Assembly: GCA_044507735.1 (NCBI GenBank)
Contig: JBIQJB010000001.1
Span: 1 to 64,000, forward strand
Direction of reading: 5' to 3'
Source: Nitrosopumilales archaeon
GTDB lineage: Archaea > Thermoproteota > Nitrososphaeria > Nitrososphaerales > Nitrososphaeraceae
DNA length: 64,000 nucleotides
Shown: positions 1 through 64,000 of the stretch, piece after piece
Position numbering within the stretch: position 1 is the first letter of the stretch
Layout: each line of letters begins with the position of its first letter
Position numbers and translations under genes: made by a program
Notes under the pieces: generated by a model
What the model saw: only the letters and a program-made list of their open reading frames with translations
The model's database searches: none
Told to the model about the DNA's origin: nothing

Positions 1-239
1 CAGGATGCGGTTCACATTATTTCTGGCTAGGGATGGAGGCTAAGTTAACAGCGCCATAAACTCTAACACGTCAGACCATTTTGAGAGGTCTGATTAAATA
101 TGCTCTCTCAATTTTCAAAATAAAATCAACATTGCACACAATAAATTGCGAATACTTATATATGCTCTCCGGATTTCCGTAAATTTGGATTTGATGTTTT
201 CTCTCGAGCAAAAGCTATTTTCATGTTTGGAGGTGCCTA

Positions 240-494
240 TTGCCATTGTCTGAAAAGAAAGTCATCAAGATAACAAACCATGCTTACCAGCCAAAGCACG
301 AAATACTGCCGAAGAAGGAAGCAGAGGAAATTTTGAAAAAGTACAACGCCAAGCCGAGTCAGCTACCTTATATCATGATAAGTGACAAGGCATTGGAAGA
401 TCTTGACGTCCGGCCAGGCGACATCATCAAGATCACGAGAAAGAGCCCGACTGCGGGTGAAAGTGTATATTACCGATATGTCGTAGAGGGTTGA
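240..494 (+). CDS. rpoH: RNA polymerase subunit H (Rpo5)
   Basis: QPKHEIL, QLPYIMISD, GDIIKITRKSPTAGESVYYRYV; first gene of the rpo operon. Confidence 0.97.
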   Translation: MPLSEKKVIKITNHAYQPKHEILPKKEAEEILKKYNAKPSQLPYIMISDKALEDLDVRPGDIIKITRKSPTAGESVYYRYVVEG

Positions 495-503
495 GTACGT
501 ACA

Positions 504-3500
504 ATGATAGAGAATTCTATTGAAATGTGGCCGATTATCAACGACATTTTGCGAAGGGAAGGCGTTGCAAGGCAGCACCTGAACTCTTATAATGAATTCA
601 TGGAGCGCGGGCTCCAAAGCATTATTGATGAAGTAGGCGAGATCGAGATAGAAACCGCTGAATATCCTTACAAGATCAAACTGGGCAAGATCAAGCTCCA
701 ACAACCAAGGATAATGGAGCTTGATGGCTCCATTACACACGTGGCTCCGATGGAAGGCAGGCTACGCAACCTCACATATGCTTCTCCTGTGATGCTAGAG
801 TGCAGCGTGGTGGAGGACGGCAAGATCTTGGAATCGCGCTTTATACACATCGGCGACATGCCAGTCATGGTCAAATCGAATACTTGCATTTTACACAATC
901 TGCCAGAAAGCAAACTCATTGAGTTTGGGGAGGACCCTCGAGACCCTGGAGGATATTTCATTATCAATGGCTCTGAGCGCGTCATTGTAGGTTTGGAGGA
1001 CTTGTCTTACAACAAGATCATCGTGGACGCTGAAGAAACAACTGGCACCTTGCTCTACAAGGCCAAGGTGTACTCTTCAATCGTGGGCTACAGGGCAAAG
1101 CTGGAGTTGATAATGCGCCCTGATGGCTCGATAGTGACAAAAATTCCTGGTTCTCCTGTAGACATACCACTCATCACTCTTATTCGCGGACTTGGCTTGG
1201 AATCTGACAAGGACATTGCAGACTCTGTTTCCCTGAACGAGACAATTCAGGACGAGCTGGAGCCCTCGTTTGAAAAGGCTGGAGACGTCAAGAGCAGCAG
1301 GGATGCCATAGTTTACATTTCAAAAAGAATCGCACCCGGTATGCTAGAAGAATTCCAGATCAAGAGGGCAGAGACTCTGCTTGACTGGGGCCTCTTGCCG
1401 CACATTGGCAAGAACCCTGATAACAGACACGAAAAGGCTCTTTTCCTGGGCGAAGCTGCATGCAAACTGATCGAGCTGAAGCTGGGATGGATAGACGCCG
1501 ACGACAAGGATCACTATGGAAACAAGGTGATCAAGTTTGCCGGCCAGATGCTTGCAGACCTCTTCAGGACCGCCTTCCGCAATCTGATAAGGGACATGAA
1601 GTACCAGCTGGAGCGCTCTGGGCAAAAGCGCGGCATCAACGCAGTGGCCGCTGCTGTCAGACCCGGCATCGTATCTGACAAGCTGAACAATGCAATTGCA
1701 ACAGGAAACTGGGGCAGGGGCAGAGTAGGAGTCACACAATTGCTTGACAGAACCAACTACATGTCCACGATTTCGCACCTGCGCAGGATCCAGTCACCTC
1801 TCAGCAGAAGCCAGCCTAACTTTGAGGCAAGAGATCTCCATGCGACGCACTTTGGTAGGATCTGCCCTGCCGAAACACCTGAAGGTTCTAACTGTGGACT
1901 TGTCAAGAACCTTGCATTATCTGCAATAATCTCGGTCAATGTCCCGAGTGCCGAAGTCACGGAAAAGCTGTACGAACTTGGAGTGCAGAACGTGGAAGAA
2001 GCCAACGAAAGCCTCCGAGAAGCAGGCACACGGGTATTCGTAGACGGCAGGCTAATTGGATATGTCGAGAGGGGTGATAACCTCGCCGACACGCTAAGGT
2101 CAATGAGAAGATCTGGCAAGATCCACCCACACGTGGGCATTTACCTTTACAGCTCGCAGAACGAAAAGGCCACAAAGCGACTTTACATTAGCTGCAACGC
2201 CGGCCGCGTACTTCGACCACTTGCAGTAGTCAGGGATAGCAAGCCAGTAGTGACTCCTGAAATAATTGAAAAGGTCTCGAAAAAGTTCCTCTCTTGGAAT
2301 GACCTTCTCTACATGGGAGTGATAGAGCTGGTGGACGCAAACGAAGAGGAGAACTGCTATGTTGCCATTGATCCAAAGAAAATAGAGCCAAAGCACACGC
2401 ACCTGGAGATATTCCCTTCAGCGATCCTGGGCGTAGGCGCCTCGATAATTCCATATCCGGAGCACAACCAGTCGCCGAGAAACACCTACGAAAGCGCCAT
2501 GGCAAAGCAGAGTCTGGGATTTTCAACTCCGCTGATGAATGCAAGCACCTATGTGAGACAGCATTTCATGCTCTATCCTCAAACTCCTGTGGTGAGCACA
2601 AAGGCGATAAATCTGCTTGGGCTTGAAGACCGCCCGACCGGCCAGAACGCCGTGGTGGCGGTGCTTCCATTTGAAGGCTACAACATTGAAGACGCTGTGG
2701 TGTTCAACAAGTCATCAGTCGACAGAGGGCTTGGCAGGACGTTCTTTTACAGAATCTATGAAGCCGAAGCAAAGCAGTACCCCGGCGGCATGAAAGATAA
2801 TTTTGAGCTGCCTCAGCCAGACGCCAACATCCGCGGCTACAGGGGCGAAAAAGCCTACCGCCTGCTTGAGCAGGACGGCGCCATAATGCATGAGGCCGTT
2901 GTTAACGGAGGAGACATCCTGATCGGCAGGACGTCGCCGCCAAGGTTCATGGAGGAGTACAAAGAGTTTGAAGTCAAGGGTCCGTATCGCCGCGATACTT
3001 CCGTTGGAGTGAGGCCCTCTGAAAATGGGGTCGTCGATACTGTAATAGTAACGCAATCAGTCGAGGGCGGCAAGATGTACAAGATCAGGGTCAGGGACAT
3101 GCGAATTCCTGAGATCGGCGACAAGTTTGCATCACGACACGGTCAGAAAGGCGTAATTGGAATGCTTGTCAACCAGGAAGACGTGCCGTATACAGAAGAC
3201 GGCGTTGTTCCAGACATCATGATCAATCCACATGCGTTCCCTTCAAGGATGACCGTCGGACAGTTCATGGAATCGCTTGGGGGCAAGGCCGCCTCTCTTC
3301 GCGGCAGAATAGTCGACGGATCTGCGTTCCTTGGAGAGAAGGGAGACGATATCAAGGCAGCAATGGAGCAATATGGTTTCAAGTATACTGGCAAGGAAGC
3401 CATGTACGACGGCAGGACGGGGCGCAAGTTCCCAGCGGATGTCTACATCGGTGTTGTCTATTATCAAAAACTGCACCACATGGTCGCTGACAAGATCCAC

Positions 3501-3854
3501 AGTCGCGCAAGAGGACAAGTTCAGATGCTGACGAAGCAACCAACCGAGGGCCGTGCGCGTGGCGGTGGGCTCAGGTTTGGAGAGATGGAGCGTGACTGCC
3601 TTATCGCATACGGTGCGTCTATGATGCTGAAGGACAGACTGCTCGAAGAATCCGACAAGGCCGAAGTCAATGTTTGCGAGCGCTGCGGGCTGCTTGCTTA
3701 CTATGACGTGAAGCAGCGCCGCTACGTTTGCCGCGTCTGTGGAGAAAAGGCCAAGATTTCGTCAGTAGTTATCGCCTATGCGTTCAAGCTGCTGTTGCAG
3801 GAGATGATGAGTCTTAACGTCGCTCCCAGGCTGCTTGTAAAGGAGAAAGTCTAA
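504..3854 (+). CDS. rpoB: RNA polymerase subunit B (Rpo2, unsplit)
   Basis: GDKFASRHGQKG, QPTEGRARGGGLRFGEMERD, C-terminal Zn ribbon. Confidence 0.99.
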   Translation: MIENSIEMWPIINDILRREGVARQHLNSYNEFMERGLQSIIDEVGEIEIETAEYPYKIKLGKIKLQQPRIMELDGSITHVAPMEGRLRNLTYASPVMLECSVVEDGKILESRFIHIGDMPVMVKSNTCILHNLPESKLIEFGEDPRDPGGYFIINGSERVIVGLEDLSYNKIIVDAEETTGTLLYKAKVYSSIVGYRAKLELIMRPDGSIVTKIPGSPVDIPLITLIRGLGLESDKDIADSVSLNETIQDELEPSFEKAGDVKSSRDAIVYISKRIAPGMLEEFQIKRAETLLDWGLLPHIGKNPDNRHEKALFLGEAACKLIELKLGWIDADDKDHYGNKVIKFAGQMLADLFRTAFRNLIRDMKYQLERSGQKRGINAVAAAVRPGIVSDKLNNAIATGNWGRGRVGVTQLLDRTNYMSTISHLRRIQSPLSRSQPNFEARDLHATHFGRICPAETPEGSNCGLVKNLALSAIISVNVPSAEVTEKLYELGVQNVEEANESLREAGTRVFVDGRLIGYVERGDNLADTLRSMRRSGKIHPHVGIYLYSSQNEKATKRLYISCNAGRVLRPLAVVRDSKPVVTPEIIEKVSKKFLSWNDLLYMGVIELVDANEEENCYVAIDPKKIEPKHTHLEIFPSAILGVGASIIPYPEHNQSPRNTYESAMAKQSLGFSTPLMNASTYVRQHFMLYPQTPVVSTKAINLLGLEDRPTGQNAVVAVLPFEGYNIEDAVVFNKSSVDRGLGRTFFYRIYEAEAKQYPGGMKDNFELPQPDANIRGYRGEKAYRLLEQDGAIMHEAVVNGGDILIGRTSPPRFMEEYKEFEVKGPYRRDTSVGVRPSENGVVDTVIVTQSVEGGKMYKIRVRDMRIPEIGDKFASRHGQKGVIGMLVNQEDVPYTEDGVVPDIMINPHAFPSRMTVGQFMESLGGKAASLRGRIVDGSAFLGEKGDDIKAAMEQYGFKYTGKEAMYDGRTGRKFPADVYIGVVYYQKLHHMVADKIHSRARGQVQMLTKQPTEGRARGGGLRFGEMERDCLIAYGASMMLKDRLLEESDKAEVNVCERCGLLAYYDVKQRRYVCRVCGEKAKISSVVIAYAFKLLLQEMMSLNVAPRLLVKEKV

Positions 3855-3870
3855 GGAGGTAGATATTGAG

Positions 3871-6800
3871 ATGATGGAAGAATCTGCAAAAATTTTGGGT
3901 GGAATAAAGTTCAGCGTTTGGTCGCCTACCGAGGTCCGCAAGTTCTCGGTAGCCGAGATCACTGCACCGGAGACATACGACGAGGACGGCATGCCCGTTC
4001 AGGGTGGCCTTATGGACAACAGGCTGGGCACGCTGGAGCCGGGTCAGAAGTGTGCCAGCTGCGGCAACACTTCTGCAAAATGCCCCGGACACTTTGGGCA
4101 CATTGAGCTGGCCGAACCTGTGCTCCACATCGCGTTTGTAGACGACATCCACAAGCTTTTGCTCATCTGCTGCAGGTCGTGTAGCAGGATCAAGCTCGAG
4201 CCGGAGGAGCTTACGCACTACAAGCAGATCCGCGACACAAAGGCTGCGTATGCTGTCATAACTCTTGAAAATATCAAGGACGAAATAATCGAACGGGCCA
4301 AGAAAGTCAAGATCTGCCCACACTGTGGCAAGGAACAGTACGACCTGATATTCACCAAGCCGACAATTTTCGTTGAAAAGACTGACGCCGGTGAAAACAG
4401 GCTCTTGCCAATCACAATACGTGAAAGGCTGAGCCACGTTCCGGACGATGACCTGACTTTGCTTGGATACGATCCCAAGACCGCAAGGCCAGAATGGTTC
4501 GTTCTCCAAGTGCTTCCGGTTCCGCCCGTGACGGTAAGGCCATCAATCATACTTGAAACAGGCATAAGATCAGAGGACGACCTGACACACAAGCTGGTAG
4601 ACATTATCAGAGTCAACCAGCGGCTCAAGGAGAGCAAAGAGGCAGGCACTCCGCCACTGATCGTTCAAGATCTCGTGGACCTCCTGCAGTATCACGTTAC
4701 AACATACTTTGACAACGAGGTGTCTGGCATCCCGCAGGCCCACCACAGATCAGGCAGACCTCTCAAGACTCTGACCCAGAGGCTCAAGGGCAAGGAGGGC
4801 AGGTTCAGGGGATCGCTTTCGGGCAAGCGTGTGGACTTTTCAAGCAGGACCGTGATTTCTCCTGACCCCAATCTGAGAATTTCCGACGTTGGCGTGCCTA
4901 TAGACGTAGCCAAGAAGCTCACCATACCTGAAACAGTTTCACAGTGGAACATTGAACGGCTCAAGGCGCTTGTGGTAAACGGTCCCAACACTTATCCAGG
5001 CGCCAACTATATCATCAGGCCCGACGGAGTCAAGATCAGGCTTGATTACGTCACCGACAGAAACGCAATAGCCGACTCGCTCGCTTCAGGCTACATCGTC
5101 GAACGCCACCTTGCGGACGGCGACATTGTGATCTTTAACAGGCAGCCGTCGCTGCACAGGATGTCCATAATGGCACATAGCGTAAGGGTGCTCCCCTACA
5201 GGACGTTCCGCCTGCACCCTGCAGTATGTCCGCCATACAACGCAGACTTTGATGGAGACGAAATGAACCTACACGTGCCGCAGAGTGAAGAGGCCCGGGC
5301 TGAAGCAACTCTTCTCATGAGGGTTCAGGACCAGCTGATCTCACCAAGGTATGGTGGCCCGATCATTGGCGGCATTAGGGACTTTATCACGGGTGCATTC
5401 ATGTTGACGCGCGACGGCTCGACGCTGACGAGAGACGAGTTTGCAAATCTGGCAATGATTGGCGGCTACAATGGGCCACTGCCGGAGCCGTCGATAACGA
5501 CAAAGGACGGCCAAAGGCTCTACACCGGAAAGCAACTCTTCTCGCTATTTCTGCCAAAGGACTTTAACTTTATCATCACGTCAAAATGGAACAAGGCGGC
5601 AAAGGGAGAGGGGAAGGATGTCGTCATAAAGAACGGCCAGCTCCAGAGCGGCGTGATCGACAAGGCATCGATTGGGGCAGAAGAGCCGGACAGCGTGCTA
5701 CACAGGATCGCCAAGGACTATGGCACCGAGGCCGCAAGAAAGTTCCTGGATTCTATTCTGACCATGCTCAAGACGTACATTACACATAGGGGATTCACGT
5801 ACGGCTACTCTGACCTTTGGCTTTCACCAGAAACAAGGCAGGAAATCAGTGACATTATCCAGAAAACCTATGAAAAGGTCTACGAGTTGATACAACAATA
5901 CAACGAAGGGACACTGCCGCTGACAAGAGGCCTTTCAGCCGAAGAGGCGCTCGAATTGTACGTAGTCAACGAGCTGTCTAGGGCCCGCGACCGTGCAGGC
6001 AGGACTGCCGACAGGGCTTTTCCAGATGAAAACTCTGGCGTCATTATGGCGTCCACAGGTGCTAGGGGCTCGACCCTTAACATCGGCCAGATGACCGCAG
6101 CGCTTGGACAGCAGTCGATCAGAGGCAAGAGGATCATGAAGGGCTACCACAACAGGGCACTATCACATTTCAAGCCAAATGATGCGAACCCTGATGCAAA
6201 GGGATTTGTCAAGTCAAACTACCGCGACGGGCTGTCGCCTCTGGAGTTCTTCTTCCATGCCATGGGTGGTAGGGAAGGTCTGGTAGATACGGCAGTCAGA
6301 ACACAGCAATCTGGATACATGCAGAGAAGGCTCATCAACGCGCTTGAACACTTGAAGATTGAATATGACCAGACAGTGCGCGACCCGCACGGCAATATCG
6401 TTCAGTTCCTATACGGAGAAGACGGCATCGACCCCGCCAAGAGCGATCATGGCGAGGCTGTCAACATTTCCAGGCTCATTGAAGCTGAATCCATTGTCGA
6501 CGAGGGCAGAAAGGCTACTGAAGATGTCATCAAGGGCATCATCGCCAAGTACGCCGAGAACCTTAACCCGAGGATGAAGGCCAACCTAGAAAAGGCACTG
6601 CTCGAAAACAGGCTAAGCAAAGAAGGTGTCGAGAAAGTGATGAAGAAGGTGCTCGACCTGATCGACAAGGCACTTGCCGAGCCCGGAGAAGCGGTCGGAG
6701 TTGTGACTGCACAGTCCATTGGCGAGCCGGGAACCCAGATGACTCTCAGGACGTTCCACTTCGCAGGCGTAAAAGAGAGGAACGTTACGCTCGGCCTTCC

Positions 6801-7698
6801 GAGGCTAATTGAGCTCGTGGACGCGCGCAAGAAACCCGTGACCCCTACGATGGACATCTACCTCGACGAGGAGCACAGGGTGTCTCGGGAGAAGGCACTT
6901 GAAGTCGCAAGAGAAATCCTGTTCACTCAGATAGGCGACCTCGTAGAGAGGACTGAGACCGACTATAGTGGCGTGCTGACGTTCTACCTGTCTGAAGCGA
7001 AAATGACGGAAAGAGGATGCACCTTTAATGACGTTACGGCAGTGCTTGAAAGTGCCAAGAAGAAATACACCATCAAGGCCAATGAGAACAAGCTCTCCAT
7101 AAAGATCACAGTGCCTGACGAGCCTGACGCACAGACACTGCTGACCCTCAAGAGCAAGCTGCTCAACACAAGGGTAAAGGGCGTGCCAGATATTGAGCGC
7201 GTAACAATAGTCAAGCAGAACGATGAATGGGTGATCCAGACTGCAGGGTCGAACCTTGCAAAGGTGGTTGCGGTAGATGGCATTGATCTGACAAGGATCA
7301 CCACCAACAACGTCTACGAGATATGGCAGACACTTGGCATCGAAGCTGCAAGAACTGCACTGATCAAAGAGATCACCAATACACTAGAAGAACAGGGTCT
7401 TGAAGTAGACACACGTCACATCATGCTTGTTGCAGACCTCATGACGTCGAAGGGATATCTGCAACAGATAGGCAGGCACGGTATTGCGGGAACAAAGACG
7501 TCGGTGCTTGCTAGGGCTGCATTCGAAATCACAGTACCGACAATTGCAAAAGCATCGCTTGAAGGCCAGGTAGAGACGCTGAAAGGAGTAACAGAAAACG
7601 TTATAGTGGGTGCCACTGTACCGGTCGGCACTGGAATGGTGGACCTATACATGAAGGTGAAGGATAACAACAATGAAAGCGCTGGAAAAAGTGATTAA
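3871..7698 (+). CDS. rpoA: RNA polymerase subunit A (Rpo1, fused A'/A'')
   Basis: Catalytic NADFDGD, N-terminal CPGHFGH, SIGEPGTQMTLRTFH in one 1275-aa ORF. Confidence 0.99.
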   Translation: MMEESAKILGGIKFSVWSPTEVRKFSVAEITAPETYDEDGMPVQGGLMDNRLGTLEPGQKCASCGNTSAKCPGHFGHIELAEPVLHIAFVDDIHKLLLICCRSCSRIKLEPEELTHYKQIRDTKAAYAVITLENIKDEIIERAKKVKICPHCGKEQYDLIFTKPTIFVEKTDAGENRLLPITIRERLSHVPDDDLTLLGYDPKTARPEWFVLQVLPVPPVTVRPSIILETGIRSEDDLTHKLVDIIRVNQRLKESKEAGTPPLIVQDLVDLLQYHVTTYFDNEVSGIPQAHHRSGRPLKTLTQRLKGKEGRFRGSLSGKRVDFSSRTVISPDPNLRISDVGVPIDVAKKLTIPETVSQWNIERLKALVVNGPNTYPGANYIIRPDGVKIRLDYVTDRNAIADSLASGYIVERHLADGDIVIFNRQPSLHRMSIMAHSVRVLPYRTFRLHPAVCPPYNADFDGDEMNLHVPQSEEARAEATLLMRVQDQLISPRYGGPIIGGIRDFITGAFMLTRDGSTLTRDEFANLAMIGGYNGPLPEPSITTKDGQRLYTGKQLFSLFLPKDFNFIITSKWNKAAKGEGKDVVIKNGQLQSGVIDKASIGAEEPDSVLHRIAKDYGTEAARKFLDSILTMLKTYITHRGFTYGYSDLWLSPETRQEISDIIQKTYEKVYELIQQYNEGTLPLTRGLSAEEALELYVVNELSRARDRAGRTADRAFPDENSGVIMASTGARGSTLNIGQMTAALGQQSIRGKRIMKGYHNRALSHFKPNDANPDAKGFVKSNYRDGLSPLEFFFHAMGGREGLVDTAVRTQQSGYMQRRLINALEHLKIEYDQTVRDPHGNIVQFLYGEDGIDPAKSDHGEAVNISRLIEAESIVDEGRKATEDVIKGIIAKYAENLNPRMKANLEKALLENRLSKEGVEKVMKKVLDLIDKALAEPGEAVGVVTAQSIGEPGTQMTLRTFHFAGVKERNVTLGLPRLIELVDARKKPVTPTMDIYLDEEHRVSREKALEVAREILFTQIGDLVERTETDYSGVLTFYLSEAKMTERGCTFNDVTAVLESAKKKYTIKANENKLSIKITVPDEPDAQTLLTLKSKLLNTRVKGVPDIERVTIVKQNDEWVIQTAGSNLAKVVAVDGIDLTRITTNNVYEIWQTLGIEAARTALIKEITNTLEEQGLEVDTRHIMLVADLMTSKGYLQQIGRHGIAGTKTSVLARAAFEITVPTIAKASLEGQVETLKGVTENVIVGATVPVGTGMVDLYMKVKDNNNESAGKSD

Positions 7699-7990
7699 GG
7701 AAGCAATAGCCTCAGACAAGTACAAGAGCGGCGTCAGGGAAGTACTACATTCAGTCAAGGGCTCGAAGCTGATTATCGTCAGCAAATCCATAGACTCTGC
7801 AGACCGAGTCAAGCTCGAAGAGCAGGCCAAGGCCTCTAACGTTGCCGTATACGAATACTCTGGGACTTCTGTCCAGCTGGGCAAGCTATGCAACAAGCCG
7901 TACAGGATCACTGCAATAGCGATCAAGAGTGGCACTGCCGCCGAGATCGAAGCGATAATATCTGAAGGGGCTGCGGCGACGTCCAAGTAG
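7673..7990 (+). CDS. rpl30e: 50S ribosomal protein L30e (L7Ae/L30e family)
   Basis: YSGTSVQLGKLCNKPY motif; canonical position after rpoA. Confidence 0.9.
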   Translation: MKALEKVIKEAIASDKYKSGVREVLHSVKGSKLIIVSKSIDSADRVKLEEQAKASNVAVYEYSGTSVQLGKLCNKPYRITAIAIKSGTAAEIEAIISEGAAATSK

Positions 7991-8077
7991 ACTTAAATTG
8001 AACAAGAGTTGAAAGCATGATTTGTTGACATCGCCGTCGTTGTTTGCACCGCACGCCATCACAGGGACGCTGTAGAA

Positions 8078-8560
8078 ATGGAAATCAAGCTGACTTCTGA
8101 CGAACTTAGGCTCTTATCTCTTTTCCAGAGCATAACCAGTGCCACTGCGAGGGATTGCATAGTTGATGAGAAAATGGATCGCGTCATTTTCGTGGTCAAC
8201 AAGGGGCAGATGGGTCTTGCCATCGGCAAGGGTGGCTCTACGATCAAGCAGTTGCAGAACGTGGTCGCAAAAAAGATAGAGCTTGTCGAATACTCTGACG
8301 ATCCTGCCGAGTTTATCCGCAATATGCTCAACGCAGACATGGTGAATGAAGTTAGAATATCTGACAGGCCAGACGGTACTAAACAGGCGGTTGTTATGGT
8401 CGACCAGAGGAAGAAGGGTGCCGTGGTGGGCAGGGAGGGCAGGAATGCCGAGAAGGCGAGGCTCCTTGCAAAGCGATACTTCCAAATAACCAATGTGCAG
8501 ATAGTAAGCCCTGAACAACAGGGTAGTAATAGTAATAGGGTGAATATGGTAGATGGGTAA
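8078..8560 (+). CDS. nusA: Archaeal NusA-like KH-domain transcription factor
   Basis: Two KH motifs ([17 protein letters not shown]); operon position. Confidence 0.95.
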
Positions 8561-8990
8561 ATCTCCGTTAGGTCTGTTCGCAGGCAGGGTTCTCAAGTCT
8601 AAGAAGAGCCGTGCCAGGTGGGCAGATAAGTACTACAAGAGAAGGATGCTCATGCTTGACAAGAAGGCAAACCCTCTAGAAGGGGCGCCTCAGGCAAGGG
8701 GCATAGTGCTGGAAAAAGTTGGCATCGAGTCGAAACAGCCCAACTCTGCCGTGCGTAAGTGCGTCAGGGTTCAGCTTATAAAGAATGGCAAGTCGGTAAC
8801 TGCCTTCCTTCCAAGGGACGGCGCTCTGAATTTTGTTGATGAGCACGACGAAGTTATTATTGGCGGCATTGGCGGCTCGATGGGTGGCGCAATGGGTGAT
8901 ATCCCCGGCGTCAGATGGCAGGTATTCAAGGTCAACGGCGTTTCGCTGAATGAGCTGGTGCGTGGAAGAAAGGAGAAGCCGAGAAGATGA
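8553..8990 (+). CDS. rps12: 30S ribosomal protein S12 (uS12)
   Basis: [22 protein letters not shown]. Confidence 0.98.
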
Positions 8991-9592
8991 GCGGGAAAGA
9001 ACAAGTACACATACAGCTGTTCCACAAGTGGGATCCTAGTGGCATCACGATAAACGATCCTGGCTTGAAGAATGTTATCAGCCTAAAGCCGGCTGTAATC
9101 CCTGTGACTTTTGGAAGACACGAACACCAGCGACTAAAGAAAGCAGAAGTCAACATCGTGGAGCGCCTGGCAAACAAGATGATGCACTTTGGAAAGAAAT
9201 ACGCCAAGAACACCGGCAGAATGGGCGGCAAGAAGGCAAGGATGCTCACCATAATCAAGACTGCGTTTGAGATCATCTATCTGGAAACTGGAAAGAACCC
9301 AATAGAGCTGCTTGTAAGAGCAATCGAGAACTCTTCACCAAACGAGGACACGACCCGCATTGTGTATGGTGGGGTTGTCTACCATGTCTCGGTTGATGTT
9401 GCTCCGCTGCGCAGGGTCGACCTTGCGCTGCGCTTTATCGCGGAAGGAGTGAGGGAATCAACCTATAGCAATCCACAGACGATCGAAGAGGCACTTGCCA
9501 AGGAGATCATCCTGGCTGCCAACAACGATATGGCAAGCCATGCTGTAAAGAAGAAGAACGAGCAAGAAAGAATCGCAATGGCTTCTAGGTAA
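8987..9592 (+). CDS. rps7: 30S ribosomal protein S7 (uS7)
   Basis: [27 protein letters not shown]. Confidence 0.98.
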
Positions 9593-9602
9593 AAAAGCCA
9601 AC

Positions 9603-9625
9603 CTTTTTTCCTTCCTTTATTTCTC
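9603..9625 (+). terminator. Probable oligo-T terminator of the rpo/S12-S7 operon
   Basis: Pyrimidine/T run directly after the S7 stop. Confidence 0.5.
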
Positions 9626-9680
9626 TATATTCTGATTTCATAATTATTAAAAGCGATTGCTGCTTCACCCTCTTTCAAAG

Positions 9681-9736
9681 GGGGCTAGGCTGAGCGGGTG
9701 ACGCAGGGGGGTGGGGGGAAAGCTCCCCTAGCCTCG
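9681..9736 (+). ncRNA. Candidate small structured tRNA-like RNA lacking an anticodon arm
   Basis: GC-rich island in an AT-rich spacer; GGGGCTA/TAGCCTC terminal stem; TATA-like TTAAAAG begins 34 nt upstream, the same spacing as for the tRNA-Ser gene. Confidence 0.55.
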
Positions 9737-9939
9737 CAGTGACATTTCTTATGAAAACTCACGTGGTTTGCTGTCGATATAAAATTTGTCGCTGCACAGA
9801 ATGCCAGATTTTTTTCTCTCAGATTCTCAATCTGCTGTGTATATGCGTATAGCGACAGCAAGAGGCAATGGAAGAATCTCAATACCAGCAGCAAAATTCT
9901 TGAACTTGCTGTATATGGTGGCGATTCCAGTCGACGAGA

Positions 9940-10152
9940 CTACTCTCGGAGTCCTGACCGTCCGCCCTGTGCCCTGCGAAACACATTCATGCCCAGATTG
10001 TAATTCTCAAAGAGCGACTGCAGAGTTTCTAGCTCGGTAGAAAGCATCGCAATCTCGCCCCGGTTCTCTTCGGGCTTTTTCATAAGCTCTTCAAGCTTCG
10101 CCTTTTTCTCGGCCAAAAGCTTGCCTACGTTGTGCTCGTATTCGCTTGACAC
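9940..10152 (-). CDS. Small coiled-coil hypothetical protein
   Basis: 70 aa, charged helical composition, plausible codon usage. Confidence 0.7.
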   Translation of the reverse strand: MSSEYEHNVGKLLAEKKAKLEELMKKPEENRGEIAMLSTELETLQSLFENYNLGMNVFRRAQGGRSGLRE

Positions 10153-10634
10153 GTAGGAGGCTGTCAGTCATTCAAATTTTAACGTTTAGGCTGCCTGTGC
10201 TTCTTGGCGCCCAACAATGGGCCCAATTAATCTGTGAACGCTTGCGATTCAGAGGTCTTAATGAACGGTCCAATTCCTTCCCGCCCGAATTCTCTTGTTT
10301 GCCTTTCCGCTGGATATGTTGCCGTGATCCTAGCATTCTCATCGTTTTGAGCATGAAATTTCCGGGAGGTGACAAGAGCAGAACAATACAATGTGCATGT
10401 CTGGGTCTGGATCCAAATTGGCCGAATTAATCCCGTCAGTTAACATTGTTAATCTAGCTTAATTAGATAAGGTGACTACATAGTAGTCGAGTATGCTCGT
10501 GGTAAGACATATCGCTAGTATCGAGAGGGTGTGAATTTGAAGGCCAAGGTATTTCAGAAATGCTATCTAGGTCTGTCTGCAGATGGTACCTTTGACACTC
10601 CCAAAGATACAATCTGTTATCATGGAGTAGCGAT

Positions 10635-11834
10635 ATGAAAAATTCGTATTATGGGTTTTGCATCAGTACTCTGATTGCCCTGTTGCTTTTGGGCGCCACC
10701 ACTATTTTCGCAGGCAATGCCATAAGCAATGTTGCTATTTCAAAGGCATTTGCAGCTGATGATAATTGGTACGTAGGAGAAGGCGCCAAGCAGGATATGT
10801 ATGTTACATACAGAATCGAGGACCATGATACCAATAATGGTGCTCCTTATACGATGACTATCTACTTTGAAGAACAGGATGAAGATGGTGACTGGATCGC
10901 GCCTGCCTTCATAGTTGACAATGGAAATGTGATAAATGGAACGCTCGAGCTGAGCTCGCTTGACATGTCAGTCTTGGGCAGCGGGACACAGATTCCTGAC
11001 GATATGATTCCTTATGTCAGCGGCTACAAGGATTCGCTGCAATGGCTATCTGCATATGCACCAGCGCCAGGTCAGTCCCTGAGTAAAGCTTCGTGGGGCA
11101 AGATAGCAGCCATAGGCGGTTCGGAGATAAAGCCAAGTGGAACTGAGAAGATATCTGTAGAAGGTGGGACGTTTGATACGACGAAGATATCATACCACAA
11201 ATCTGTAGACAACACCATATGGGTGGCAGACGGATTCCCATTTCCAATAAAAGCAGAGACATACGCAGATGTGACTACGGGACAGCCTCCTCTGCAATAC
11301 GCATTCGAACTGGTAGCCACGGGGACTGGCAGGCCGCCAGAACCAACCAGTACCACGGAAATACCGCAACCTCCGCTTGAGCAGAGGACTGCTAGGGGAA
11401 CATATTACATAGACCTGAACTGGACTCCTGCCGAGATAAAGCCCGGCACCAATGTCACTTTCGCTGTCAGCTTTTCTGACGACAAGCACCAGCCAGTTCA
11501 AGATGTTGCATACAACTTCAAGGTGACAGATTCCAAAGGAAATGTCTTGGCAGATCTCAAGAACCAGCTTGCAAGGGGTGCAGTGGGGGAGCAGACAGTC
11601 AAATTCACCGAATCAAATGTAGGGTCCGTAAAGGTGGATGTCGATATAGTGGCAGTTGGTTCTAGGGATCCCGGAGCCTTCATAGAAGAAGCGACCTTCA
11701 ACGTTGTGGCGGTGCCAGAGTTTCCAGCAAACATTGCGATTCTTTTGACAGCCGGGCTTGTAGCCTTCATTCTCGTGACATCACGTCTACGCGGCACCAG
11801 AACAAATCTGCCACCCTCGCATTCCGGTTTCTGA
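10635..11834 (+). CDS. Secreted cell-surface protein with PEF-CTERM-like sorting signal
   Basis: Signal peptide; C-terminal VPEFP + TM helix + basic residues. Confidence 0.8.
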   Translation: MKNSYYGFCISTLIALLLLGATTIFAGNAISNVAISKAFAADDNWYVGEGAKQDMYVTYRIEDHDTNNGAPYTMTIYFEEQDEDGDWIAPAFIVDNGNVINGTLELSSLDMSVLGSGTQIPDDMIPYVSGYKDSLQWLSAYAPAPGQSLSKASWGKIAAIGGSEIKPSGTEKISVEGGTFDTTKISYHKSVDNTIWVADGFPFPIKAETYADVTTGQPPLQYAFELVATGTGRPPEPTSTTEIPQPPLEQRTARGTYYIDLNWTPAEIKPGTNVTFAVSFSDDKHQPVQDVAYNFKVTDSKGNVLADLKNQLARGAVGEQTVKFTESNVGSVKVDVDIVAVGSRDPGAFIEEATFNVVAVPEFPANIAILLTAGLVAFILVTSRLRGTRTNLPPSHSGF

Positions 11835-12187
11835 CCTCTCTCGCCGAGCTGTCTGCAACAGATTCGTCAATGAAGGCGCTACTGTCACAAATTTTTGTCG
11901 GACGCGCCAAGTTGAGGTAAAGCATGATCCGGGGATAGCGTGACAGTAAGTTATCGGACAAGAAACTTGATCCACTCTAATGTCTAATCACCAACTTCGG
12001 AACGAAGCTATCGACATTATGACACTCAACCCGTAAATAACCAATTTTCGATTTGGCGGGTATACATGGTTGAAAATACTGCATATCAACAAGTTGAACA
12101 ACTCTGCAATTGCAATTGTCAAATTCTCCGGAAGAATCATGATTGTGAGGTGTTCTTCCTCTGACTAGCAACGTAACAAGAGCTTCT

Positions 12188-12910
12188 TTGGACCAGAATT
12201 CTGGGCAAAGGAATGCCAGCAAGGACGGATCGCGAAATATTGTACTCGTCCACGGCTTGTGGGCAGATGGATCCTCCTGGAACAAGGTAATTCCAATATT
12301 GGAGAAGGCAGGGCACAGGGTTATTGCTGTGCAACTGCCTTTGCATTCACTGGAAGAAGATGTAGCTACAGTAAAGCGTGCAGTTTCACTGATCGGCGAA
12401 CCAACAATACTTGTAGGGCACTCATTCGGTGGGTTCATAATTACGAATGCCGGCTATGAGAATGAAAACGTAACAGGGCTTGTATACGTTTCAGCCTTTG
12501 CTCCTGACGAGGGAGAAAGTACCGTAGACTTTGTCCCTGTCGCTTCCCTGCCACCGGGATTGTTGGTCTCCGATGGCGGAGGATTTACTTACTTGAACCC
12601 AAAGATGTTCCACGAAGCGTTTGTTCAAGATGTTGACCGGGACGAAGCTCAAATCTTGGCCGATGTCCAGAAGCCAGCTCATCAATCGCTCTTTGCTGAA
12701 CCGTCAGGCCCTCCTGCTTGGAAGCATTTATCCACATGGTTTGAGGTGTCCGAGGGCGACCGCATTATCCCTCCTGATGTCCAGCGCCAATTCGCAAAGC
12801 GAATGAACGCTACAACCATCTCGCTTAACTCAAGCCATGCTTCACCGGTCTCTCATCCAAACGAGATTGCTGAATTTATCTTGGAAGCTGCGAAAGAGAC
12901 TTCAAGGTGA
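12188..12910 (+). CDS. Alpha/beta hydrolase (Abhydrolase_6-like)
   Basis: VLVHGLW, GHSFGG nucleophile elbow, DRII, SSH. Confidence 0.9.
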   Translation: MDQNSGQRNASKDGSRNIVLVHGLWADGSSWNKVIPILEKAGHRVIAVQLPLHSLEEDVATVKRAVSLIGEPTILVGHSFGGFIITNAGYENENVTGLVYVSAFAPDEGESTVDFVPVASLPPGLLVSDGGGFTYLNPKMFHEAFVQDVDRDEAQILADVQKPAHQSLFAEPSGPPAWKHLSTWFEVSEGDRIIPPDVQRQFAKRMNATTISLNSSHASPVSHPNEIAEFILEAAKETSR

Positions 12911-12916
12911 TGATAT

Positions 12917-13900
12917 GTGACCCGGGAATCGCGTGCTTATCACACACTGGAGCTAAAGACCAAAGCCTTTCTGGAAGACCTCCAGAGTCAGAATGGCCCT
13001 CCAATCTACACTCTGTCACCAAAAGATGCCCGCACAGTTCTTTCCAACCTTCAGGCATCAGTTCCTGTTGAAATGCCTCCTGCCCATATCGAGGACCGTA
13101 CCATCCCAGGGTATTCAGATGATGGTCTATCGATCAGTATTGTCAGACCTCAAGAGAGCAGCGAGAAGACGCTCCCTGTTGTAGTATACATTCACGGCGG
13201 AGGATGGGTGCTAGGAGGCTTTGATACACATGAGAGGATTGTCAGAGAGATTGCAAACATGGCGAACGTGGCCATTCTTTTTGTCAACTACACCCCAGCT
13301 CCTGAGGCTCAGTATCCAGTCCAAATAGAACAGGCCTATGCAGCCATGAAATGGGTTGCGGAAAACGGTAGGTCCATTAACGTCGATCCGTCGCGTCTTG
13401 CTGTTGTTGGCGACAGCGTCGGTGGCAACATGGCTGCTTCAATTACCTTACTTGCAAAAGAGCGTGGCGGGCCCCGGATTGCTTTCCAAGAACTCTTTTA
13501 TCCGGTAACAGATGCTAATTTCGACACTACATCGTACAAGGAATTTCAAGATGGCTACTGGCTTACACGCGAGGCCATGAAATGGTTCTGGAACAACTAT
13601 GCACCAGACAACGCTACTAGGAAAAAGCCAACCGCATCGCCATTGCAGGCTTCAATCGATCAGCTAGAAGGACTTCCCCCGGCGCTTGTGATTGTGGATG
13701 AGCACGACGTGCTACGCGATGAGGGCGAGGCCTATGCCCACAAGCTGATGCAAGCAGGGGTTCACGTCACAGCAACTCGAATGCTTGGAACCATACACGA
13801 CTTTATGATGCTAAATCCAATATCTACCACCGCGCCAGTGCGCGGGGCTATAGATCAAGCTTCGGATATGCTGGCAAAGGTCTTGTCATCATCGCCATAG
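12917..13900 (+). CDS. HSL-family esterase/lipase
   Basis: HGGGW, GDSVGG, DVLRDEGEAY, HDF. Confidence 0.92.
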   Translation: MTRESRAYHTLELKTKAFLEDLQSQNGPPIYTLSPKDARTVLSNLQASVPVEMPPAHIEDRTIPGYSDDGLSISIVRPQESSEKTLPVVVYIHGGGWVLGGFDTHERIVREIANMANVAILFVNYTPAPEAQYPVQIEQAYAAMKWVAENGRSINVDPSRLAVVGDSVGGNMAASITLLAKERGGPRIAFQELFYPVTDANFDTTSYKEFQDGYWLTREAMKWFWNNYAPDNATRKKPTASPLQASIDQLEGLPPALVIVDEHDVLRDEGEAYAHKLMQAGVHVTATRMLGTIHDFMMLNPISTTAPVRGAIDQASDMLAKVLSSSP

Positions 13901-14108
13901 TCGTCGGCGTCAAGACCAAAATCCTCACAGCTTATTGAGGAAGCCTTGGTTGTGCGTTCGGATACGACCGGTCTCGCTACATCACTTTCTTCTTTCTTGC
14001 AGGTTCATCTTAGAAGTCACAAACAACCAGCTCCGAGTTCTAAATCGGCGATTTTCTTAGCAAGGTCACTCTCCTGACTCCCTGAAACCCCTTGCTGGTT
14101 ACAGCTCC

Positions 14109-14142
14109 ACACAGCCTCTATTGTTATCAATAACGGCTGTGT
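14109..14142. terminator. Stem-loop between convergent genes
   Basis: ACACAGCC/GGCTGTGT stem with inner GTTAT/ATAAC. Confidence 0.35.
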
Positions 14143-14203
14143 CGCTTGCTATCGAAAAAGCATAGCGCCCTATTCTAGGCTATTTGGATCAGGCATCTTG
14201 GCG

Positions 14204-15553
14204 TCAAGAAGCCACCGAGTCAGAAATCGAGGATTTTTGACCAGAGACTCCGTAGTCTGAGGCAAGCTCGTTCTGTATTTCCTGAGCAGCACGTCTTGCG
14301 CTTGCGAGTGACGCGTTTGACAACAATCCTTCCGAACCGACCCAGTCTCCCACTATGTACAATCCGTCATCGATTCTTGGGGCGGGTCGCCCTGACAGTC
14401 CGCCGCTTGATGCAACAGGCAAGGCGTTTGTAACCGCCATACTGGGCAGAGGTCTTTTCTTTACAACTACTTCCCTCCAGCCGGGCTGCAGCAAATCAAG
14501 CAGTTCTTCCAGCTCCTTTCCGTCCTCTCTTGGATTTGGTTTGATCGATGTACCCAGGTATTTCGCCACATGGATAAGTGCTCCATTCGGGGGAGCGAGT
14601 TCTGCGCTTGCTGAATGCACTGAAAAGTATAGTGGAGAATCGATGCCAAGGGCAAACATCATGTCCTTTTGTGGGAGGCTACTAAGTGCTACGTCCAAGC
14701 ACACCATGCGTACGGGCTTGGACTCGTTAACTGCCTTTGACAACGCTTCAGGCTTTTCGCCCTCTCTAAACAGCGCTTCTGCCTCATGAGGGCCACCTAC
14801 TGCAATTACAAGAACCTTTGCCGATATCTGGCTATTGTCAGATAAAGCAACTAGCCAGCCAGACCCGCTCTTTTGCACCTTGGACGCCTTCTTTCCCACA
14901 TCAATTCTTGCGCCGGCGTTCTTTGCAGCTTCGACAAGTCCTGCCACTAGGGTCTGCCATCCTCTATCTAGATACATGACCCCGCCTTGATTGTAAACGT
15001 GGAACTGGTGCAAGGCAGAACCTGCGCTCTGGATGTCGGGATCATTGGCGTATGTTGTCAGGCGGATTAGTGCCTTCATCAATTCGATTGAGTCAGAATC
15101 ATGAAAATTCTTATCAATCCATTCCTGCACGCTGACGCGCTCCAGTTCTGCGAAATCAGACTTGTTTAGTAGACCGGTGAGCTGAGCAAAGACCTTCCCC
15201 GGACCAGATTCGCTCGCTTGAGTCGTAGAGTCCGAGCTGCCATTCACCAACAGCCGATGGTTCTTGACATCTCTTATCTCAAAGCTTGTAGCTGAGGGTA
15301 TTCCGCCGGTATATGAGATCCCTAACTCTTGCAAGAGTCTAGCCCCTGCATCAGCGAGGAATAATGCATGTGGTCCTTGATTGAAAAAATATCCATCATG
15401 AACTAGAGTTCTTGCACGACCCCCTATTTCATTTGACGATTGTTCATACAACGCTACAGATTTTCCGGAGCGAGCAACTAATGCTGCAGTAGCCAGACCC
15501 GCAAGCCCTCCGCCAATAACTACCATATCGACACTGTCAATCGTCTTTTCCAT
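14204..15553 (-). CDS. FAD-dependent oxidoreductase (phytoene desaturase/amine oxidase-like)
   Basis: VIGGGLAG, GGRART, LYIVGDW; start placed at ATG 15553 (track ORF begins 15607). Confidence 0.85.
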   Translation of the reverse strand: MEKTIDSVDMVVIGGGLAGLATAALVARSGKSVALYEQSSNEIGGRARTLVHDGYFFNQGPHALFLADAGARLLQELGISYTGGIPSATSFEIRDVKNHRLLVNGSSDSTTQASESGPGKVFAQLTGLLNKSDFAELERVSVQEWIDKNFHDSDSIELMKALIRLTTYANDPDIQSAGSALHQFHVYNQGGVMYLDRGWQTLVAGLVEAAKNAGARIDVGKKASKVQKSGSGWLVALSDNSQISAKVLVIAVGGPHEAEALFREGEKPEALSKAVNESKPVRMVCLDVALSSLPQKDMMFALGIDSPLYFSVHSASAELAPPNGALIHVAKYLGTSIKPNPREDGKELEELLDLLQPGWREVVVKKRPLPSMAVTNALPVASSGGLSGRPAPRIDDGLYIVGDWVGSEGLLSNASLASARRAAQEIQNELASDYGVSGQKSSISDSVAS

Positions 15554-15963
15554 AAACTCCCATGCCTCGTAGACATTGGTTTTAAGGATTGAATCCCAAT
15601 AATTCACTATTAGGACTTCTCTAATTCTAGCCAGCCAGCATTGGTCTTTGAAGGGGCTTTCTTGTGTTATTTGTAGAGCTTGGTACCCCTCTTCTACTAC
15701 ATCATGGGCATCAGCAATCAGGTACTGTCAAACCTCTGTCAGATGAATTATCCCGAGATAAGGGTCAATCGGACGATAACTTGACATGGGATCTGTCGCC
15801 GCTGCATATGACGACCCGGCGATCCACAAGAGAACGCACGGATTCTTGTAGGTTGACCGAACGATGTTTTGCATCCTCATTTGCACTAATTGTAATTGCT
15901 CAGATTAGTACATTCGTCGAATGCACCAGTCCTCTTTAATTGTTTTTTGTCATTTACTAAATA

Positions 15964-16623
15964 ATGCGAAACAATTTTGCAAGACTAAAATTACTTGCTA
16001 TCGTCGCAGGCATTAGCGCCATAGTTGGAGTGGTGGCTTACAACAACTCTGTGTTTGCAAGCCACAGCTTTGAACTGGGCGTTACCGGCGAAATGGTGCC
16101 AGATAACACGCTCATACGACTCGACGGTCTGACGCTGCCACCTACCGCTGCAATGCCTCTGTATGACGCAAGCCCTAACTTTGTTTCCGGCCACTTTTTG
16201 ATGAGAGCCCCATGTGACCCCGATACCAAAGTCCCCGAAGTAACCGTCATTGCAGGACACATTGATGAAAGTGCAAGCAGTACCCGCGTAGACAAGGTTC
16301 CGCTGTATTACATAGAACATGCATCTACTGCCGGCAGCTGCGTGTACCATGCACACATTCCAGACCCGCTCAACGGAGGTGCTCCACGGGTAACTGATAT
16401 AGCCTTGATCAACCTCTCAGGTCGGGATATTACCTTCAACCCTGGAGATATTGTAGATATTAACATCCAGAGAACCTTGGGCAAGATTTCAGACATGCCC
16501 TATGAAGGAGACGAAGTACAGCTGCCTGCAGAACTGACACATGGAAACCCAGTATTCGATCTCAACGATGACAACCCAGACAATGACGGCGTAGGATTCC
16601 ACCATGAGGAGGCTGAAGAATAA
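15964..16623 (+). CDS. Secreted His-containing hypothetical protein
   Basis: Signal peptide ending VFA; AGH, YHAH, FHHEE. Confidence 0.75.
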   Translation: MRNNFARLKLLAIVAGISAIVGVVAYNNSVFASHSFELGVTGEMVPDNTLIRLDGLTLPPTAAMPLYDASPNFVSGHFLMRAPCDPDTKVPEVTVIAGHIDESASSTRVDKVPLYYIEHASTAGSCVYHAHIPDPLNGGAPRVTDIALINLSGRDITFNPGDIVDINIQRTLGKISDMPYEGDEVQLPAELTHGNPVFDLNDDNPDNDGVGFHHEEAEE

Positions 16624-17420
16624 TGACAGGACGAAATAGAAGATCCTCTGCATTCATCATCGCTGCAGCGATAGTGGCGACAGGGTTGTTGGCACCTTCT
16701 ATCGTCGGCACTGCATTTGCACACCCGCACCTCGTCCTGACCCCTGACAAGTCCGACCATGATCAGATGAATGCCAATCCCGTAGTTCTGACATTGGGGC
16801 ACAGCAACGAACCTTCGTTTGGGGCAAAACCCGGAATACATGATGGAAGGCATGATTTTGAGCTCAGCATAGAAGATGCTGCGACTACGCTTCCACTGGC
16901 TGGCGCAAATCTTACTCTGGATAGATACTATTTCGAGGACATCGACGCTTTTAATAGCGCGTCTTCGCCACAAAATGCTACTGAAGTTGAGACCGGAATA
17001 CAGCTGCGCGGGGTATTTGGAGAGCCAGGCGTATATTCAGTTAGGCAGATAGTGAAGGAAGGCATTTACGGGTACAGAGTCTACGGCACAATCGACTACT
17101 TTGGAGTAGCTCAGATTTCAATAGACAGCACTGTGTTCTGCACAACTCCATCCGGAAACACATCGAAGTTCAACAGCCCTGGATGGGTGGGCAGCTTCGG
17201 CTGTGTTGACGACATAGACAGCCTGCTGTTCCCAGAGAATAACAGCGAGGTTCGCCTAACAGTAGCAGACAGTGACGGCGAGCAGACCGCGCAGGTAGGT
17301 ACAGTATCCGACTCTACGAGCTACATGCTCGCAGCCGGCATACCCGCAACCGCAGTTGCTGTCCTATTTGGCGTAAGGACGCTCAGATCCCGCAACTCAA
17401 TGAAGGATGGCCCAATCTAG
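16623..17420 (+). CDS. Secreted, C-terminally anchored hypothetical protein
   Basis: Signal peptide AFA-HPH, C-terminal TM; start overlaps the previous stop. Confidence 0.75.
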   Translation: MTGRNRRSSAFIIAAAIVATGLLAPSIVGTAFAHPHLVLTPDKSDHDQMNANPVVLTLGHSNEPSFGAKPGIHDGRHDFELSIEDAATTLPLAGANLTLDRYYFEDIDAFNSASSPQNATEVETGIQLRGVFGEPGVYSVRQIVKEGIYGYRVYGTIDYFGVAQISIDSTVFCTTPSGNTSKFNSPGWVGSFGCVDDIDSLLFPENNSEVRLTVADSDGEQTAQVGTVSDSTSYMLAAGIPATAVAVLFGVRTLRSRNSMKDGPI

Positions 17421-17492
17421 CGGGCACTTGCATCCTTTTTTTCTTCTCTTATCTTGGTGGATTGCTAATATTTCGTTCCGAGAACCAACATC

Positions 17493-17951
17493 CTACTCGC
17501 CAGCAGCAGCCCCTTCAACAACATTAAATCCCAAGTCAACGCTTTCCACCTTCCTGCCTGCGCTGTCAGTAACGATCAAATCAAAAGTATGTCTACCCGG
17601 AGTATCAAAACTACGGGTCACATTTTGGCCAGTCAAGGTGACGCCGTCGTCGAACTTTATCTCAAACGTATACGGCGGCGTTCCGCCCCTGGCGCTGGAT
17701 TCAAAATAGCCTTCCTCGCCGACGACCAATGATGTCTTGTACTTCACTATAGGCCTCAGATTTTGGTTAAAATTCTGCAGGAAGTTCGGGTCGTCAAAGG
17801 GGTCTTGCCCTCTGCTCTCACCTATTCCTCGCTGGAAGAGGAATCCTTCAGTTTGATAGTCCACCACAAATAGCGTTACACCTATTGCAATTGCTATCCC
17901 TACCGCGCCAAAGACGATTGCAAGTTTTGTGCTCCTTGGAAGCGAGGTCAT
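17493..17951 (-). CDS. Membrane-anchored PKD-domain protein
   Basis: N-terminal TM; GGTPPYTF..FDDG..TPGRHTFDLIVTDSAG. Confidence 0.8.
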   Translation of the reverse strand: MTSLPRSTKLAIVFGAVGIAIAIGVTLFVVDYQTEGFLFQRGIGESRGQDPFDDPNFLQNFNQNLRPIVKYKTSLVVGEEGYFESSARGGTPPYTFEIKFDDGVTLTGQNVTRSFDTPGRHTFDLIVTDSAGRKVESVDLGFNVVEGAAAGE

Positions 17952-18213
17952 GGCATATGGCGGTCATGTATTTACCATTTCTGATATACAAAGCTATATC
18001 GCAAGCTGCGGATTTGACCGCAGGGGAAAAAGCCCGTTCCATATCGAATTTGAAGACTCTATTGTGCACAGACTACTGTGTGCCCGCCCATGCCACCCAC
18101 ATTTAATTACCAGAATAGTCGTTGAATGCCCGTGCATAGTCAACGTGATTTCGGTTTCTACCATCAGCCCCGCTTTTAAGCAAGGTTATCTTATCCAAAG
18201 GTGTATAAACCAT

Positions 18214-18600
18214 TCAAATTTTGGCTTTTACCTTGCGTGCTTTTTCGATAAAGGCCTGCTGGTAGTTTGCATATGCCTGCCGATCCTCTAGGCACTGGTT
18301 GCATATGCATGCCTGTGACACTGTCTGCCTGTCACAGTCTGCTTCAAAACCACACTCGGCGCAACCAGCTGACCTGCCGCAGATAAAGCATTCAAGCTCT
18401 GGAACTTGTTGTTGTTGTGGCGGTTTTTCTCCTTTTTTCTCTCCCTCTTTCTTCCCCTCCTCTTGCGCTGCTTCGCACTTTTCGTGCTTGATCGCCTTGC
18501 TGCTCTTTGACCACAGCGCGTATTCTCCCGGCTGTATCTCCTTGCCGCACCCGACACATTTCCCCTTGAACTTTACCATCAGCCTTATCCAATCACTCAT
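18214..18600 (-). CDS. Double zinc-finger hypothetical protein
   Basis: CxxC...HxxC and a second Cys cluster; overlaps the RFC stop. Confidence 0.8.
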   Translation of the reverse strand: MSDWIRLMVKFKGKCVGCGKEIQPGEYALWSKSSKAIKHEKCEAAQEEGKKEGEKKGEKPPQQQQVPELECFICGRSAGCAECGFEADCDRQTVSQACICNQCLEDRQAYANYQQAFIEKARKVKAKI

Positions 18601-19835
18601 TTCCTTTTCGCCTTCTCGATCTCCTTTGCTATCGACTCCCCAACTGATTCATCGCCAAAGTTGTCCACTGAAAATTCAATCGGGTCAATTTTTTCCTCGA
18701 TCAACAGCCTTATGAAATATGGCAATGCAAATGATCCTGCAGAGCTCTTCGAAGTGTGAAGCGCAGGAGCAAGCTCTGCCAGAATCTTTCTTGTCGATTG
18801 CGATCGGGCAAATATTGGACCCATGACTGGCCAAGGCATGGCGTATTGTGTATACTTGATGGCCTTTTTCCGCGACCTTTCATAAAGCCCTGCTGCAATT
18901 ATACTGTTCACATATTTCAGCAGGCGCCATTCTCTCCTTGCGTTTGCCCTGCCCACCATCATGTCGGCCTTTGAAAGCACATCGAGCATGTGCGCGAGAT
19001 CTTCCTGTCCTATTTTCGAAGAAACGATGCTTGAGAACAATGCGGCGATCATGTCCTTGCGCCGGTCTTCCGGTGATGCACCATACCTCGGATCAGGGTA
19101 CGACGCGTCCGCGTTCGCAATAAATTGCGTCGCCTGTTCTACTGTCTCCGCATTAAAGTAGCCATTGACTGCATCGGCGATGTCAATGTCCACGATGTCT
19201 TTGTTTGATACTGTGGCATAGCCTGAAACCCGGGACTGCGCACTGTTGAGCATAGAGCGGATATCTCCTCGGCTGTTATTGACTATTGAAATCTTGTCCC
19301 CCGGACCGAGTTTCACATTTTCACTCTGAAGCACATGGTCAAGAAACAGCATCAAAAGGCGCGGTGGGACTGGCGAAAACTCTTGTGTCTTGCATACCTT
19401 TGCAAGGTCCTTTATCTTGGTAGACTTGGCATTTGCTGCCATTATTACCGGTACGGTGGGCTCCTTCATGAGGTCGATCAGCACATCCAATCCTCCCGAG
19501 TCTTCCCTGCCTGAGATGCCATCCACCTCATCAAGGAAGAGCATTATTTTTCTCCCGAGGAGGTTTGCAGTGTTTTGAAAGACGGGCGTTATCCTGGCCA
19601 GCAAGGTTTCCTTGTTGCGAGCGTCGCTTGCGTTCATTTCCACCAAGTCAAAGTCAAAATGCCTCGCAAGGGTATGGGCAAGCGTGGTCTTGCCGGTTCC
19701 CGGTGGGCCGACTAGCAAAAGTGGTTTGCTTCCGCTCACCCAGCCAGTCAGCCACTTGAGGGCTGCAAGTCTGGCGCTTTCGTTGCCCACCATTTCCTGC
19801 ACGGTCTTTGGCCTGTACTTCTCAGACCACATCAT
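18597..19835 (-). CDS. rfcL: Replication factor C large subunit
   Basis: WSEKYRP, GPPGTGKT, EMNASDAR, DEVDG, GDIRS. Confidence 0.92.
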   Translation of the reverse strand: MMWSEKYRPKTVQEMVGNESARLAALKWLTGWVSGSKPLLLVGPPGTGKTTLAHTLARHFDFDLVEMNASDARNKETLLARITPVFQNTANLLGRKIMLFLDEVDGISGREDSGGLDVLIDLMKEPTVPVIMAANAKSTKIKDLAKVCKTQEFSPVPPRLLMLFLDHVLQSENVKLGPGDKISIVNNSRGDIRSMLNSAQSRVSGYATVSNKDIVDIDIADAVNGYFNAETVEQATQFIANADASYPDPRYGASPEDRRKDMIAALFSSIVSSKIGQEDLAHMLDVLSKADMMVGRANARREWRLLKYVNSIIAAGLYERSRKKAIKYTQYAMPWPVMGPIFARSQSTRKILAELAPALHTSKSSAGSFALPYFIRLLIEEKIDPIEFSVDNFGDESVGESIAKEIEKAKRK

Positions 19836-20962
19836 TTGGCAACAGCTTCTTGCATCTTCCGTTGGAACTCTGAAAACGGCGCCCGCTTGAGAAGATCGTT
19901 GTACCAGTATTGATTGTAGTGCCTTACCGTCAGAAACAGAAACTCGAGGAATGGTCTTAAATGAAAGCTGTCTGGGAGCATGTCTAGCGCAATCTTGGCC
20001 TCGTCCAAGTACAGCTCGCTCTTGGCCATCGTGAGCTCAAAGCCACGCCTGACATCTTCTGTATTGAGGGCATAGTAGAGAGGCCATGACGGCACCTTGA
20101 TTGCATTGTTCTTGATCGCATCCTCAATCTCGTTGCCACAGCCTACGCACTCGCCTGCCTTGGCCATGCCAAGGTGAAAAATGTCAGATAGTGGTCTGCG
20201 ATTGAGTGCCATGTTCCTGCCTGCAGTGCCCATCACTGCCCGGTATTTCTTGTAGCACTCGGTCATATTCTCGTCATTTATTGATGCTGGGTTCATCTTC
20301 AGCTTGACATCGATGTACTGACCGATGCGCGCGTCTTTGAAGCCATCTTCAAAAGCCTTCAGGACCGTGTCGCCTCCCTGAGCGATCTTGCTTCGCGCTA
20401 TTCCGAGGATATATGGGTTCATGAACCGGTAATCGTCCAGATATTCCAAATCCTCGTCCTTGTCTACGATCCTATCCATCGGCTCTGATAGGTCAATTGC
20501 AATAATGTGTCCATCGATTACCGCATTTCTCTTTTCTTCCGAAGGTTCGTCGCCGAAATATTCTGAAGCGCCGTCATACAGCGCGTTGAAAACGGGAAAA
20601 GTCATCTTGACAAAATTGGAATTCAGTATGCGCTTGACTCTGTCAGCCAGGATATCCAGGTCTGACAGCCTGGTCTTGATGTCAGCCACGCTTGAATCGG
20701 GTAGGGTTAGCTCTTGAGAACCAACATCCTCTGCAAACTTGCGGATGGTGCCCGCAGGGTTTTCATCTGCGGATATTGCCTTATGCAGTGACATGACAAA
20801 CCTCTGGGCAAATCCAGAAAATTCCTGCTCGGTTTTTTCTTTGTACTGGTTGAATTGTTTGTAACCCTTGCTCCTTAGCAGTCCCTGTTTCATTATGTCC
20901 TTTCCGGCCTGCGTGCTCCGGAGCGCCTCCATTGAAAAGATTGATTCGTCTTTGCTACTCAT
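19832..20962 (-). CDS. Hypothetical protein, possible divergent isoprenoid-synthase fold
   Basis: 376 aa helical ORF; DRIVDKDED, GQYID and GECVGCGNEIEDA resemble prenyltransferase motifs. Confidence 0.7.
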   Translation of the reverse strand: MSSKDESIFSMEALRSTQAGKDIMKQGLLRSKGYKQFNQYKEKTEQEFSGFAQRFVMSLHKAISADENPAGTIRKFAEDVGSQELTLPDSSVADIKTRLSDLDILADRVKRILNSNFVKMTFPVFNALYDGASEYFGDEPSEEKRNAVIDGHIIAIDLSEPMDRIVDKDEDLEYLDDYRFMNPYILGIARSKIAQGGDTVLKAFEDGFKDARIGQYIDVKLKMNPASINDENMTECYKKYRAVMGTAGRNMALNRRPLSDIFHLGMAKAGECVGCGNEIEDAIKNNAIKVPSWPLYYALNTEDVRRGFELTMAKSELYLDEAKIALDMLPDSFHLRPFLEFLFLTVRHYNQYWYNDLLKRAPFSEFQRKMQEAVAK

Positions 20963-21724
20963 TCTTTGCTATGTTTTGTGTAGATAGCCATTGATAAGCG
21001 TTGACTACTGCTAGTGCTGAACGGTAGGTCAAGATTCCTGCAATACATATCGAACCTCCCGCAGCTTTCTGTTGCCGATATATACGCACGCAGATTGAGA
21101 AGCCGAGAGGGAAGGTCTGGTACTCTGCAAAGTGACCTCTACTCAAGAAAACTTTTCAAGTTCTTGCTCTGCTGCAAGTTCTTCTTTTGTTCTTCCTTTG
21201 GCAGTATATGAGTGGAATTTGCAATTGAAGATCCTGATAATGATCAAGGTGATTGAACGATGGTGTGGGTGCATGCTCATCGTTTATTCAACAAGAAAAG
21301 CTGGTGATTCGTCCACCGGACACACATTCTTCTCAACGTCTTTTCTATCAAACGAACATGAAAGTAGTTTCAAGTATAATCTTCGAGTATCCTTCAAGAT
21401 TATCAAGAGGAGAGAACGATCTGCATCCGTCTGCAAGCTTGCTCAGCAAAAAATATCATGAATGTATCGAGTGCATGTGGGGGTGGGAAAGCGAAATAAC
21501 GATAATTGCCGCGTTATTCCAAGGGGCGCATATGGCAGTGGCGTCGCCTGTGTGGCATCAGAAGCACGGGCGATGTTGAAATCACCCAATAAGGAAAATT
21601 CCTCTCCCTCCCTAATGAAATAATCATCAGGACTGCAAGAAAAACAAACACGCATGCGTATGACTTAGCTCTTTTCGCTAATAATGAATTTATATGACGA
21701 CTTGCTCGCTTTAACTACATCCCG

Positions 21725-23266
21725 ATGCACGAAGACAAAATCAAGCGCCTGTCTACAATGAAAAAGTCCGCCGAGAACGGCGGAGGCAATGACAAGATTG
21801 AAGCGCAGCATTCGAAGGGCAAATTGACCGCTCGTGAAAGGATTGCGCTTTTGCTCGACGAAGGGACATTTGTGGAGCTGGACAAGTATGTAACTCACAG
21901 AAGCGACGATCCCACTCTGCCAAAGTATTATGGCGATGGGGCTGTTACCGGCTTTGGTACGATTGCCGGCAGGCAGGTTTTCGTATTCTCTTATGATTTC
22001 ACGGTCCTAGGAGGCTCGCTTGGCGAGATGACCGGTAAGAAGATCGTCAAAGCAATGGACCATGCCATGAAGGTCGGCTGCCCAATAATTGGAATAATCG
22101 ACTCTGGAGGAGCCCGTATCCAGGAAGGCGTCATGAGCCTGGATGGCTATGGGGATGTCTTCTTCCGCAACACTATGGCTTCTGGCGTGATACCACAGAT
22201 CACCGCAAGCATCGGGCCATGCGCAGGAGGCGCGGTATATTCTCCGGCGATGACGGATTTTGTGGTGATGGTGGAGAACATTGGCCAGATGTTCGTAACA
22301 GGTCCAGAAGTGGTCAAGGAAGTGCTCAGCCAGGACGTGTCATTTGAAGAGCTGGGTGGCGCACGCGCTCACGCCACCAAGTCCGGAGTTGCTCACTTTA
22401 TCGCCAAGAATGAGTACGAATGCTTTGACAAGATTAAGAAGCTACTCTCGTTCCTGCCACAGAATAATACTGAGGAGCCGTCAATAGTCGAGACAAATGA
22501 CGATCCGAATAGGATTGACCCGGACCTCATCAACAAGCTACCGGAGAACCCATACCAGCAGTATGACATGAAAGAGATTATCAAGTCCCTAGTCGACAAC
22601 GGGGACTTTTTCGAAGTGCACGAGCTCTGGGCGGAGAACATTGTGGTGGGCTTTGCCAGAATGGGTGGCAGGTCGGTTGGCATTGTGGCAAACCAGCCTC
22701 AATACCTCGCAGGAGCTCTTGACATTAATTCATCCAACAAGGCTGCCCGCTTTATCCGGTTCTGCGACGCGTTCAACATCCCGATTGTCACGCTGGTGGA
22801 TACGCCTGGTTATCTGCCTGGGACCGACCAGGAGCACAACGGTATCATCCGCAATGGAAGTAAGCTGCTATTTGCATACTGTGAAGCTACCGTTCCAAAG
22901 GTAACATGCATCATAGGCAAGGCGTATGGAGGTGCGTATATCGCCATGGGCAGCAAGAACCTGCGTGCAGACATCAACTATGCATGGCCAAGCGCAGAGA
23001 TCGCGGTGCTTGGTCCGGAAGCAGCAGTTACGATCATACACCGCAGGGAATTAAAGAACAATCCAAATGCCGCTGAAACAAAGAAAAAGCTTGCAAAGGA
23101 ATATCGAGACAAGTTTGCAAACCCCTATATCGCAGCGGAAAAGGGCATCATCGACGTAGTCATAGACCCGATGGAGACAAGGCCAATGATAATACAAGCG
23201 CTAAACGCCCTTGCAAACAAGAAGGAATCAAGGCCGTGGAAGAAACACGGAAACATCAACCTCTGA
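21725..23266 (+). CDS. pccB: Acetyl-CoA/propionyl-CoA carboxylase carboxyltransferase subunit
   Basis: GKLTARERI, DSGGARIQEG, GKAYGGAY, KKHGNI. Confidence 0.96.
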   Translation: MHEDKIKRLSTMKKSAENGGGNDKIEAQHSKGKLTARERIALLLDEGTFVELDKYVTHRSDDPTLPKYYGDGAVTGFGTIAGRQVFVFSYDFTVLGGSLGEMTGKKIVKAMDHAMKVGCPIIGIIDSGGARIQEGVMSLDGYGDVFFRNTMASGVIPQITASIGPCAGGAVYSPAMTDFVVMVENIGQMFVTGPEVVKEVLSQDVSFEELGGARAHATKSGVAHFIAKNEYECFDKIKKLLSFLPQNNTEEPSIVETNDDPNRIDPDLINKLPENPYQQYDMKEIIKSLVDNGDFFEVHELWAENIVVGFARMGGRSVGIVANQPQYLAGALDINSSNKAARFIRFCDAFNIPIVTLVDTPGYLPGTDQEHNGIIRNGSKLLFAYCEATVPKVTCIIGKAYGGAYIAMGSKNLRADINYAWPSAEIAVLGPEAAVTIIHRRELKNNPNAAETKKKLAKEYRDKFANPYIAAEKGIIDVVIDPMETRPMIIQALNALANKKESRPWKKHGNINL

Positions 23267-23276
23267 TGATGATGCC

Positions 23277-24776
23277 ATGGCAAAGAAAATATCCAGCATT
23301 CTGATCGCGAACAGGGGAGAAATCGCATTACGCGTGATCCGTGCCTGCAAAGAACTCGGCATAAGATCAATAGCGATCTATTCTGACGAAGACACACGCG
23401 CTGTCCACGTCAAGAGAGCCGATGAAGCCTACCACATCGGCCCCGCTCCGCCCGCACAAAGCTATCTTGACATGGCCAAGATCGTCGAGACCGCCAAGTC
23501 AGCGGGCGCGGACGCAATCCACCCTGGCTACGGTTTTCTCTCTGAGAATGAGAACTTTCCAGAATTGTGTGAAAAGAATGGCATTACATTCATCGGTCCG
23601 ACTGCCAAGTCTATGGAAATAACGGGCGACAAGATGAAATGCAAGGCAGTCATGAAAAAGGCCAAGGTCCCAACCGTTCCCGGGAGCGATGGGATTGTTG
23701 AAGACGTAGAAAAGGCCGCAAATATCGCGCATGAAGCCGGCTACCCTGTCCTGCTAAAGTCAGCATTTGGTGGAGGAGGACGCGGCATCAGGCTTGCAAA
23801 CAATGAAAAGCAGTTAAGGCAGGAATTTGAAATGGCATCCGCCGAGTCGCGCGCTGCATTTGGCAAGGCGGCCCTGTTTGTGGAAAAGTACCTTCAAAAG
23901 ATCAGGCACATCGAATTCCAGCTTATCCGCGACTCGCATGGCAACGGCAGGCACCTCTTTGAGCGCGAGTGCTCTATCCAGAGACGTCACCAAAAGCTAA
24001 TCGAACTCTCTCCCTCACCAGTTGTGGACCAAAAAACACGCGAGAGGGTTGGGGAGATAGCAGTTAGGGCTGCAGATGCAGTCGATTACCTGAACGCGGG
24101 CACTGCCGAGTTCCTGCGTGACCCTGAGGGCAACTTTTACTTTATCGAGATAAACTCCCGCCTTCAAGTCGAACATCCTGTGACCGAGCTTGTGACCGGG
24201 CTTGATCTGGTAAAGCTGCAGATAGCAGTAGCCCAAGGCGAAGAGATACCGTTCAAGCAGGAAGACTTGAAGATGCACGGCTGCGCAATCGAATGCAGAA
24301 TCAATGCCGAAGATCCTTTCTACGAGTTTGCGCCATCGACAGGCTTTGTGCCAAACTGCAATATCCCATATGGGCCTGGGATCAGAGTAGACACCTACCT
24401 GTATCCTGGCTGCAACGTGTCTGGGTACTATGACTCACTCACGGCCAAACTGCTAGCATGGGGCAGCGACTTTAACGAGGCACGAGTCAGGATGAAGAAC
24501 GCGCTAGATGAGTTTACGATTGAGGGCATTAATACCACGATCCCGCTCTACAGGACTATAATGGACGAGCCTAACTTTATCAAAGGCGATCTCTCGACTG
24601 ATTACCTTGAGCGCTTCAAGGTATTCGACAGGATGATGGAACAGTCAAAGGAGGAGGCCAAGAAGAGAGCTCGGGCTGCCGTTGCCGCAGCGCTACTCCA
24701 GTCAGAGTTTGTGAAAAAGGCAAATTCTGTCAGAGCATCGACGACAGCAAAATCAAAATGGAAGATGATGGTTTAG
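23277..24776 (+). CDS. accC: Biotin carboxylase subunit
   Basis: ILIANRGEIA, HPGYGFLSEN, ECSIQRRHQK, RLQVEHPVTE; start at ATG 23277. Confidence 0.97.
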   Translation: MAKKISSILIANRGEIALRVIRACKELGIRSIAIYSDEDTRAVHVKRADEAYHIGPAPPAQSYLDMAKIVETAKSAGADAIHPGYGFLSENENFPELCEKNGITFIGPTAKSMEITGDKMKCKAVMKKAKVPTVPGSDGIVEDVEKAANIAHEAGYPVLLKSAFGGGGRGIRLANNEKQLRQEFEMASAESRAAFGKAALFVEKYLQKIRHIEFQLIRDSHGNGRHLFERECSIQRRHQKLIELSPSPVVDQKTRERVGEIAVRAADAVDYLNAGTAEFLRDPEGNFYFIEINSRLQVEHPVTELVTGLDLVKLQIAVAQGEEIPFKQEDLKMHGCAIECRINAEDPFYEFAPSTGFVPNCNIPYGPGIRVDTYLYPGCNVSGYYDSLTAKLLAWGSDFNEARVRMKNALDEFTIEGINTTIPLYRTIMDEPNFIKGDLSTDYLERFKVFDRMMEQSKEEAKKRARAAVAAALLQSEFVKKANSVRASTTAKSKWKMMV

Positions 24777-24780
24777 CACA

Positions 24781-25293
24781 ATGGAATACAAAGTCGACGA
24801 CCTTGCAGAGATGTTAGATGGACAGGTGCTGCGTAGCACCGACAAGAATTCGGTACTCGTCAAGATTGCAGGCAAGCAGCACAACCTGCGTCTACTCAAG
24901 ACAGGTACAAACGAGTTTGAATTCATACTTGACAACACTTTTCACCATGCCAAGATCCTCCAGTCGGGCAGCTCCGAAGTCAAACTGATGATCGACGGCC
25001 AGCCCGTGACCTTGAAGAAACACAGCAAGTTGACAGAAGTGCTTGAAAAGGCCTCTGCAAATGCTGGCGCCGGTGGAGGAGATAGGAACCTGACGAGCCA
25101 GATCCCTGGCAGGGTCGTAAACATTGCTGCCAAGCCTGGAACTGAAGTCAAGAAGGGTGACGTGATTGTCGTTCTTGAGTCGATGAAGATGCAGGTCGCA
25201 ATGAAGGCTCACAAGGATGGCATTTTGAAGGAGATAAAAGTAAAACAGGGAGCCAGCGTATCACGGAACGATGTGCTGGCCGTTATCGAATAG
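24781..25293 (+). CDS. accB: Biotin carboxyl carrier protein
   Basis: ESMKM biotinylation motif. Confidence 0.95.
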   Translation: MEYKVDDLAEMLDGQVLRSTDKNSVLVKIAGKQHNLRLLKTGTNEFEFILDNTFHHAKILQSGSSEVKLMIDGQPVTLKKHSKLTEVLEKASANAGAGGGDRNLTSQIPGRVVNIAAKPGTEVKKGDVIVVLESMKMQVAMKAHKDGILKEIKVKQGASVSRNDVLAVIE

Positions 25294-25308
25294 CTAATCT
25301 GCTTTTTC

Positions 25309-25806
25309 CTATTTTGTCTTCTTTAGAGCTTCTTTGATCTCGTCGTAGTTGGGTTCTATCATAGGGTTGTCAGAGATCCACCTATAGATCACCTTGCCAT
25401 TTTCGTCAAGGATGAACACGGACCTCTTCGCGGCATCATAGCCTTCGAGCGATGCGAGCTTGTTCAGCACGATTCCATATTTTCTAATGACTTCGCGCCT
25501 ATAGTCTGACAGCACTGGAAAGTTAAGGTGGCGGTTCTGTACAAAGAACTTGTTTGCAAAAGGCCCATCAACCGAAATGCCGACTACATTTGCGCCCAAG
25601 TCGCGCAGGGAATCAAGCGAGTCGCGCAGAGCACACATTTCTGCGGTACATACCGGGGACTCGGCCGCTGGGAAGAACGCAAGAATCGTCTTCTTTCCAA
25701 GGAATTCGGAGAGTTTGCGCATTTTCATGTCTGGATCAGGCAGTTCAAAGTGCGGTGCTGTATCTCCTATGTTTGGTGGTGCTGAAGAAAGTGATGCACT
25801 AGACAT
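25309..25806 (-). CDS. bcp: Peroxiredoxin (BCP/PrxQ)
   Basis: FFPAAESPVCTAEMC, RSVFILD. Confidence 0.9.
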   Translation of the reverse strand: MSSASLSSAPPNIGDTAPHFELPDPDMKMRKLSEFLGKKTILAFFPAAESPVCTAEMCALRDSLDSLRDLGANVVGISVDGPFANKFFVQNRHLNFPVLSDYRREVIRKYGIVLNKLASLEGYDAAKRSVFILDENGKVIYRWISDNPMIEPNYDEIKEALKKTK

Positions 25807-25841
25807 GAAAGTACATCTGCGAATCTCACAATAAAAACATT

Positions 25842-27035
25842 TCAGGAATGATGAGCATACTTGCTCTTGAATGGAGAAAGCTCGCGGAGCTCCTTTACCA
25901 CGGCGGCCAGCACCGTGACAGTCCTGTCGATCTCATCTTTGGTGTTGTGCATTCCAAGGCTCAGTCGCAGCGAGCCCGTTATCTCTTCATAGGAAAAGCC
26001 CATTGCCTTGAGCACGTGGGATGGCTTTTGCTTCTTGACCGAGCATGCTGATCCTGTGGATGCGGCCACGCCGTTTTCATCCAGCTTTATTATCAGGTCC
26101 TCGCCGTTCACCCCAAAGAAGGTGAAATGCGCATTGTTTGGAATCCTGCCGTCTCTTGATCCGTTGAGCCTCGAATGTGGTATTTCTCTCAATACTTTTT
26201 GAATGAGATAATCTCGCAGTCCTGACACCTGCTCTGTGTACTGACCAATCCTCTTTGTCGCTATCTCGCAGGCCTTGCCAAAGCCGACAATCCCCGGGAC
26301 ATTTTCGGTGCCTGATCGCAATTCCGACTCTTGTCCTCCCCCATGGATTATTGGAGATATTTCCAGCCCTGATCTGACGTAGAGAGCGCCTATGCCCTTT
26401 GGCCCGTTTATTTTGTGTGAAGACATGGACATCATATCCACCTTCAGATCTTTGACGTTTATCGGGATCTTGCCTGCGGCCTGTACTGCATCAGTGTGGA
26501 ACAGCGCGCCAGCCCGGTGCGCTATCTCTACAAGTTCCTTTATTGGCTGTATCGTGCCGACTTCGTTATTTGCGTACATGATGCTGACAAGCGAAACATC
26601 GTCTGAAATTGCAGCCTCGAGGTCAGCCGGCCTGACCAGTCCTTCTCGCGTGACCGGCAAGTATGTGACATTAAAGCCCCACCTCTCAAGATCTCTGCAT
26701 GGTTCGAGCACCGCATCGTGCTCAATGCTGCTAGTGATTATCCTGTTCCTTTCAGGTGATTTGCTCCTGACCTGAACAGCTGCGCCCTTAACTGCAAGGT
26801 TGTCCGCTTCGGTGCCGCCAGAGGTGAACGTTATCTCGCGCATCGATGCGCCAATCATTTCCGCTACGCGTTTTCGCGCAAGCTGTATCGCGCGGGTGGT
26901 TTCCCTGCCAAACTTGTGTATGGACGAAGGGTTGCCATACTGTTGCTTCATGTATGGAAGCATTTCCGCGATAACTTCGTCGACAACTGGAGTCGACGCC
27001 GCGTTGTCAAGGTAAATGTGATGTTCCTCAGTCAT
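25842..27035 (-). CDS. iscS: Cysteine desulfurase (IscS/NifS)
   Basis: YLDNAAST, SSHKINGPKG, STGSACS. Confidence 0.95.
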   Translation of the reverse strand: MTEEHHIYLDNAASTPVVDEVIAEMLPYMKQQYGNPSSIHKFGRETTRAIQLARKRVAEMIGASMREITFTSGGTEADNLAVKGAAVQVRSKSPERNRIITSSIEHDAVLEPCRDLERWGFNVTYLPVTREGLVRPADLEAAISDDVSLVSIMYANNEVGTIQPIKELVEIAHRAGALFHTDAVQAAGKIPINVKDLKVDMMSMSSHKINGPKGIGALYVRSGLEISPIIHGGGQESELRSGTENVPGIVGFGKACEIATKRIGQYTEQVSGLRDYLIQKVLREIPHSRLNGSRDGRIPNNAHFTFFGVNGEDLIIKLDENGVAASTGSACSVKKQKPSHVLKAMGFSYEEITGSLRLSLGMHNTKDEIDRTVTVLAAVVKELRELSPFKSKYAHHS

Positions 27036-27847
27036 TTACTAACCATCACCAGATTGCCTGTCCTGTACCCGCCTGCGTCCAATGTAACAAACTTGTAGCC
27101 TATTTCCTTCAGCTTGCGGTCGAGAAAAGTCAGCCTGTCTGTGTCAAACATTTTCTGCAGTTCGTCCTTGCCAACCTCTATCCTTGCAAGCTCGCCGTGG
27201 TCTCTGACACGCACCTGACGGACACTGAAAATTGTTTTTACAATGATCTCGGCGCTTTCAATCCTCTGTAACTTCTCGTATGTGACCTTGTCACCTGTGG
27301 GGATTCTTGATGCGAGGCAAGCATTTGATGGCTTGTCGTAGACCGAGAGGCCAAAATGCTTGGCAATCTCGCGTATCTCTGGCTTTGTCAGGCCAACCTC
27401 GACCATCGGGCTCCTCACTCCGTTCTCCCGGAGCGCCCTGATACCGGGCCGATAATCTGTCAGATCGTCAGCATTCGTGCCGTCAACTACAAGTGCAATT
27501 CCTGCCCTTCGCGCTTCCTCAGCAAGGTGCTGCCCAAGCTCTGTCCTACAATGGTAGCAGCGCAAGTGGTCGTTTTTCACAAACTCGGGATTTTCTAGCT
27601 CATCATATTCTATAATTCTGTGTTTGATGCCTATCTCCTTTGCGACCCGTCTGGCCGTGTCAAGCTCTTCTTCTGCAAGCGTCTTGTAGTCTGCAGTTAT
27701 GGCTAATGCATTTTCGCCAAGCGCTTTTTTTGCCGCAAGGGCTACAACAGCGCTGTCAACGCCCCCCGAAAGTGCTACTATTGCACTATGTCCATTCTTG
27801 GAAAACCAATCCAGTAGCTTGTTGAACGATTCAGCATTATCATTCAT
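27032..27847 (-). CDS. larE: NPN cofactor sulfur transferase LarE
   Basis: SGGVDS PP-loop, RCYHC, DYRPG, SNACLASR. Confidence 0.92.
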   Translation of the reverse strand: MNDNAESFNKLLDWFSKNGHSAIVALSGGVDSAVVALAAKKALGENALAITADYKTLAEEELDTARRVAKEIGIKHRIIEYDELENPEFVKNDHLRCYHCRTELGQHLAEEARRAGIALVVDGTNADDLTDYRPGIRALRENGVRSPMVEVGLTKPEIREIAKHFGLSVYDKPSNACLASRIPTGDKVTYEKLQRIESAEIIVKTIFSVRQVRVRDHGELARIEVGKDELQKMFDTDRLTFLDRKLKEIGYKFVTLDAGGYRTGNLVMVSK

Positions 27848-29104
27848 CTACATGACACCCTTGCCTGCCATCCTTTTCATAACTTGTGCACTTACTAGCT
27901 CCAAAACCCTCTTGACAGGCATCTGACATCTCGCCGCGATTGTCTTGATGTCTTGAAATTCGGGCTTTGCATACGTCACGTCCCCTGCAGAGTTCTTGAC
28001 AACTTTTACATGCACGCTAAATGTGGTTCCTTTTACATCAACCGGGATGGTGAGAATGGTCCGTGGGAGGATATACCGTTCTATTTCCTGCACCCTTGCC
28101 CCAAGCGTACCCGATTCGCTAAACAGTACCTCAAGCACATTGTTTAGATCTCTGTTTTCTGATATAATCCTAATGAGGTAAGCCGGCCTGCTCTTCTTGG
28201 TGATGCAAGGTACAACGGTCACGTCCTTGGCAATTTCTGACAGCCGTTCAGTCAGATTGCCGACAAGCTCGCCAGACACGTCGTCGATATTTGTCTCTAT
28301 CATGCAGACGCTATCTCTGGTTGTCTCGGTGACAACATGCGAAGTCCCTACAAGAACGCGTACGACATTGGCAAAGCCTTCAAACTCTTTTGTGCCAGCG
28401 CCATACCCGATCTTTTCCGGGGAAATGCTTGGGTAGTAGTCGATGCTGCCTTGGGCAAGGTTGACAAGCATGGCTGCGCCTGTTGGCGTCGTGAGCTCGT
28501 CCTCTACGAGTCCTCCTGTCAGCACAAATTGCCTGTTCTTGAAAATTTCAAGGATCGCACCCGCAGGGTTGGGAACAGCACCGTGTGAAAATCTCAACAG
28601 ACCTCCCCCGACTGCCACCTTGGTAGAATATATTTTGCCATCGAACAATTTCAAATCCTGCAGTGCTGTGGCGCACCCTACTAGGTCCACGAGCGTGTCA
28701 ATACTCGAGGCTTCATGCAGGTGAACGGTATCAAAGTTCTCGCCGTGGATTTTGGCTTCTGCAGAAATTATTGTCCTGAGAGATTCGAGTGCAAACGTCT
28801 TGGCTTTTTGTTCCAGCCCAATCGAGTCACAGCAGCGCTCAAGGGAGCGTTGCATCTCTGTGCCCTTGCGCTCGTGTACTCTATCGGTGTATTTTATCTG
28901 GAGTTGTGTTGCGGCGAAGCCGTGTGATACTACTCTTGCAAAGTTTGCCTTGGATATCTTGCTTCCATGGAGGAAATCCTGACAAGCAAAGATTGCATCG
29001 ATGACCTTTGTTTTGCTGGCTCCTGCGTCCACCAGGCTTGACATGAGCATGTCGCCAGCAATGCCGGCTACCTGCGAGTCAATTACCGCAATCCGCTTCG
29101 CCAT
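27848..29104 (-). CDS. larC: NPN cofactor nickel insertase LarC
   Basis: GIAGDM, VHLHE, ELTTPTGAA, ETNIDD, KKSRP, KPEF. Confidence 0.92.
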   Translation of the reverse strand: MAKRIAVIDSQVAGIAGDMLMSSLVDAGASKTKVIDAIFACQDFLHGSKISKANFARVVSHGFAATQLQIKYTDRVHERKGTEMQRSLERCCDSIGLEQKAKTFALESLRTIISAEAKIHGENFDTVHLHEASSIDTLVDLVGCATALQDLKLFDGKIYSTKVAVGGGLLRFSHGAVPNPAGAILEIFKNRQFVLTGGLVEDELTTPTGAAMLVNLAQGSIDYYPSISPEKIGYGAGTKEFEGFANVVRVLVGTSHVVTETTRDSVCMIETNIDDVSGELVGNLTERLSEIAKDVTVVPCITKKSRPAYLIRIISENRDLNNVLEVLFSESGTLGARVQEIERYILPRTILTIPVDVKGTTFSVHVKVVKNSAGDVTYAKPEFQDIKTIAARCQMPVKRVLELVSAQVMKRMAGKGVM

Positions 29105-29144
29105 TTATCCTGGAGCCATGTACCCTGCGTTGCTTTATATCGCT

Positions 29145-29714
29145 TTATACTTTGAGTTCCATGCTGTCTAGTCGTTCGAATTCTGCCCGCAGCTCTTCCT
29201 GATCCTCGTCTCCGTAAATGATCAGGATCCTATCATTGTCTCGCAAGACATAGTCCATTATGGAGCTTACTTCATCGCCGTTGACAAAGAACCTGAGCGT
29301 CTTGCCGCTGTTGCTATCGTTGCAGAATTGGTTTCCGTTGTTAAGGATAAAACATCCATCGCGAATGTCCATGCCCACGCTGCGCAGGTATTCTCCAATA
29401 GGTACCTTGGTGGAGTGCTTGTGGATGGTAGTGCCGTCGCCTCCTTCGAAGTGGATGAACTGGTTACCTGTACTGCTGATTTGGTACTGCCGCTGGCTAA
29501 AGTCGACATATTGACCGTCGAGCTTTATCGCAAAGATCGCATGTTCATGAGCGGATCCGAGTGGTCCAAAGTCTGGGCCAGGTGGAGCCAAAACGACTGC
29601 CGCCGCGCCTGCAACGACAACTGCAGCTATTATCGGAATGATTATCATCATATATTTTCTGTTCTTGCGCCGGCTTGCAGCAAAGTAGCTGTCGTCGCGC
29701 TTTTTCTTTGACAA
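29145..29714 (-). CDS. Membrane-anchored His-motif hypothetical protein
   Basis: Basic N-terminus + TM; HEHA, FIHFE, IHKH. Confidence 0.8.
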   Translation of the reverse strand: MSKKKRDDSYFAASRRKNRKYMMIIIPIIAAVVVAGAAAVVLAPPGPDFGPLGSAHEHAIFAIKLDGQYVDFSQRQYQISSTGNQFIHFEGGDGTTIHKHSTKVPIGEYLRSVGMDIRDGCFILNNGNQFCNDSNSGKTLRFFVNGDEVSSIMDYVLRDNDRILIIYGDEDQEELRAEFERLDSMELKV

Positions 29715-29806
29715 TCTGCTAGTAGATTCATGTCCCCGTCAATTTAAAGTTGTTCCGGCACTCTATCACAATTTATATAAGCAGTCTCGGTTGCACCTTC
29801 TCGAGT

Positions 29807-30724
29807 ATGACAATTACAATAATTGGATCCGGCAAAGTGGGCGCATCGGCCGCGCTCAACTGCGGCCTTAGAGAGCTTGACAGGGACATATTGCTTCTTG
29901 ATATCGTGCAGGGGCTTCCACAGGGAGAGGCAATGGATATCAACCACCAGCTGTCGGAGAGAGGATCTGACTCTGTGGCAAGAGGCTCCAACAACTATGA
30001 AGACATGCGGGGCTCTGACTATATCGTGCTCGTGGCAGGCGTGGGCAGAAAGCCGGGCATGACCAGAATGGATCTGCTCAAGACGAATGCCGGAATTGTC
30101 AAAGACGTCGCTTCAAAAATTGCGTCTTTTGCAAAAGATGCCACTATTGTTGTAGTCACAAACCCGCTTGATCCGATGACCTATCTTGCGCTCAAGACCG
30201 TTGGAGCGAAAAAGAACAAGGTGATGGGGATGGGTGGCATGCTGGATCTTTCAAGGTTCAAGAGCTTTATTCAAGATGCAACCCAACTTTCCAGAGATTC
30301 TATCCAGGCGATGGTGATAAGCGAGCATGGAGAAAACATGCTGCCTCTGACGAGGTTCTCATCAATTGGTGGAATCCCGCTGCACGAGTTCATATCAAAG
30401 GACAAGGCGATGGAGATCTTTGAAAAGACAAGAAAAGTTGCTGCAGAAGTAATTGCTCTAAAGGGCGCGACAGTGTACGCACCGGGCAACGCTGTAGCAA
30501 CGATGCTTGAATCTACAATCAAGGACAAAAAGCTGGTCATACCGGTTTCTGCGCTACTTGAAGGAGAATATGGTGTCTCTGACCTCTGCATCGGCGTACC
30601 TGCGGTGATTGGCGCGGACGGAGTAGAGCGCATAATCGAGCTAAAGCTTGACAGCTTCGAACAAGACATCTTTAACAAGGGCGTGGCAAGCGTAAAGGAA
30701 GCTATCAAGGCGCTGCCGGCCTAG
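29807..30724 (+). CDS. mdh: LDH-like malate dehydrogenase
   Basis: [32 protein letters not shown]; TATA TTTATATAA about 30 nt upstream of ATG 29807. Confidence 0.93.
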
Positions 30725-30776
30725 GCAAACAATCCTTTTATTCTCTTTTTGTTGAATAGCAAGCTGGCCAAAAGAT

Positions 30777-31562
30777 ATGGCTGACCTGCGCTCGATACTC
30801 GACAGGTTTGCAAACGGAACACTGAGCCTCTCAGACGTTGAGAAAGAGATCTCTATTCATGCTATCGAAAAGATTGGAGACATTGCCAAACTGGACATCA
30901 ACCGGGAGATGCGCAAGGGCATGCCAGAGATAATCTTTACAGAGAACAAGGAATTCAAGGACATCATCAGAATCGCGATTGCAGCGATCCGGAAAAACGG
31001 GCAAGTAGTGGTGAGCAGGATAAGAAAGAACGAAGTATCAAAGGTTGCAGCTGCGCTGCGGAGAAAACACATGATAGTGGAGTTGGGGAGAAACAGCACG
31101 ACGCTTCTTGCTTCTGACAAGTCTTTTGGCAGAAAGATGATAGCCGGCGCCAGTATTGGAATCATGGCAGCGGGCACGTCAGACATCGGGGTCGCAGAAG
31201 AAGCGCGCCTTGTGGCAAAGGCCATGGGCTGCGGCGCGGTAGCCAGCTATGACATCGGGATAGCAGGCATGCACAGATTGTTCCCTGCGCTCAAGGAGAT
31301 GATGTCGCAGCAAGTCGGCGCCATAGTCGTTGTGGCAGGCATGGAAGGCGCTCTCGCATCTGTGGTGGCATCGATGGTCGATGTCCCAGTAGTAGGAGTC
31401 CCAACTTCGGTTGGATATGGATTTGGTGGAAACGGCATTGCAGCACTGGCGTCAATGCTCCAGAGCTGCACGCTGGGCCTCGCAGTGATGAACATTGACA
31501 ATGGCGTTGGGGCTGGCGCATACGCAGCAACGATTGCTAGAAGAACCGCGAAGAGGAATTAG
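30777..31562 (+). CDS. larB: NPN cofactor carboxylase/hydrolase LarB
   Basis: AGTSDI, DIGIAG.HRL, AGMEGAL, PTSVGYG, NIDNG. Confidence 0.93.
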   Translation: MADLRSILDRFANGTLSLSDVEKEISIHAIEKIGDIAKLDINREMRKGMPEIIFTENKEFKDIIRIAIAAIRKNGQVVVSRIRKNEVSKVAAALRRKHMIVELGRNSTTLLASDKSFGRKMIAGASIGIMAAGTSDIGVAEEARLVAKAMGCGAVASYDIGIAGMHRLFPALKEMMSQQVGAIVVVAGMEGALASVVASMVDVPVVGVPTSVGYGFGGNGIAALASMLQSCTLGLAVMNIDNGVGAGAYAATIARRTAKRN

Positions 31563-31631
31563 GAGAATCGTAAAACGTTTATAAGTGCTTTACATTTGTT
31601 GCTTCTCTAATCGTTGATTGGTGGATAACTG

Positions 31632-32384
31632 TTGACTTATGTTCGTACACTAAAAAGAATTAGGGACAATAAAACGAATTATCGCAAGAGGGCCGCGATC
31701 CTGATCGGCAGGCACTCTTTTGTGACCGTTAAGGTAAGCGACCAGAATGTTGCAGCGCAGGTATTAAAGCCGACACCGACCGGCGACGTTGTCGTGGCTT
31801 CTGCACACAGCAGAGAGCTTGAAAAACAAGGCTGGAAGGGTGCGCTCAACAACCTGCCTGCCTGCTATCTTACTGGTATGTTGGTTGCAAAAAAAGCTCT
31901 GGATAAGGGAGTAAAGAACGCGGTCCTATACATCGGCAAAGACCACTTTACTTCAAGAGTGGCCGCTTGCATGAAGGGTATTGTTGACGGTGGGGTCTCG
32001 ATGCCTGTGTCTGAAGAGTCGCTACCTGAAGAGGAGAGGATCAGGGGCGAACACATTGCCGAGTATGCGGAGACTCTGAAGGAAAACCAGGAAGAGTACA
32101 ATTCTCGCTTTTCAGCAATTTTGAAGAAAGGTCTGAATCCGGAAGATTATCCGTCACACTTTGACGAGATAAAGAGCAAGATCTCTGGCAAGCCGATAGA
32201 AAAGCCGGTTGCCGGTGGATCCAAAGAGTCCTCAACAGACGCCTCTGCGGAAGAGGAAAAGAAGGCAACTCCTGCAAAGAAGGAAAAGAAGGAGAGCAAG
32301 TCACCAGAAAAAAAGAAAGCAAAAGAAGAAAAGGGGAAAGAAAAGAAGGATACCGCTAAGGGAGGCAAGAGCAAGAAGAAATGA
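31632..32384 (+). CDS. rpl18: 50S ribosomal protein L18 (uL18) with long charged tail
   Basis: KTNYRKR, AHSREL, ACYLTG; K/E-rich C-terminal extension. Confidence 0.95.
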   Translation: MTYVRTLKRIRDNKTNYRKRAAILIGRHSFVTVKVSDQNVAAQVLKPTPTGDVVVASAHSRELEKQGWKGALNNLPACYLTGMLVAKKALDKGVKNAVLYIGKDHFTSRVAACMKGIVDGGVSMPVSEESLPEEERIRGEHIAEYAETLKENQEEYNSRFSAILKKGLNPEDYPSHFDEIKSKISGKPIEKPVAGGSKESSTDASAEEEKKATPAKKEKKESKSPEKKKAKEEKGKEKKDTAKGGKSKKK

Positions 32385-33001
32385 GTCGTTACACGCCAAG
32401 TCAACAGCAGCAGGTTGAATGGAAGCCTAGAACCACGCTTGGAAGCATGGTGCTGGCAGGCAAGATAAACTCGATGGACCAGATCTACGAGAATGGCATG
32501 AGGATACAGGAAGCCGAAATAGTCAAACACCTCCTGCCGGACATGAAGAGCCAGGTTGTGCACGTTGGTATTGTCCAAAAGCAGACCGACGCGGGCGAAA
32601 TGACACGCTTCAACGCCCTGGTAGCAGTAGGGAACGAGGCAGGCTGGTTTGGCATAGGAAAGGGCAAGGCCTCTCAGATGAGGGTCGCAATCGACAAGGC
32701 AACCAATGCTGCTTTTCTTAATGTAATTCCAGTAAAGCTTGGGTGTGGAAGCTGGGAGTGCAAGTGCAACCAGCTCCATTCTGTCCCGTTCAAGGTGAGG
32801 GGTAAAGGCGGTAGCGTTACAATTGAGATCATTCCGGGACCAAGAGGTCTTGGCATAGTGGCGGGTGAGAACATCAAGAGTCTTCTCAAGCTTGCCGGAC
32901 TGAAGGACTCATGGACAAAGTCATTCGGATCAACAAACACGATGTCATCCACAACTAAGGCGATTTTCAATGCTCTCAGGAGCACATACAGCGTAGGTTG
33001 A
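32381..33001 (+). CDS. rps5: 30S ribosomal protein S5 (uS5)
   Basis: WKPRTTLG, GCGSWEC, PGPRGLG. Confidence 0.97.
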   Translation: MSRYTPSQQQQVEWKPRTTLGSMVLAGKINSMDQIYENGMRIQEAEIVKHLLPDMKSQVVHVGIVQKQTDAGEMTRFNALVAVGNEAGWFGIGKGKASQMRVAIDKATNAAFLNVIPVKLGCGSWECKCNQLHSVPFKVRGKGGSVTIEIIPGPRGLGIVAGENIKSLLKLAGLKDSWTKSFGSTNTMSSTTKAIFNALRSTYSVG

Positions 33002-33012
33002 TGGTGAGATTC

Positions 33013-33471
33013 ATGGCATATCTAGTAGTCAGAATAAAGGGCACCGTTAACATCCCACAGTGGGCGCGAAAGACGCTTGACGGGTTAAACCTCGACAAGC
33101 GATTCCGCGCTACAATCGTGCCAGAGAACAACGAATACCTCGGAATGCTCAGGACTGTCAAAGATGTTGTCGCTTGGACAAAGGCCGACGCCGGCATTGT
33201 CAAGGAACTGCTTGAGAAACGTGGCAGGAAGGCCGGATACAAACCAATAACAACATCTGACATCCCAAAGGAGTACAAGAGCCTCGACGACCTCGCATCG
33301 GCGATAGCTGACAACAAGGTCGCGATGAGCAAACTCGAGGGGATCAAGCCCTGGTTTGCACTAAACCCTCCAAGAGGCGGATTCAAGAGAAAGACCAAGA
33401 CCCAGTACGCGCAGGATGGTGTTCTGGGAGAAGACACAGAGCTTGTCGAGATTGTAAAGAGGATGCTCTAA
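33013..33471 (+). CDS. rpl30: 50S ribosomal protein L30 (uL30)
   Basis: YLVVRIKG, LNPPRGG; operon position. Confidence 0.95.
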   Translation: MAYLVVRIKGTVNIPQWARKTLDGLNLDKRFRATIVPENNEYLGMLRTVKDVVAWTKADAGIVKELLEKRGRKAGYKPITTSDIPKEYKSLDDLASAIADNKVAMSKLEGIKPWFALNPPRGGFKRKTKTQYAQDGVLGEDTELVEIVKRML

Positions 33472-33543
33472 GTGCAGCAAGACTTAATTAAGGTGCAGTT
33501 GGACGTGATAGCAAATAATTCCAGCCCGGTGATGATGTGATTT

Positions 33544-33987
33544 ATGGCTACCAGATTTAGAAAAAGCAGAAGACAGCGCGGCAGCAGGTACTGCGGCTGG
33601 GGCCAGATCGGCCAGCACAGACAGGCCGGCGGCAGAGGCGGCGTTGGTGGCGCCGGAAAGCACAAGCACTTTTTCATACGTACAGTAATCGAGGAACCTG
33701 ACCATTTCGGTCACGATCCATTCAACTCCTTTAACCGCAACCTTGTACACAAGTGGATAAATGTACGCGACCTTGACACCGTTTTTGCAAAGCACGGCAA
33801 GGCCGACGAAAATGGAAAGGTTGTCCTCGACCTGACCTCGCTGGGCTACGACAAGCTGCTGGGCGGAGGCTCTATCAGCGGGGCTTATGCGATCAAAGTG
33901 GCCAAGGTTTCAGAAAGTGCAAGGAGCAAGATCGAAGCTGCAGGTGGCGAGGTTATAACAGAAGATGAGCAGCACGACGACAAGTGA
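33544..33987 (+). CDS. rpl15: 50S ribosomal protein L15 (uL15)
   Basis: RGSRYCGWG, GYDKLLGGG, KIEAAGG. Confidence 0.96.
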   Translation: MATRFRKSRRQRGSRYCGWGQIGQHRQAGGRGGVGGAGKHKHFFIRTVIEEPDHFGHDPFNSFNRNLVHKWINVRDLDTVFAKHGKADENGKVVLDLTSLGYDKLLGGGSISGAYAIKVAKVSESARSKIEAAGGEVITEDEQHDDK

Positions 33988-35422
33988 GCATGGGCTCAGG
34001 CGGTTCATAAAGGCCGCATCTGCTTATGTTCCGCAGGTTCCGAAGCCGAAAAAGAAGATCTCGCTGACAGAAAAATTCGTCTGGACAGGAATTGCTCTCT
34101 TTGCATACCTTATCATGGCGCAGATCCCTCTCTACGGTGTAACAGATGACCCTGCATTCGACTTTCTCGCTTTTGCACGTGTAATCTTCGCCGCGCAGCA
34201 AGGAACTCTGATGGAACTTGGTATCGGGCCAATAGTCACAGCCGGCTTGTTGATGCAGCTTCTCAAGGGCTCCGACCTTATCAAGCTGGACTTCAAGAAC
34301 CCAGACGACAGGTCGCTCTTTACATCCGCGACCAAGATAGTCACGATAATAGTAATAGTGGCAGAGGGTGCTCTCTATGGCGGTAGCGTATACGGTCCTC
34401 TGATGTCGGCCGAGGCTCCTTATGCCATAGGCATACTTGTTGCCCAGCTTATCGGTGCCAGCGTCATTGTCATGCTGCTTGACGAGATGATACAGAAGGG
34501 CTGGGGCGTAGGATCTGGTCTCAGTCTGTTCATCATGGCCGGTATTGCGCAGACGATATTGTGGAGTGTGTTTAGTGTCGCACCATCACAAGTGGATGAT
34601 GGACCGTTAGGTATATTCCCCTTCACTATTGATGCGTTAATCAACGGGAATGGTGGCGATGCAATATTCCGTACCGGACAGCTACCGAACCTCTTTGTAC
34701 TTGCGCTGACTATTGGAGTCATACTCGCGCTCGTGTATATAGAGGGCATACACGTTGATGTCCCCATAGTGTCTACAAAGTACAGGGGCTTTACTGCAGT
34801 TTACCCGATCAAGCTGCTCTATACTTCCGTTATACCTGTAATACTTGCATCTGCACTCCTTGCCAATGCTGTTTTCATGGGTCAGATGCTATGGGCCAAC
34901 TACAACCCCAACAATACAAACCCTGCCTTCAACTGGCTTGCGCAGTTTGAGCGAAGCGCACAAGGTGGGCAAGCGAATCCGACAGGGGGCCTGCTATACT
35001 ACATTACTGCTCCAAGGGGGCTTGATGTGGCGGCAGCCGATCCATTGAGAGCATTTGTGTACGTAATATTCTTGACAGGCATTGTGACCGTCTTTTCAAG
35101 GCTATGGGTCGAGCTTGGCGGACTATCTGCGAGGACTGCCGCGCGCAATCTGCTTGATGCCGATGTGCAGGTGCCTGGTTTCAGACGATCTGAAGGATCG
35201 GTCGAGACGCTACTCAACAGGTACATTCCCTCGCTCACACTGCTGTCCGGAATTATAATCGGACTTCTAGCCGGCATTTCAGACGTGCTTGGAGTTCTTG
35301 GTTCTGGAACAGGGATTTTGCTTATGGTAAACATCATGGTCAGCTACTATCAGACGCTGGTCAAAGAGCAGGTGGACACTTACATGCCCGGTCTGGCGGC
35401 TCTGCTTGGCAGAAAACAGTAA
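33965..35422 (+). CDS. secY: Preprotein translocase SecY
   Basis: GTLMELGIGPIVTA, KGWGVGSG.SLFI, YPIKLLY, GSGTGILL. Confidence 0.98.
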   Translation: MSSTTTSEHGLRRFIKAASAYVPQVPKPKKKISLTEKFVWTGIALFAYLIMAQIPLYGVTDDPAFDFLAFARVIFAAQQGTLMELGIGPIVTAGLLMQLLKGSDLIKLDFKNPDDRSLFTSATKIVTIIVIVAEGALYGGSVYGPLMSAEAPYAIGILVAQLIGASVIVMLLDEMIQKGWGVGSGLSLFIMAGIAQTILWSVFSVAPSQVDDGPLGIFPFTIDALINGNGGDAIFRTGQLPNLFVLALTIGVILALVYIEGIHVDVPIVSTKYRGFTAVYPIKLLYTSVIPVILASALLANAVFMGQMLWANYNPNNTNPAFNWLAQFERSAQGGQANPTGGLLYYITAPRGLDVAAADPLRAFVYVIFLTGIVTVFSRLWVELGGLSARTAARNLLDADVQVPGFRRSEGSVETLLNRYIPSLTLLSGIIIGLLAGISDVLGVLGSGTGILLMVNIMVSYYQTLVKEQVDTYMPGLAALLGRKQ

Positions 35423-35999
35423 ACGCGCTATAATCGTTGGAATCCCCGGCGTGGGCAAGACCACCGTCATCACCCGCGCAGCAGAGATGCTCAACCAGAA
35501 GCGCAAAACAACGGTCATGGTTTTCGGCACTGTCATGTTTGAAGAGGCGCAGAAAATGGGGCTCAAAAGCAGGGATGAGATGCGCAAGATGCCAGTAGAT
35601 GACCAGCGCCGCTTGCAGGAGATGGCTGCACAGCGGATCGCCGACATGAAGGACGATATCGTTCTGATCGATACCCACCTTTTTATAAACACGTCAGAAG
35701 GATACTATCCTGGACTACCAATGAGACTGCTGAACATAATGAAGCCGACCAACCTTGTGATGATAGCGGCAGAAGCAAGAGAGATCGCAGAGCGGCGCAA
35801 GACAGACCAGACCCGCCAGCGCGATATTGCCTCTGCTGAAGACATACAGAAAGAACTCGACATTTCGCGGGTTATGGTGGCTTCGTGCTCTATATTGACA
35901 GGCGCGCCTTTTGCAATAGTTATGAATACTGATGGCGGCGTGGACAAAGCGGCAGCAAATATAGCGAAGATACTTGCGGGAGATGATGGGACGCCATGA
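35406..35999 (+). CDS. adkA: Archaeal adenylate kinase
   Basis: GIPGVGKTT, RDEMRK, IDTH, GYYPGLP. Confidence 0.95.
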   Translation: MAENSKRAIIVGIPGVGKTTVITRAAEMLNQKRKTTVMVFGTVMFEEAQKMGLKSRDEMRKMPVDDQRRLQEMAAQRIADMKDDIVLIDTHLFINTSEGYYPGLPMRLLNIMKPTNLVMIAAEAREIAERRKTDQTRQRDIASAEDIQKELDISRVMVASCSILTGAPFAIVMNTDGGVDKAAANIAKILAGDDGTP

Positions 36000-36631
36000 A
36001 TCTACTAGAGCTTATTATAATGCAGTTGCCTCTTGCCCCGCAGTACACTCAACATCCGATATTCCCAGACTTGCTCTCTGCCACAATAGTTGCACTCCTA
36101 ATCTCTGTCGGAATGAACTTTGGGTTTGCGATGCTCCGGAAAAAGACCACTGACATTGAAAAGATGAGCCGAGTCATGAAAGAGACAACAGAGTGGCGCA
36201 AACAGTACACCGACGCGATCAAGAAGCAAGACAAGGCGCGTATTGAGGAGCTGAAAAAGAAGCAGGCATATGTCAACAAGATGGCGCTAGAGATGCAGCA
36301 GCAACAAATGCGCCCAATGTTCATCTATATGATACCATCGTTTATGATCTGGATACTGGTGTTCCCAACAATATTCGGTGGGACGGTTGCACTGTCGCCG
36401 ATATATTTCCCATGGATTAGCTGCAGCGACGAGAATGTGCATACAGATACACAGCCAAAGCTCAACGAGGACGGCACGACTGCAACAGACGAAAGTGGGA
36501 ATGTTCTTCTCTCTGGCCCTTGCAGAATACCCGGCAACATGTACTTGTGGGGTTGGTTCCTCATAACCTCGTTCGGGTTCAGCGGCATTATAGCTAAGCT
36601 GACCAAGACCAACATGCCGAGCATGACTTAG
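35996..36631 (+). CDS. EMC3/TMCO1 (DUF106) membrane insertase family protein
   Basis: TM-coiled coil-TM architecture; position after adk. Confidence 0.85.
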   Translation: MNLLELIIMQLPLAPQYTQHPIFPDLLSATIVALLISVGMNFGFAMLRKKTTDIEKMSRVMKETTEWRKQYTDAIKKQDKARIEELKKKQAYVNKMALEMQQQQMRPMFIYMIPSFMIWILVFPTIFGGTVALSPIYFPWISCSDENVHTDTQPKLNEDGTTATDESGNVLLSGPCRIPGNMYLWGWFLITSFGFSGIIAKLTKTNMPSMT

Positions 36632-36633
36632 AA

Positions 36634-37251
36634 TTGACAACATCAGACAATAACAACAATAGCAATAAGAAATTCAGCATTGTCATTTCTGGATGGCCTG
36701 CCGTGGGCAAGACCACTATAGCAGGCAAGCTTGCAGAAGAGTTTGGCCTTGTCATGTACAACGGCGGGGACATACTGAAGATGCTTGCATCGGAAAGGGG
36801 ATACCTGACGGCCCGGGATGATTGGTGGGATACCGACGAAGCGAAAAAGTTCATGGAGGAACGCAAGTCCGACCCTTCTTTTGACAAGAAGGTGGACAAG
36901 AAGCTAGAAGAGATTGTAAGAGATGGGGGTGCGGTCATTACCAGCTATACTCTGCCTTGGCTAGTAAAGGAAGAAGAAGGAGGAGAGTCGGTGATAAAGC
37001 TATGGCTGCGGGGATCACCGGACAACAGGGCAAAGAGGATGGCAAACCGCGACGACATCAGCTTTGCAGAAGCAAGAAGGATAATCGACATGAGGGATGA
37101 AGAGAACAAAAAGATCTATCATCAGTTGTACGGATTTCGCTTTGGCGAGGACCTGACAGTCTTTGATTACGTCCTCAACACTGACAGGCTTCCACTCCCT
37201 TCGCTGATCGAGATATCCAAATTAATAGTCAGGCGGCACATAGGTGGATAG
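36634..37251 (+). CDS. cmk: Cytidylate kinase
   Basis: ISGWPAVGKTT, RAKRMANRD, YHQLYG. Confidence 0.9.
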   Translation: MTTSDNNNNSNKKFSIVISGWPAVGKTTIAGKLAEEFGLVMYNGGDILKMLASERGYLTARDDWWDTDEAKKFMEERKSDPSFDKKVDKKLEEIVRDGGAVITSYTLPWLVKEEEGGESVIKLWLRGSPDNRAKRMANRDDISFAEARRIIDMRDEENKKIYHQLYGFRFGEDLTVFDYVLNTDRLPLPSLIEISKLIVRRHIGG

Positions 37252-37261
37252 GTAATCACGC

Positions 37262-38335
37262 TTGAAGCTGCCACAGCTCGAGAACCTTGTAAGGGTAGAC
37301 GATGACGTCACCAATGACAATTATGGCCACTACCCTGACAAGAGACCCATTGAATCACTGCTATATTATGGACTAGTCCTGGTGGACAAACCAGCCGGGC
37401 CATCAAGCCACGAAGTCGTGGCCTGGGTCAAGCGCATACTTGAGATTGAAAAGGCAGGGCACAGCGGCACACTGGATCCTGGGGCGACCGGGCTCCTGCC
37501 AATCGGTCTCGGGGAGGGTACCAAGGCGCTTTCAGTCCTCTTGCTCGGACCAAAGGAGTACTATGCAATTGCACGGCTCCACTCTCATGTTTCAGACGAC
37601 AGGCTCAAGCGTGTAATAAGCGAGTTCACGGGAGAAATATACCAGCGGCCGCCCCAACGCTCGTCTGTCCGTCGGGTCACCCGCGTAAGGACGGTATATG
37701 AATTTGATCACCTGGAAACTTATGATAGGCTTGTGCTGATGCGGATCCTATGCCAGGCAGGTACGTACATTCGCAAGATCATTTATGACATTGGCGAAGT
37801 GCTGTCTCCGGGTGCAACCATGGTTGAACTTCGCAGGACAAGGGTGAGCAACTTGTCGGAGCAGAACAATGGTAGCGGGGGGCTTGTCAGGCTACATGAC
37901 CTTGCCGACGCATACCAGCGCTACAAGGAAACAAAAGACGACGAAAAGCTGCGCCGGCTGGTAATTCCGATCGAGCACTGCCTTGAAGGGATAAGAGGTG
38001 TGATGGTGCGGGACACCGCAGTCGACGCACTATGCCACGGTGCGCCGCTGGCAGTCCCGGGAGTGGTCGCAGTGCCAGAAGACATGAGAGTGGGCGAACT
38101 CGTGGGCATCTATACCCTGAAGGGTGAAATTATTGGTCTTGGTCAGGCTGCCATGACAAAGGAGGAGATCGAGCAGAATGCCCGGGGAATTGCGTTTGCC
38201 ATCCGGCGCATAATCATGAAGCCAAACACCTACCCCAAGGCGTGGCGTTCCAAGGGTGAGCAGGCAGCCGGCGTTAAAGTGCCCTCAGAGGTTGACCTTG
38301 ATAGGCTGGAGACTGAAAACGCTGACGAACTATGA
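37262..38335 (+). CDS. cbf5: H/ACA pseudouridine synthase Cbf5
   Basis: DKPAGPSSHEV, GHSGTLDP, GTYIRK, PUA domain. Confidence 0.97.
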   Translation: MKLPQLENLVRVDDDVTNDNYGHYPDKRPIESLLYYGLVLVDKPAGPSSHEVVAWVKRILEIEKAGHSGTLDPGATGLLPIGLGEGTKALSVLLLGPKEYYAIARLHSHVSDDRLKRVISEFTGEIYQRPPQRSSVRRVTRVRTVYEFDHLETYDRLVLMRILCQAGTYIRKIIYDIGEVLSPGATMVELRRTRVSNLSEQNNGSGGLVRLHDLADAYQRYKETKDDEKLRRLVIPIEHCLEGIRGVMVRDTAVDALCHGAPLAVPGVVAVPEDMRVGELVGIYTLKGEIIGLGQAAMTKEEIEQNARGIAFAIRRIIMKPNTYPKAWRSKGEQAAGVKVPSEVDLDRLETENADEL

Positions 38336-38654
38336 TGATCTAGTTAAATGATTGGCTAGATTATGAATAAGCTGTAATGAAATAGCTGCTTGATACCTTG
38401 CCACTATCAACCTGAGAATTTCGGGTGATAAATTGGGATATTGCTGGATTTTCAAGAATAGCGGTGGGGCCTTGATGGAATCTTACCAAGACAGAGACGG
38501 CTAGAGTTATGGTTCTATGTGATGACTTGACTGATATCTGAAAGAAAGGAAGTACAACAAGGATGCCATAACGCTAAAGAAAATGGCAAAAGTGTTTGCT
38601 TGCATCATCGGCGTGACAAGCTGAACAATGCACCGATCAACACCCAAAAAAGTG

Positions 38655-38819
38655 TTAGAGGGTTTCGCCTATGCCGGGCCTCTTGCGATCCAGCTTGGCA
38701 ATATTCTTTGCAAGGTTTTCAATAGTGCCTGGAATGTGGCACTTACACATGCAGTCGTTACAATCAACATGGTTGCCGCCCTTACAATTGTCGGATAATC
38801 CTTGAGCAGACAAAATCAT
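38655..38819 (-). CDS. 54-aa Cys/His-rich microprotein (not in ORF track)
   Basis: MILSAQGLSDNCKGGNHVDCNDCMCKCHIPGTIENLAKNIAKLDRKRPGIGETL; GAGGGAGG upstream. Confidence 0.6.
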   Translation of the reverse strand: MILSAQGLSDNCKGGNHVDCNDCMCKCHIPGTIENLAKNIAKLDRKRPGIGETL

Positions 38820-39024
38820 TGATGATTGCTGCCTCCCTCAATTTTTAGTTTTGTCTTGGGTACGTGCTATTGTTTTCAACTATTTCCACCTAGAACGACA
38901 CATAGCATATCATCCGGTGTGTTTCAGGCAGCCTCTGGACTAGTTCCGTCGAAGGAATGGCGCCCTGCAACCCACAATATCGGCTTATGATTAATATACA
39001 GACAGGTTTGTCCAAGATGTGGGT

Positions 39025-39125
39025 GCCGGGATCGCCTAGCCCGGTAGGGCGCAAGCCTGGAATTTGTCAAACCGGCCAGCTTGTGACCCGTGAGGGTCCC
39101 GAGGGTTCAAATCCCTCTCCCGGCG
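39025..39125 (+). tRNA. tRNA-Ser(GGA) with 15-nt intron at 37/38 (39063-39077)
   Basis: GCCGGGA/TCCCGGC acceptor stem, CAAGC/GCTTG anticodon stem, long variable arm, GGTTCAAATCC T-arm, TATA TTAATATA at 38991. Confidence 0.93.
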
Positions 39126-39279
39126 CTGTGTTTGGGGAGTCATCAGCGAAGAGCATCGACGAACGCAGCAGCAAAAAACCAAGCTCAACAAGGGTTTTAA
39201 CTCGGAAGTGCACATCGGTAGACAAGCACCAACCGACTTCCTACCTGACTCGCACCAAGCAGGAAGGAAGAACTCAAAG

Positions 39280-40713
39280 TTGAAAACGAGAACAGCCCGC
39301 AAGGGCAATGGTAACCGGCATAGGCAATCGTCTACTGTTATTTGTAAAAAGACGGAAGCTGCTGGAACGACGGCACTGGAATCGCAGATAGATGCGATAA
39401 CTCATGCACTGAGACCATATATCGCCTCCGCGTTTAAGGCAATGGCTGCTGGCAACCCTGCAAACGCCAAGGTACTTTGCAGTTATATAATTGCCGAGCA
39501 GACAGAGTTCAACATCAAGGATTCCACCAAGGATTGGAAAATTAAAGTCCTGATATGGCTGTCTCAGCATTTTGGTCACGGCAAAGCCTACGCAGACATG
39601 GCAAAGGAGGATATTCTGCTCTACTTAAATTCGCTGAGAAAGCAGCCATCCGACGACCCTGACCAAAAGTGGGTGGGCACGTACAACAACCGCATTCTGG
39701 CTTTCAGCAAGTTCTTCAGGTGGCTGTACTGCCCTGACGAGCCGGACATTCGCAAGAGGCCTGTCCCTGAATGCATGAGAGGTGTCAGGAGGCTGCCGCC
39801 CCGGAAAAAGTCGTCGTACAAGCCATCTGACATGTGGACAGATGAAGAGTCTGCTGTATTTGTGAAGTACTGCCCGTCTGCGCGGGACAGGTGCTTTCAC
39901 ATGATGGCTTCAGATACGTCGGCTCGTCCCCACGAGCTGCTTGCCCTCAAAATCAGAGATGTTCACTTCAAGGCGGCACCGGATACCGGGATTCAGTTCG
40001 CGCTGATAACCGTGTCAGGCAAGACTGGCCAGAGGACGTTACCTCTGATAGATTCTATACCATATGTCAAGGAGTGGATTGGACGGCACCCCTATACTGG
40101 CAATCCAGACGCTCCTCTGTTCATCGCAATGGCTGACCAGAATTTTGGACAGCAGCTGAGCGTGAACGGGATTCGTGAGCAATACAAGTACCAGTACAGG
40201 AAGGTGACGTTCCCAAAGCTTTTGATTGATTCGAGCGTGCCGGAAGAGGACAAGTCCATCGTCCGCAAAATGCTTGAAAAGCCATGGAACCCGTACGTGC
40301 TTCGCCACAGCTCGCTGACTGCAAAGTCCAAGGTGCTCAGCGAGCACACGCTGCGCAACCATGCCGGCTGGACGATGACTAGCAAAATGCCCGCAGTGTA
40401 CGTGCACTACATGGGAGCCGAGTCGGCGCAGCTGATACTGGAGCAGAGAGGAATCCTACAGAGCGGCAGCCAGAAAGGGACGGAGATTCTAAAGCCAAGG
40501 ACTTGTCCAAATTGCGGCGAACCCAACAGAAATGATTCAAAATTCTGCAGCAAGTGTAAAATGGTTCTGGTCTATGATGCGTACGATGATGCAATCCAGA
40601 ATGAGAAGGCGGGAAAGGTGCGCATCGACAACTTGGAGCAAGATGTAGCCGAACTTAGAGAACTGCTGAAAGACCCTCGGAAACTAGCCCAAATAGAGGA
40701 AGCGGAGGAATAG
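39280..40713 (+). CDS. Tyrosine recombinase/integrase with C-terminal Zn ribbon
   Basis: SARPHELL (R), GKTG (K), YVLRH, HAGW, VYVHY (Y); CPNC..CSKC; TTG start at 39280 assumed. Confidence 0.93.
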   Translation: MKTRTARKGNGNRHRQSSTVICKKTEAAGTTALESQIDAITHALRPYIASAFKAMAAGNPANAKVLCSYIIAEQTEFNIKDSTKDWKIKVLIWLSQHFGHGKAYADMAKEDILLYLNSLRKQPSDDPDQKWVGTYNNRILAFSKFFRWLYCPDEPDIRKRPVPECMRGVRRLPPRKKSSYKPSDMWTDEESAVFVKYCPSARDRCFHMMASDTSARPHELLALKIRDVHFKAAPDTGIQFALITVSGKTGQRTLPLIDSIPYVKEWIGRHPYTGNPDAPLFIAMADQNFGQQLSVNGIREQYKYQYRKVTFPKLLIDSSVPEEDKSIVRKMLEKPWNPYVLRHSSLTAKSKVLSEHTLRNHAGWTMTSKMPAVYVHYMGAESAQLILEQRGILQSGSQKGTEILKPRTCPNCGEPNRNDSKFCSKCKMVLVYDAYDDAIQNEKAGKVRIDNLEQDVAELRELLKDPRKLAQIEEAEE

Positions 40714-40982
40714 CAAATTCAGCTGCATTATGTGGTTTCCAGCTGAAAATGCAAGACCCCGATGAAGGTACTGCTAAATTCGTATTCTTGTCCTGCATGG
40801 CAGAAAATCATTTCTTTTGCAAAAATATTCTTTCAACAACCTATTTTTTTCACGACCTTGTCTATTGTAAATACGATTCAGACCAAAGGATGAGCTCATG
40901 ACGATTTTCGATATTCATAGTACTTTTTAACGCATTTTGCAATAGAGTTTCCTGTGAGGTTTACAAAAATAAATCTCGGTAA

Positions 40983-41026
40983 GTTGCAAGCGAGCGAGGG
41001 CCGCGAAACCATTGCTCGCTTGCAAC
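40983..41026. repeat. 13-bp perfect inverted repeat (hairpin)
   Basis: GTTGCAAGCGAGC...GCTCGCTTGCAAC. Confidence 0.9.
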
Positions 41027-41084
41027 GAGCTGACCACTACAGACCTGATTTTTCCATCAGGAAGGTAGGTAGGAGGTCAGTGCA

Positions 41085-41306
41085 ATGACAAAAGGGGAAT
41101 TCTCTGATATAAATCTCTCAGAGAATGGGAACGTACCTAGAGTTATCGTAAAGCGCGCATGGGAAGTGGGCCAGCTGACAATCGTGGTCATTGACAAGGC
41201 TCTGGCTCAGGCGCTTCACATAGCGGATGGTACGGTGCTGGAGCAGATACCTGCGCAAGAAGGTATACTGCTCCGCATAAAAAAGGAGGTACGCAGAAGT
41301 GATTGA
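41085..41306 (+). CDS. AbrB/SpoVT-like DNA-binding protein
   Basis: TIVVIDKALAQALHI..GTVLEQ...GILLR pattern; AGGAGGT RBS. Confidence 0.7.
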   Translation: MTKGEFSDINLSENGNVPRVIVKRAWEVGQLTIVVIDKALAQALHIADGTVLEQIPAQEGILLRIKKEVRRSD

Positions 41307-41673
41307 GCCAACTGGTAAGATCTGGAGGATAATCTGCCAGCTCTATCCTGATTCCTCTCTCCAAGATAGGTTGGTGATGTATGAAGTGTACTGGGCCGAG
41401 TGGGATGGATGCCCATACTACATCGAGGTCGTTGGCAGGATCATGGAGAAATGGTCGCATGCGTTCACGGCTCGTAGACAGGTTCACGACCAGATCCGCA
41501 AGCTTGTAGAAGAAGGGTCTGTTCGATGCAGGCTGTGTGCGATCAACGAAACACACGATCCGTTTGAAGTGGACGACTTCCAGCCATGGATTGTCCTGCT
41601 GACGAACTTGGAAGTCATGGCAGCTCTGGCCGGCGAGCCTTCAGTTGTGGAGGAGGTTATTCAGATTGGCTGA
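41299..41673 (+). CDS. Hypothetical protein (CxxC)
   Basis: AGGAGGT RBS upstream; overlaps both neighbours. Confidence 0.6.
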   Translation: MIEPTGKIWRIICQLYPDSSLQDRLVMYEVYWAEWDGCPYYIEVVGRIMEKWSHAFTARRQVHDQIRKLVEEGSVRCRLCAINETHDPFEVDDFQPWIVLLTNLEVMAALAGEPSVVEEVIQIG

Positions 41674-42388
41674 CCAAGCTGCTGAGAGTACCTCTCACAA
41701 AAAGGCTCCCCAAGATCATTACTTGGATTGCTGGGGAAATCCAAAAGAAGCAGTCGGCGGCAACGCAGAGATTCCCGTAGAAGGGAACTCTGACCATACT
41801 GGCGATTCAAGTGCCGAACAATCTCGGGTGCCAAAACAACAGCCTTCGCCCACCGTTTCACAGTACCCAGAATTACAGAAGGAACCAGCGGATAGCGTAC
41901 CAGATCTTGTGGAGGTAGAACGCCAAGAGATGTACCGCTACAGGAACTACGACGAGATGTCGGCTGAATTCAGAGAACTCCTTTCCACAGCTGCACGTGC
42001 ATATGAACTGATACCGCAGATGTACAATCGGCTGACTCTGGTTGAAGGATATGATCACGCAGGCGCTCTGCGGAAAATGTATGAAGACCACCGAGACCTC
42101 CGGGGGTTTAGCGTTCGGAACATCCGGCGCTATCTGCCAGATGATAACCCCAAAGTGCCTAGAAGAGTAAGGACATCACGTCCCAAGCAAGACTCAAATC
42201 AATCAGACCAAGAATCGAGCATATTTATTGTGGAAACCCGGACTGAGCTAGAAGTTGGGAGTGAAAAACAGCCGTACATAGTCCCACTGATAATTGAAGT
42301 GGACACCGTGGCCAGAACAGTGGTAAGCGTTAGGGTTGACCAAGCCAAGTTCGATGAATGGTACTATCCGGAGTTGAGTCAGAGTTGA
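41666..42388 (+). CDS. Hypothetical protein with HTH-like segment
   Basis: LRGFSVRNIRRYLP; coupled operon; TTG start assumed. Confidence 0.65.
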   Translation: MADQAAESTSHKKAPQDHYLDCWGNPKEAVGGNAEIPVEGNSDHTGDSSAEQSRVPKQQPSPTVSQYPELQKEPADSVPDLVEVERQEMYRYRNYDEMSAEFRELLSTAARAYELIPQMYNRLTLVEGYDHAGALRKMYEDHRDLRGFSVRNIRRYLPDDNPKVPRRVRTSRPKQDSNQSDQESSIFIVETRTELEVGSEKQPYIVPLIIEVDTVARTVVSVRVDQAKFDEWYYPELSQS

Positions 42389-43428
42389 AAGTCTCAGAGA
42401 GCAGTACGCTAAGTGTCCAAATGACAGGGTTAAGCTGGTACCTATCAGATAGGGACATAGATGGCTTAGCAGTATCGCATTTCAGAGATACCGGAAAAGG
42501 TATTACTTGGAAGGATGTTTTTCAAGCCAAATACGCCAAGGACAAGAAGAAGGCCCAGGACAAGCTGAAGTACCATGTCAGGAAAGGCGTCCTGTTTACC
42601 ATAGGCAGGACAAAACCCCAGCAATACTTTCCCACAAGCCTCCAGTCAGAGATAATGAAAAATGCGCTAAGTACACAAATACGACACAACAGGGTAGGTA
42701 AAGATGACGACAGCAGCATCCTACCACCTGCGGTACTCTGCAAAGGAATCCAAGGACATGACATGGATGGCAAGACACACGACATGCTGGTTGGGTCTAT
42801 CCTCCACATGCTACCCAAGCTTCCATTCTTCATACATAAGATGAACTTCAACACGACTGTTCCAACAGAGCTGTACAACCAGCTAGAGCTTCCAGTGCTG
42901 GATAAGAACAACCAGGCCAAGCGCTGGGAGAGCAGGGTAGGGTCATTTGTCGTCAACTACTGGCTATATCCAAACGGCACGCTCATGATATACTCTGAGA
43001 CAAGCGATAGGCCCTTTCGGTTACAGACAGAATCAGACCTATACGAGCTCATGGCTTTCGTGGGCGAGATGCGGCGCTGCATCAGTGTTATGCTCAATGA
43101 TATTCATGGACGCTTAATACCCCGAACAACATGCTGGTTCATAACGCAATGCGACATCAACAGGGACATACCGGTTGACCATGCCTTTCACACCATAGGG
43201 CTGAACGTACGCTGGCCGTATCTTGGAAGGATCTTCCACATTTACATCAAGTGCATGGGCAAGGACACAGTAGCCCGGGTAGAAGAAGAGCTGTCGCCAA
43301 ATGAACGGTTCTTCCAGTTTCTGGAGAATTGGTTTGACCCTGAATGGGTGGCCAAGCAAAGGCAGGAAGGCGAAGAGGCGGTAAGGACAGAGATGTCCGA
43401 CCAACAGTCAAGTGCAAAAGATGTTTAG
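42385..43428 (+). CDS. Putative replication initiator (wHTH + Rep_trans-like motifs)
   Basis: N-terminal wHTH-like region; ITQCDINRD, FHIYIK, ARVEEEL; followed by repeats. Confidence 0.5.
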   Translation: MKVSESSTLSVQMTGLSWYLSDRDIDGLAVSHFRDTGKGITWKDVFQAKYAKDKKKAQDKLKYHVRKGVLFTIGRTKPQQYFPTSLQSEIMKNALSTQIRHNRVGKDDDSSILPPAVLCKGIQGHDMDGKTHDMLVGSILHMLPKLPFFIHKMNFNTTVPTELYNQLELPVLDKNNQAKRWESRVGSFVVNYWLYPNGTLMIYSETSDRPFRLQTESDLYELMAFVGEMRRCISVMLNDIHGRLIPRTTCWFITQCDINRDIPVDHAFHTIGLNVRWPYLGRIFHIYIKCMGKDTVARVEEELSPNERFFQFLENWFDPEWVAKQRQEGEEAVRTEMSDQQSSAKDV

Positions 43429-43444
43429 TTTGATCCAAGTGAAC

Positions 43445-43648
43445 ACTAACCGGTTCCAAAACTCCACTAAGCAGTTCCAACCGCGAGTTACTCTGATCCA
43501 GTCATTTTTGGAACCTACGATTGAGCACAACTAACCGGTTCCAAAATGGGGGTCCGAAATTCGTTTTGAAATATTTTGAAATATTCTCGGGTTTTGCGTT
43601 CCCCCCTCCACCCCTAGGGTTGAACCTAAAATAGCCTATCTGGAACCG
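43445..43648. repeat. Iteron-like repeat cluster (putative origin)
   Basis: ACTAACCGGTTCCAAAA at 43445 and 43530, degenerate copy at 43466, inverted TTTTGGAACC at 43506 and TGGAACCG at 43641, (TTTTGAAATA)x2 at 43564. Confidence 0.8.
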
Positions 43649-43705
43649 CTTCTTGAGTGTAGAAAGCAGCGCTTTGGAATTGTTGATACCTTTTGCTTCA
43701 GCATG

Positions 43706-43718
43706 CTAATAAGCAAGC
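43706..43718 (+). promoter_or_regulatory. Promoter motif CTAATAAGCAAGC (copy 1)
   Basis: Identical to 44666-44678 and at the same spacing to a TTG start. Confidence 0.65.
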
Positions 43719-43736
43719 GTGTTTTTCCATTTTATG

Positions 43737-44582
43737 TTGCCAAAAGAAGATAGCATTGTCGGGGAGATTATCAATTTTCGTGGACTTGTCTACAGCCCGA
43801 TTAATGAGCAGGGCGTAGTCTTCCTATTTGGTAGACTATTGGATGATCTAAATATGTACATTGAGGAGGTCAGAACCAAATATCCTGATTGTGTAGCAAG
43901 GAGGTATACCGGTACCGGATGGAAGAAGGTGTACATTGAATTTGAATATGCTAGCAGTAACTTCCTTCAGCACAAGCATGACCCAAATGACTGTGACATA
44001 ATTGTGTGTTGGGAGGACGATTTATCTCCTGAAGAGAAGAAGCAACTTTATGGGGTTGAAATTATAGAACTTCAGAATGTCATAAGGGATCCTGCCATAA
44101 AGAATGTGGTAATTAAAGCGCCTGCCAAGGAAATTACCCGGAGCGCTTACGATTTTAACCATCACTTCAGAATGAAGGGAACACTTAGGCACGTACAAGA
44201 ACTATATTTTGAACTCGATAGGCGGATCCGGTCTATTGATAAAGAGATTTTCTCCAAAATATCTGAAACGCGGGTCACTTATTATTCCCCAACCAGAGTT
44301 TTCATTTATGTTGGTTTCAGGAAAAACGGTTTTTGGCTAAACATATTTACAAATGCTCAACATGTTGAGGGAGTCAGAAATATCAAGAATCATCAGAACT
44401 GGGGAAGAATAATCATCAAGTCCGACAAGGATTTGGACGTTGCGATGAATGCAATTTTGAAGTCACATTCAATCATGAAGGAAGCTGTAAAGAATAACAT
44501 CAACACCGGCTGGTTTGCATTAACGCCTAGAGACCATCTTGAGGAAGATGAGGAAGACGGTGAAGAGGAACCTGAGAAATGA
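43737..44582 (+). CDS. PD-(D/E)XK endonuclease fused to a DUF5655-like domain
   Basis: NEQGVVFLF..YPDC..IEFEY..DIIVCW; C-terminal ELYFELDRRI..VFIYV..IIIKS. Confidence 0.75.
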   Translation: MPKEDSIVGEIINFRGLVYSPINEQGVVFLFGRLLDDLNMYIEEVRTKYPDCVARRYTGTGWKKVYIEFEYASSNFLQHKHDPNDCDIIVCWEDDLSPEEKKQLYGVEIIELQNVIRDPAIKNVVIKAPAKEITRSAYDFNHHFRMKGTLRHVQELYFELDRRIRSIDKEIFSKISETRVTYYSPTRVFIYVGFRKNGFWLNIFTNAQHVEGVRNIKNHQNWGRIIIKSDKDLDVAMNAILKSHSIMKEAVKNNINTGWFALTPRDHLEEDEEDGEEEPEK

Positions 44583-44665
44583 GACAGGATAGGCTTTATC
44601 GCAAATCGTCTGAGTTCAGAAACAGCTAATTGCGTAGCCATCGCTGTCCGAGTGCGATAAGCAAT

Positions 44666-44678
44666 CTAATAAGCAAGC
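44666..44678 (+). promoter_or_regulatory. Promoter motif CTAATAAGCAAGC (copy 2)
   Basis: Identical to 43706-43718. Confidence 0.65.
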
Positions 44679-44696
44679 AGCCTTTACCATTTCTAC

Positions 44697-46208
44697 TTGA
44701 CCAAGGATACCAAAGTCACCTTCTATGGCGGTATCAACGAGATTGGTGGAAACAAGTTCTTGGTTGAAGACAAGGGAACAAAGATCTTCTTGGACTTTGG
44801 CATGCAGATGGGCAAGGCCAACGAATACTTTGCTGAGTTCCTAAACCCCAGGACGCTCAACGGCATGGGTGACCTCTTTGAGTTTGGTTTGCTACCACGA
44901 CTCGGTGGTCTCTACCGAAAGGACTATTCAAAGCACATGGAATATACTGGCTGGGCTGCTGACGATCACCGGCAGGACACTTCGGTCGATGCAGTGCTTT
45001 TGACGCACGCGCACGTTGACCATGCTGCATATATTCACTATTTGCGGCCTGAAATCCCGATCTATTGCTCAGAAGCTACAAGACTGATCATGCAGGGCTT
45101 GCAGGATACTGGCAGCCGGGAAGAATACATTACGTTCAAGAAAAATTTCCAGATTTACAAAAACACCAAGGGGGAGATGAGTAGAGGCAAGGGCGAAGAA
45201 TACCAGCAGCCAAGGAAAATAGTCGTCTTTGAAGACCGCAAGAAATTCAAAATTGACTCAATAGAGGTTGAGCCACTGGCAGTTGACCACTCTCTGCCCG
45301 GCGTCACGGGCTTTATCCTGCACACTTCAAAGGGGTCAATAGCATACACCGCTGACATTCGATTCCATGGACGCCGGGTGTCTGACAGCCAGCATTTTGT
45401 CGAGCAGAGTGCCAAGTCTGACGTGGACATGCTGCTCTGTGAAGGCACCCGCATCAGCGAAACCTTCTCAAAGACAGAGTTTGAGGTTGAACAGGATGTC
45501 AAAACAGTCATAAACAAGACAACTAAGTTGGTTATCTGCTCTTATCCAACTCGCGACCTTGACCGGCTTCTGTCGTTTTACAATGCGGCAAAAGAATCCG
45601 AGCGTGACTTGGTCATCGACTTGAAACAGGCTTATTTACTGAAACTGTTCCAGACCTCAGAGCATTGGAAAGCGGTCTTTCCTCGCCCAGATGACAAGCG
45701 AATAAGGATAAACATACCACGCAAGTCGTGGGGCTTGATCGGAAAGGACATCGAATATTGGACTGCAAACCAGTTGATGCAGGATTATGACAAGTGGGAG
45801 CGTGAATTTCCTGACTATGAGAACGCCACGAACTATCAAGAGATAGCGGCGCACCAGAAAGACCTGATATTCTATTGCAGCGACTATCAGCTCCAGCAGC
45901 TGATCGACATCCGACCTGAAACAGGATCCGCATACATTCGGTCGCTGACAGAACCGTTTGACGAGGAGATGGAGCTGCAGGAAGAGCGCATAAAGCGGTG
46001 GCTGGCGCATTTCGGGCTAATATCGAGCGAAAAAGACTGGACGCATGCCCATGTCTCAGGACACGGCTCGGGCGATCAGATAAGGAAAGTAATAGAAGGA
46101 GCCAAGGCGAAAAGCCTGGTTCCAATCCATACCGAGCACCCCGAATATCACAAGAAATGGCATGGCAACGTAACTGAAGTATCTGCGGGTGACTCACTGC
46201 AGCTTTGA
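44697..46208 (+). CDS. RNase J-like beta-CASP metallo-beta-lactamase hydrolase
   Basis: GGINEIGGN, LDFG, THAHVDH, VDHS, CEGT, HVSGH, PIHTEH. Confidence 0.88.
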   Translation: MTKDTKVTFYGGINEIGGNKFLVEDKGTKIFLDFGMQMGKANEYFAEFLNPRTLNGMGDLFEFGLLPRLGGLYRKDYSKHMEYTGWAADDHRQDTSVDAVLLTHAHVDHAAYIHYLRPEIPIYCSEATRLIMQGLQDTGSREEYITFKKNFQIYKNTKGEMSRGKGEEYQQPRKIVVFEDRKKFKIDSIEVEPLAVDHSLPGVTGFILHTSKGSIAYTADIRFHGRRVSDSQHFVEQSAKSDVDMLLCEGTRISETFSKTEFEVEQDVKTVINKTTKLVICSYPTRDLDRLLSFYNAAKESERDLVIDLKQAYLLKLFQTSEHWKAVFPRPDDKRIRINIPRKSWGLIGKDIEYWTANQLMQDYDKWEREFPDYENATNYQEIAAHQKDLIFYCSDYQLQQLIDIRPETGSAYIRSLTEPFDEEMELQEERIKRWLAHFGLISSEKDWTHAHVSGHGSGDQIRKVIEGAKAKSLVPIHTEHPEYHKKWHGNVTEVSAGDSLQL

Positions 46209-46228
46209 ATAAGAGGCTTATCGCCGGA

Positions 46229-46699
46229 TTATGATTTTGCTGGCGTGACCTTGACCGTGTAATACGTGTTTTCAGCATAGGCTTTTCTGGCTTCAATTGA
46301 TACTACTTTACAATCATCTTCAATTAGCAATGCTTTGCTGGGGTGCGCATCTTCATCTATGCCATCGAAAATTTCGCTAAGGTACGGGAGCGCATGTTGA
46401 TGTGCTGGCTGCAAATACTCGCAAATCCCAGCAATGAATGAGTCCAAGTCGCCTACATGATCATGGGAAGACCTGTCTATTACATTGGGAGAGTAAATAT
46501 CAATTTCAATCTTGACGGGACAATGAAAGCAGTCTTCTAACCCTGCACGTTTTCGTGCTTCAAGGGCTTTCTCTCTTAGCCTGCGAATATCTACTGCTCT
46601 CTTTCTAGACCAGCCCGACTTGTCATCAAATTTCTTTGGCGGCTTTCCCTCTACTCTAAACCCGATTTCTAATTCTTTTGCATTGAGGTCAGTCGCCAA
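46229..46699 (-). CDS. RusA-like protein
   Basis: VEGKPP, PVKIEIDIY, GDLDSF, IEDDCKVV; TTG start at 46699 assumed. Confidence 0.6.
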   Translation of the reverse strand: MATDLNAKELEIGFRVEGKPPKKFDDKSGWSRKRAVDIRRLREKALEARKRAGLEDCFHCPVKIEIDIYSPNVIDRSSHDHVGDLDSFIAGICEYLQPAHQHALPYLSEIFDGIDEDAHPSKALLIEDDCKVVSIEARKAYAENTYYTVKVTPAKS

Positions 46700-46798
46700 G
46701 CTTGATGCTAATAGGTGGCTGAACGATAATATACATTTGTAGGAACTTGGGATGACAAAAAAAGAAAGGCGGATATCCACAGCCAACCTGATAGCATC

Positions 46799-49773
46799 TT
46801 ATTTTCTGCTTCTACAGTCTTTACACCATGACTGCACTCTGACAAAGCCATCCATGTTCCTGTAGCCGAACAAACGGTTAACCTGCTCTCTGCCATTCGC
46901 TTCCTTTTGACAGAGTGGACACTTTGCTTTGACTTCGTTGGATGCGGACATGTCTGCGTGTTTGTTTACAATGAGCCGGACCTCAGAAGGTGAAAACGCC
47001 ACATCACATGCCCATGTTCCAAACTTGCCTTCATTGTTTACGGCTTTGACCCATTGGTCAAGCGCCTTTCTCTTTGTGCGCTCCTTTTCGGTGTCCTCGC
47101 CCTTTATCTCAAGCGCAAGCGTGATGCCATTATTCAGCCTGATCAAAAAGTCTGGATAATACCTGTGGACAATGCCGCCATACGTGTATGAAACGTCAAA
47201 GCCAAGATGGTCGTTCTTGACCCATGCTTCCACAGCAGAATTTCGCTCAAGCTCAAAGACTGCATTCTGCTCCCAGCGACTGTCAATTACCGCGTGGCTG
47301 ATGTGCGACTTTCTTGTATATTCAACAGGCTTGCTCGAATACCACGGCATCATGTCAGCTGTTGACTTGATCGGCTTTTCCTTATCATAAACGATGTTTA
47401 TCGATTCAGTGTTTTCATAACTGATCTCGTTCCAGATGTGCTGGACGATCTTGCTCATGTTAAGCGAGATAAGCACCCTGCGCCGGAGTTCTTCCCGGAA
47501 TGTCGTGTTTGCAATGACCAGCTTGTCGCATTGCAAGAATTCTTCCACTATGCCGACAATCTGCATCAGCAGATATTCCGTGTTGCCTTTCCACCCAGGC
47601 TGGAACTTCTCATATAGGTCACGGGCAATCTTGAATATTGCAGTCTGAAGCCTAAAGCGCTTGCCCAGCTTTTCGATGTCGATAGTCGATATTTTGTCAA
47701 CGTGGGGCTTGCCGTCGATGACCGGTGCAAGGTCAACTATCAGGCTATTGTCTTCTGGATTAATGACAAGCTGCTCCACCTTGTCCCAGTTGAGCGTCAG
47801 TTTTGGCGTATAAGTCCTGTCGATTCTGATAATGTTTGCCCACGAAATCTGGTATTGCTTCTTTGAAGCATACGGCTCGATACAAGTAGTAGGCTTTGGC
47901 GCTGGTGGGACTGTCTGTGAACTTCCTTCCACCGGCAGGAAAGTGAACGGTATCCCAAACACGTTGACGTATTCTGGCTTGAAAAGACCTGTCTCTGGGT
48001 CAACGTCGTATGAAGTGCGTCTCAAGCCCCTGCCGACGACCTGCTCGCACAGCAGCTGGCTTGTAAACGCCCTGAGCCCCATGATGTGCGTCACAGTTCT
48101 GGCGTCCCAGCCCTCTGACAGCATTGCGACTGCAATAATGTTCTGGATATGCTGACCGGGCTTGCCGACCTTGCCCACCGTATCGACCACTTCGCGCAGA
48201 TATTCGGCTTTATCCTCACGTGACATTTTCAACTGGGCAACTGCGCCGTTCCCTGCGCCGCTTGTTTCTTCATTATCACCTTCATTGTCGCTATCATCTT
48301 GCGATGATTTGCTTGCTGGTGAGGATGCAGCTGTCTCATCAGTGTCCTCTTTGCTTTCGGCTTCTTTCAGAACTTTTGAATCTATATGGAGCATTTTTGC
48401 AGCGTTGCCAAGCTCTTGGATTTCAAATCTGTTGTTCTTGAACGAAAATTCAATTCTTGCCGCTGTTTCCGTCCTATTGCAGACAGTAATCATTACTGGC
48501 GGCACCGGCGATTTTGCCTTTTCCCAGACCTTCAGAGTTTCGAGCCAGTCGTTGCCAAGCGCAAAATACGCATTCTTGATAAGGTCTGGCAGCTGTTCAT
48601 CGGGTTTTGCCTTGCGGTTAATGTCGTCCTTTACGTCCGGGTCTGCATAGATATGATAAAACCGAGAATGATAGTCCTTGCCAAACTTGCCGTCGTCGCG
48701 CACGGCAATCCTTGGAGTCTTTACCAGCCCAGACTCAATGGCATCGTTTAGCGAAAAATCAGAGACGATCCAGTCATACAGGGTTTCCTCAGAGACTCCC
48801 TTGCCTGTCGGGATAAACGGAGTTGCAGAAAAGTCGTGACAGACCAAGACATTTCTCCTTGCATGGATTCTATCGATACCTTCCATCCAGCGCGTCGCTT
48901 CTTCTAGCTGTTCGCTCGAAATAGCGACTTTTGCATCAGGTTTTGGACGCCAAGCGTGATGCGCCTCGTCGTTTATCACGATTATGTCTCTGCTTGTGTG
49001 GTTGCCGCCAAGAATTCTGCGGGTAAAGGCTTCGTCGCTTTCCTTGCCTTTCTTTACTACGCTCTTTGGGTGCTCCTCAAGCGGCATCAACGTATGCCAG
49101 TTGTGGATTGTAACCCTAGCCTGTCGCAGGCTGTCGAATTTCTTTGAAGGGACGATCCTAAAGTCTACATAAACGCTATTCTTTGCAGCTGGGTCAAGCA
49201 CCTGCAAGCGCTTTTTCACTGTCAGTCCCGGCGCGATGATAAGGAAGTTTTTGGAAAAGCGCGGATCTTCCGGGTATGCGACCTTGTTCAAGGTATGCCA
49301 AGCGATGAGCATCCCCATGACGATTGTTTTGCCAGTCCCAGTTGCCATCTTGGAGCATATTCTTTGAAACGGTCCGCCGTCAGATGGTATCTCAATTCCT
49401 TGTTTTTCTTTAGATGGTGCCTCCGTCAACCAGATCAGGGTTTCCATCGCTTCTAGCTGGCAGAAGAAGAATCTGTTGTCTCGCTCCTGTGGATTGTGCC
49501 AATAATCCAGCAGCTCCTTGGTTGTCCCTGTTACGCCAGAGTAGCCTTTCTCGCGCCAAGCATCGACACGATCGCGAATTGCATTAACTAGCGGAAGATC
49601 GTGAAAAATCCCGGGATCGTCAAAGGTCGTGTTCCCTGACGACGCCAGATAACCCGCAGGTCGTCTACCCTTCAGTCGCTCAAAGAATCGTCTCTCTCTC
49701 TGTCATAGTGCCAGTGAGAAGTAGGCTTCTCATAGGGGCTACAGATGATGAGATGCTCGATTGTTTTGCTCAC
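46799..49773 (-). pseudogene. res: Type III R-M restriction subunit, frameshifted by +2 in an (AG)n tract at 49691-49701
   Basis: KMATGTGKT, NDEAHH, SEGWD, EQVVGRGLR, YPDF..LEIKG; N-terminus MSKTIEHLIICSPYEKP..HWHYDRE lies in another frame. Confidence 0.88.
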
Positions 49774-49777
49774 TGCG

Positions 49778-52333
49778 TCATTTCACCTTGAGGATTTTTA
49801 ACGATTCTATGCCCCTGTCGTCTATGATTTTCACTGCAACGCGTTTGTTTGAACCAAGTTCAAACGGAATGGATACGGTGCCGCGATACTTTTCCAACAG
49901 CTCTTCGTCTATCTGAGCCTTGATGCTTTTGCCGATCCTGCTCCAACCATCAGCGTCACCAGCCATAGGGAAGAATACCTGCTGCGGATACAAGCTTCGT
50001 CCGTCATAATCGGTGTCAAGCATCCACATGGCAATTCTTGATGAGTCTCCAGATTCGATTTCATGCGTTTGTGTGTTGTAATAATCGAATCCCTCTACTT
50101 CGACAACGTATTTGCCGTCCTTTACTTTCTTTATTTCGACATCCGGCTGTCCCATAAGCCAGAACGACTGGCTCTTTGACACCTTCTTCTTCAGGTCTTC
50201 GGTCAGCAGGTCGGTGTTCATCTGAACCCGAAGCACGGTGACTCCTGCCCACTTCATCTCATCAATGTCTTTTGCAGCTTCTGGGTCGAACTGAAAAGCT
50301 GCAAACAAGACGATTTTTGGACGCGGCACTAAATTCTGAGCTTCTTCAAGTGCGCGTGCGACTTGCTTCTGCTCAAGTGGTGCATAGTCCGGACCGAAAG
50401 AAATCACGACTCTTCTCGGTTCTCTCTCCCTAGTTTCAGCATCGGCATGCAACCATTCTGTTCCCACCATCGCCTCAACTCTTGAGAACACTATCTTTTC
50501 ACTGCCGTGTCCTAGAATCCCGGTTGCAAGAATTTCGTTTCGCCATTGATCTTGACGGGTGGTTTCGCCTTTACGCGCGATGGAATCATCAACCGCGAAA
50601 TCTTCTTGGAATTCGTCTAATTGTCTAACAACTGGCGCAGGGACTGCTTCCATAGTGAAGGGACCCGAAACTCGGACTTTGGATTTCACAACGATTGGCT
50701 TATCATAGAGAAACTCGCGGACTATCGGTTCGTTGTTTGCTATGGCACCTAGAGTAATGTGGGGCACGGTTTCATAAACAAAGCCACTTGATACACCTTC
50801 ATCGGGACGCGCAAGTTGATAATAATCATACACGCTCGTCATTAAACGCTGTTTTGCTATTGCAGTCGCCACTCTGGAAGTATCGCAAGTTATCCATCTG
50901 CGTCCCCAACGTTCTGCTACGAATGCGGTAGTTCCAGATCCGCATGTCGGATCAAAAATCAAGTCGCCAGGATCGGTTGCCATCAGCATACAGCGCTCTA
51001 TAACTTTGATTGGGGTCTGGACTGCATAAATTTTCTTTTCATCTTTGAGAAAGCCGCCCATAGCCGTATCGACCCAAACATCGCCAAGAATTCTGACAGG
51101 GTAGTCATCTAAGAACCGGCGATAGAAAATGTTGTCTCCCTTCCGTTGTATTCGTCCCTGTTCTTGGAGTCTTCGCATTCCTTCTATTGATGTTGACCAG
51201 TGCCTGCCAGGTCTAGGACGGTAAACTTCATTATCTAGTTTGAAAGCATACGAACCTTTTTCACTCTCTCCTTGCGAAGTGAGGTCTTTTAGTGCGAACC
51301 TTCGACCCGGGGGTATCGGTTCAGAACCCTCCAATTGATGATGCGTTAAGGCGATTGCTTTGTTGTCAGGGGTTAGAACCCAGTCGTATGTCTGAAGCGT
51401 CTGACGTTCCTGCTTGATTTTTAACTCTCTGTATTTCATATTACTTAGGTTCTTTGCATACCATAGTATGACATTGTAAACTCTGTCAAGGTATTTCGCT
51501 CCCCTCCCTGCTGTTGTTACAAAAACTATTTGACCTGCAAAATTATCCTTGCCGAGAACTTCGTCAAGGATTATCCGTGTCAGGTGGACGTTTTCCATGC
51601 CTATCTGGACGAAAACAGAACCACTATCTGTCAAAAGTTCTCTAGACAGCAAGAGCCTATCTCTGAGATAACTTAGGTAAGAATGGATGCCAAGTTCCCA
51701 AGTATCTCGGAATGCCTTTATCATCTCAGGCTCCTGCGTCAAGTCCTCGTCCTTGCCGTCCCTCACATCCCTTTTATTGACAAAAGGCTGGAAATTTGAA
51801 CCATATTTGATGCCGTAGGGAGGGTCGATGTAAATCATCTGGATCTTGTTAGCCATACCCTCCTTCTGTAGCAAGGAGTTCATGACCAACAGCGAATCAC
51901 CCGCAATCAAACGATTAGACCAGTTTTGATTGTGCTTGTAAAAGTCGATAGCTTCTCGCAGTGGAAGGTTGTTTTCAGGCTGCTCAAAATACCGGAAGAG
52001 CGTCTCCTGCACAAATGCTTGTTTCTTGCGTGCCTTTTCGATAATCGTCAATGGGTCGATTCTTTCGTGGACATGCAGCGAAACGGTATCAACTTCAAAG
52101 CTGCTGTTCTCCTTTTTGCCCGCCCACTGAAGTTGCGGATCTAGATGCGGGTCATATTCATACCGACGCTTTGGCATATCCTTGTCAGTTTCCGGCGTCA
52201 CCAAACCCACTGGAGGATTATTAGTGCGCTGTTCATAGTCGTGGACATATTGATCAACGCTTTCTGACGGGATGATAGGAGCGGTCTTGCGGGCCTTTTT
52301 CGCTCTCGTAACCTTCCTGCGGGCTTTTGCCAT
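49778..52333 (-). CDS. mod: Type III R-M methyltransferase (beta-class amino-MTase)
   Basis: IYIDPPY precedes FDPTCGSGTT; ends AVKIIDDRGIE; directly upstream of res. Confidence 0.93.
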   Translation of the reverse strand: MAKARRKVTRAKKARKTAPIIPSESVDQYVHDYEQRTNNPPVGLVTPETDKDMPKRRYEYDPHLDPQLQWAGKKENSSFEVDTVSLHVHERIDPLTIIEKARKKQAFVQETLFRYFEQPENNLPLREAIDFYKHNQNWSNRLIAGDSLLVMNSLLQKEGMANKIQMIYIDPPYGIKYGSNFQPFVNKRDVRDGKDEDLTQEPEMIKAFRDTWELGIHSYLSYLRDRLLLSRELLTDSGSVFVQIGMENVHLTRIILDEVLGKDNFAGQIVFVTTAGRGAKYLDRVYNVILWYAKNLSNMKYRELKIKQERQTLQTYDWVLTPDNKAIALTHHQLEGSEPIPPGRRFALKDLTSQGESEKGSYAFKLDNEVYRPRPGRHWSTSIEGMRRLQEQGRIQRKGDNIFYRRFLDDYPVRILGDVWVDTAMGGFLKDEKKIYAVQTPIKVIERCMLMATDPGDLIFDPTCGSGTTAFVAERWGRRWITCDTSRVATAIAKQRLMTSVYDYYQLARPDEGVSSGFVYETVPHITLGAIANNEPIVREFLYDKPIVVKSKVRVSGPFTMEAVPAPVVRQLDEFQEDFAVDDSIARKGETTRQDQWRNEILATGILGHGSEKIVFSRVEAMVGTEWLHADAETREREPRRVVISFGPDYAPLEQKQVARALEEAQNLVPRPKIVLFAAFQFDPEAAKDIDEMKWAGVTVLRVQMNTDLLTEDLKKKVSKSQSFWLMGQPDVEIKKVKDGKYVVEVEGFDYYNTQTHEIESGDSSRIAMWMLDTDYDGRSLYPQQVFFPMAGDADGWSRIGKSIKAQIDEELLEKYRGTVSIPFELGSNKRVAVKIIDDRGIESLKILKVK

Positions 52334-52424
52334 CTTCTATGGCACAATACTGCAATTGATTTAAGGATTCTGCTTCTATATGATTTCTCGCCCTTGACTG
52401 CGGCTAACTGACTTATGCGCCGAT

Positions 52425-53210
52425 TCACAGCCTGCCCTGTTTCATCTCTTCCCAAAGAACTTCAGTTAGTCCCTGGATCCTTCTAAAGTCATTCGCAGTG
52501 GCGGGACCAAAACCGGCGTAGTGATTATTTGCAGCCACTATCCCAAACTTTACCTCATCATTGACACCCTTCAGTTTCTTCGACCACGTTTCCATCTCTG
52601 CTTTCCTATCCTTCTGTATTCTACCAAAGTCCTTCTCATCTATGCTTCTGTCGCCAATGAACCGCAGGTAAAAGAAATCCGTAGTAAGTTCAGCGGGAGT
52701 CTGGATCGTGTCAAGCTGGCTCCATGTCAGGCATATGTTGTTATCCGATAGCAGCTTGTAAACGTCCTCGGAGAACCATGACTTGTGCCGGACTTCAATC
52801 GCGTAGGAATATTTCTTCCAAAGGTGCGGGATGAGGCGCTCTAGTTTTGGCAGACCCTCATCCTTCTTCAATGAAGGGGGCAGCTGTATGAGCAGGCATA
52901 GCAGCTTGCGCTCCAAGGGCTTCATTGCTTCCATGAATTGCTCAAGCGCAGGCAGGCCGCCGCCAAGCCGCGTATCATGCGTCACTACCTGCGGGAACTT
53001 TGCGGTAAACCGGAAGTGCTCCGGAGTCATTGCGTCCCAGCGCTTGACCATCTTGAAGTTAGGTGTGCGATAAAATGTTGAATCTATCTCAACATAATCA
53101 AAGACTTGGCCGTAGTATTGTAGCCAGCGTGCAGATGGCAGCCTTGCTGGATAAAAGTGACCTAGCCATGCATCGTATGACCAACCTGAGCAGCCTATGT
53201 ATACTTGCAT
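52425..53210 (-). CDS. DUF72 family protein
   Basis: YIGCSGWSY, VEIDSTFY, QLPPS, EVRH, YLRFIG, NNHYAG. Confidence 0.92.
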   Translation of the reverse strand: MQVYIGCSGWSYDAWLGHFYPARLPSARWLQYYGQVFDYVEIDSTFYRTPNFKMVKRWDAMTPEHFRFTAKFPQVVTHDTRLGGGLPALEQFMEAMKPLERKLLCLLIQLPPSLKKDEGLPKLERLIPHLWKKYSYAIEVRHKSWFSEDVYKLLSDNNICLTWSQLDTIQTPAELTTDFFYLRFIGDRSIDEKDFGRIQKDRKAEMETWSKKLKGVNDEVKFGIVAANNHYAGFGPATANDFRRIQGLTEVLWEEMKQGRL

Positions 53211-53282
53211 AAGGACACCCGCTCATCCTTAGTGACCGCCTGTTATAATCATCTTGATTGGGGGTTAGCGTTCGGGTTGAAT

Positions 53283-54143
53283 TTACCAGCCAGGCGGCTG
53301 AACGGGACAGGAACCAATTTCCTCTCTGTCTATGTATGACCAAAGTATTTCTCCTGTCCTTGCATCCACCGCATAGATGAAGTGGTTGCGATTCCCGACT
53401 GAGGTATCTTGCCAACAACCATCCACGATGTAGGCTAGATGACCCTCTATAGCGTCAGCAAGTTCATTGCCCAACCCACATGAGATAATAGTATCACCAG
53501 GGGTACGTATGCAAGTCTTGCCTGTGTTGGGGAAATACTGGGTGCCATCCTCATGGATGAACGTAAGCGTCAATGGATGACCATAATATCTTGGATATAG
53601 CACAAACTTGTCAACATGCATGGGGGCAACTTTCTTTTCCATATCCTCCCTAGTGATGTCGGCAGCATCGTCTTCAGTTAGGCTAGGTCGGCTTTCTATC
53701 CCGGTTGGCAGCAATATCGGCTGCTGCGACCAGACAACTACGGTTCCATGCTTGTGAGGATGCGGCTCGCTATGGTAGCCGAATGCTCCCGGCTTGGTAA
53801 ATGTGAACTGAAAGGTATCACCAGGGGCAAGCAAAAGCCTATCGTCGCTACCTTCATCAAGATTAGTTGCTCTCCAAAACTCTGGATCAGACCTGTCATC
53901 AGCCCGTATTGAACTAAATGTTGTATCTTCATTAACCCACTTTACGGTGTTGTTTACCCCAAGGATCACATGAATGACTGCTGGTTCAAAGTTGTTATGC
54001 TCAGATATTGCTGAGGAGGAGCCCTCTGGAATTGTCACCGTGACCACTCTCGGTCGGTCTGGAACAGCACTTGCTGCGTATAAAAGTGAAAACAAGATGC
54101 CAAATACGACAATGACAATCAGAAGCGTCGAACGATAGCTCAC
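53283..54143 (-). CDS. Secreted cupredoxin-like + PepSY-like protein
   Basis: NFEP..NNTVKWVN..FTFTKPG.FGYH..PHP..HG; C-terminal VDARTGEILW. Confidence 0.8.
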   Translation of the reverse strand: MSYRSTLLIVIVVFGILFSLLYAASAVPDRPRVVTVTIPEGSSSAISEHNNFEPAVIHVILGVNNTVKWVNEDTTFSSIRADDRSDPEFWRATNLDEGSDDRLLLAPGDTFQFTFTKPGAFGYHSEPHPHKHGTVVVWSQQPILLPTGIESRPSLTEDDAADITREDMEKKVAPMHVDKFVLYPRYYGHPLTLTFIHEDGTQYFPNTGKTCIRTPGDTIISCGLGNELADAIEGHLAYIVDGCWQDTSVGNRNHFIYAVDARTGEILWSYIDREEIGSCPVQPPGW

Positions 54144-54226
54144 TACAACCTGTCTATATCAGCGGAAACATTTGAGCATTTGTCCAAACGTCTTATCGTG
54201 CTCAATAGAACCTTTGGCTATAGTCT

Positions 54227-54820
54227 CTAATCTGTAACGGTTACTGTGATTAGTTGTCCAGAACCCATTCCAGTTCCTCCCGGTTCGCCGGCCCAGCTGG
54301 CTTCGACGGTGTATTCATAAGTGCCGTTAGTGGCTGTAGGTGATGCAGTTATGGTTAGAAAGCCGGCATCTGTTATAACCCATCCATATTCATTTAACCT
54401 GGCTTTCCCCTGTGCAATATTGTCCTCTGATAATACCACAGTTTCCCTATCAAGTGACAATACAAGCTCGCCAGCAATTTCGCTGCTATCAAATGTATAG
54501 GGCATTAGAGAGAGGCTCAAGACTTTCTCTACACTTCCTCTGGTCTCTATTGTAACAGGCACCCTGATTGTTTCTCCTTTCTTTACAACCATATCTCTTT
54601 CTGGCAGGGCAACACCAAAGTCTATCTCGATTGTCTGCCCTTCCTCTCCCAGCACGATGGTGCTGTGGACTATTATTTCAGATGTTTCCTGGCTTTCACC
54701 GTTGTTGGTAGTGGTAGCAGATGCATATGCAGAGGTTGATGGTAGGATAGTGACCTGTAAAAGCAGAAATGAAATTGACAGCAAAACGATAGATGTTGCC
54801 ATTCTGAAATCACTCGTCAT
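54227..54820 (-). CDS. Secreted Ig-like hypothetical protein
   Basis: Signal peptide; LTITASPTATNGTYEYTV. Confidence 0.75.
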   Translation of the reverse strand: MTSDFRMATSIVLLSISFLLLQVTILPSTSAYASATTTNNGESQETSEIIVHSTIVLGEEGQTIEIDFGVALPERDMVVKKGETIRVPVTIETRGSVEKVLSLSLMPYTFDSSEIAGELVLSLDRETVVLSEDNIAQGKARLNEYGWVITDAGFLTITASPTATNGTYEYTVEASWAGEPGGTGMGSGQLITVTVTD

Positions 54821-54849
54821 AATCTTATGTATATAATGTCTGCAAAGTT

Positions 54850-54865
54850 GCTTTTGAGCCTTTGG
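54850..54865 (-). promoter_or_regulatory. CCAAAGGCTCAAAAGC junction/promoter motif
   Basis: Abuts the upstream TGA and lies about 30 nt before the next ATG; variants at 54168, 56910 (+), 59679, 62804, 63648. Confidence 0.6.
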
Positions 54866-56392
54866 TCACTTCCGCTTCCGTAGTGTAAAGTAGGCAGCAA
54901 TTCCAGCCATCGCAGCTCCTATCCCAACTAGCGCGGGAAGAAAGTCAGTATTTTCATCTGTTGCAGCGCCATTATGTTCCTCGCTACTCGGAGGTGAGGG
55001 GTCGGGATACTGCACGTAAGTTATGGAAGCACTATCATCTATCCAAGCCAGATGAAGGCCAGAAAGAGATGCCGCTGCTTTGTAATTGCCTGAAGCGCCG
55101 AGGAGTTCAGTCAAATCATATGCCGCATCAAAATCCTCGCCGCCATTGCTGCTGACCAACAACGACATGTGATCACCTTCACCTTCGACTAGCTTAGGGA
55201 ACAGGATGAAAACATGATCACTTTCTGATAAAATCGAAGGTGTAAAGAACGAGTACGGACTTGCCCGGAGAGTGTTGTTTGTAAGGGTCATCGGTCCTGC
55301 AAATGATTTACCGGAGTCTGTGCTTCTTATTAACTGAACGTCCCATATCGGCCAATACATGTATGTTATGTAGACATTGTCAGTATTGCCAGCAGGCAGC
55401 GAGATTTCCGGATAACCGAAATCCTTCGTCAAGACTAATGTATCATCGAACGTCCTTCCTGAATCCTGACTTCTTTTGAATGAAATGCCACTATCATCAT
55501 ACCACGTAAGGCAAACCACATTTCCCCTTGAGACAACCTGCGGCTGTGGAGTAGTCCCCTTCTGGGAGAATATCCTACCGCTATCAAAACTTTTTCCGGC
55601 ATCGTTGCTCTTTGTGAAATGAACGCTTCCTTGTTCATTATTGCCAGTTTTGGATTCGTCGTACTGCTGCCATGCTACGTATACATTATCTCCGGATGCA
55701 GACATTTTTACATAGTTCGTATAGACCTGCGGATCGGTAGTAGGTATTTTTGACACATCTTGCGGAGTGCTGAATGTATTTCCACTGTTGGTTGAGCCAA
55801 CGTAGTAGATTTGACCCCAAGAATAGTCAGACATTATCCAAATGACATGAACCTTGTCACCTGTAGTAGCCGCCAGCCCGAGGTTTGAAAAGTAGACTGC
55901 CGGCGAGTCTATCCGGTTGGTGCTCAGATTAACTGGCTTTGAGAAGGAGGCTCCTGCATCCGTACTTTTAGCAAAGAAAACGCCCCGATTGGCAGGATTG
56001 TCGTATGCTCCATCAATCCAGGCGACATACACATTCTTTCCAGAAACAGCCATTTGGTATTCAAGAGGAATTTCGATGCCGCTTGCAACCTCTAGTTGCG
56101 GGTCAAATGTGCGTCCGTTATCCAAGCTCTTTCTGAGCAGTAATTTTCCTTCGTTTGGCCAAAGAACGTAGATATTATTATCTTCCGCTGCGATCTCTAT
56201 GTCGCCACCAGCTCGTTCTGCCAAGATAGTCTCGTTTACAAACTTCTGCGTTGAGGCATCATCATTTTCTTGTGCGCCTGCTGCGATGATTCGTAGACCG
56301 GTGGTTTGCGAGCCAAAAATGAGCATCGCTATGAGGGTAAAAGAAGCTGCCAGCATTACCGATCGTTGCTTCAATCTTGGTGTTTCTGTCAA
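54866..56392 (-). CDS. BNR/Asp-box (sialidase-like) beta-propeller surface protein
   Basis: About seven S-x-D/N-x-G-x-T/S-F repeats; signal peptide; C-terminal TM + RKRK. Confidence 0.88.
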   Translation of the reverse strand: MTETPRLKQRSVMLAASFTLIAMLIFGSQTTGLRIIAAGAQENDDASTQKFVNETILAERAGGDIEIAAEDNNIYVLWPNEGKLLLRKSLDNGRTFDPQLEVASGIEIPLEYQMAVSGKNVYVAWIDGAYDNPANRGVFFAKSTDAGASFSKPVNLSTNRIDSPAVYFSNLGLAATTGDKVHVIWIMSDYSWGQIYYVGSTNSGNTFSTPQDVSKIPTTDPQVYTNYVKMSASGDNVYVAWQQYDESKTGNNEQGSVHFTKSNDAGKSFDSGRIFSQKGTTPQPQVVSRGNVVCLTWYDDSGISFKRSQDSGRTFDDTLVLTKDFGYPEISLPAGNTDNVYITYMYWPIWDVQLIRSTDSGKSFAGPMTLTNNTLRASPYSFFTPSILSESDHVFILFPKLVEGEGDHMSLLVSSNGGEDFDAAYDLTELLGASGNYKAAASLSGLHLAWIDDSASITYVQYPDPSPPSSEEHNGAATDENTDFLPALVGIGAAMAGIAAYFTLRKRK

Positions 56393-56479
56393 ATGGTCGA
56401 TAGATATACTCTTTCCTAGGTTACAGTATCATCTGCTGTTCAGATTAAATACCACGCCAAGGATCTCATTGCTCTCAGC

Positions 56480-56857
56480 ATGGCACAGGAACCTCAGCCG
56501 TTGCTTCCGATTATCCTTTCGTCCATCTCAAGATTCTTCAAGCCAAGGCTGCTTACGATCATGATCTTCAGCGCGCTCATCATTATTGCCGGAATCGGCT
56601 ATTATCAAAGTTCAATCCAGTATGAAATGGGTGATAACAACTATTATCCAACGTTTCTGTACCTGTGGTATGGGTTAGCATGGCCATTGATTATCTTACA
56701 ACTGGTTGTGTTTGGAGAACATGCTTCGATTCCCTATTGGGCTAGTTACTTGTACATGGGATTTACTACTGTAGCTTACTCGTATGTTGTATCTTGTGTC
56801 TTATCCTATGCCGCAAGAAGGGGAAGGGGCGGTTTGAAGACCTACTACAACATTTGA
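56480..56857 (+). CDS. Small 3-TM membrane protein
   Basis: Three hydrophobic segments; ATTAAATA TATA about 30 nt upstream. Confidence 0.65.
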   Translation: MAQEPQPLLPIILSSISRFFKPRLLTIMIFSALIIIAGIGYYQSSIQYEMGDNNYYPTFLYLWYGLAWPLIILQLVVFGEHASIPYWASYLYMGFTTVAYSYVVSCVLSYAARRGRGGLKTYYNI

Positions 56858-56940
56858 GATAGATAAAAGACTATCTTTTGGACAGGCAAGGACTATTTTC
56901 ACAAAACTGAAAAAGCCTCAAAAACATGGCTCCAAGAGTA

Positions 56941-57015
56941 CTGTTCAAAATTCGGTTGAAGATCACAATATTTTTCTCCTGAATTTCTTCTTTGTTTCAA
57001 CCGAATTTGGCATAG
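56941..57015. mobile_element. 75-bp MITE-like element with TA flanks (IS630/Tc1-like)
   Basis: 20-bp terminal inverted repeats (17/20 match); TA on both sides; empty site would be AGTACT. Confidence 0.6.
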
Positions 57016-57040
57016 TACTAATTGGTGGTAATTGTTGTGA

Positions 57041-57445
57041 TCATGCATCTATTACTTTGAGATCGTGCGAGCCTACTACGCTTAAGACTTCGGGCTGCGT
57101 AAGGTTCGAGAGAAGAAATGTCCTGACGTCGTAATCGCCTGCTTCCTCAGGCATCCACGACACACCTACTACGACATCGTCTTTTGGATATATTATGCCA
57201 GTTTGCCATGCTATGTAGACTGAAACGCCATCGCTATTCCTGATCTCAAATAGTGCCAGAAATTGCCTAGAACTCTCGATGTTGGCTGTAAAGGACCGCG
57301 AAATGGTCACCTGTTTGCCAACGGTTGGCACATCAAGCAAATTGCCCTCGCCGTCTGTGATTGTGGGTGGAGGTATGGTAATGATTGTACTGCTCACAAA
57401 TTGTGTAGAGTTCAACGAGAGAAGCAGTGTTATTATGATTGCCAC
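57041..57445 (-). CDS. Secreted Ig-like protein, paralog of 61940-62707
   Basis: WMPEEAGDYDVRTFLLSNL..PEVLS versus WFPQAAGEYRIRTFLVSGL..PQILT. Confidence 0.7.
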   Translation of the reverse strand: MAIIITLLLSLNSTQFVSSTIITIPPPTITDGEGNLLDVPTVGKQVTISRSFTANIESSRQFLALFEIRNSDGVSVYIAWQTGIIYPKDDVVVGVSWMPEEAGDYDVRTFLLSNLTQPEVLSVVGSHDLKVIDA

Positions 57446-57601
57446 GTTAATACAGACGGCATGACTTCTCTTTGACGTATCTGTTCAAGTGATATTGCGA
57501 ATGCTGGTTTTTCAACTTTGTCTTGGTAGCCAGCTCCAACAAGTCTTTCCATCCTTTAGCTTATGCGCTGCTCCAAGGTGCATGAGGTTTTGCCAGCTCC
57601 C

Positions 57602-57757
57602 TCATTCAAAGATATTTCTGTGACCGTTACTGCATATCCATTCTCCTTTCTTGCCATTAGACCAAAAGTCAAGCTTTACAGTATCTGGTTTTACGTCATG
57701 ACTACCGCATATCTTACATGGCGGCAAAGATCGGGCATGGTCGATAAAAGACACCAT
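57602..57757 (-). CDS. 51-aa zinc-ribbon microprotein (not in ORF track)
   Basis: MVSFIDHARSLPPCKICGSHDVKPDTVKLDFWSNGKKGEWICSNGHRNIFE. Confidence 0.55.
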   Translation of the reverse strand: MVSFIDHARSLPPCKICGSHDVKPDTVKLDFWSNGKKGEWICSNGHRNIFE

Positions 57758-57783
57758 GAGTTTGAGTTACATAAAGTTCGATT

Positions 57784-58260
57784 TTAAGTATTTGCAAGCT
57801 CGCTCTCTGGATATTGGCTCAATATATCTCCAGTCTCTGCGTCTATCAAGCTAATCGTGTTTTTATTTCCATATATGTCCGGCCCAAAAATATCTATGTC
57901 CCACAGGTAGCGATTTTCATAGCCATCAAACCTGCCACCTGCAGCTGGAGTATCCTGCAGCGTCTTTTCATCAACCTTTAGGCCAAATCCATTTGGCTGG
58001 ACATGAACTAAATCAGCCCCTATCTGCATTTCTCCTGTTGACTTTTGTACATCCCATTTATCCCATTCTCCTGCATTGAGGGCTATCTGTACTGCCTCCT
58101 CCTTTGATATTAGATCCGGCACAGGTGGCTCTGTAGCTTGTTGATACGCATAGAGTGTCGCAGCTAATGCACCAAGTGAAAATAATGATATTGTGAGTAT
58201 TCTGACAATGTCTTTCCTTCCACTTCCAAAAAATCTCGAGCCATTGGCAGTTGAGGTCAA
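57784..58260 (-). CDS. Membrane-anchored PepSY-like protein
   Basis: TM; ISKEEAVQIAL ... IDAETGDIL. Confidence 0.75.
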   Translation of the reverse strand: MTSTANGSRFFGSGRKDIVRILTISLFSLGALAATLYAYQQATEPPVPDLISKEEAVQIALNAGEWDKWDVQKSTGEMQIGADLVHVQPNGFGLKVDEKTLQDTPAAGGRFDGYENRYLWDIDIFGPDIYGNKNTISLIDAETGDILSQYPESELANT

Positions 58261-58446
58261 CTAGTACCGATTACCAGTAAAGTTGCATTTATCGCTTTAT
58301 TTATCCAAACTAGCCCACACCAGCTCTTGCTACGTGAGTGGCTCTTTGGTCATAAAGAAGAAAAAGCCAGAATTTTAACCTGCCCTCCTACCAGTACAGT
58401 TCTAGGTCTTCTTTTGACCAATTTCCATTATCTCTTATGGGCCGAG

Positions 58447-58462
58447 TCGGGTCTAGACCCGA
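58447..58462. repeat. Perfect 16-bp palindrome
   Basis: TCGGGTCTAGACCCGA between divergent genes. Confidence 0.85.
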
Positions 58463-58528
58463 GCTTCAACTCTCCGTCAAACTAATTGCGATGCAGTCGC
58501 TTCAGTTGTAAAGCTACACAAAGAATTA

Positions 58529-59071
58529 ATGTCATGGTGGAAGAAAAATCGCAAAATGGGTCGTAAGCTGTCGGTTGTGGTTGCCGGTGCAGCGGCAGCA
58601 TTGATTATTGTCGTCGGACTGTTTTATTACCAGACAGGTTCTTTTGCGGTACAAAATCCTGCTCAAGAAACATTTAGAACGATGCAAAATGTCTATCTGG
58701 AGCCTAGACAGACTGAGGCTTCTAACCATCCAATAATGGAAGGTCAGGTAGTGGAGATAAGAATTGAGCCCAATTCAGATGAGGCAGCTAGTCCGGATTA
58801 TGAACTGCTTGTTACAATGGTTGACCCATCCGGCGAGACTATCATCAATAAATTCATCAAAGAACCGTTTTATGCCAAGCTAAGACCTGCTCATCCAGGC
58901 TGGCATGCGATAATTGTGACAAATGTCGGCGAGACTGGTATCGCACCTGGAACAAGCATTGTGAATCGTCCATACGATGAAGCCGCAGACAAGGATGTGA
59001 AGATGGCATTTTCATGCATCGTTCCGCCATCTATGAGAAATGAAAACAACACACCGTATCCTTGGTGCTGA
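58529..59071 (+). CDS. Membrane-anchored beta-sandwich hypothetical protein
   Basis: Basic N-terminus + TM; VDPSGE..PGWHAIIVTN. Confidence 0.7.
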   Translation: MSWWKKNRKMGRKLSVVVAGAAAALIIVVGLFYYQTGSFAVQNPAQETFRTMQNVYLEPRQTEASNHPIMEGQVVEIRIEPNSDEAASPDYELLVTMVDPSGETIINKFIKEPFYAKLRPAHPGWHAIIVTNVGETGIAPGTSIVNRPYDEAADKDVKMAFSCIVPPSMRNENNTPYPWC

Positions 59072-59142
59072 TATGCGAGCCCTCTTGCATGATCAGCTGG
59101 TTTATCCTCCACAACAAGAAATCAGCCGGCTTGTAGAAGTAC

Positions 59143-59652
59143 CTAGTTTCTATATGTAGTGGTGGCTTTTGTAGTCAGCTCTGCATACTCTTCCGGCTCT
59201 ACAACAACTACAGTGCCGTGCATCCATGGATGAATACTGCAATGGTAGCCGTAGGTGCCTTTCTTTGTGAAAGTATATTCAAATACTTCGCCTTGATGCA
59301 GAGAGGCGCCGGCAGTCGGGCTGTATGTGCCGCCGTGAAGGTGGGTGGCGTTGAAGAACCCTGAGTCGCTGTTGTCGTCTGCTAAGACGGTGCTTTCTGA
59401 ATAATCGTCATTAATCCACATGACTTTATTGTTTGAACCGATAACGACAGTGATTTTTGAAGGTTCAAAGTTCTTGGGAGAGTCTGGCTGCGATGCGCCT
59501 TGTGAAAGTCTAACAACCGAATAAACATCTTCGACTTCACCTGTGGGTCCATGTGAGTTGCCACCTACCAGTTCTCTAGGAGCGATGTAAAACATGCCAA
59601 TTATGACACCTACAGCTACAGTTATTCCAACGACATAACCTGTGATGCCCAA
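59143..59652 (-). CDS. Membrane-anchored cupredoxin (plastocyanin-like) protein
   Basis: NFEP..WINDD..YTFTKKGTYGYHCSIHPWMHG. Confidence 0.85.
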   Translation of the reverse strand: MGITGYVVGITVAVGVIIGMFYIAPRELVGGNSHGPTGEVEDVYSVVRLSQGASQPDSPKNFEPSKITVVIGSNNKVMWINDDYSESTVLADDNSDSGFFNATHLHGGTYSPTAGASLHQGEVFEYTFTKKGTYGYHCSIHPWMHGTVVVVEPEEYAELTTKATTTYRN

Positions 59653-59809
59653 CGATTGGAAATGTAAGATGATAAGCTGCTTTTGAGCTTTTGGCTACAG
59701 TCTCTCCGTAACTGTGGTACTGTTAACTAGCGTCAGTCGCATCATCATGATATTATCTGTGGAGCGAACGTGAGAGACTGGAAGAATATTCTGATAAAAC
59801 CATATATCT

Positions 59810-60595
59810 TTGGAAACCCATCTATTCAAGAGGGCATTGGGCAACCTTCGTGCTGTTACGGTATCTTTGATGGCGATGGGCATCGCCGCATCATTGGTTA
59901 CTGCATCCTCACTCCCATATTCAATGTTGAATAAGGCTGATGCTGATTTTAGTCCTACGATGATGATGGCAACAGAACCGGGGTTATCATCTGAGCATGA
60001 GGCAAAAGTGTCAAAAAGCGCCAATAATGAGTTTTACCCTGTAATTTCTGAAAGGTGGGGGCAAAATCCAACCGTAGATAGCGAAGAGGAAGCTTCCTAT
60101 GTGGCTGGTTTTGATGTCAAGTTCCCACGCATAGAGTCGTACTATGAATTGCAATTGGCTACCATTGATCAAGTACAGAATGATACTACTAGATACTATG
60201 TCTGGCTTTTCTATTCTCCAACTCCTATAACTGACAAGATGACTATCAACCAGTTCTGGGAACAGGGCGGAATCACCATCAACTACCACGAGAACCTGGT
60301 AAGTGTTCTCAACGATGAGGGCACCAGCGGCCTATCCTACACCGATATGGCGGCTATGGTTGAATCATCCATACAATCAGGGCTGGTCGCCTATGAAGGC
60401 GATATCAACGGTCACAGGATGGTCGCCATAGAAGACAAGCACAGGGAGTTTCAAGGATTTGCCATCCATGACCCTGCGCAGGTAGACTTTATCGCTGGAA
60501 ACACGTATGTGTCACTGCAAGGGTACAAGGCGCTTCCTGACCTAGTACAAATGGCAGAATCTATGCCATTTGATGCTGGACACGAACACCATTAA
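59810..60595 (+). CDS. Secreted hypothetical protein (DUF4367-like)
   Basis: Signal peptide; SEEEAS..AGFDVKFP..YEL; LVQMAESM; start uncertain. Confidence 0.7.
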   Translation: METHLFKRALGNLRAVTVSLMAMGIAASLVTASSLPYSMLNKADADFSPTMMMATEPGLSSEHEAKVSKSANNEFYPVISERWGQNPTVDSEEEASYVAGFDVKFPRIESYYELQLATIDQVQNDTTRYYVWLFYSPTPITDKMTINQFWEQGGITINYHENLVSVLNDEGTSGLSYTDMAAMVESSIQSGLVAYEGDINGHRMVAIEDKHREFQGFAIHDPAQVDFIAGNTYVSLQGYKALPDLVQMAESMPFDAGHEHH

Positions 60596-60719
60596 TGCCA
60601 TCTATGCTTGGCTGCATTTTGGATCATTGTTATCCACTTGTTCTTTCCCTCTATCCTATGCCTGCAACCTTCACAAGTGGTTTTTCGCTGTCAACCATGG
60701 GGCGATGGGTAAGAAAATA

Positions 60720-61265
60720 TCATTTGGATTTTAGCTCTATCCTGCCAACAAAATAATCCATAAACGGCGGAAACTCTTCAAGGCTAACCCGCTCCGGTTC
60801 AGAAGAGGGATAAACACTTGCATTGCGGTAATAGTAACTTATTTCATACCCCTCAAGTTGGACAGCTTCCATCCGGGGAATGCCCGTAGAATTATCAACG
60901 ACGGTCATTACTGCATCGTCATCATCACTTCCAGTCGTGGACAGGTAGACTTTTATAAAATCCTCCATTGTGAGCCTTGTAGGCCGCTGATATTCAATAT
61001 GGATTTGGTTGCCAATATCATCTGTGTGAATCGTCTTTATGCAACCGTCACTCCTTCCAATATTGTCAGGCAAAAGCCTTGGTTTTCCATCAACAACAAT
61101 CTCTATACGTGGTTTTAGCTGGAAATCATGTTCGTTGTGAGCGGTCAGGCAGGCATCGCGGGTATGAGTATCCGGAAAGGCATTGGGGATGATAATGGCC
61201 CACGATGCAACTATGGCAAGGGTGACCCCGATTACGATTCCGACAGGAAATGTTTCTATTCGGAT
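60720..61265 (-). pseudogene. Membrane-anchored protein whose start codon appears to be ATC (mutated or non-canonical)
   Basis: Frame open from 61265 (xRIETFPVGIVIG.. TM) through VDGKPRLLPDNIG..C..IHTDD..IHIE. Confidence 0.6.
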
Positions 61266-61377
61266 GCTCTTTTCTAATGTGAATTTGCTTATCTATTTTG
61301 TGCTTCCGGGTTCTGTCTAGTTATCAGGTGGTTCTCCACCTGTCAAGCGTCGGGTGATCGAAAAGATGCTCTCTTCA

Positions 61378-61692
61378 CTACTTTGCTCTTGATAAGGATA
61401 TGAATGATATATCCATCAGTGCCAAAATCAAGACTATGATGCCAGTGGCTTCTACTATTGAGCCACCGAGAAAGAGAAAGCCCGAGATATTAGGTGTACA
61501 AATAGGTGTTCATGTTTCCATAGATTGCTGGTCGCCATAAAACTCGTCTAGAGAGCCCCTGCTTGCAGTCATGCAATTCTCGTGATCAATCTTGTTCAAA
61601 AAGCCAGACAGTAGCAGGATAGCTCCTATACCAATCATGCCCGCACCAATAGCTACTTTGACTTTCTTTTCTTGCATCGCTGTTTGTAGCAT
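61378..61692 (-). pseudogene. Two-TM membrane protein interrupted by an in-frame TGA at 61510-61512
   Basis: Frame continues TPICTPNISGFLFLGG..GIIVLILAL to TAG at 61378. Confidence 0.55.
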
Positions 61693-61821
61693 AGCAGTTA
61701 GTTATGACTTAAGAAATTTTTGGAAGCGTTCTGGATGACTGGCATCCCAACTTTAGATGCACCTGCAGAGCATTCTGCGAGCCTTTCAGGAACGTGCAGC
61801 CGCACCTGAGTGGGCAGCAGA

Positions 61822-61890
61822 CCTTGCTGAGTAAAAGTGACCTAGCCAAGCGTCATACGACCAACTAGAGCAGCCTATGTAAAATTGCAC
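61822..61890 (-). pseudogene. 5' fragment of a second DUF72 gene
   Basis: MQFYIGCSSWSYDAWLGHFYSAR; 58/69 nt identical to 53142-53210. Confidence 0.85.
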
Positions 61891-61939
61891 TATTGTTATA
61901 TAGCTCCCCGCACACATCTGCTTTTAGAAAGGAACTTAG

Positions 61940-62707
61940 ATGACTTCGGTAGCTGATAAAGTCACTACTATTATACTACTGGTAGTGGTATGCCTGAACC
62001 TTGCCCTTTTAGTTTCAAATACCACAGCCGCAGCAGTTGATGATGACGGGGATTATCCCGCTCTGGTCAATGGAGAGATATCCATAGCATTAGCTACTTC
62101 AAGAGGCACCTCTCAAATCGTTGACAACGAACCTATCAGTGCAACCAAGTACTATGAAATACAGTCAAACTTTTTGAATCCAGAAGACTCGCCCAAGAGT
62201 CTTTCACGGGTCTACTTTGTTTCGCTAGTAGTCGATCGATATGGTTACACTGATGAAGTAGCCATGAACACTTATGGCGACCGGACAATACCGGCTCAGG
62301 ATTACTATGATTTTCATAACCCTTGGTTTCCACAAGCCGCCGGCGAGTACAGAATCAGAACGTTCCTTGTGTCCGGACTTGACCCTCCACAAATCCTGAC
62401 TTCTGCGCTAACAGCTTATGTAACGGTTAGCGAAAGAATTGAGCTGCTAGGAATAGGTGAAAGCAACGAGCGGATAGCAGTTCAAAACATCAATCTGACT
62501 GACAACTCTGTAGATGTAAGCGAAACCTACTGCGTCGGTTCTAGCTATCATAAGCAGGTTGAGGCTACACTTCATGCAGGCGAACACGTAACAATCGGTG
62601 TAGTCGATGTCTACTTTTTGGGTATAGAGGAGGAAGAGAACAACAACAAAGCCAAGTTTAGATTTGAAGCAAATTCCGGCATGGAAGGTGATGTATGCCT
62701 AATCTAG
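61940..62707 (+). CDS. Secreted Ig-like hypothetical protein
   Basis: Signal peptide; paralogous to 57041-57445. Confidence 0.75.
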   Translation: MTSVADKVTTIILLVVVCLNLALLVSNTTAAAVDDDGDYPALVNGEISIALATSRGTSQIVDNEPISATKYYEIQSNFLNPEDSPKSLSRVYFVSLVVDRYGYTDEVAMNTYGDRTIPAQDYYDFHNPWFPQAAGEYRIRTFLVSGLDPPQILTSALTAYVTVSERIELLGIGESNERIAVQNINLTDNSVDVSETYCVGSSYHKQVEATLHAGEHVTIGVVDVYFLGIEEEENNNKAKFRFEANSGMEGDVCLI

Positions 62708-62822
62708 TTATGGCATATCTTCCCTCCCTCTCCGTATGGCATCTTCAAGATTCAGGTTAACGCATGCTTCTTGAGATAGAGTTTTGCCGTCTAGCCCTTC
62801 ATATCTTTTGAGCCTTTGCCTG

Positions 62823-63452
62823 CTAGTATTCTTTCAAAGATTCTGCAATAGCCGCTAGTTGCTCCAGTGGAATGTCAGTTGACCGAGCCTGTATCTTTAC
62901 AATGGTTCCAGTCATGTCGTCAACTACCCACATTGTGGCAGGATGCTCGTTTTCAGACCTGTGGACTATTTCGCCATTTTCGTCTATAGCTATCGATTCA
63001 GACAATCCCCTGTCGTATCCGACGGCATGCATCCTTCCATTCTGAAAAACGTAGCTCTTCGCTTCAAGCGCACTTCCCGTAATGCTTGCAACAGCCCTCT
63101 GGACATACTCTTCACCAGTTTTTGCGGTGCTTGCTGCGCTCAAGGGAGATTCAACAATTTCAATGAACCCTTCTTCTGGCGATGCCGGGTTATCGGGGTC
63201 GCACACTGACCGGGTAAAATACTGCATATACACAGTATCCGGCGGTGCATACTCTACTGACTGCAGAGAATAGCCAGCCGGCAGTGACTTTGGTAGCAGT
63301 ATTACAAATGAAGCGTTCGCTTTAACGCTCTCGATGCTCTGCCAACAGAGAACTTTGTAGTTCGGCGCGCCACTGACGAATATCGAGAACACCAATACCA
63401 GCATAATGCCAACAGCCAAACCGGCAACTACGGGTGCTGTTTCTACAGCCAA
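62823..63452 (-). CDS. Membrane-anchored hypothetical protein (DUF4367-like)
   Basis: TM; ASFVILLPKSLPAGYSL; LAAIAESL. Confidence 0.75.
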   Translation of the reverse strand: MAVETAPVVAGLAVGIMLVLVFSIFVSGAPNYKVLCWQSIESVKANASFVILLPKSLPAGYSLQSVEYAPPDTVYMQYFTRSVCDPDNPASPEEGFIEIVESPLSAASTAKTGEEYVQRAVASITGSALEAKSYVFQNGRMHAVGYDRGLSESIAIDENGEIVHRSENEHPATMWVVDDMTGTIVKIQARSTDIPLEQLAAIAESLKEY

Positions 63453-63519
63453 ACTATCTAATGGAAAAGCAGACGTTTACTTTAGTATTGTGCAGATAAC
63501 GTCCATATGGGTTCCAAGT

Positions 63520-63554
63520 GGCTGAGGTCGTGGGTTCAAATCCCACCCGGTCCA
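63520..63554 (+). other. 3' fragment of a tRNA (probably Ala), att-like remnant
   Basis: GGCTG AGGTC GTGGG TTCAAAT CCCAC CCGGTCC A with U70 and A73; no 5' half upstream. Confidence 0.8.
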
Positions 63555-63665
63555 CTCCTACTACCTATTCTATAACTACTGCATTGAATTGAGCGCGTTT
63601 TTGGGATTTGTCCGACACTCAATCTTTGATAAATACGGGGCTGTAATGTTCTTGAGCCATTTCAA

Positions 63666-64000
63666 CTAGCATGGTAGAGCATTGTTACGCAATAGTTTCA
63701 GCACATCCTCTTGGTCTATTACCGAGCTGCTGAAGCCGCTTGGGTTTCCCAAATACGATATCCCACATCGAAGCTTCGTCTCCCGGATATTACCATCAAG
63801 GTCAATCACAACATGGAGATTAGGGTATTCATATCGAATAAGCGAAGCGCCGCCGTAAACGACTATTGTTCTGGCAGGAGCAACGTATCCAACAGTTATC
63901 GCCGGATCCGAGCTTGCAATATTTCCATTTTCGTCATATTCTACAAAAGGCTCTCTATTCACAAGCCCTTCCTTTGCAAAGTAATAGTTTGCAAGAAAAA
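63666..64000 (-). CDS. Hypothetical protein, 5' end outside the window
   Basis: Frame open from the window edge to TAG at 63666. Confidence 0.55.
   Translation of the reverse strand, partial: FLANYYFAKEGLVNREPFVEYDENGNIASSDPAITVGYVAPARTIVVYGGASLIRYEYPNLHVVIDLDGNIRETKLRCGISYLGNPSGFSSSVIDQEDVLKLLRNNALPC

Follow-up and report, generated by a model that had tools for sequence, protein, structure and literature searches.

A candidate gene for a small structured RNA downstream of rps7 in Nitrososphaera and a few relatives

Archaea of the genus Nitrososphaera are major ammonia oxidisers in soil. The described RNAs that come closest to the short GC-rich element analyzed here are tRNA, RNAs with tRNA-like modules, the Alu 5′ domain of SRP RNA and the archaeal guide RNAs. 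The tRNA-like domain of tmRNA, the mammalian mascRNA and the bacterial YrlA keep a T-loop and are parts of, or are cut from, longer RNAs. We know of no module of this type from archaea and, to our knowledge, a free-standing tRNA mimic would be the first such in Archaea. Box C/D sRNAs carry a C box near the 5′ end and a D box near the 3′ end, which form a K-turn. In H/ACA sRNAs, the upper stem contains a K-turn, there is an internal pocket, and an ACA lies three nucleotides past the lower stem.

The element lies in a 64,000-nt stretch (hereafter, the window) of contig JBIQJB010000001.1 of an archaeon of the Nitrososphaeraceae (assembly GCA_044507735.1). An earlier sequence-only reading had described it as an anticodon-less, tRNA-like small RNA that tRNA scanners would miss, and the scanners do miss it: ARAGORN finds no tRNA genes in the window, and the element has no match to the Rfam tRNA model, even at E values of up to 10. 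At the gathering thresholds of Rfam, the element is unmatched and the sole match in the window is a tRNA at 39025-39125. A search of Rfam 15 at E values of up to 10, run on positions 9400-10000 and on the corresponding loci of six relatives, gave no meaningful overlap with the element, i.e., no known family, and the family is absent from Rfam. Over the whole genome the tRNA model retrieves 31 matches, and the element is not among them. With just 31 matches, several intron-rich tRNA genes have probably been missed; the tRNA at 39025-39125, an intron-containing tRNA-Ser(GGA) whose variable arm is long, is itself missed by ARAGORN and scores 45.7 bits with Rfam. Literature searches at the level of abstracts, together with PMC7554672, yielded no description of a small RNA of this kind in Nitrososphaera and none of promoter motifs in the genus.

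The locus downstream of rps7 and its predicted transcript

The element follows a row of plus-strand genes, rpoA'' (3871-7698), L30e, NusA, S12 and S7, of which rps7 is the last (Table 1). Past the rps7 stop codon come a T6 run, which is likely the end of the rps7 transcript, an AT-rich spacer, a promoter-like block and a GC-rich stretch at about 9680-9738; the small RNA starts 85 nt past the stop codon. The reported GC-rich island of about 56 nt is readily seen: the GC content of 9681-9735 is 73% versus 32% in the spacer (9593-9677) and 49% in the whole window. Stretches of 55 nt that are this GC-rich occur six times in the 64-kb window. The other five all lie within ORFs, one of them being the glycine/arginine-rich start of ribosomal protein L15. 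Since the island under study is the only one of the six outside an ORF, it is real and unusual. Its fold energy is not above chance in comparison with shuffled sequences, neither for the window element (z = -0.35 on the plus strand and -0.22 on the minus strand) nor for eight copies (z = -0.3 to -1.65, with one at +1.27). It is thus by its conservation, and not by its folding energy, that the element is more than chance. It is single-copy in the source genome, where no match of more than 13 nt was found in either orientation; antisense targeting and mimicry of rRNA or tRNA by sequence were rejected on this ground. On the opposite strand, a 70-aa ORF at 9940-10152 (-) is convergent with the small RNA and has no significant family match; an exact 201-nt contig from a poly(A) RNA library (9909-10109) overlaps this ORF.

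Table 1. Features of the locus (window coordinates; strand as given)
Feature	Position	Strand	Details
rps7 (ribosomal protein S7)	8987-9592	+	ORF list, tblastn gap table
T6 run after rps7	9604-9609	+	sequence
Promoter-like block	9636-9663	+	TTTCATAATTA, A/T box TTAAAAG (9647-9653), CGATTGCTGC; alignments and flanks
Predicted transcription start	9677	+	purine after pyrimidine, ~27 nt past box centre; geometry only
Small RNA, extent matched by covariance models	9678-9738	+	61 nt, 70% GC
P1, 5′ strand	9681-9688	+	GGGGCTAG, pairs with 9728-9735
P2 hairpin (junction model)	9691-9705	+	TGAG/CGCA, internal A.G, 7-nt loop CGGGTGA
Purine-rich junction	9706-9715	+	relatives AAGGGCGTGG plus one variable base; G at 9 of 10 positions in the window
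P3 hairpin	9716-9727	+	GGGA/TCCC, 4-nt loop AAGC; chosen by RNAalifold
P1, 3′ strand	9728-9735	+	CTAGCCTC
First long T run (T7) past the RNA	9809-9815	+	sequence
Gene of 375-aa Nitrososphaerota-specific protein	19835-20962	-	here 11.2 kb from the RNA, inverted

The promoter-like block is co-conserved with the RNA in relatives. In 24 of the 25 distinct copies of the element an A/T box, located by eye, starts about 30-39 nt before the terminal helix P1, its variants being TTAAAAG, ATAAAAG, TATAAAAG and TTTTAAG; the second copy of genome G070 has no A/T box at the expected place. The tRNA genes counted in the source genome have boxes that start 30-35 nt before the mature 5′ end, so the box-to-P1 geometry of the element matches that of the genome's 30 tRNA genes. 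The spacing equality noted by the sequence-only reading is exact, since TTAAAAG starts at 9647, 34 nt before G9681, and the box of tRNA-Ser(GGA) at 38991 likewise lies 34 nt before 39025. Geometry thus places a putative start near A9677, with a leader of about 3 nt.

The T-rich stretch that had been claimed to follow the element is merely TTTCTT (9745-9750); the first long T run, T7, lies further downstream and may be the end of the primary transcript. In the intact copy of G062 and in the G090 copy, T4-T5 is reached at the last pairs of the helix, in the G027 copy T4 follows four nucleotides after it, and in the G074 and G273 copies T6-T7 follows after 22-25 nt. No T run was found within 40 nt 3′ of copies that precede the gene of the 375-aa protein, and most genus copies have none ahead of the next gene.

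Expression data consisted of assembled contigs from three runs, compared over 9300-10300, in which strand and ends are not encoded. Two contigs match exactly: one of 151 nt covers 9673-9823 (the RNA label of its source run is a guess), and one of 160 nt, from a soil metatranscriptome, covers 9716-9875. No contig of the three runs covers 9606-9672. Both continue beyond the helix on its 3′ side and may derive from DNA, and we take them as neither supporting nor refuting transcription of the element.

Distribution, genomic context and diverged relatives

The region 9400-9960 was used as a BLAST query against relatives. In four genomes, similarity is continuous from rps7 to the element and ends at about 9738; in two others, the element and its upstream block lie 0.5-0.7 kb further from rps7; and in G027, which belongs to another family, the same 100 nt are found at 76% identity. 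Covariance models R1 and then R2 were built from the relatives' sequences of the element, and the window copy scores 84.7 and 84.9 bits with them, respectively. In the genus, 19 of 72 genomes have a match (10 of 27 high-quality genomes), at 46-90 bits, and the complete genomes G057 and G074 are among the carriers; in these and the relatives tallies the unpublished genomes G009 and G022 are counted as non-carriers only. Matches were further obtained in 10 of 151 genomes of the family sample, from 2 of 18 genera (g1, 8/20; g19, a sister genus, 1/1), and in 7 of 141 genomes of the order sample, three of the latter being false because they fall within a gene of ribosomal protein L4. The matches in genus g10 (E ~0.002-0.004) are located in this gene and were dropped as false positives; a weak match in G049 (27 bits, L061) that has only P1 in common with the element was dropped as well. 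A core-pattern scan of viral contigs retrieved no matches, one scan of a metagenome collection retrieved six contigs with the element, and a scan of genome contigs retrieved 16; of these, R2 recognizes the seven MAG contigs whose titles name Nitrososphaera or Nitrososphaeraceae but none of the nine bacterial ones. The total is 34 matches, of which 25 are distinct.

The element that the sequence-only reading had singled out in the spacer after rps7 is thus conserved among relatives, as the 19 carriers in the genus and the 25 distinct sequences attest. Across the 14 genomes in which rps7 is immediately followed by the element, pairwise identity averages 0.85 for the RNA, 0.68 for rps7 third codon positions, 0.64 for the spacer and 0.98 for rps7 codon positions 1 and 2. 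As judged from these identities, the element is under purifying selection, since it evolves slower than the third codon positions of rps7.

Most genomes carry one copy. G062 has a degenerate copy at the usual place, with the P3 hairpin lost, and an intact copy elsewhere. This intact copy and that of G027, from two families, have only 112 nt in common (loci L032:1498-1609 and L046:1501-1615), at 84% identity; the common unit consists of promoter and RNA, and the surroundings are unrelated. This suggests transfer of a small unit or else strong constraint, and the occurrence in two families may reflect horizontal transfer of a very small gene cassette. Two variants in length were also observed: the G090 copy (L053:1501-1580) has about 20 extra nucleotides in the second hairpin, where a longer, 6-bp helix with the same 5′ strand is possible, and the G273 copy (L060:1501-1568) has 9 extra nucleotides in the junction.

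The copies occupy at least five genomic contexts. Seventeen follow rps7, and 17 of the 25 distinct copies lie 39-375 nt upstream of the gene of the 375-aa protein, on the same strand. In relatives, this gene is located between rps7 and the gene of the replication factor C large subunit (e.g., L042:1602-2729). In three genomes the gap between rps7 and the RNA is 322-658 nt, yet the RNA still adjoins the gene. Seven copies, including that of the window, have no such gene downstream, yet they are intact; one locus ends too early to tell. Six copies (the second of G070, the intact one of G062, and those of G027, G074, G273 and G090) are near neither rps7 nor the 375-aa gene; several of these face a convergent gene, and in three a T run marks the end, either at P1 or no more than 4 nt from it. 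The 375-aa gene has a promoter-like motif of its own, which is also present in genus members without the element. In comparison with most members of the genus, about 11 kb of the window (9740-21010) are inverted or inserted between the small RNA and the 375-aa gene; the promoter-like motif of the gene (~20987-21003, minus strand) moved with it, and the RNA stayed with rps7. The inverted gene still has the motif in front of it, and the window RNA, now separated from the gene, is still intact. The 375-aa protein has no family in Pfam or NCBIfam; its neighbour cluster in a protein atlas is labelled class 1 isoprenoid biosynthesis enzyme, which is a hint at most. Neither transposase nor terminal repeats were found near the element.

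The intact form is absent from 53 of the 72 genus genomes, and in 10 of these 53 an AT-rich relative is found at the same place, just upstream of the 375-aa gene and preceded by the same GATTGCTGC motif, as was confirmed in G010, G008 and G020. BLAST with the G010 version matched 11 of 72 genomes, none of them among the 19 carriers; of these 11, G073 is a spurious short match and G022 is unpublished, and one further AT-rich relative, in G020, was seen by eye. P1 is interrupted by a G.G or A.G mismatch in the AT-rich relatives, and no fold common to 10 of them emerges from RNAalifold. They were kept out of the models because MAFFT placed three of them wrongly against the main family. By eye, the relative in G008 has two changed pairs in the P2 register and forms a perfect hairpin of 5 bp there, and that of G010 has a G-C to A-U change in P3; both fit the three-way junction described below. 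We read the AT-rich relatives as decayed or diverged versions of the element, and, on this reading, the element is probably ancestral at the locus and dispensable. The RNA would be dispensable because 53 of 72 genomes are without the intact form and 10 have an unstructured AT-rich relative. In an AT-rich clade of the genus (L085:1476-1600 and L086-L094), a well-conserved block of about 60 nt lies upstream of the diverged element copy and is a candidate promoter or another RNA.

Secondary structure and comparison with known RNAs

The terminal helix P1 comprises eight pairs, with 97% of cells paired and three pairs changed on both sides; C-G/U-A is swapped to U-A/C-G in three sequences, and there are several G-U changes. 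The 7-bp stem GGGGCTA/TAGCCTC (9681-9687 with 9729-9735) that had been folded by hand is therefore kept in relatives and extends to 8 bp, and the covariation that had been proposed as a check is present as compensatory changes in this helix. On these comparative grounds, we regard P1 as certain. In total, 33 cells are G-U, including the second P1 pair in 17 of 25 sequences, and they fit the plus strand only.

P3 is 97% paired, and in G047 an A-U pair is replaced by G-C. The hairpin stacks immediately on P1, so that 12 pairs are contiguous on the 3′ strand. It is likely to form. The 5-bp "T-arm" GGGGG/TCCCC with a 6-nt loop, which had been placed here, fits the window sequence alone: of the 23 distinct relatives that could be scored, 17 do not form one of its pairs, none of the five pairs shows a double change, and the conserved hairpin is the GGGA/TCCC one with the 4-nt loop (9716-9727). 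The full model of the sequence-only reading, with its T-arm register that is not conserved, is 86.8% paired.

The second hairpin is probably P2, whose three Watson-Crick pairs are 97% paired and show one double change; a rival hairpin starting at 9701 and using the same bases is 88% paired. Of the proposed "D-arm" CTG/CAG, the C-G pair exists in just 6 of 25 relatives; the helix continues inwards through T-A, G-C, A.G and G-C. Other candidates for this hairpin, namely a K-loop and shifted GCG/CGC registers, are contradicted by the variable base in alignment column 51; the K-loop reading of CUGA...GUGA is also contradicted by G012, where the G of CUGA is an A that is A-U-paired in the hairpin model.

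These helices can be combined in several ways. Model A, a three-way junction of P1, P2 (UGAG/CGCA, loop CGGGUGA) and P3 (GGGA/UCCC, loop AAGC), is 97.0% paired (91.7% with the A.G counted), as opposed to 35-63% when partners are slid. It has changes on both sides in 6 of 15 pairs, a value reached by 0 of 500 shuffles (25 distinct sequences), although the alignment was fitted to model A and the counts are therefore biased towards it. Model B, a rod of P1, GAGC/GCUC and the hairpin ACGC/GCGU, is 95.2% paired; its GAGC/GCUC helix (GAGC at 9692-9695) has no double changes and is broken in G012, G047 and G027. Model D, a junction of P1, ACGC/GCGU and P3, is also 95.2% paired, its other second hairpin being 88% paired. 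The minimum free energy fold of the window sequence itself was rejected, at 81.9% paired and with one helix at just 64.8%. The RNAalifold consensus contains P1 and P3 only, and single-sequence energies of most copies are about -25 kcal/mol for the rod versus about -14 kcal/mol for the junction. The three-way junction, which the sequence-only reading had listed as an alternative, is thus favoured by the comparative data and is likely, while single-sequence folding prefers the rod, so that the inner fold is less certain than P1.

In this form the element resembles tRNA (RF00005) in outline only. Its 5′ and 3′ ends pair in a helix of 7-8 bp, as in the 7-bp acceptor helix of tRNA, and the helix is stacked on a hairpin; there is a second hairpin with a G-rich 7-nt loop, CGGGUGA, which is compatible with a D-arm (97% paired over three pairs, with two rival pairings using the same bases), the spacing of the A/T box is alike, and the size is of similar order. 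Unlike tRNA, it has no anticodon arm, ten unpaired purine-rich bases (9706-9715) taking the place of the anticodon and variable region, and its P3 has 4 bp and a 4-nt loop instead of a 7-nt T-loop; conserved tRNA positions are lacking. With the tmRNA domain, mascRNA and YrlA it would have in common the concept of an acceptor-like helix with an elbow that serves tRNA-processing or tRNA-binding proteins as a handle. No Ro-type (TROVE) protein was found in the source genome, which is 97% complete.

The Alu 5′ domain of SRP RNA is similar in having about 50 nt, G-rich loops and a helix that closes off two hairpins; the closing helix of the element is much longer. This candidate was rejected, full-length SRP RNA being encoded elsewhere in the genome (G000:C10:131907-132223) and neither the element nor the loci of six relatives having an SRP match (RF01857). 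Size, own promoters and a patchy, fast-evolving distribution are shared with the archaeal box C/D and H/ACA guide RNAs. Neither a C box nor a D box occurs at the element ends, and the 3′ strand of P3 runs directly into that of P1, which leaves no H/ACA-type pocket. An H/ACA-like tail had been suggested from the ACA at 9742-9744; this is found in the window only, and the 3′ tails of the 25 copies differ.

Proposed RNA gene, alternative readings and significance

Taken on the comparative data, the stretch 9678-9738 (+) is reasonably likely to encode a small structured RNA of about 58-62 nt that has not been described before, with its own promoter, in part of Nitrososphaera and a few relatives. 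The earlier claim of an independently transcribed small RNA fits these data (box, spacing, contexts, G-U pairs and compensations); its description as a tRNA mimic goes beyond them, there being no T-loop, no anticodon arm, no tRNA-model match and no conservation of the T-arm register. Transcription would proceed from the archaeal A/T-box promoter of the RNA and start about 3-4 nt before the 8-bp terminal helix. In some relatives it would end at the T run after the helix; elsewhere the 3′ end would arise from read-through or processing. The body would be compact and closed by the terminal helix, most likely as a three-way junction, in which the terminal helix stacks on the 4-bp hairpin with the 4-nt loop and the second short hairpin presents CGGGUGA beside the conserved junction GGGCGUGG. 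The RNA would act in trans through its shape and its conserved unpaired G-rich segments; long antisense pairing is presumably not its mode of action. Most likely it acts by protein binding, and we infer that it binds a protein.

Two alternatives keep the element as an RNA but assign it another role. One is a true tRNA mimic, which would adopt an L shape without an anticodon arm, have its ends made by RNase P, tRNase Z and the CCA-adding enzyme, and serve as a decoy, a tag substrate or a handle for tRNA-binding proteins; this is in our view unlikely. P1 (8 bp) and P3 (4 bp) do add up to the length of an acceptor/T minihelix, the box-to-5′-end spacing equals that of the genome's own tRNA genes, the 7-nt loop of the second hairpin contains GGG, and three copies are closed, like tRNA genes here, by a T run that lies at the helix or no more than 4 nt away. 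CCA directly follows P1 in 9 of 25 copies, but it occurs in close relatives only, has no preceding discriminator base and leads into the promoter of the next gene; of the genome's own tRNA genes, 3 of 30 have an encoded CCA. Against mimicry are also the loop of four instead of seven nucleotides, the G at the position of tRNA U8, the unconserved T-arm register, the invisibility to ARAGORN and to the tRNA model and the 95.2% pairing of the rod. It is accordingly improbable that soil ammonia-oxidising archaea possess a stand-alone, anticodon-less, tRNA-shaped RNA with a tRNA-type promoter that is processed by tRNA maturation enzymes and serves a tRNA-binding protein as decoy or handle; on that reading, the RNA may also switch between rod and junction folds. 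The adjacency of most copies to the 375-aa gene, which holds even in the three genomes with the long gap after rps7 and mostly without an intervening T run, could instead point to a cis-acting leader, a riboswitch-like or protein-binding 5′ control element in the upstream transcript of that gene. We consider this doubtful as well, since the promoter-like motif of the gene itself is present where the element is absent and, after the inversion, in the window, and since the window copy and six others are intact with no 375-aa gene downstream, three of them ending in a T run and facing a convergent gene.

The remaining readings deny the element a present role as an RNA. It could be a relic or a selfish cassette, a short unit of promoter and hairpin that spreads by transfer and decays without a present cellular function, and its patchy distribution (19/72 in the genus, 2/18 genera in the family sample), the degenerate copy beside the intact one of G062, the unstructured AT-rich relatives at the same locus in 10 genomes and the 112-nt unit common to different families are in line with this. 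Nevertheless, we hold it to be very unlikely: intact copies are 85% identical where neutral sites are at 68%, the helices are kept through compensatory changes, most genomes have a single copy, the core pattern is absent from viral contigs, and terminal repeats and a nearby transposase are lacking. Finally, the GC island could function as DNA, as a protein-binding palindrome, a recombination site or the G-quadruplex that had been raised as an alternative fold. In the window, the island adjoins an inversion breakpoint and is G-rich, containing at least four G runs, and the region before P1 looks complementary to the 5′ strand of P1. This complementarity, also considered as an operator or alternative hairpin, is no better than that of shuffled leaders (mean z = -0.43). 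G012 does not retain the G runs, the 33 G-U cells would turn into A.C mismatches if the other strand or a DNA cruciform were the active form, and the conserved promoter-like box at its fixed spacing would have no role. A DNA-level element is thus very improbable.

We therefore return to the small-RNA gene as our preferred reading. Should tRNA enzymes prove to act on the RNA, tRNA mimicry would be extended to free-standing RNAs of archaea; otherwise, the RNA would be one more lineage-specific orphan, of moderate interest. An RNA of 60 nt that is under selection, has a predicted promoter of its own and has apparently moved between families would offer a compact, testable entry to RNA-based regulation or RNA-protein biology in these archaea.
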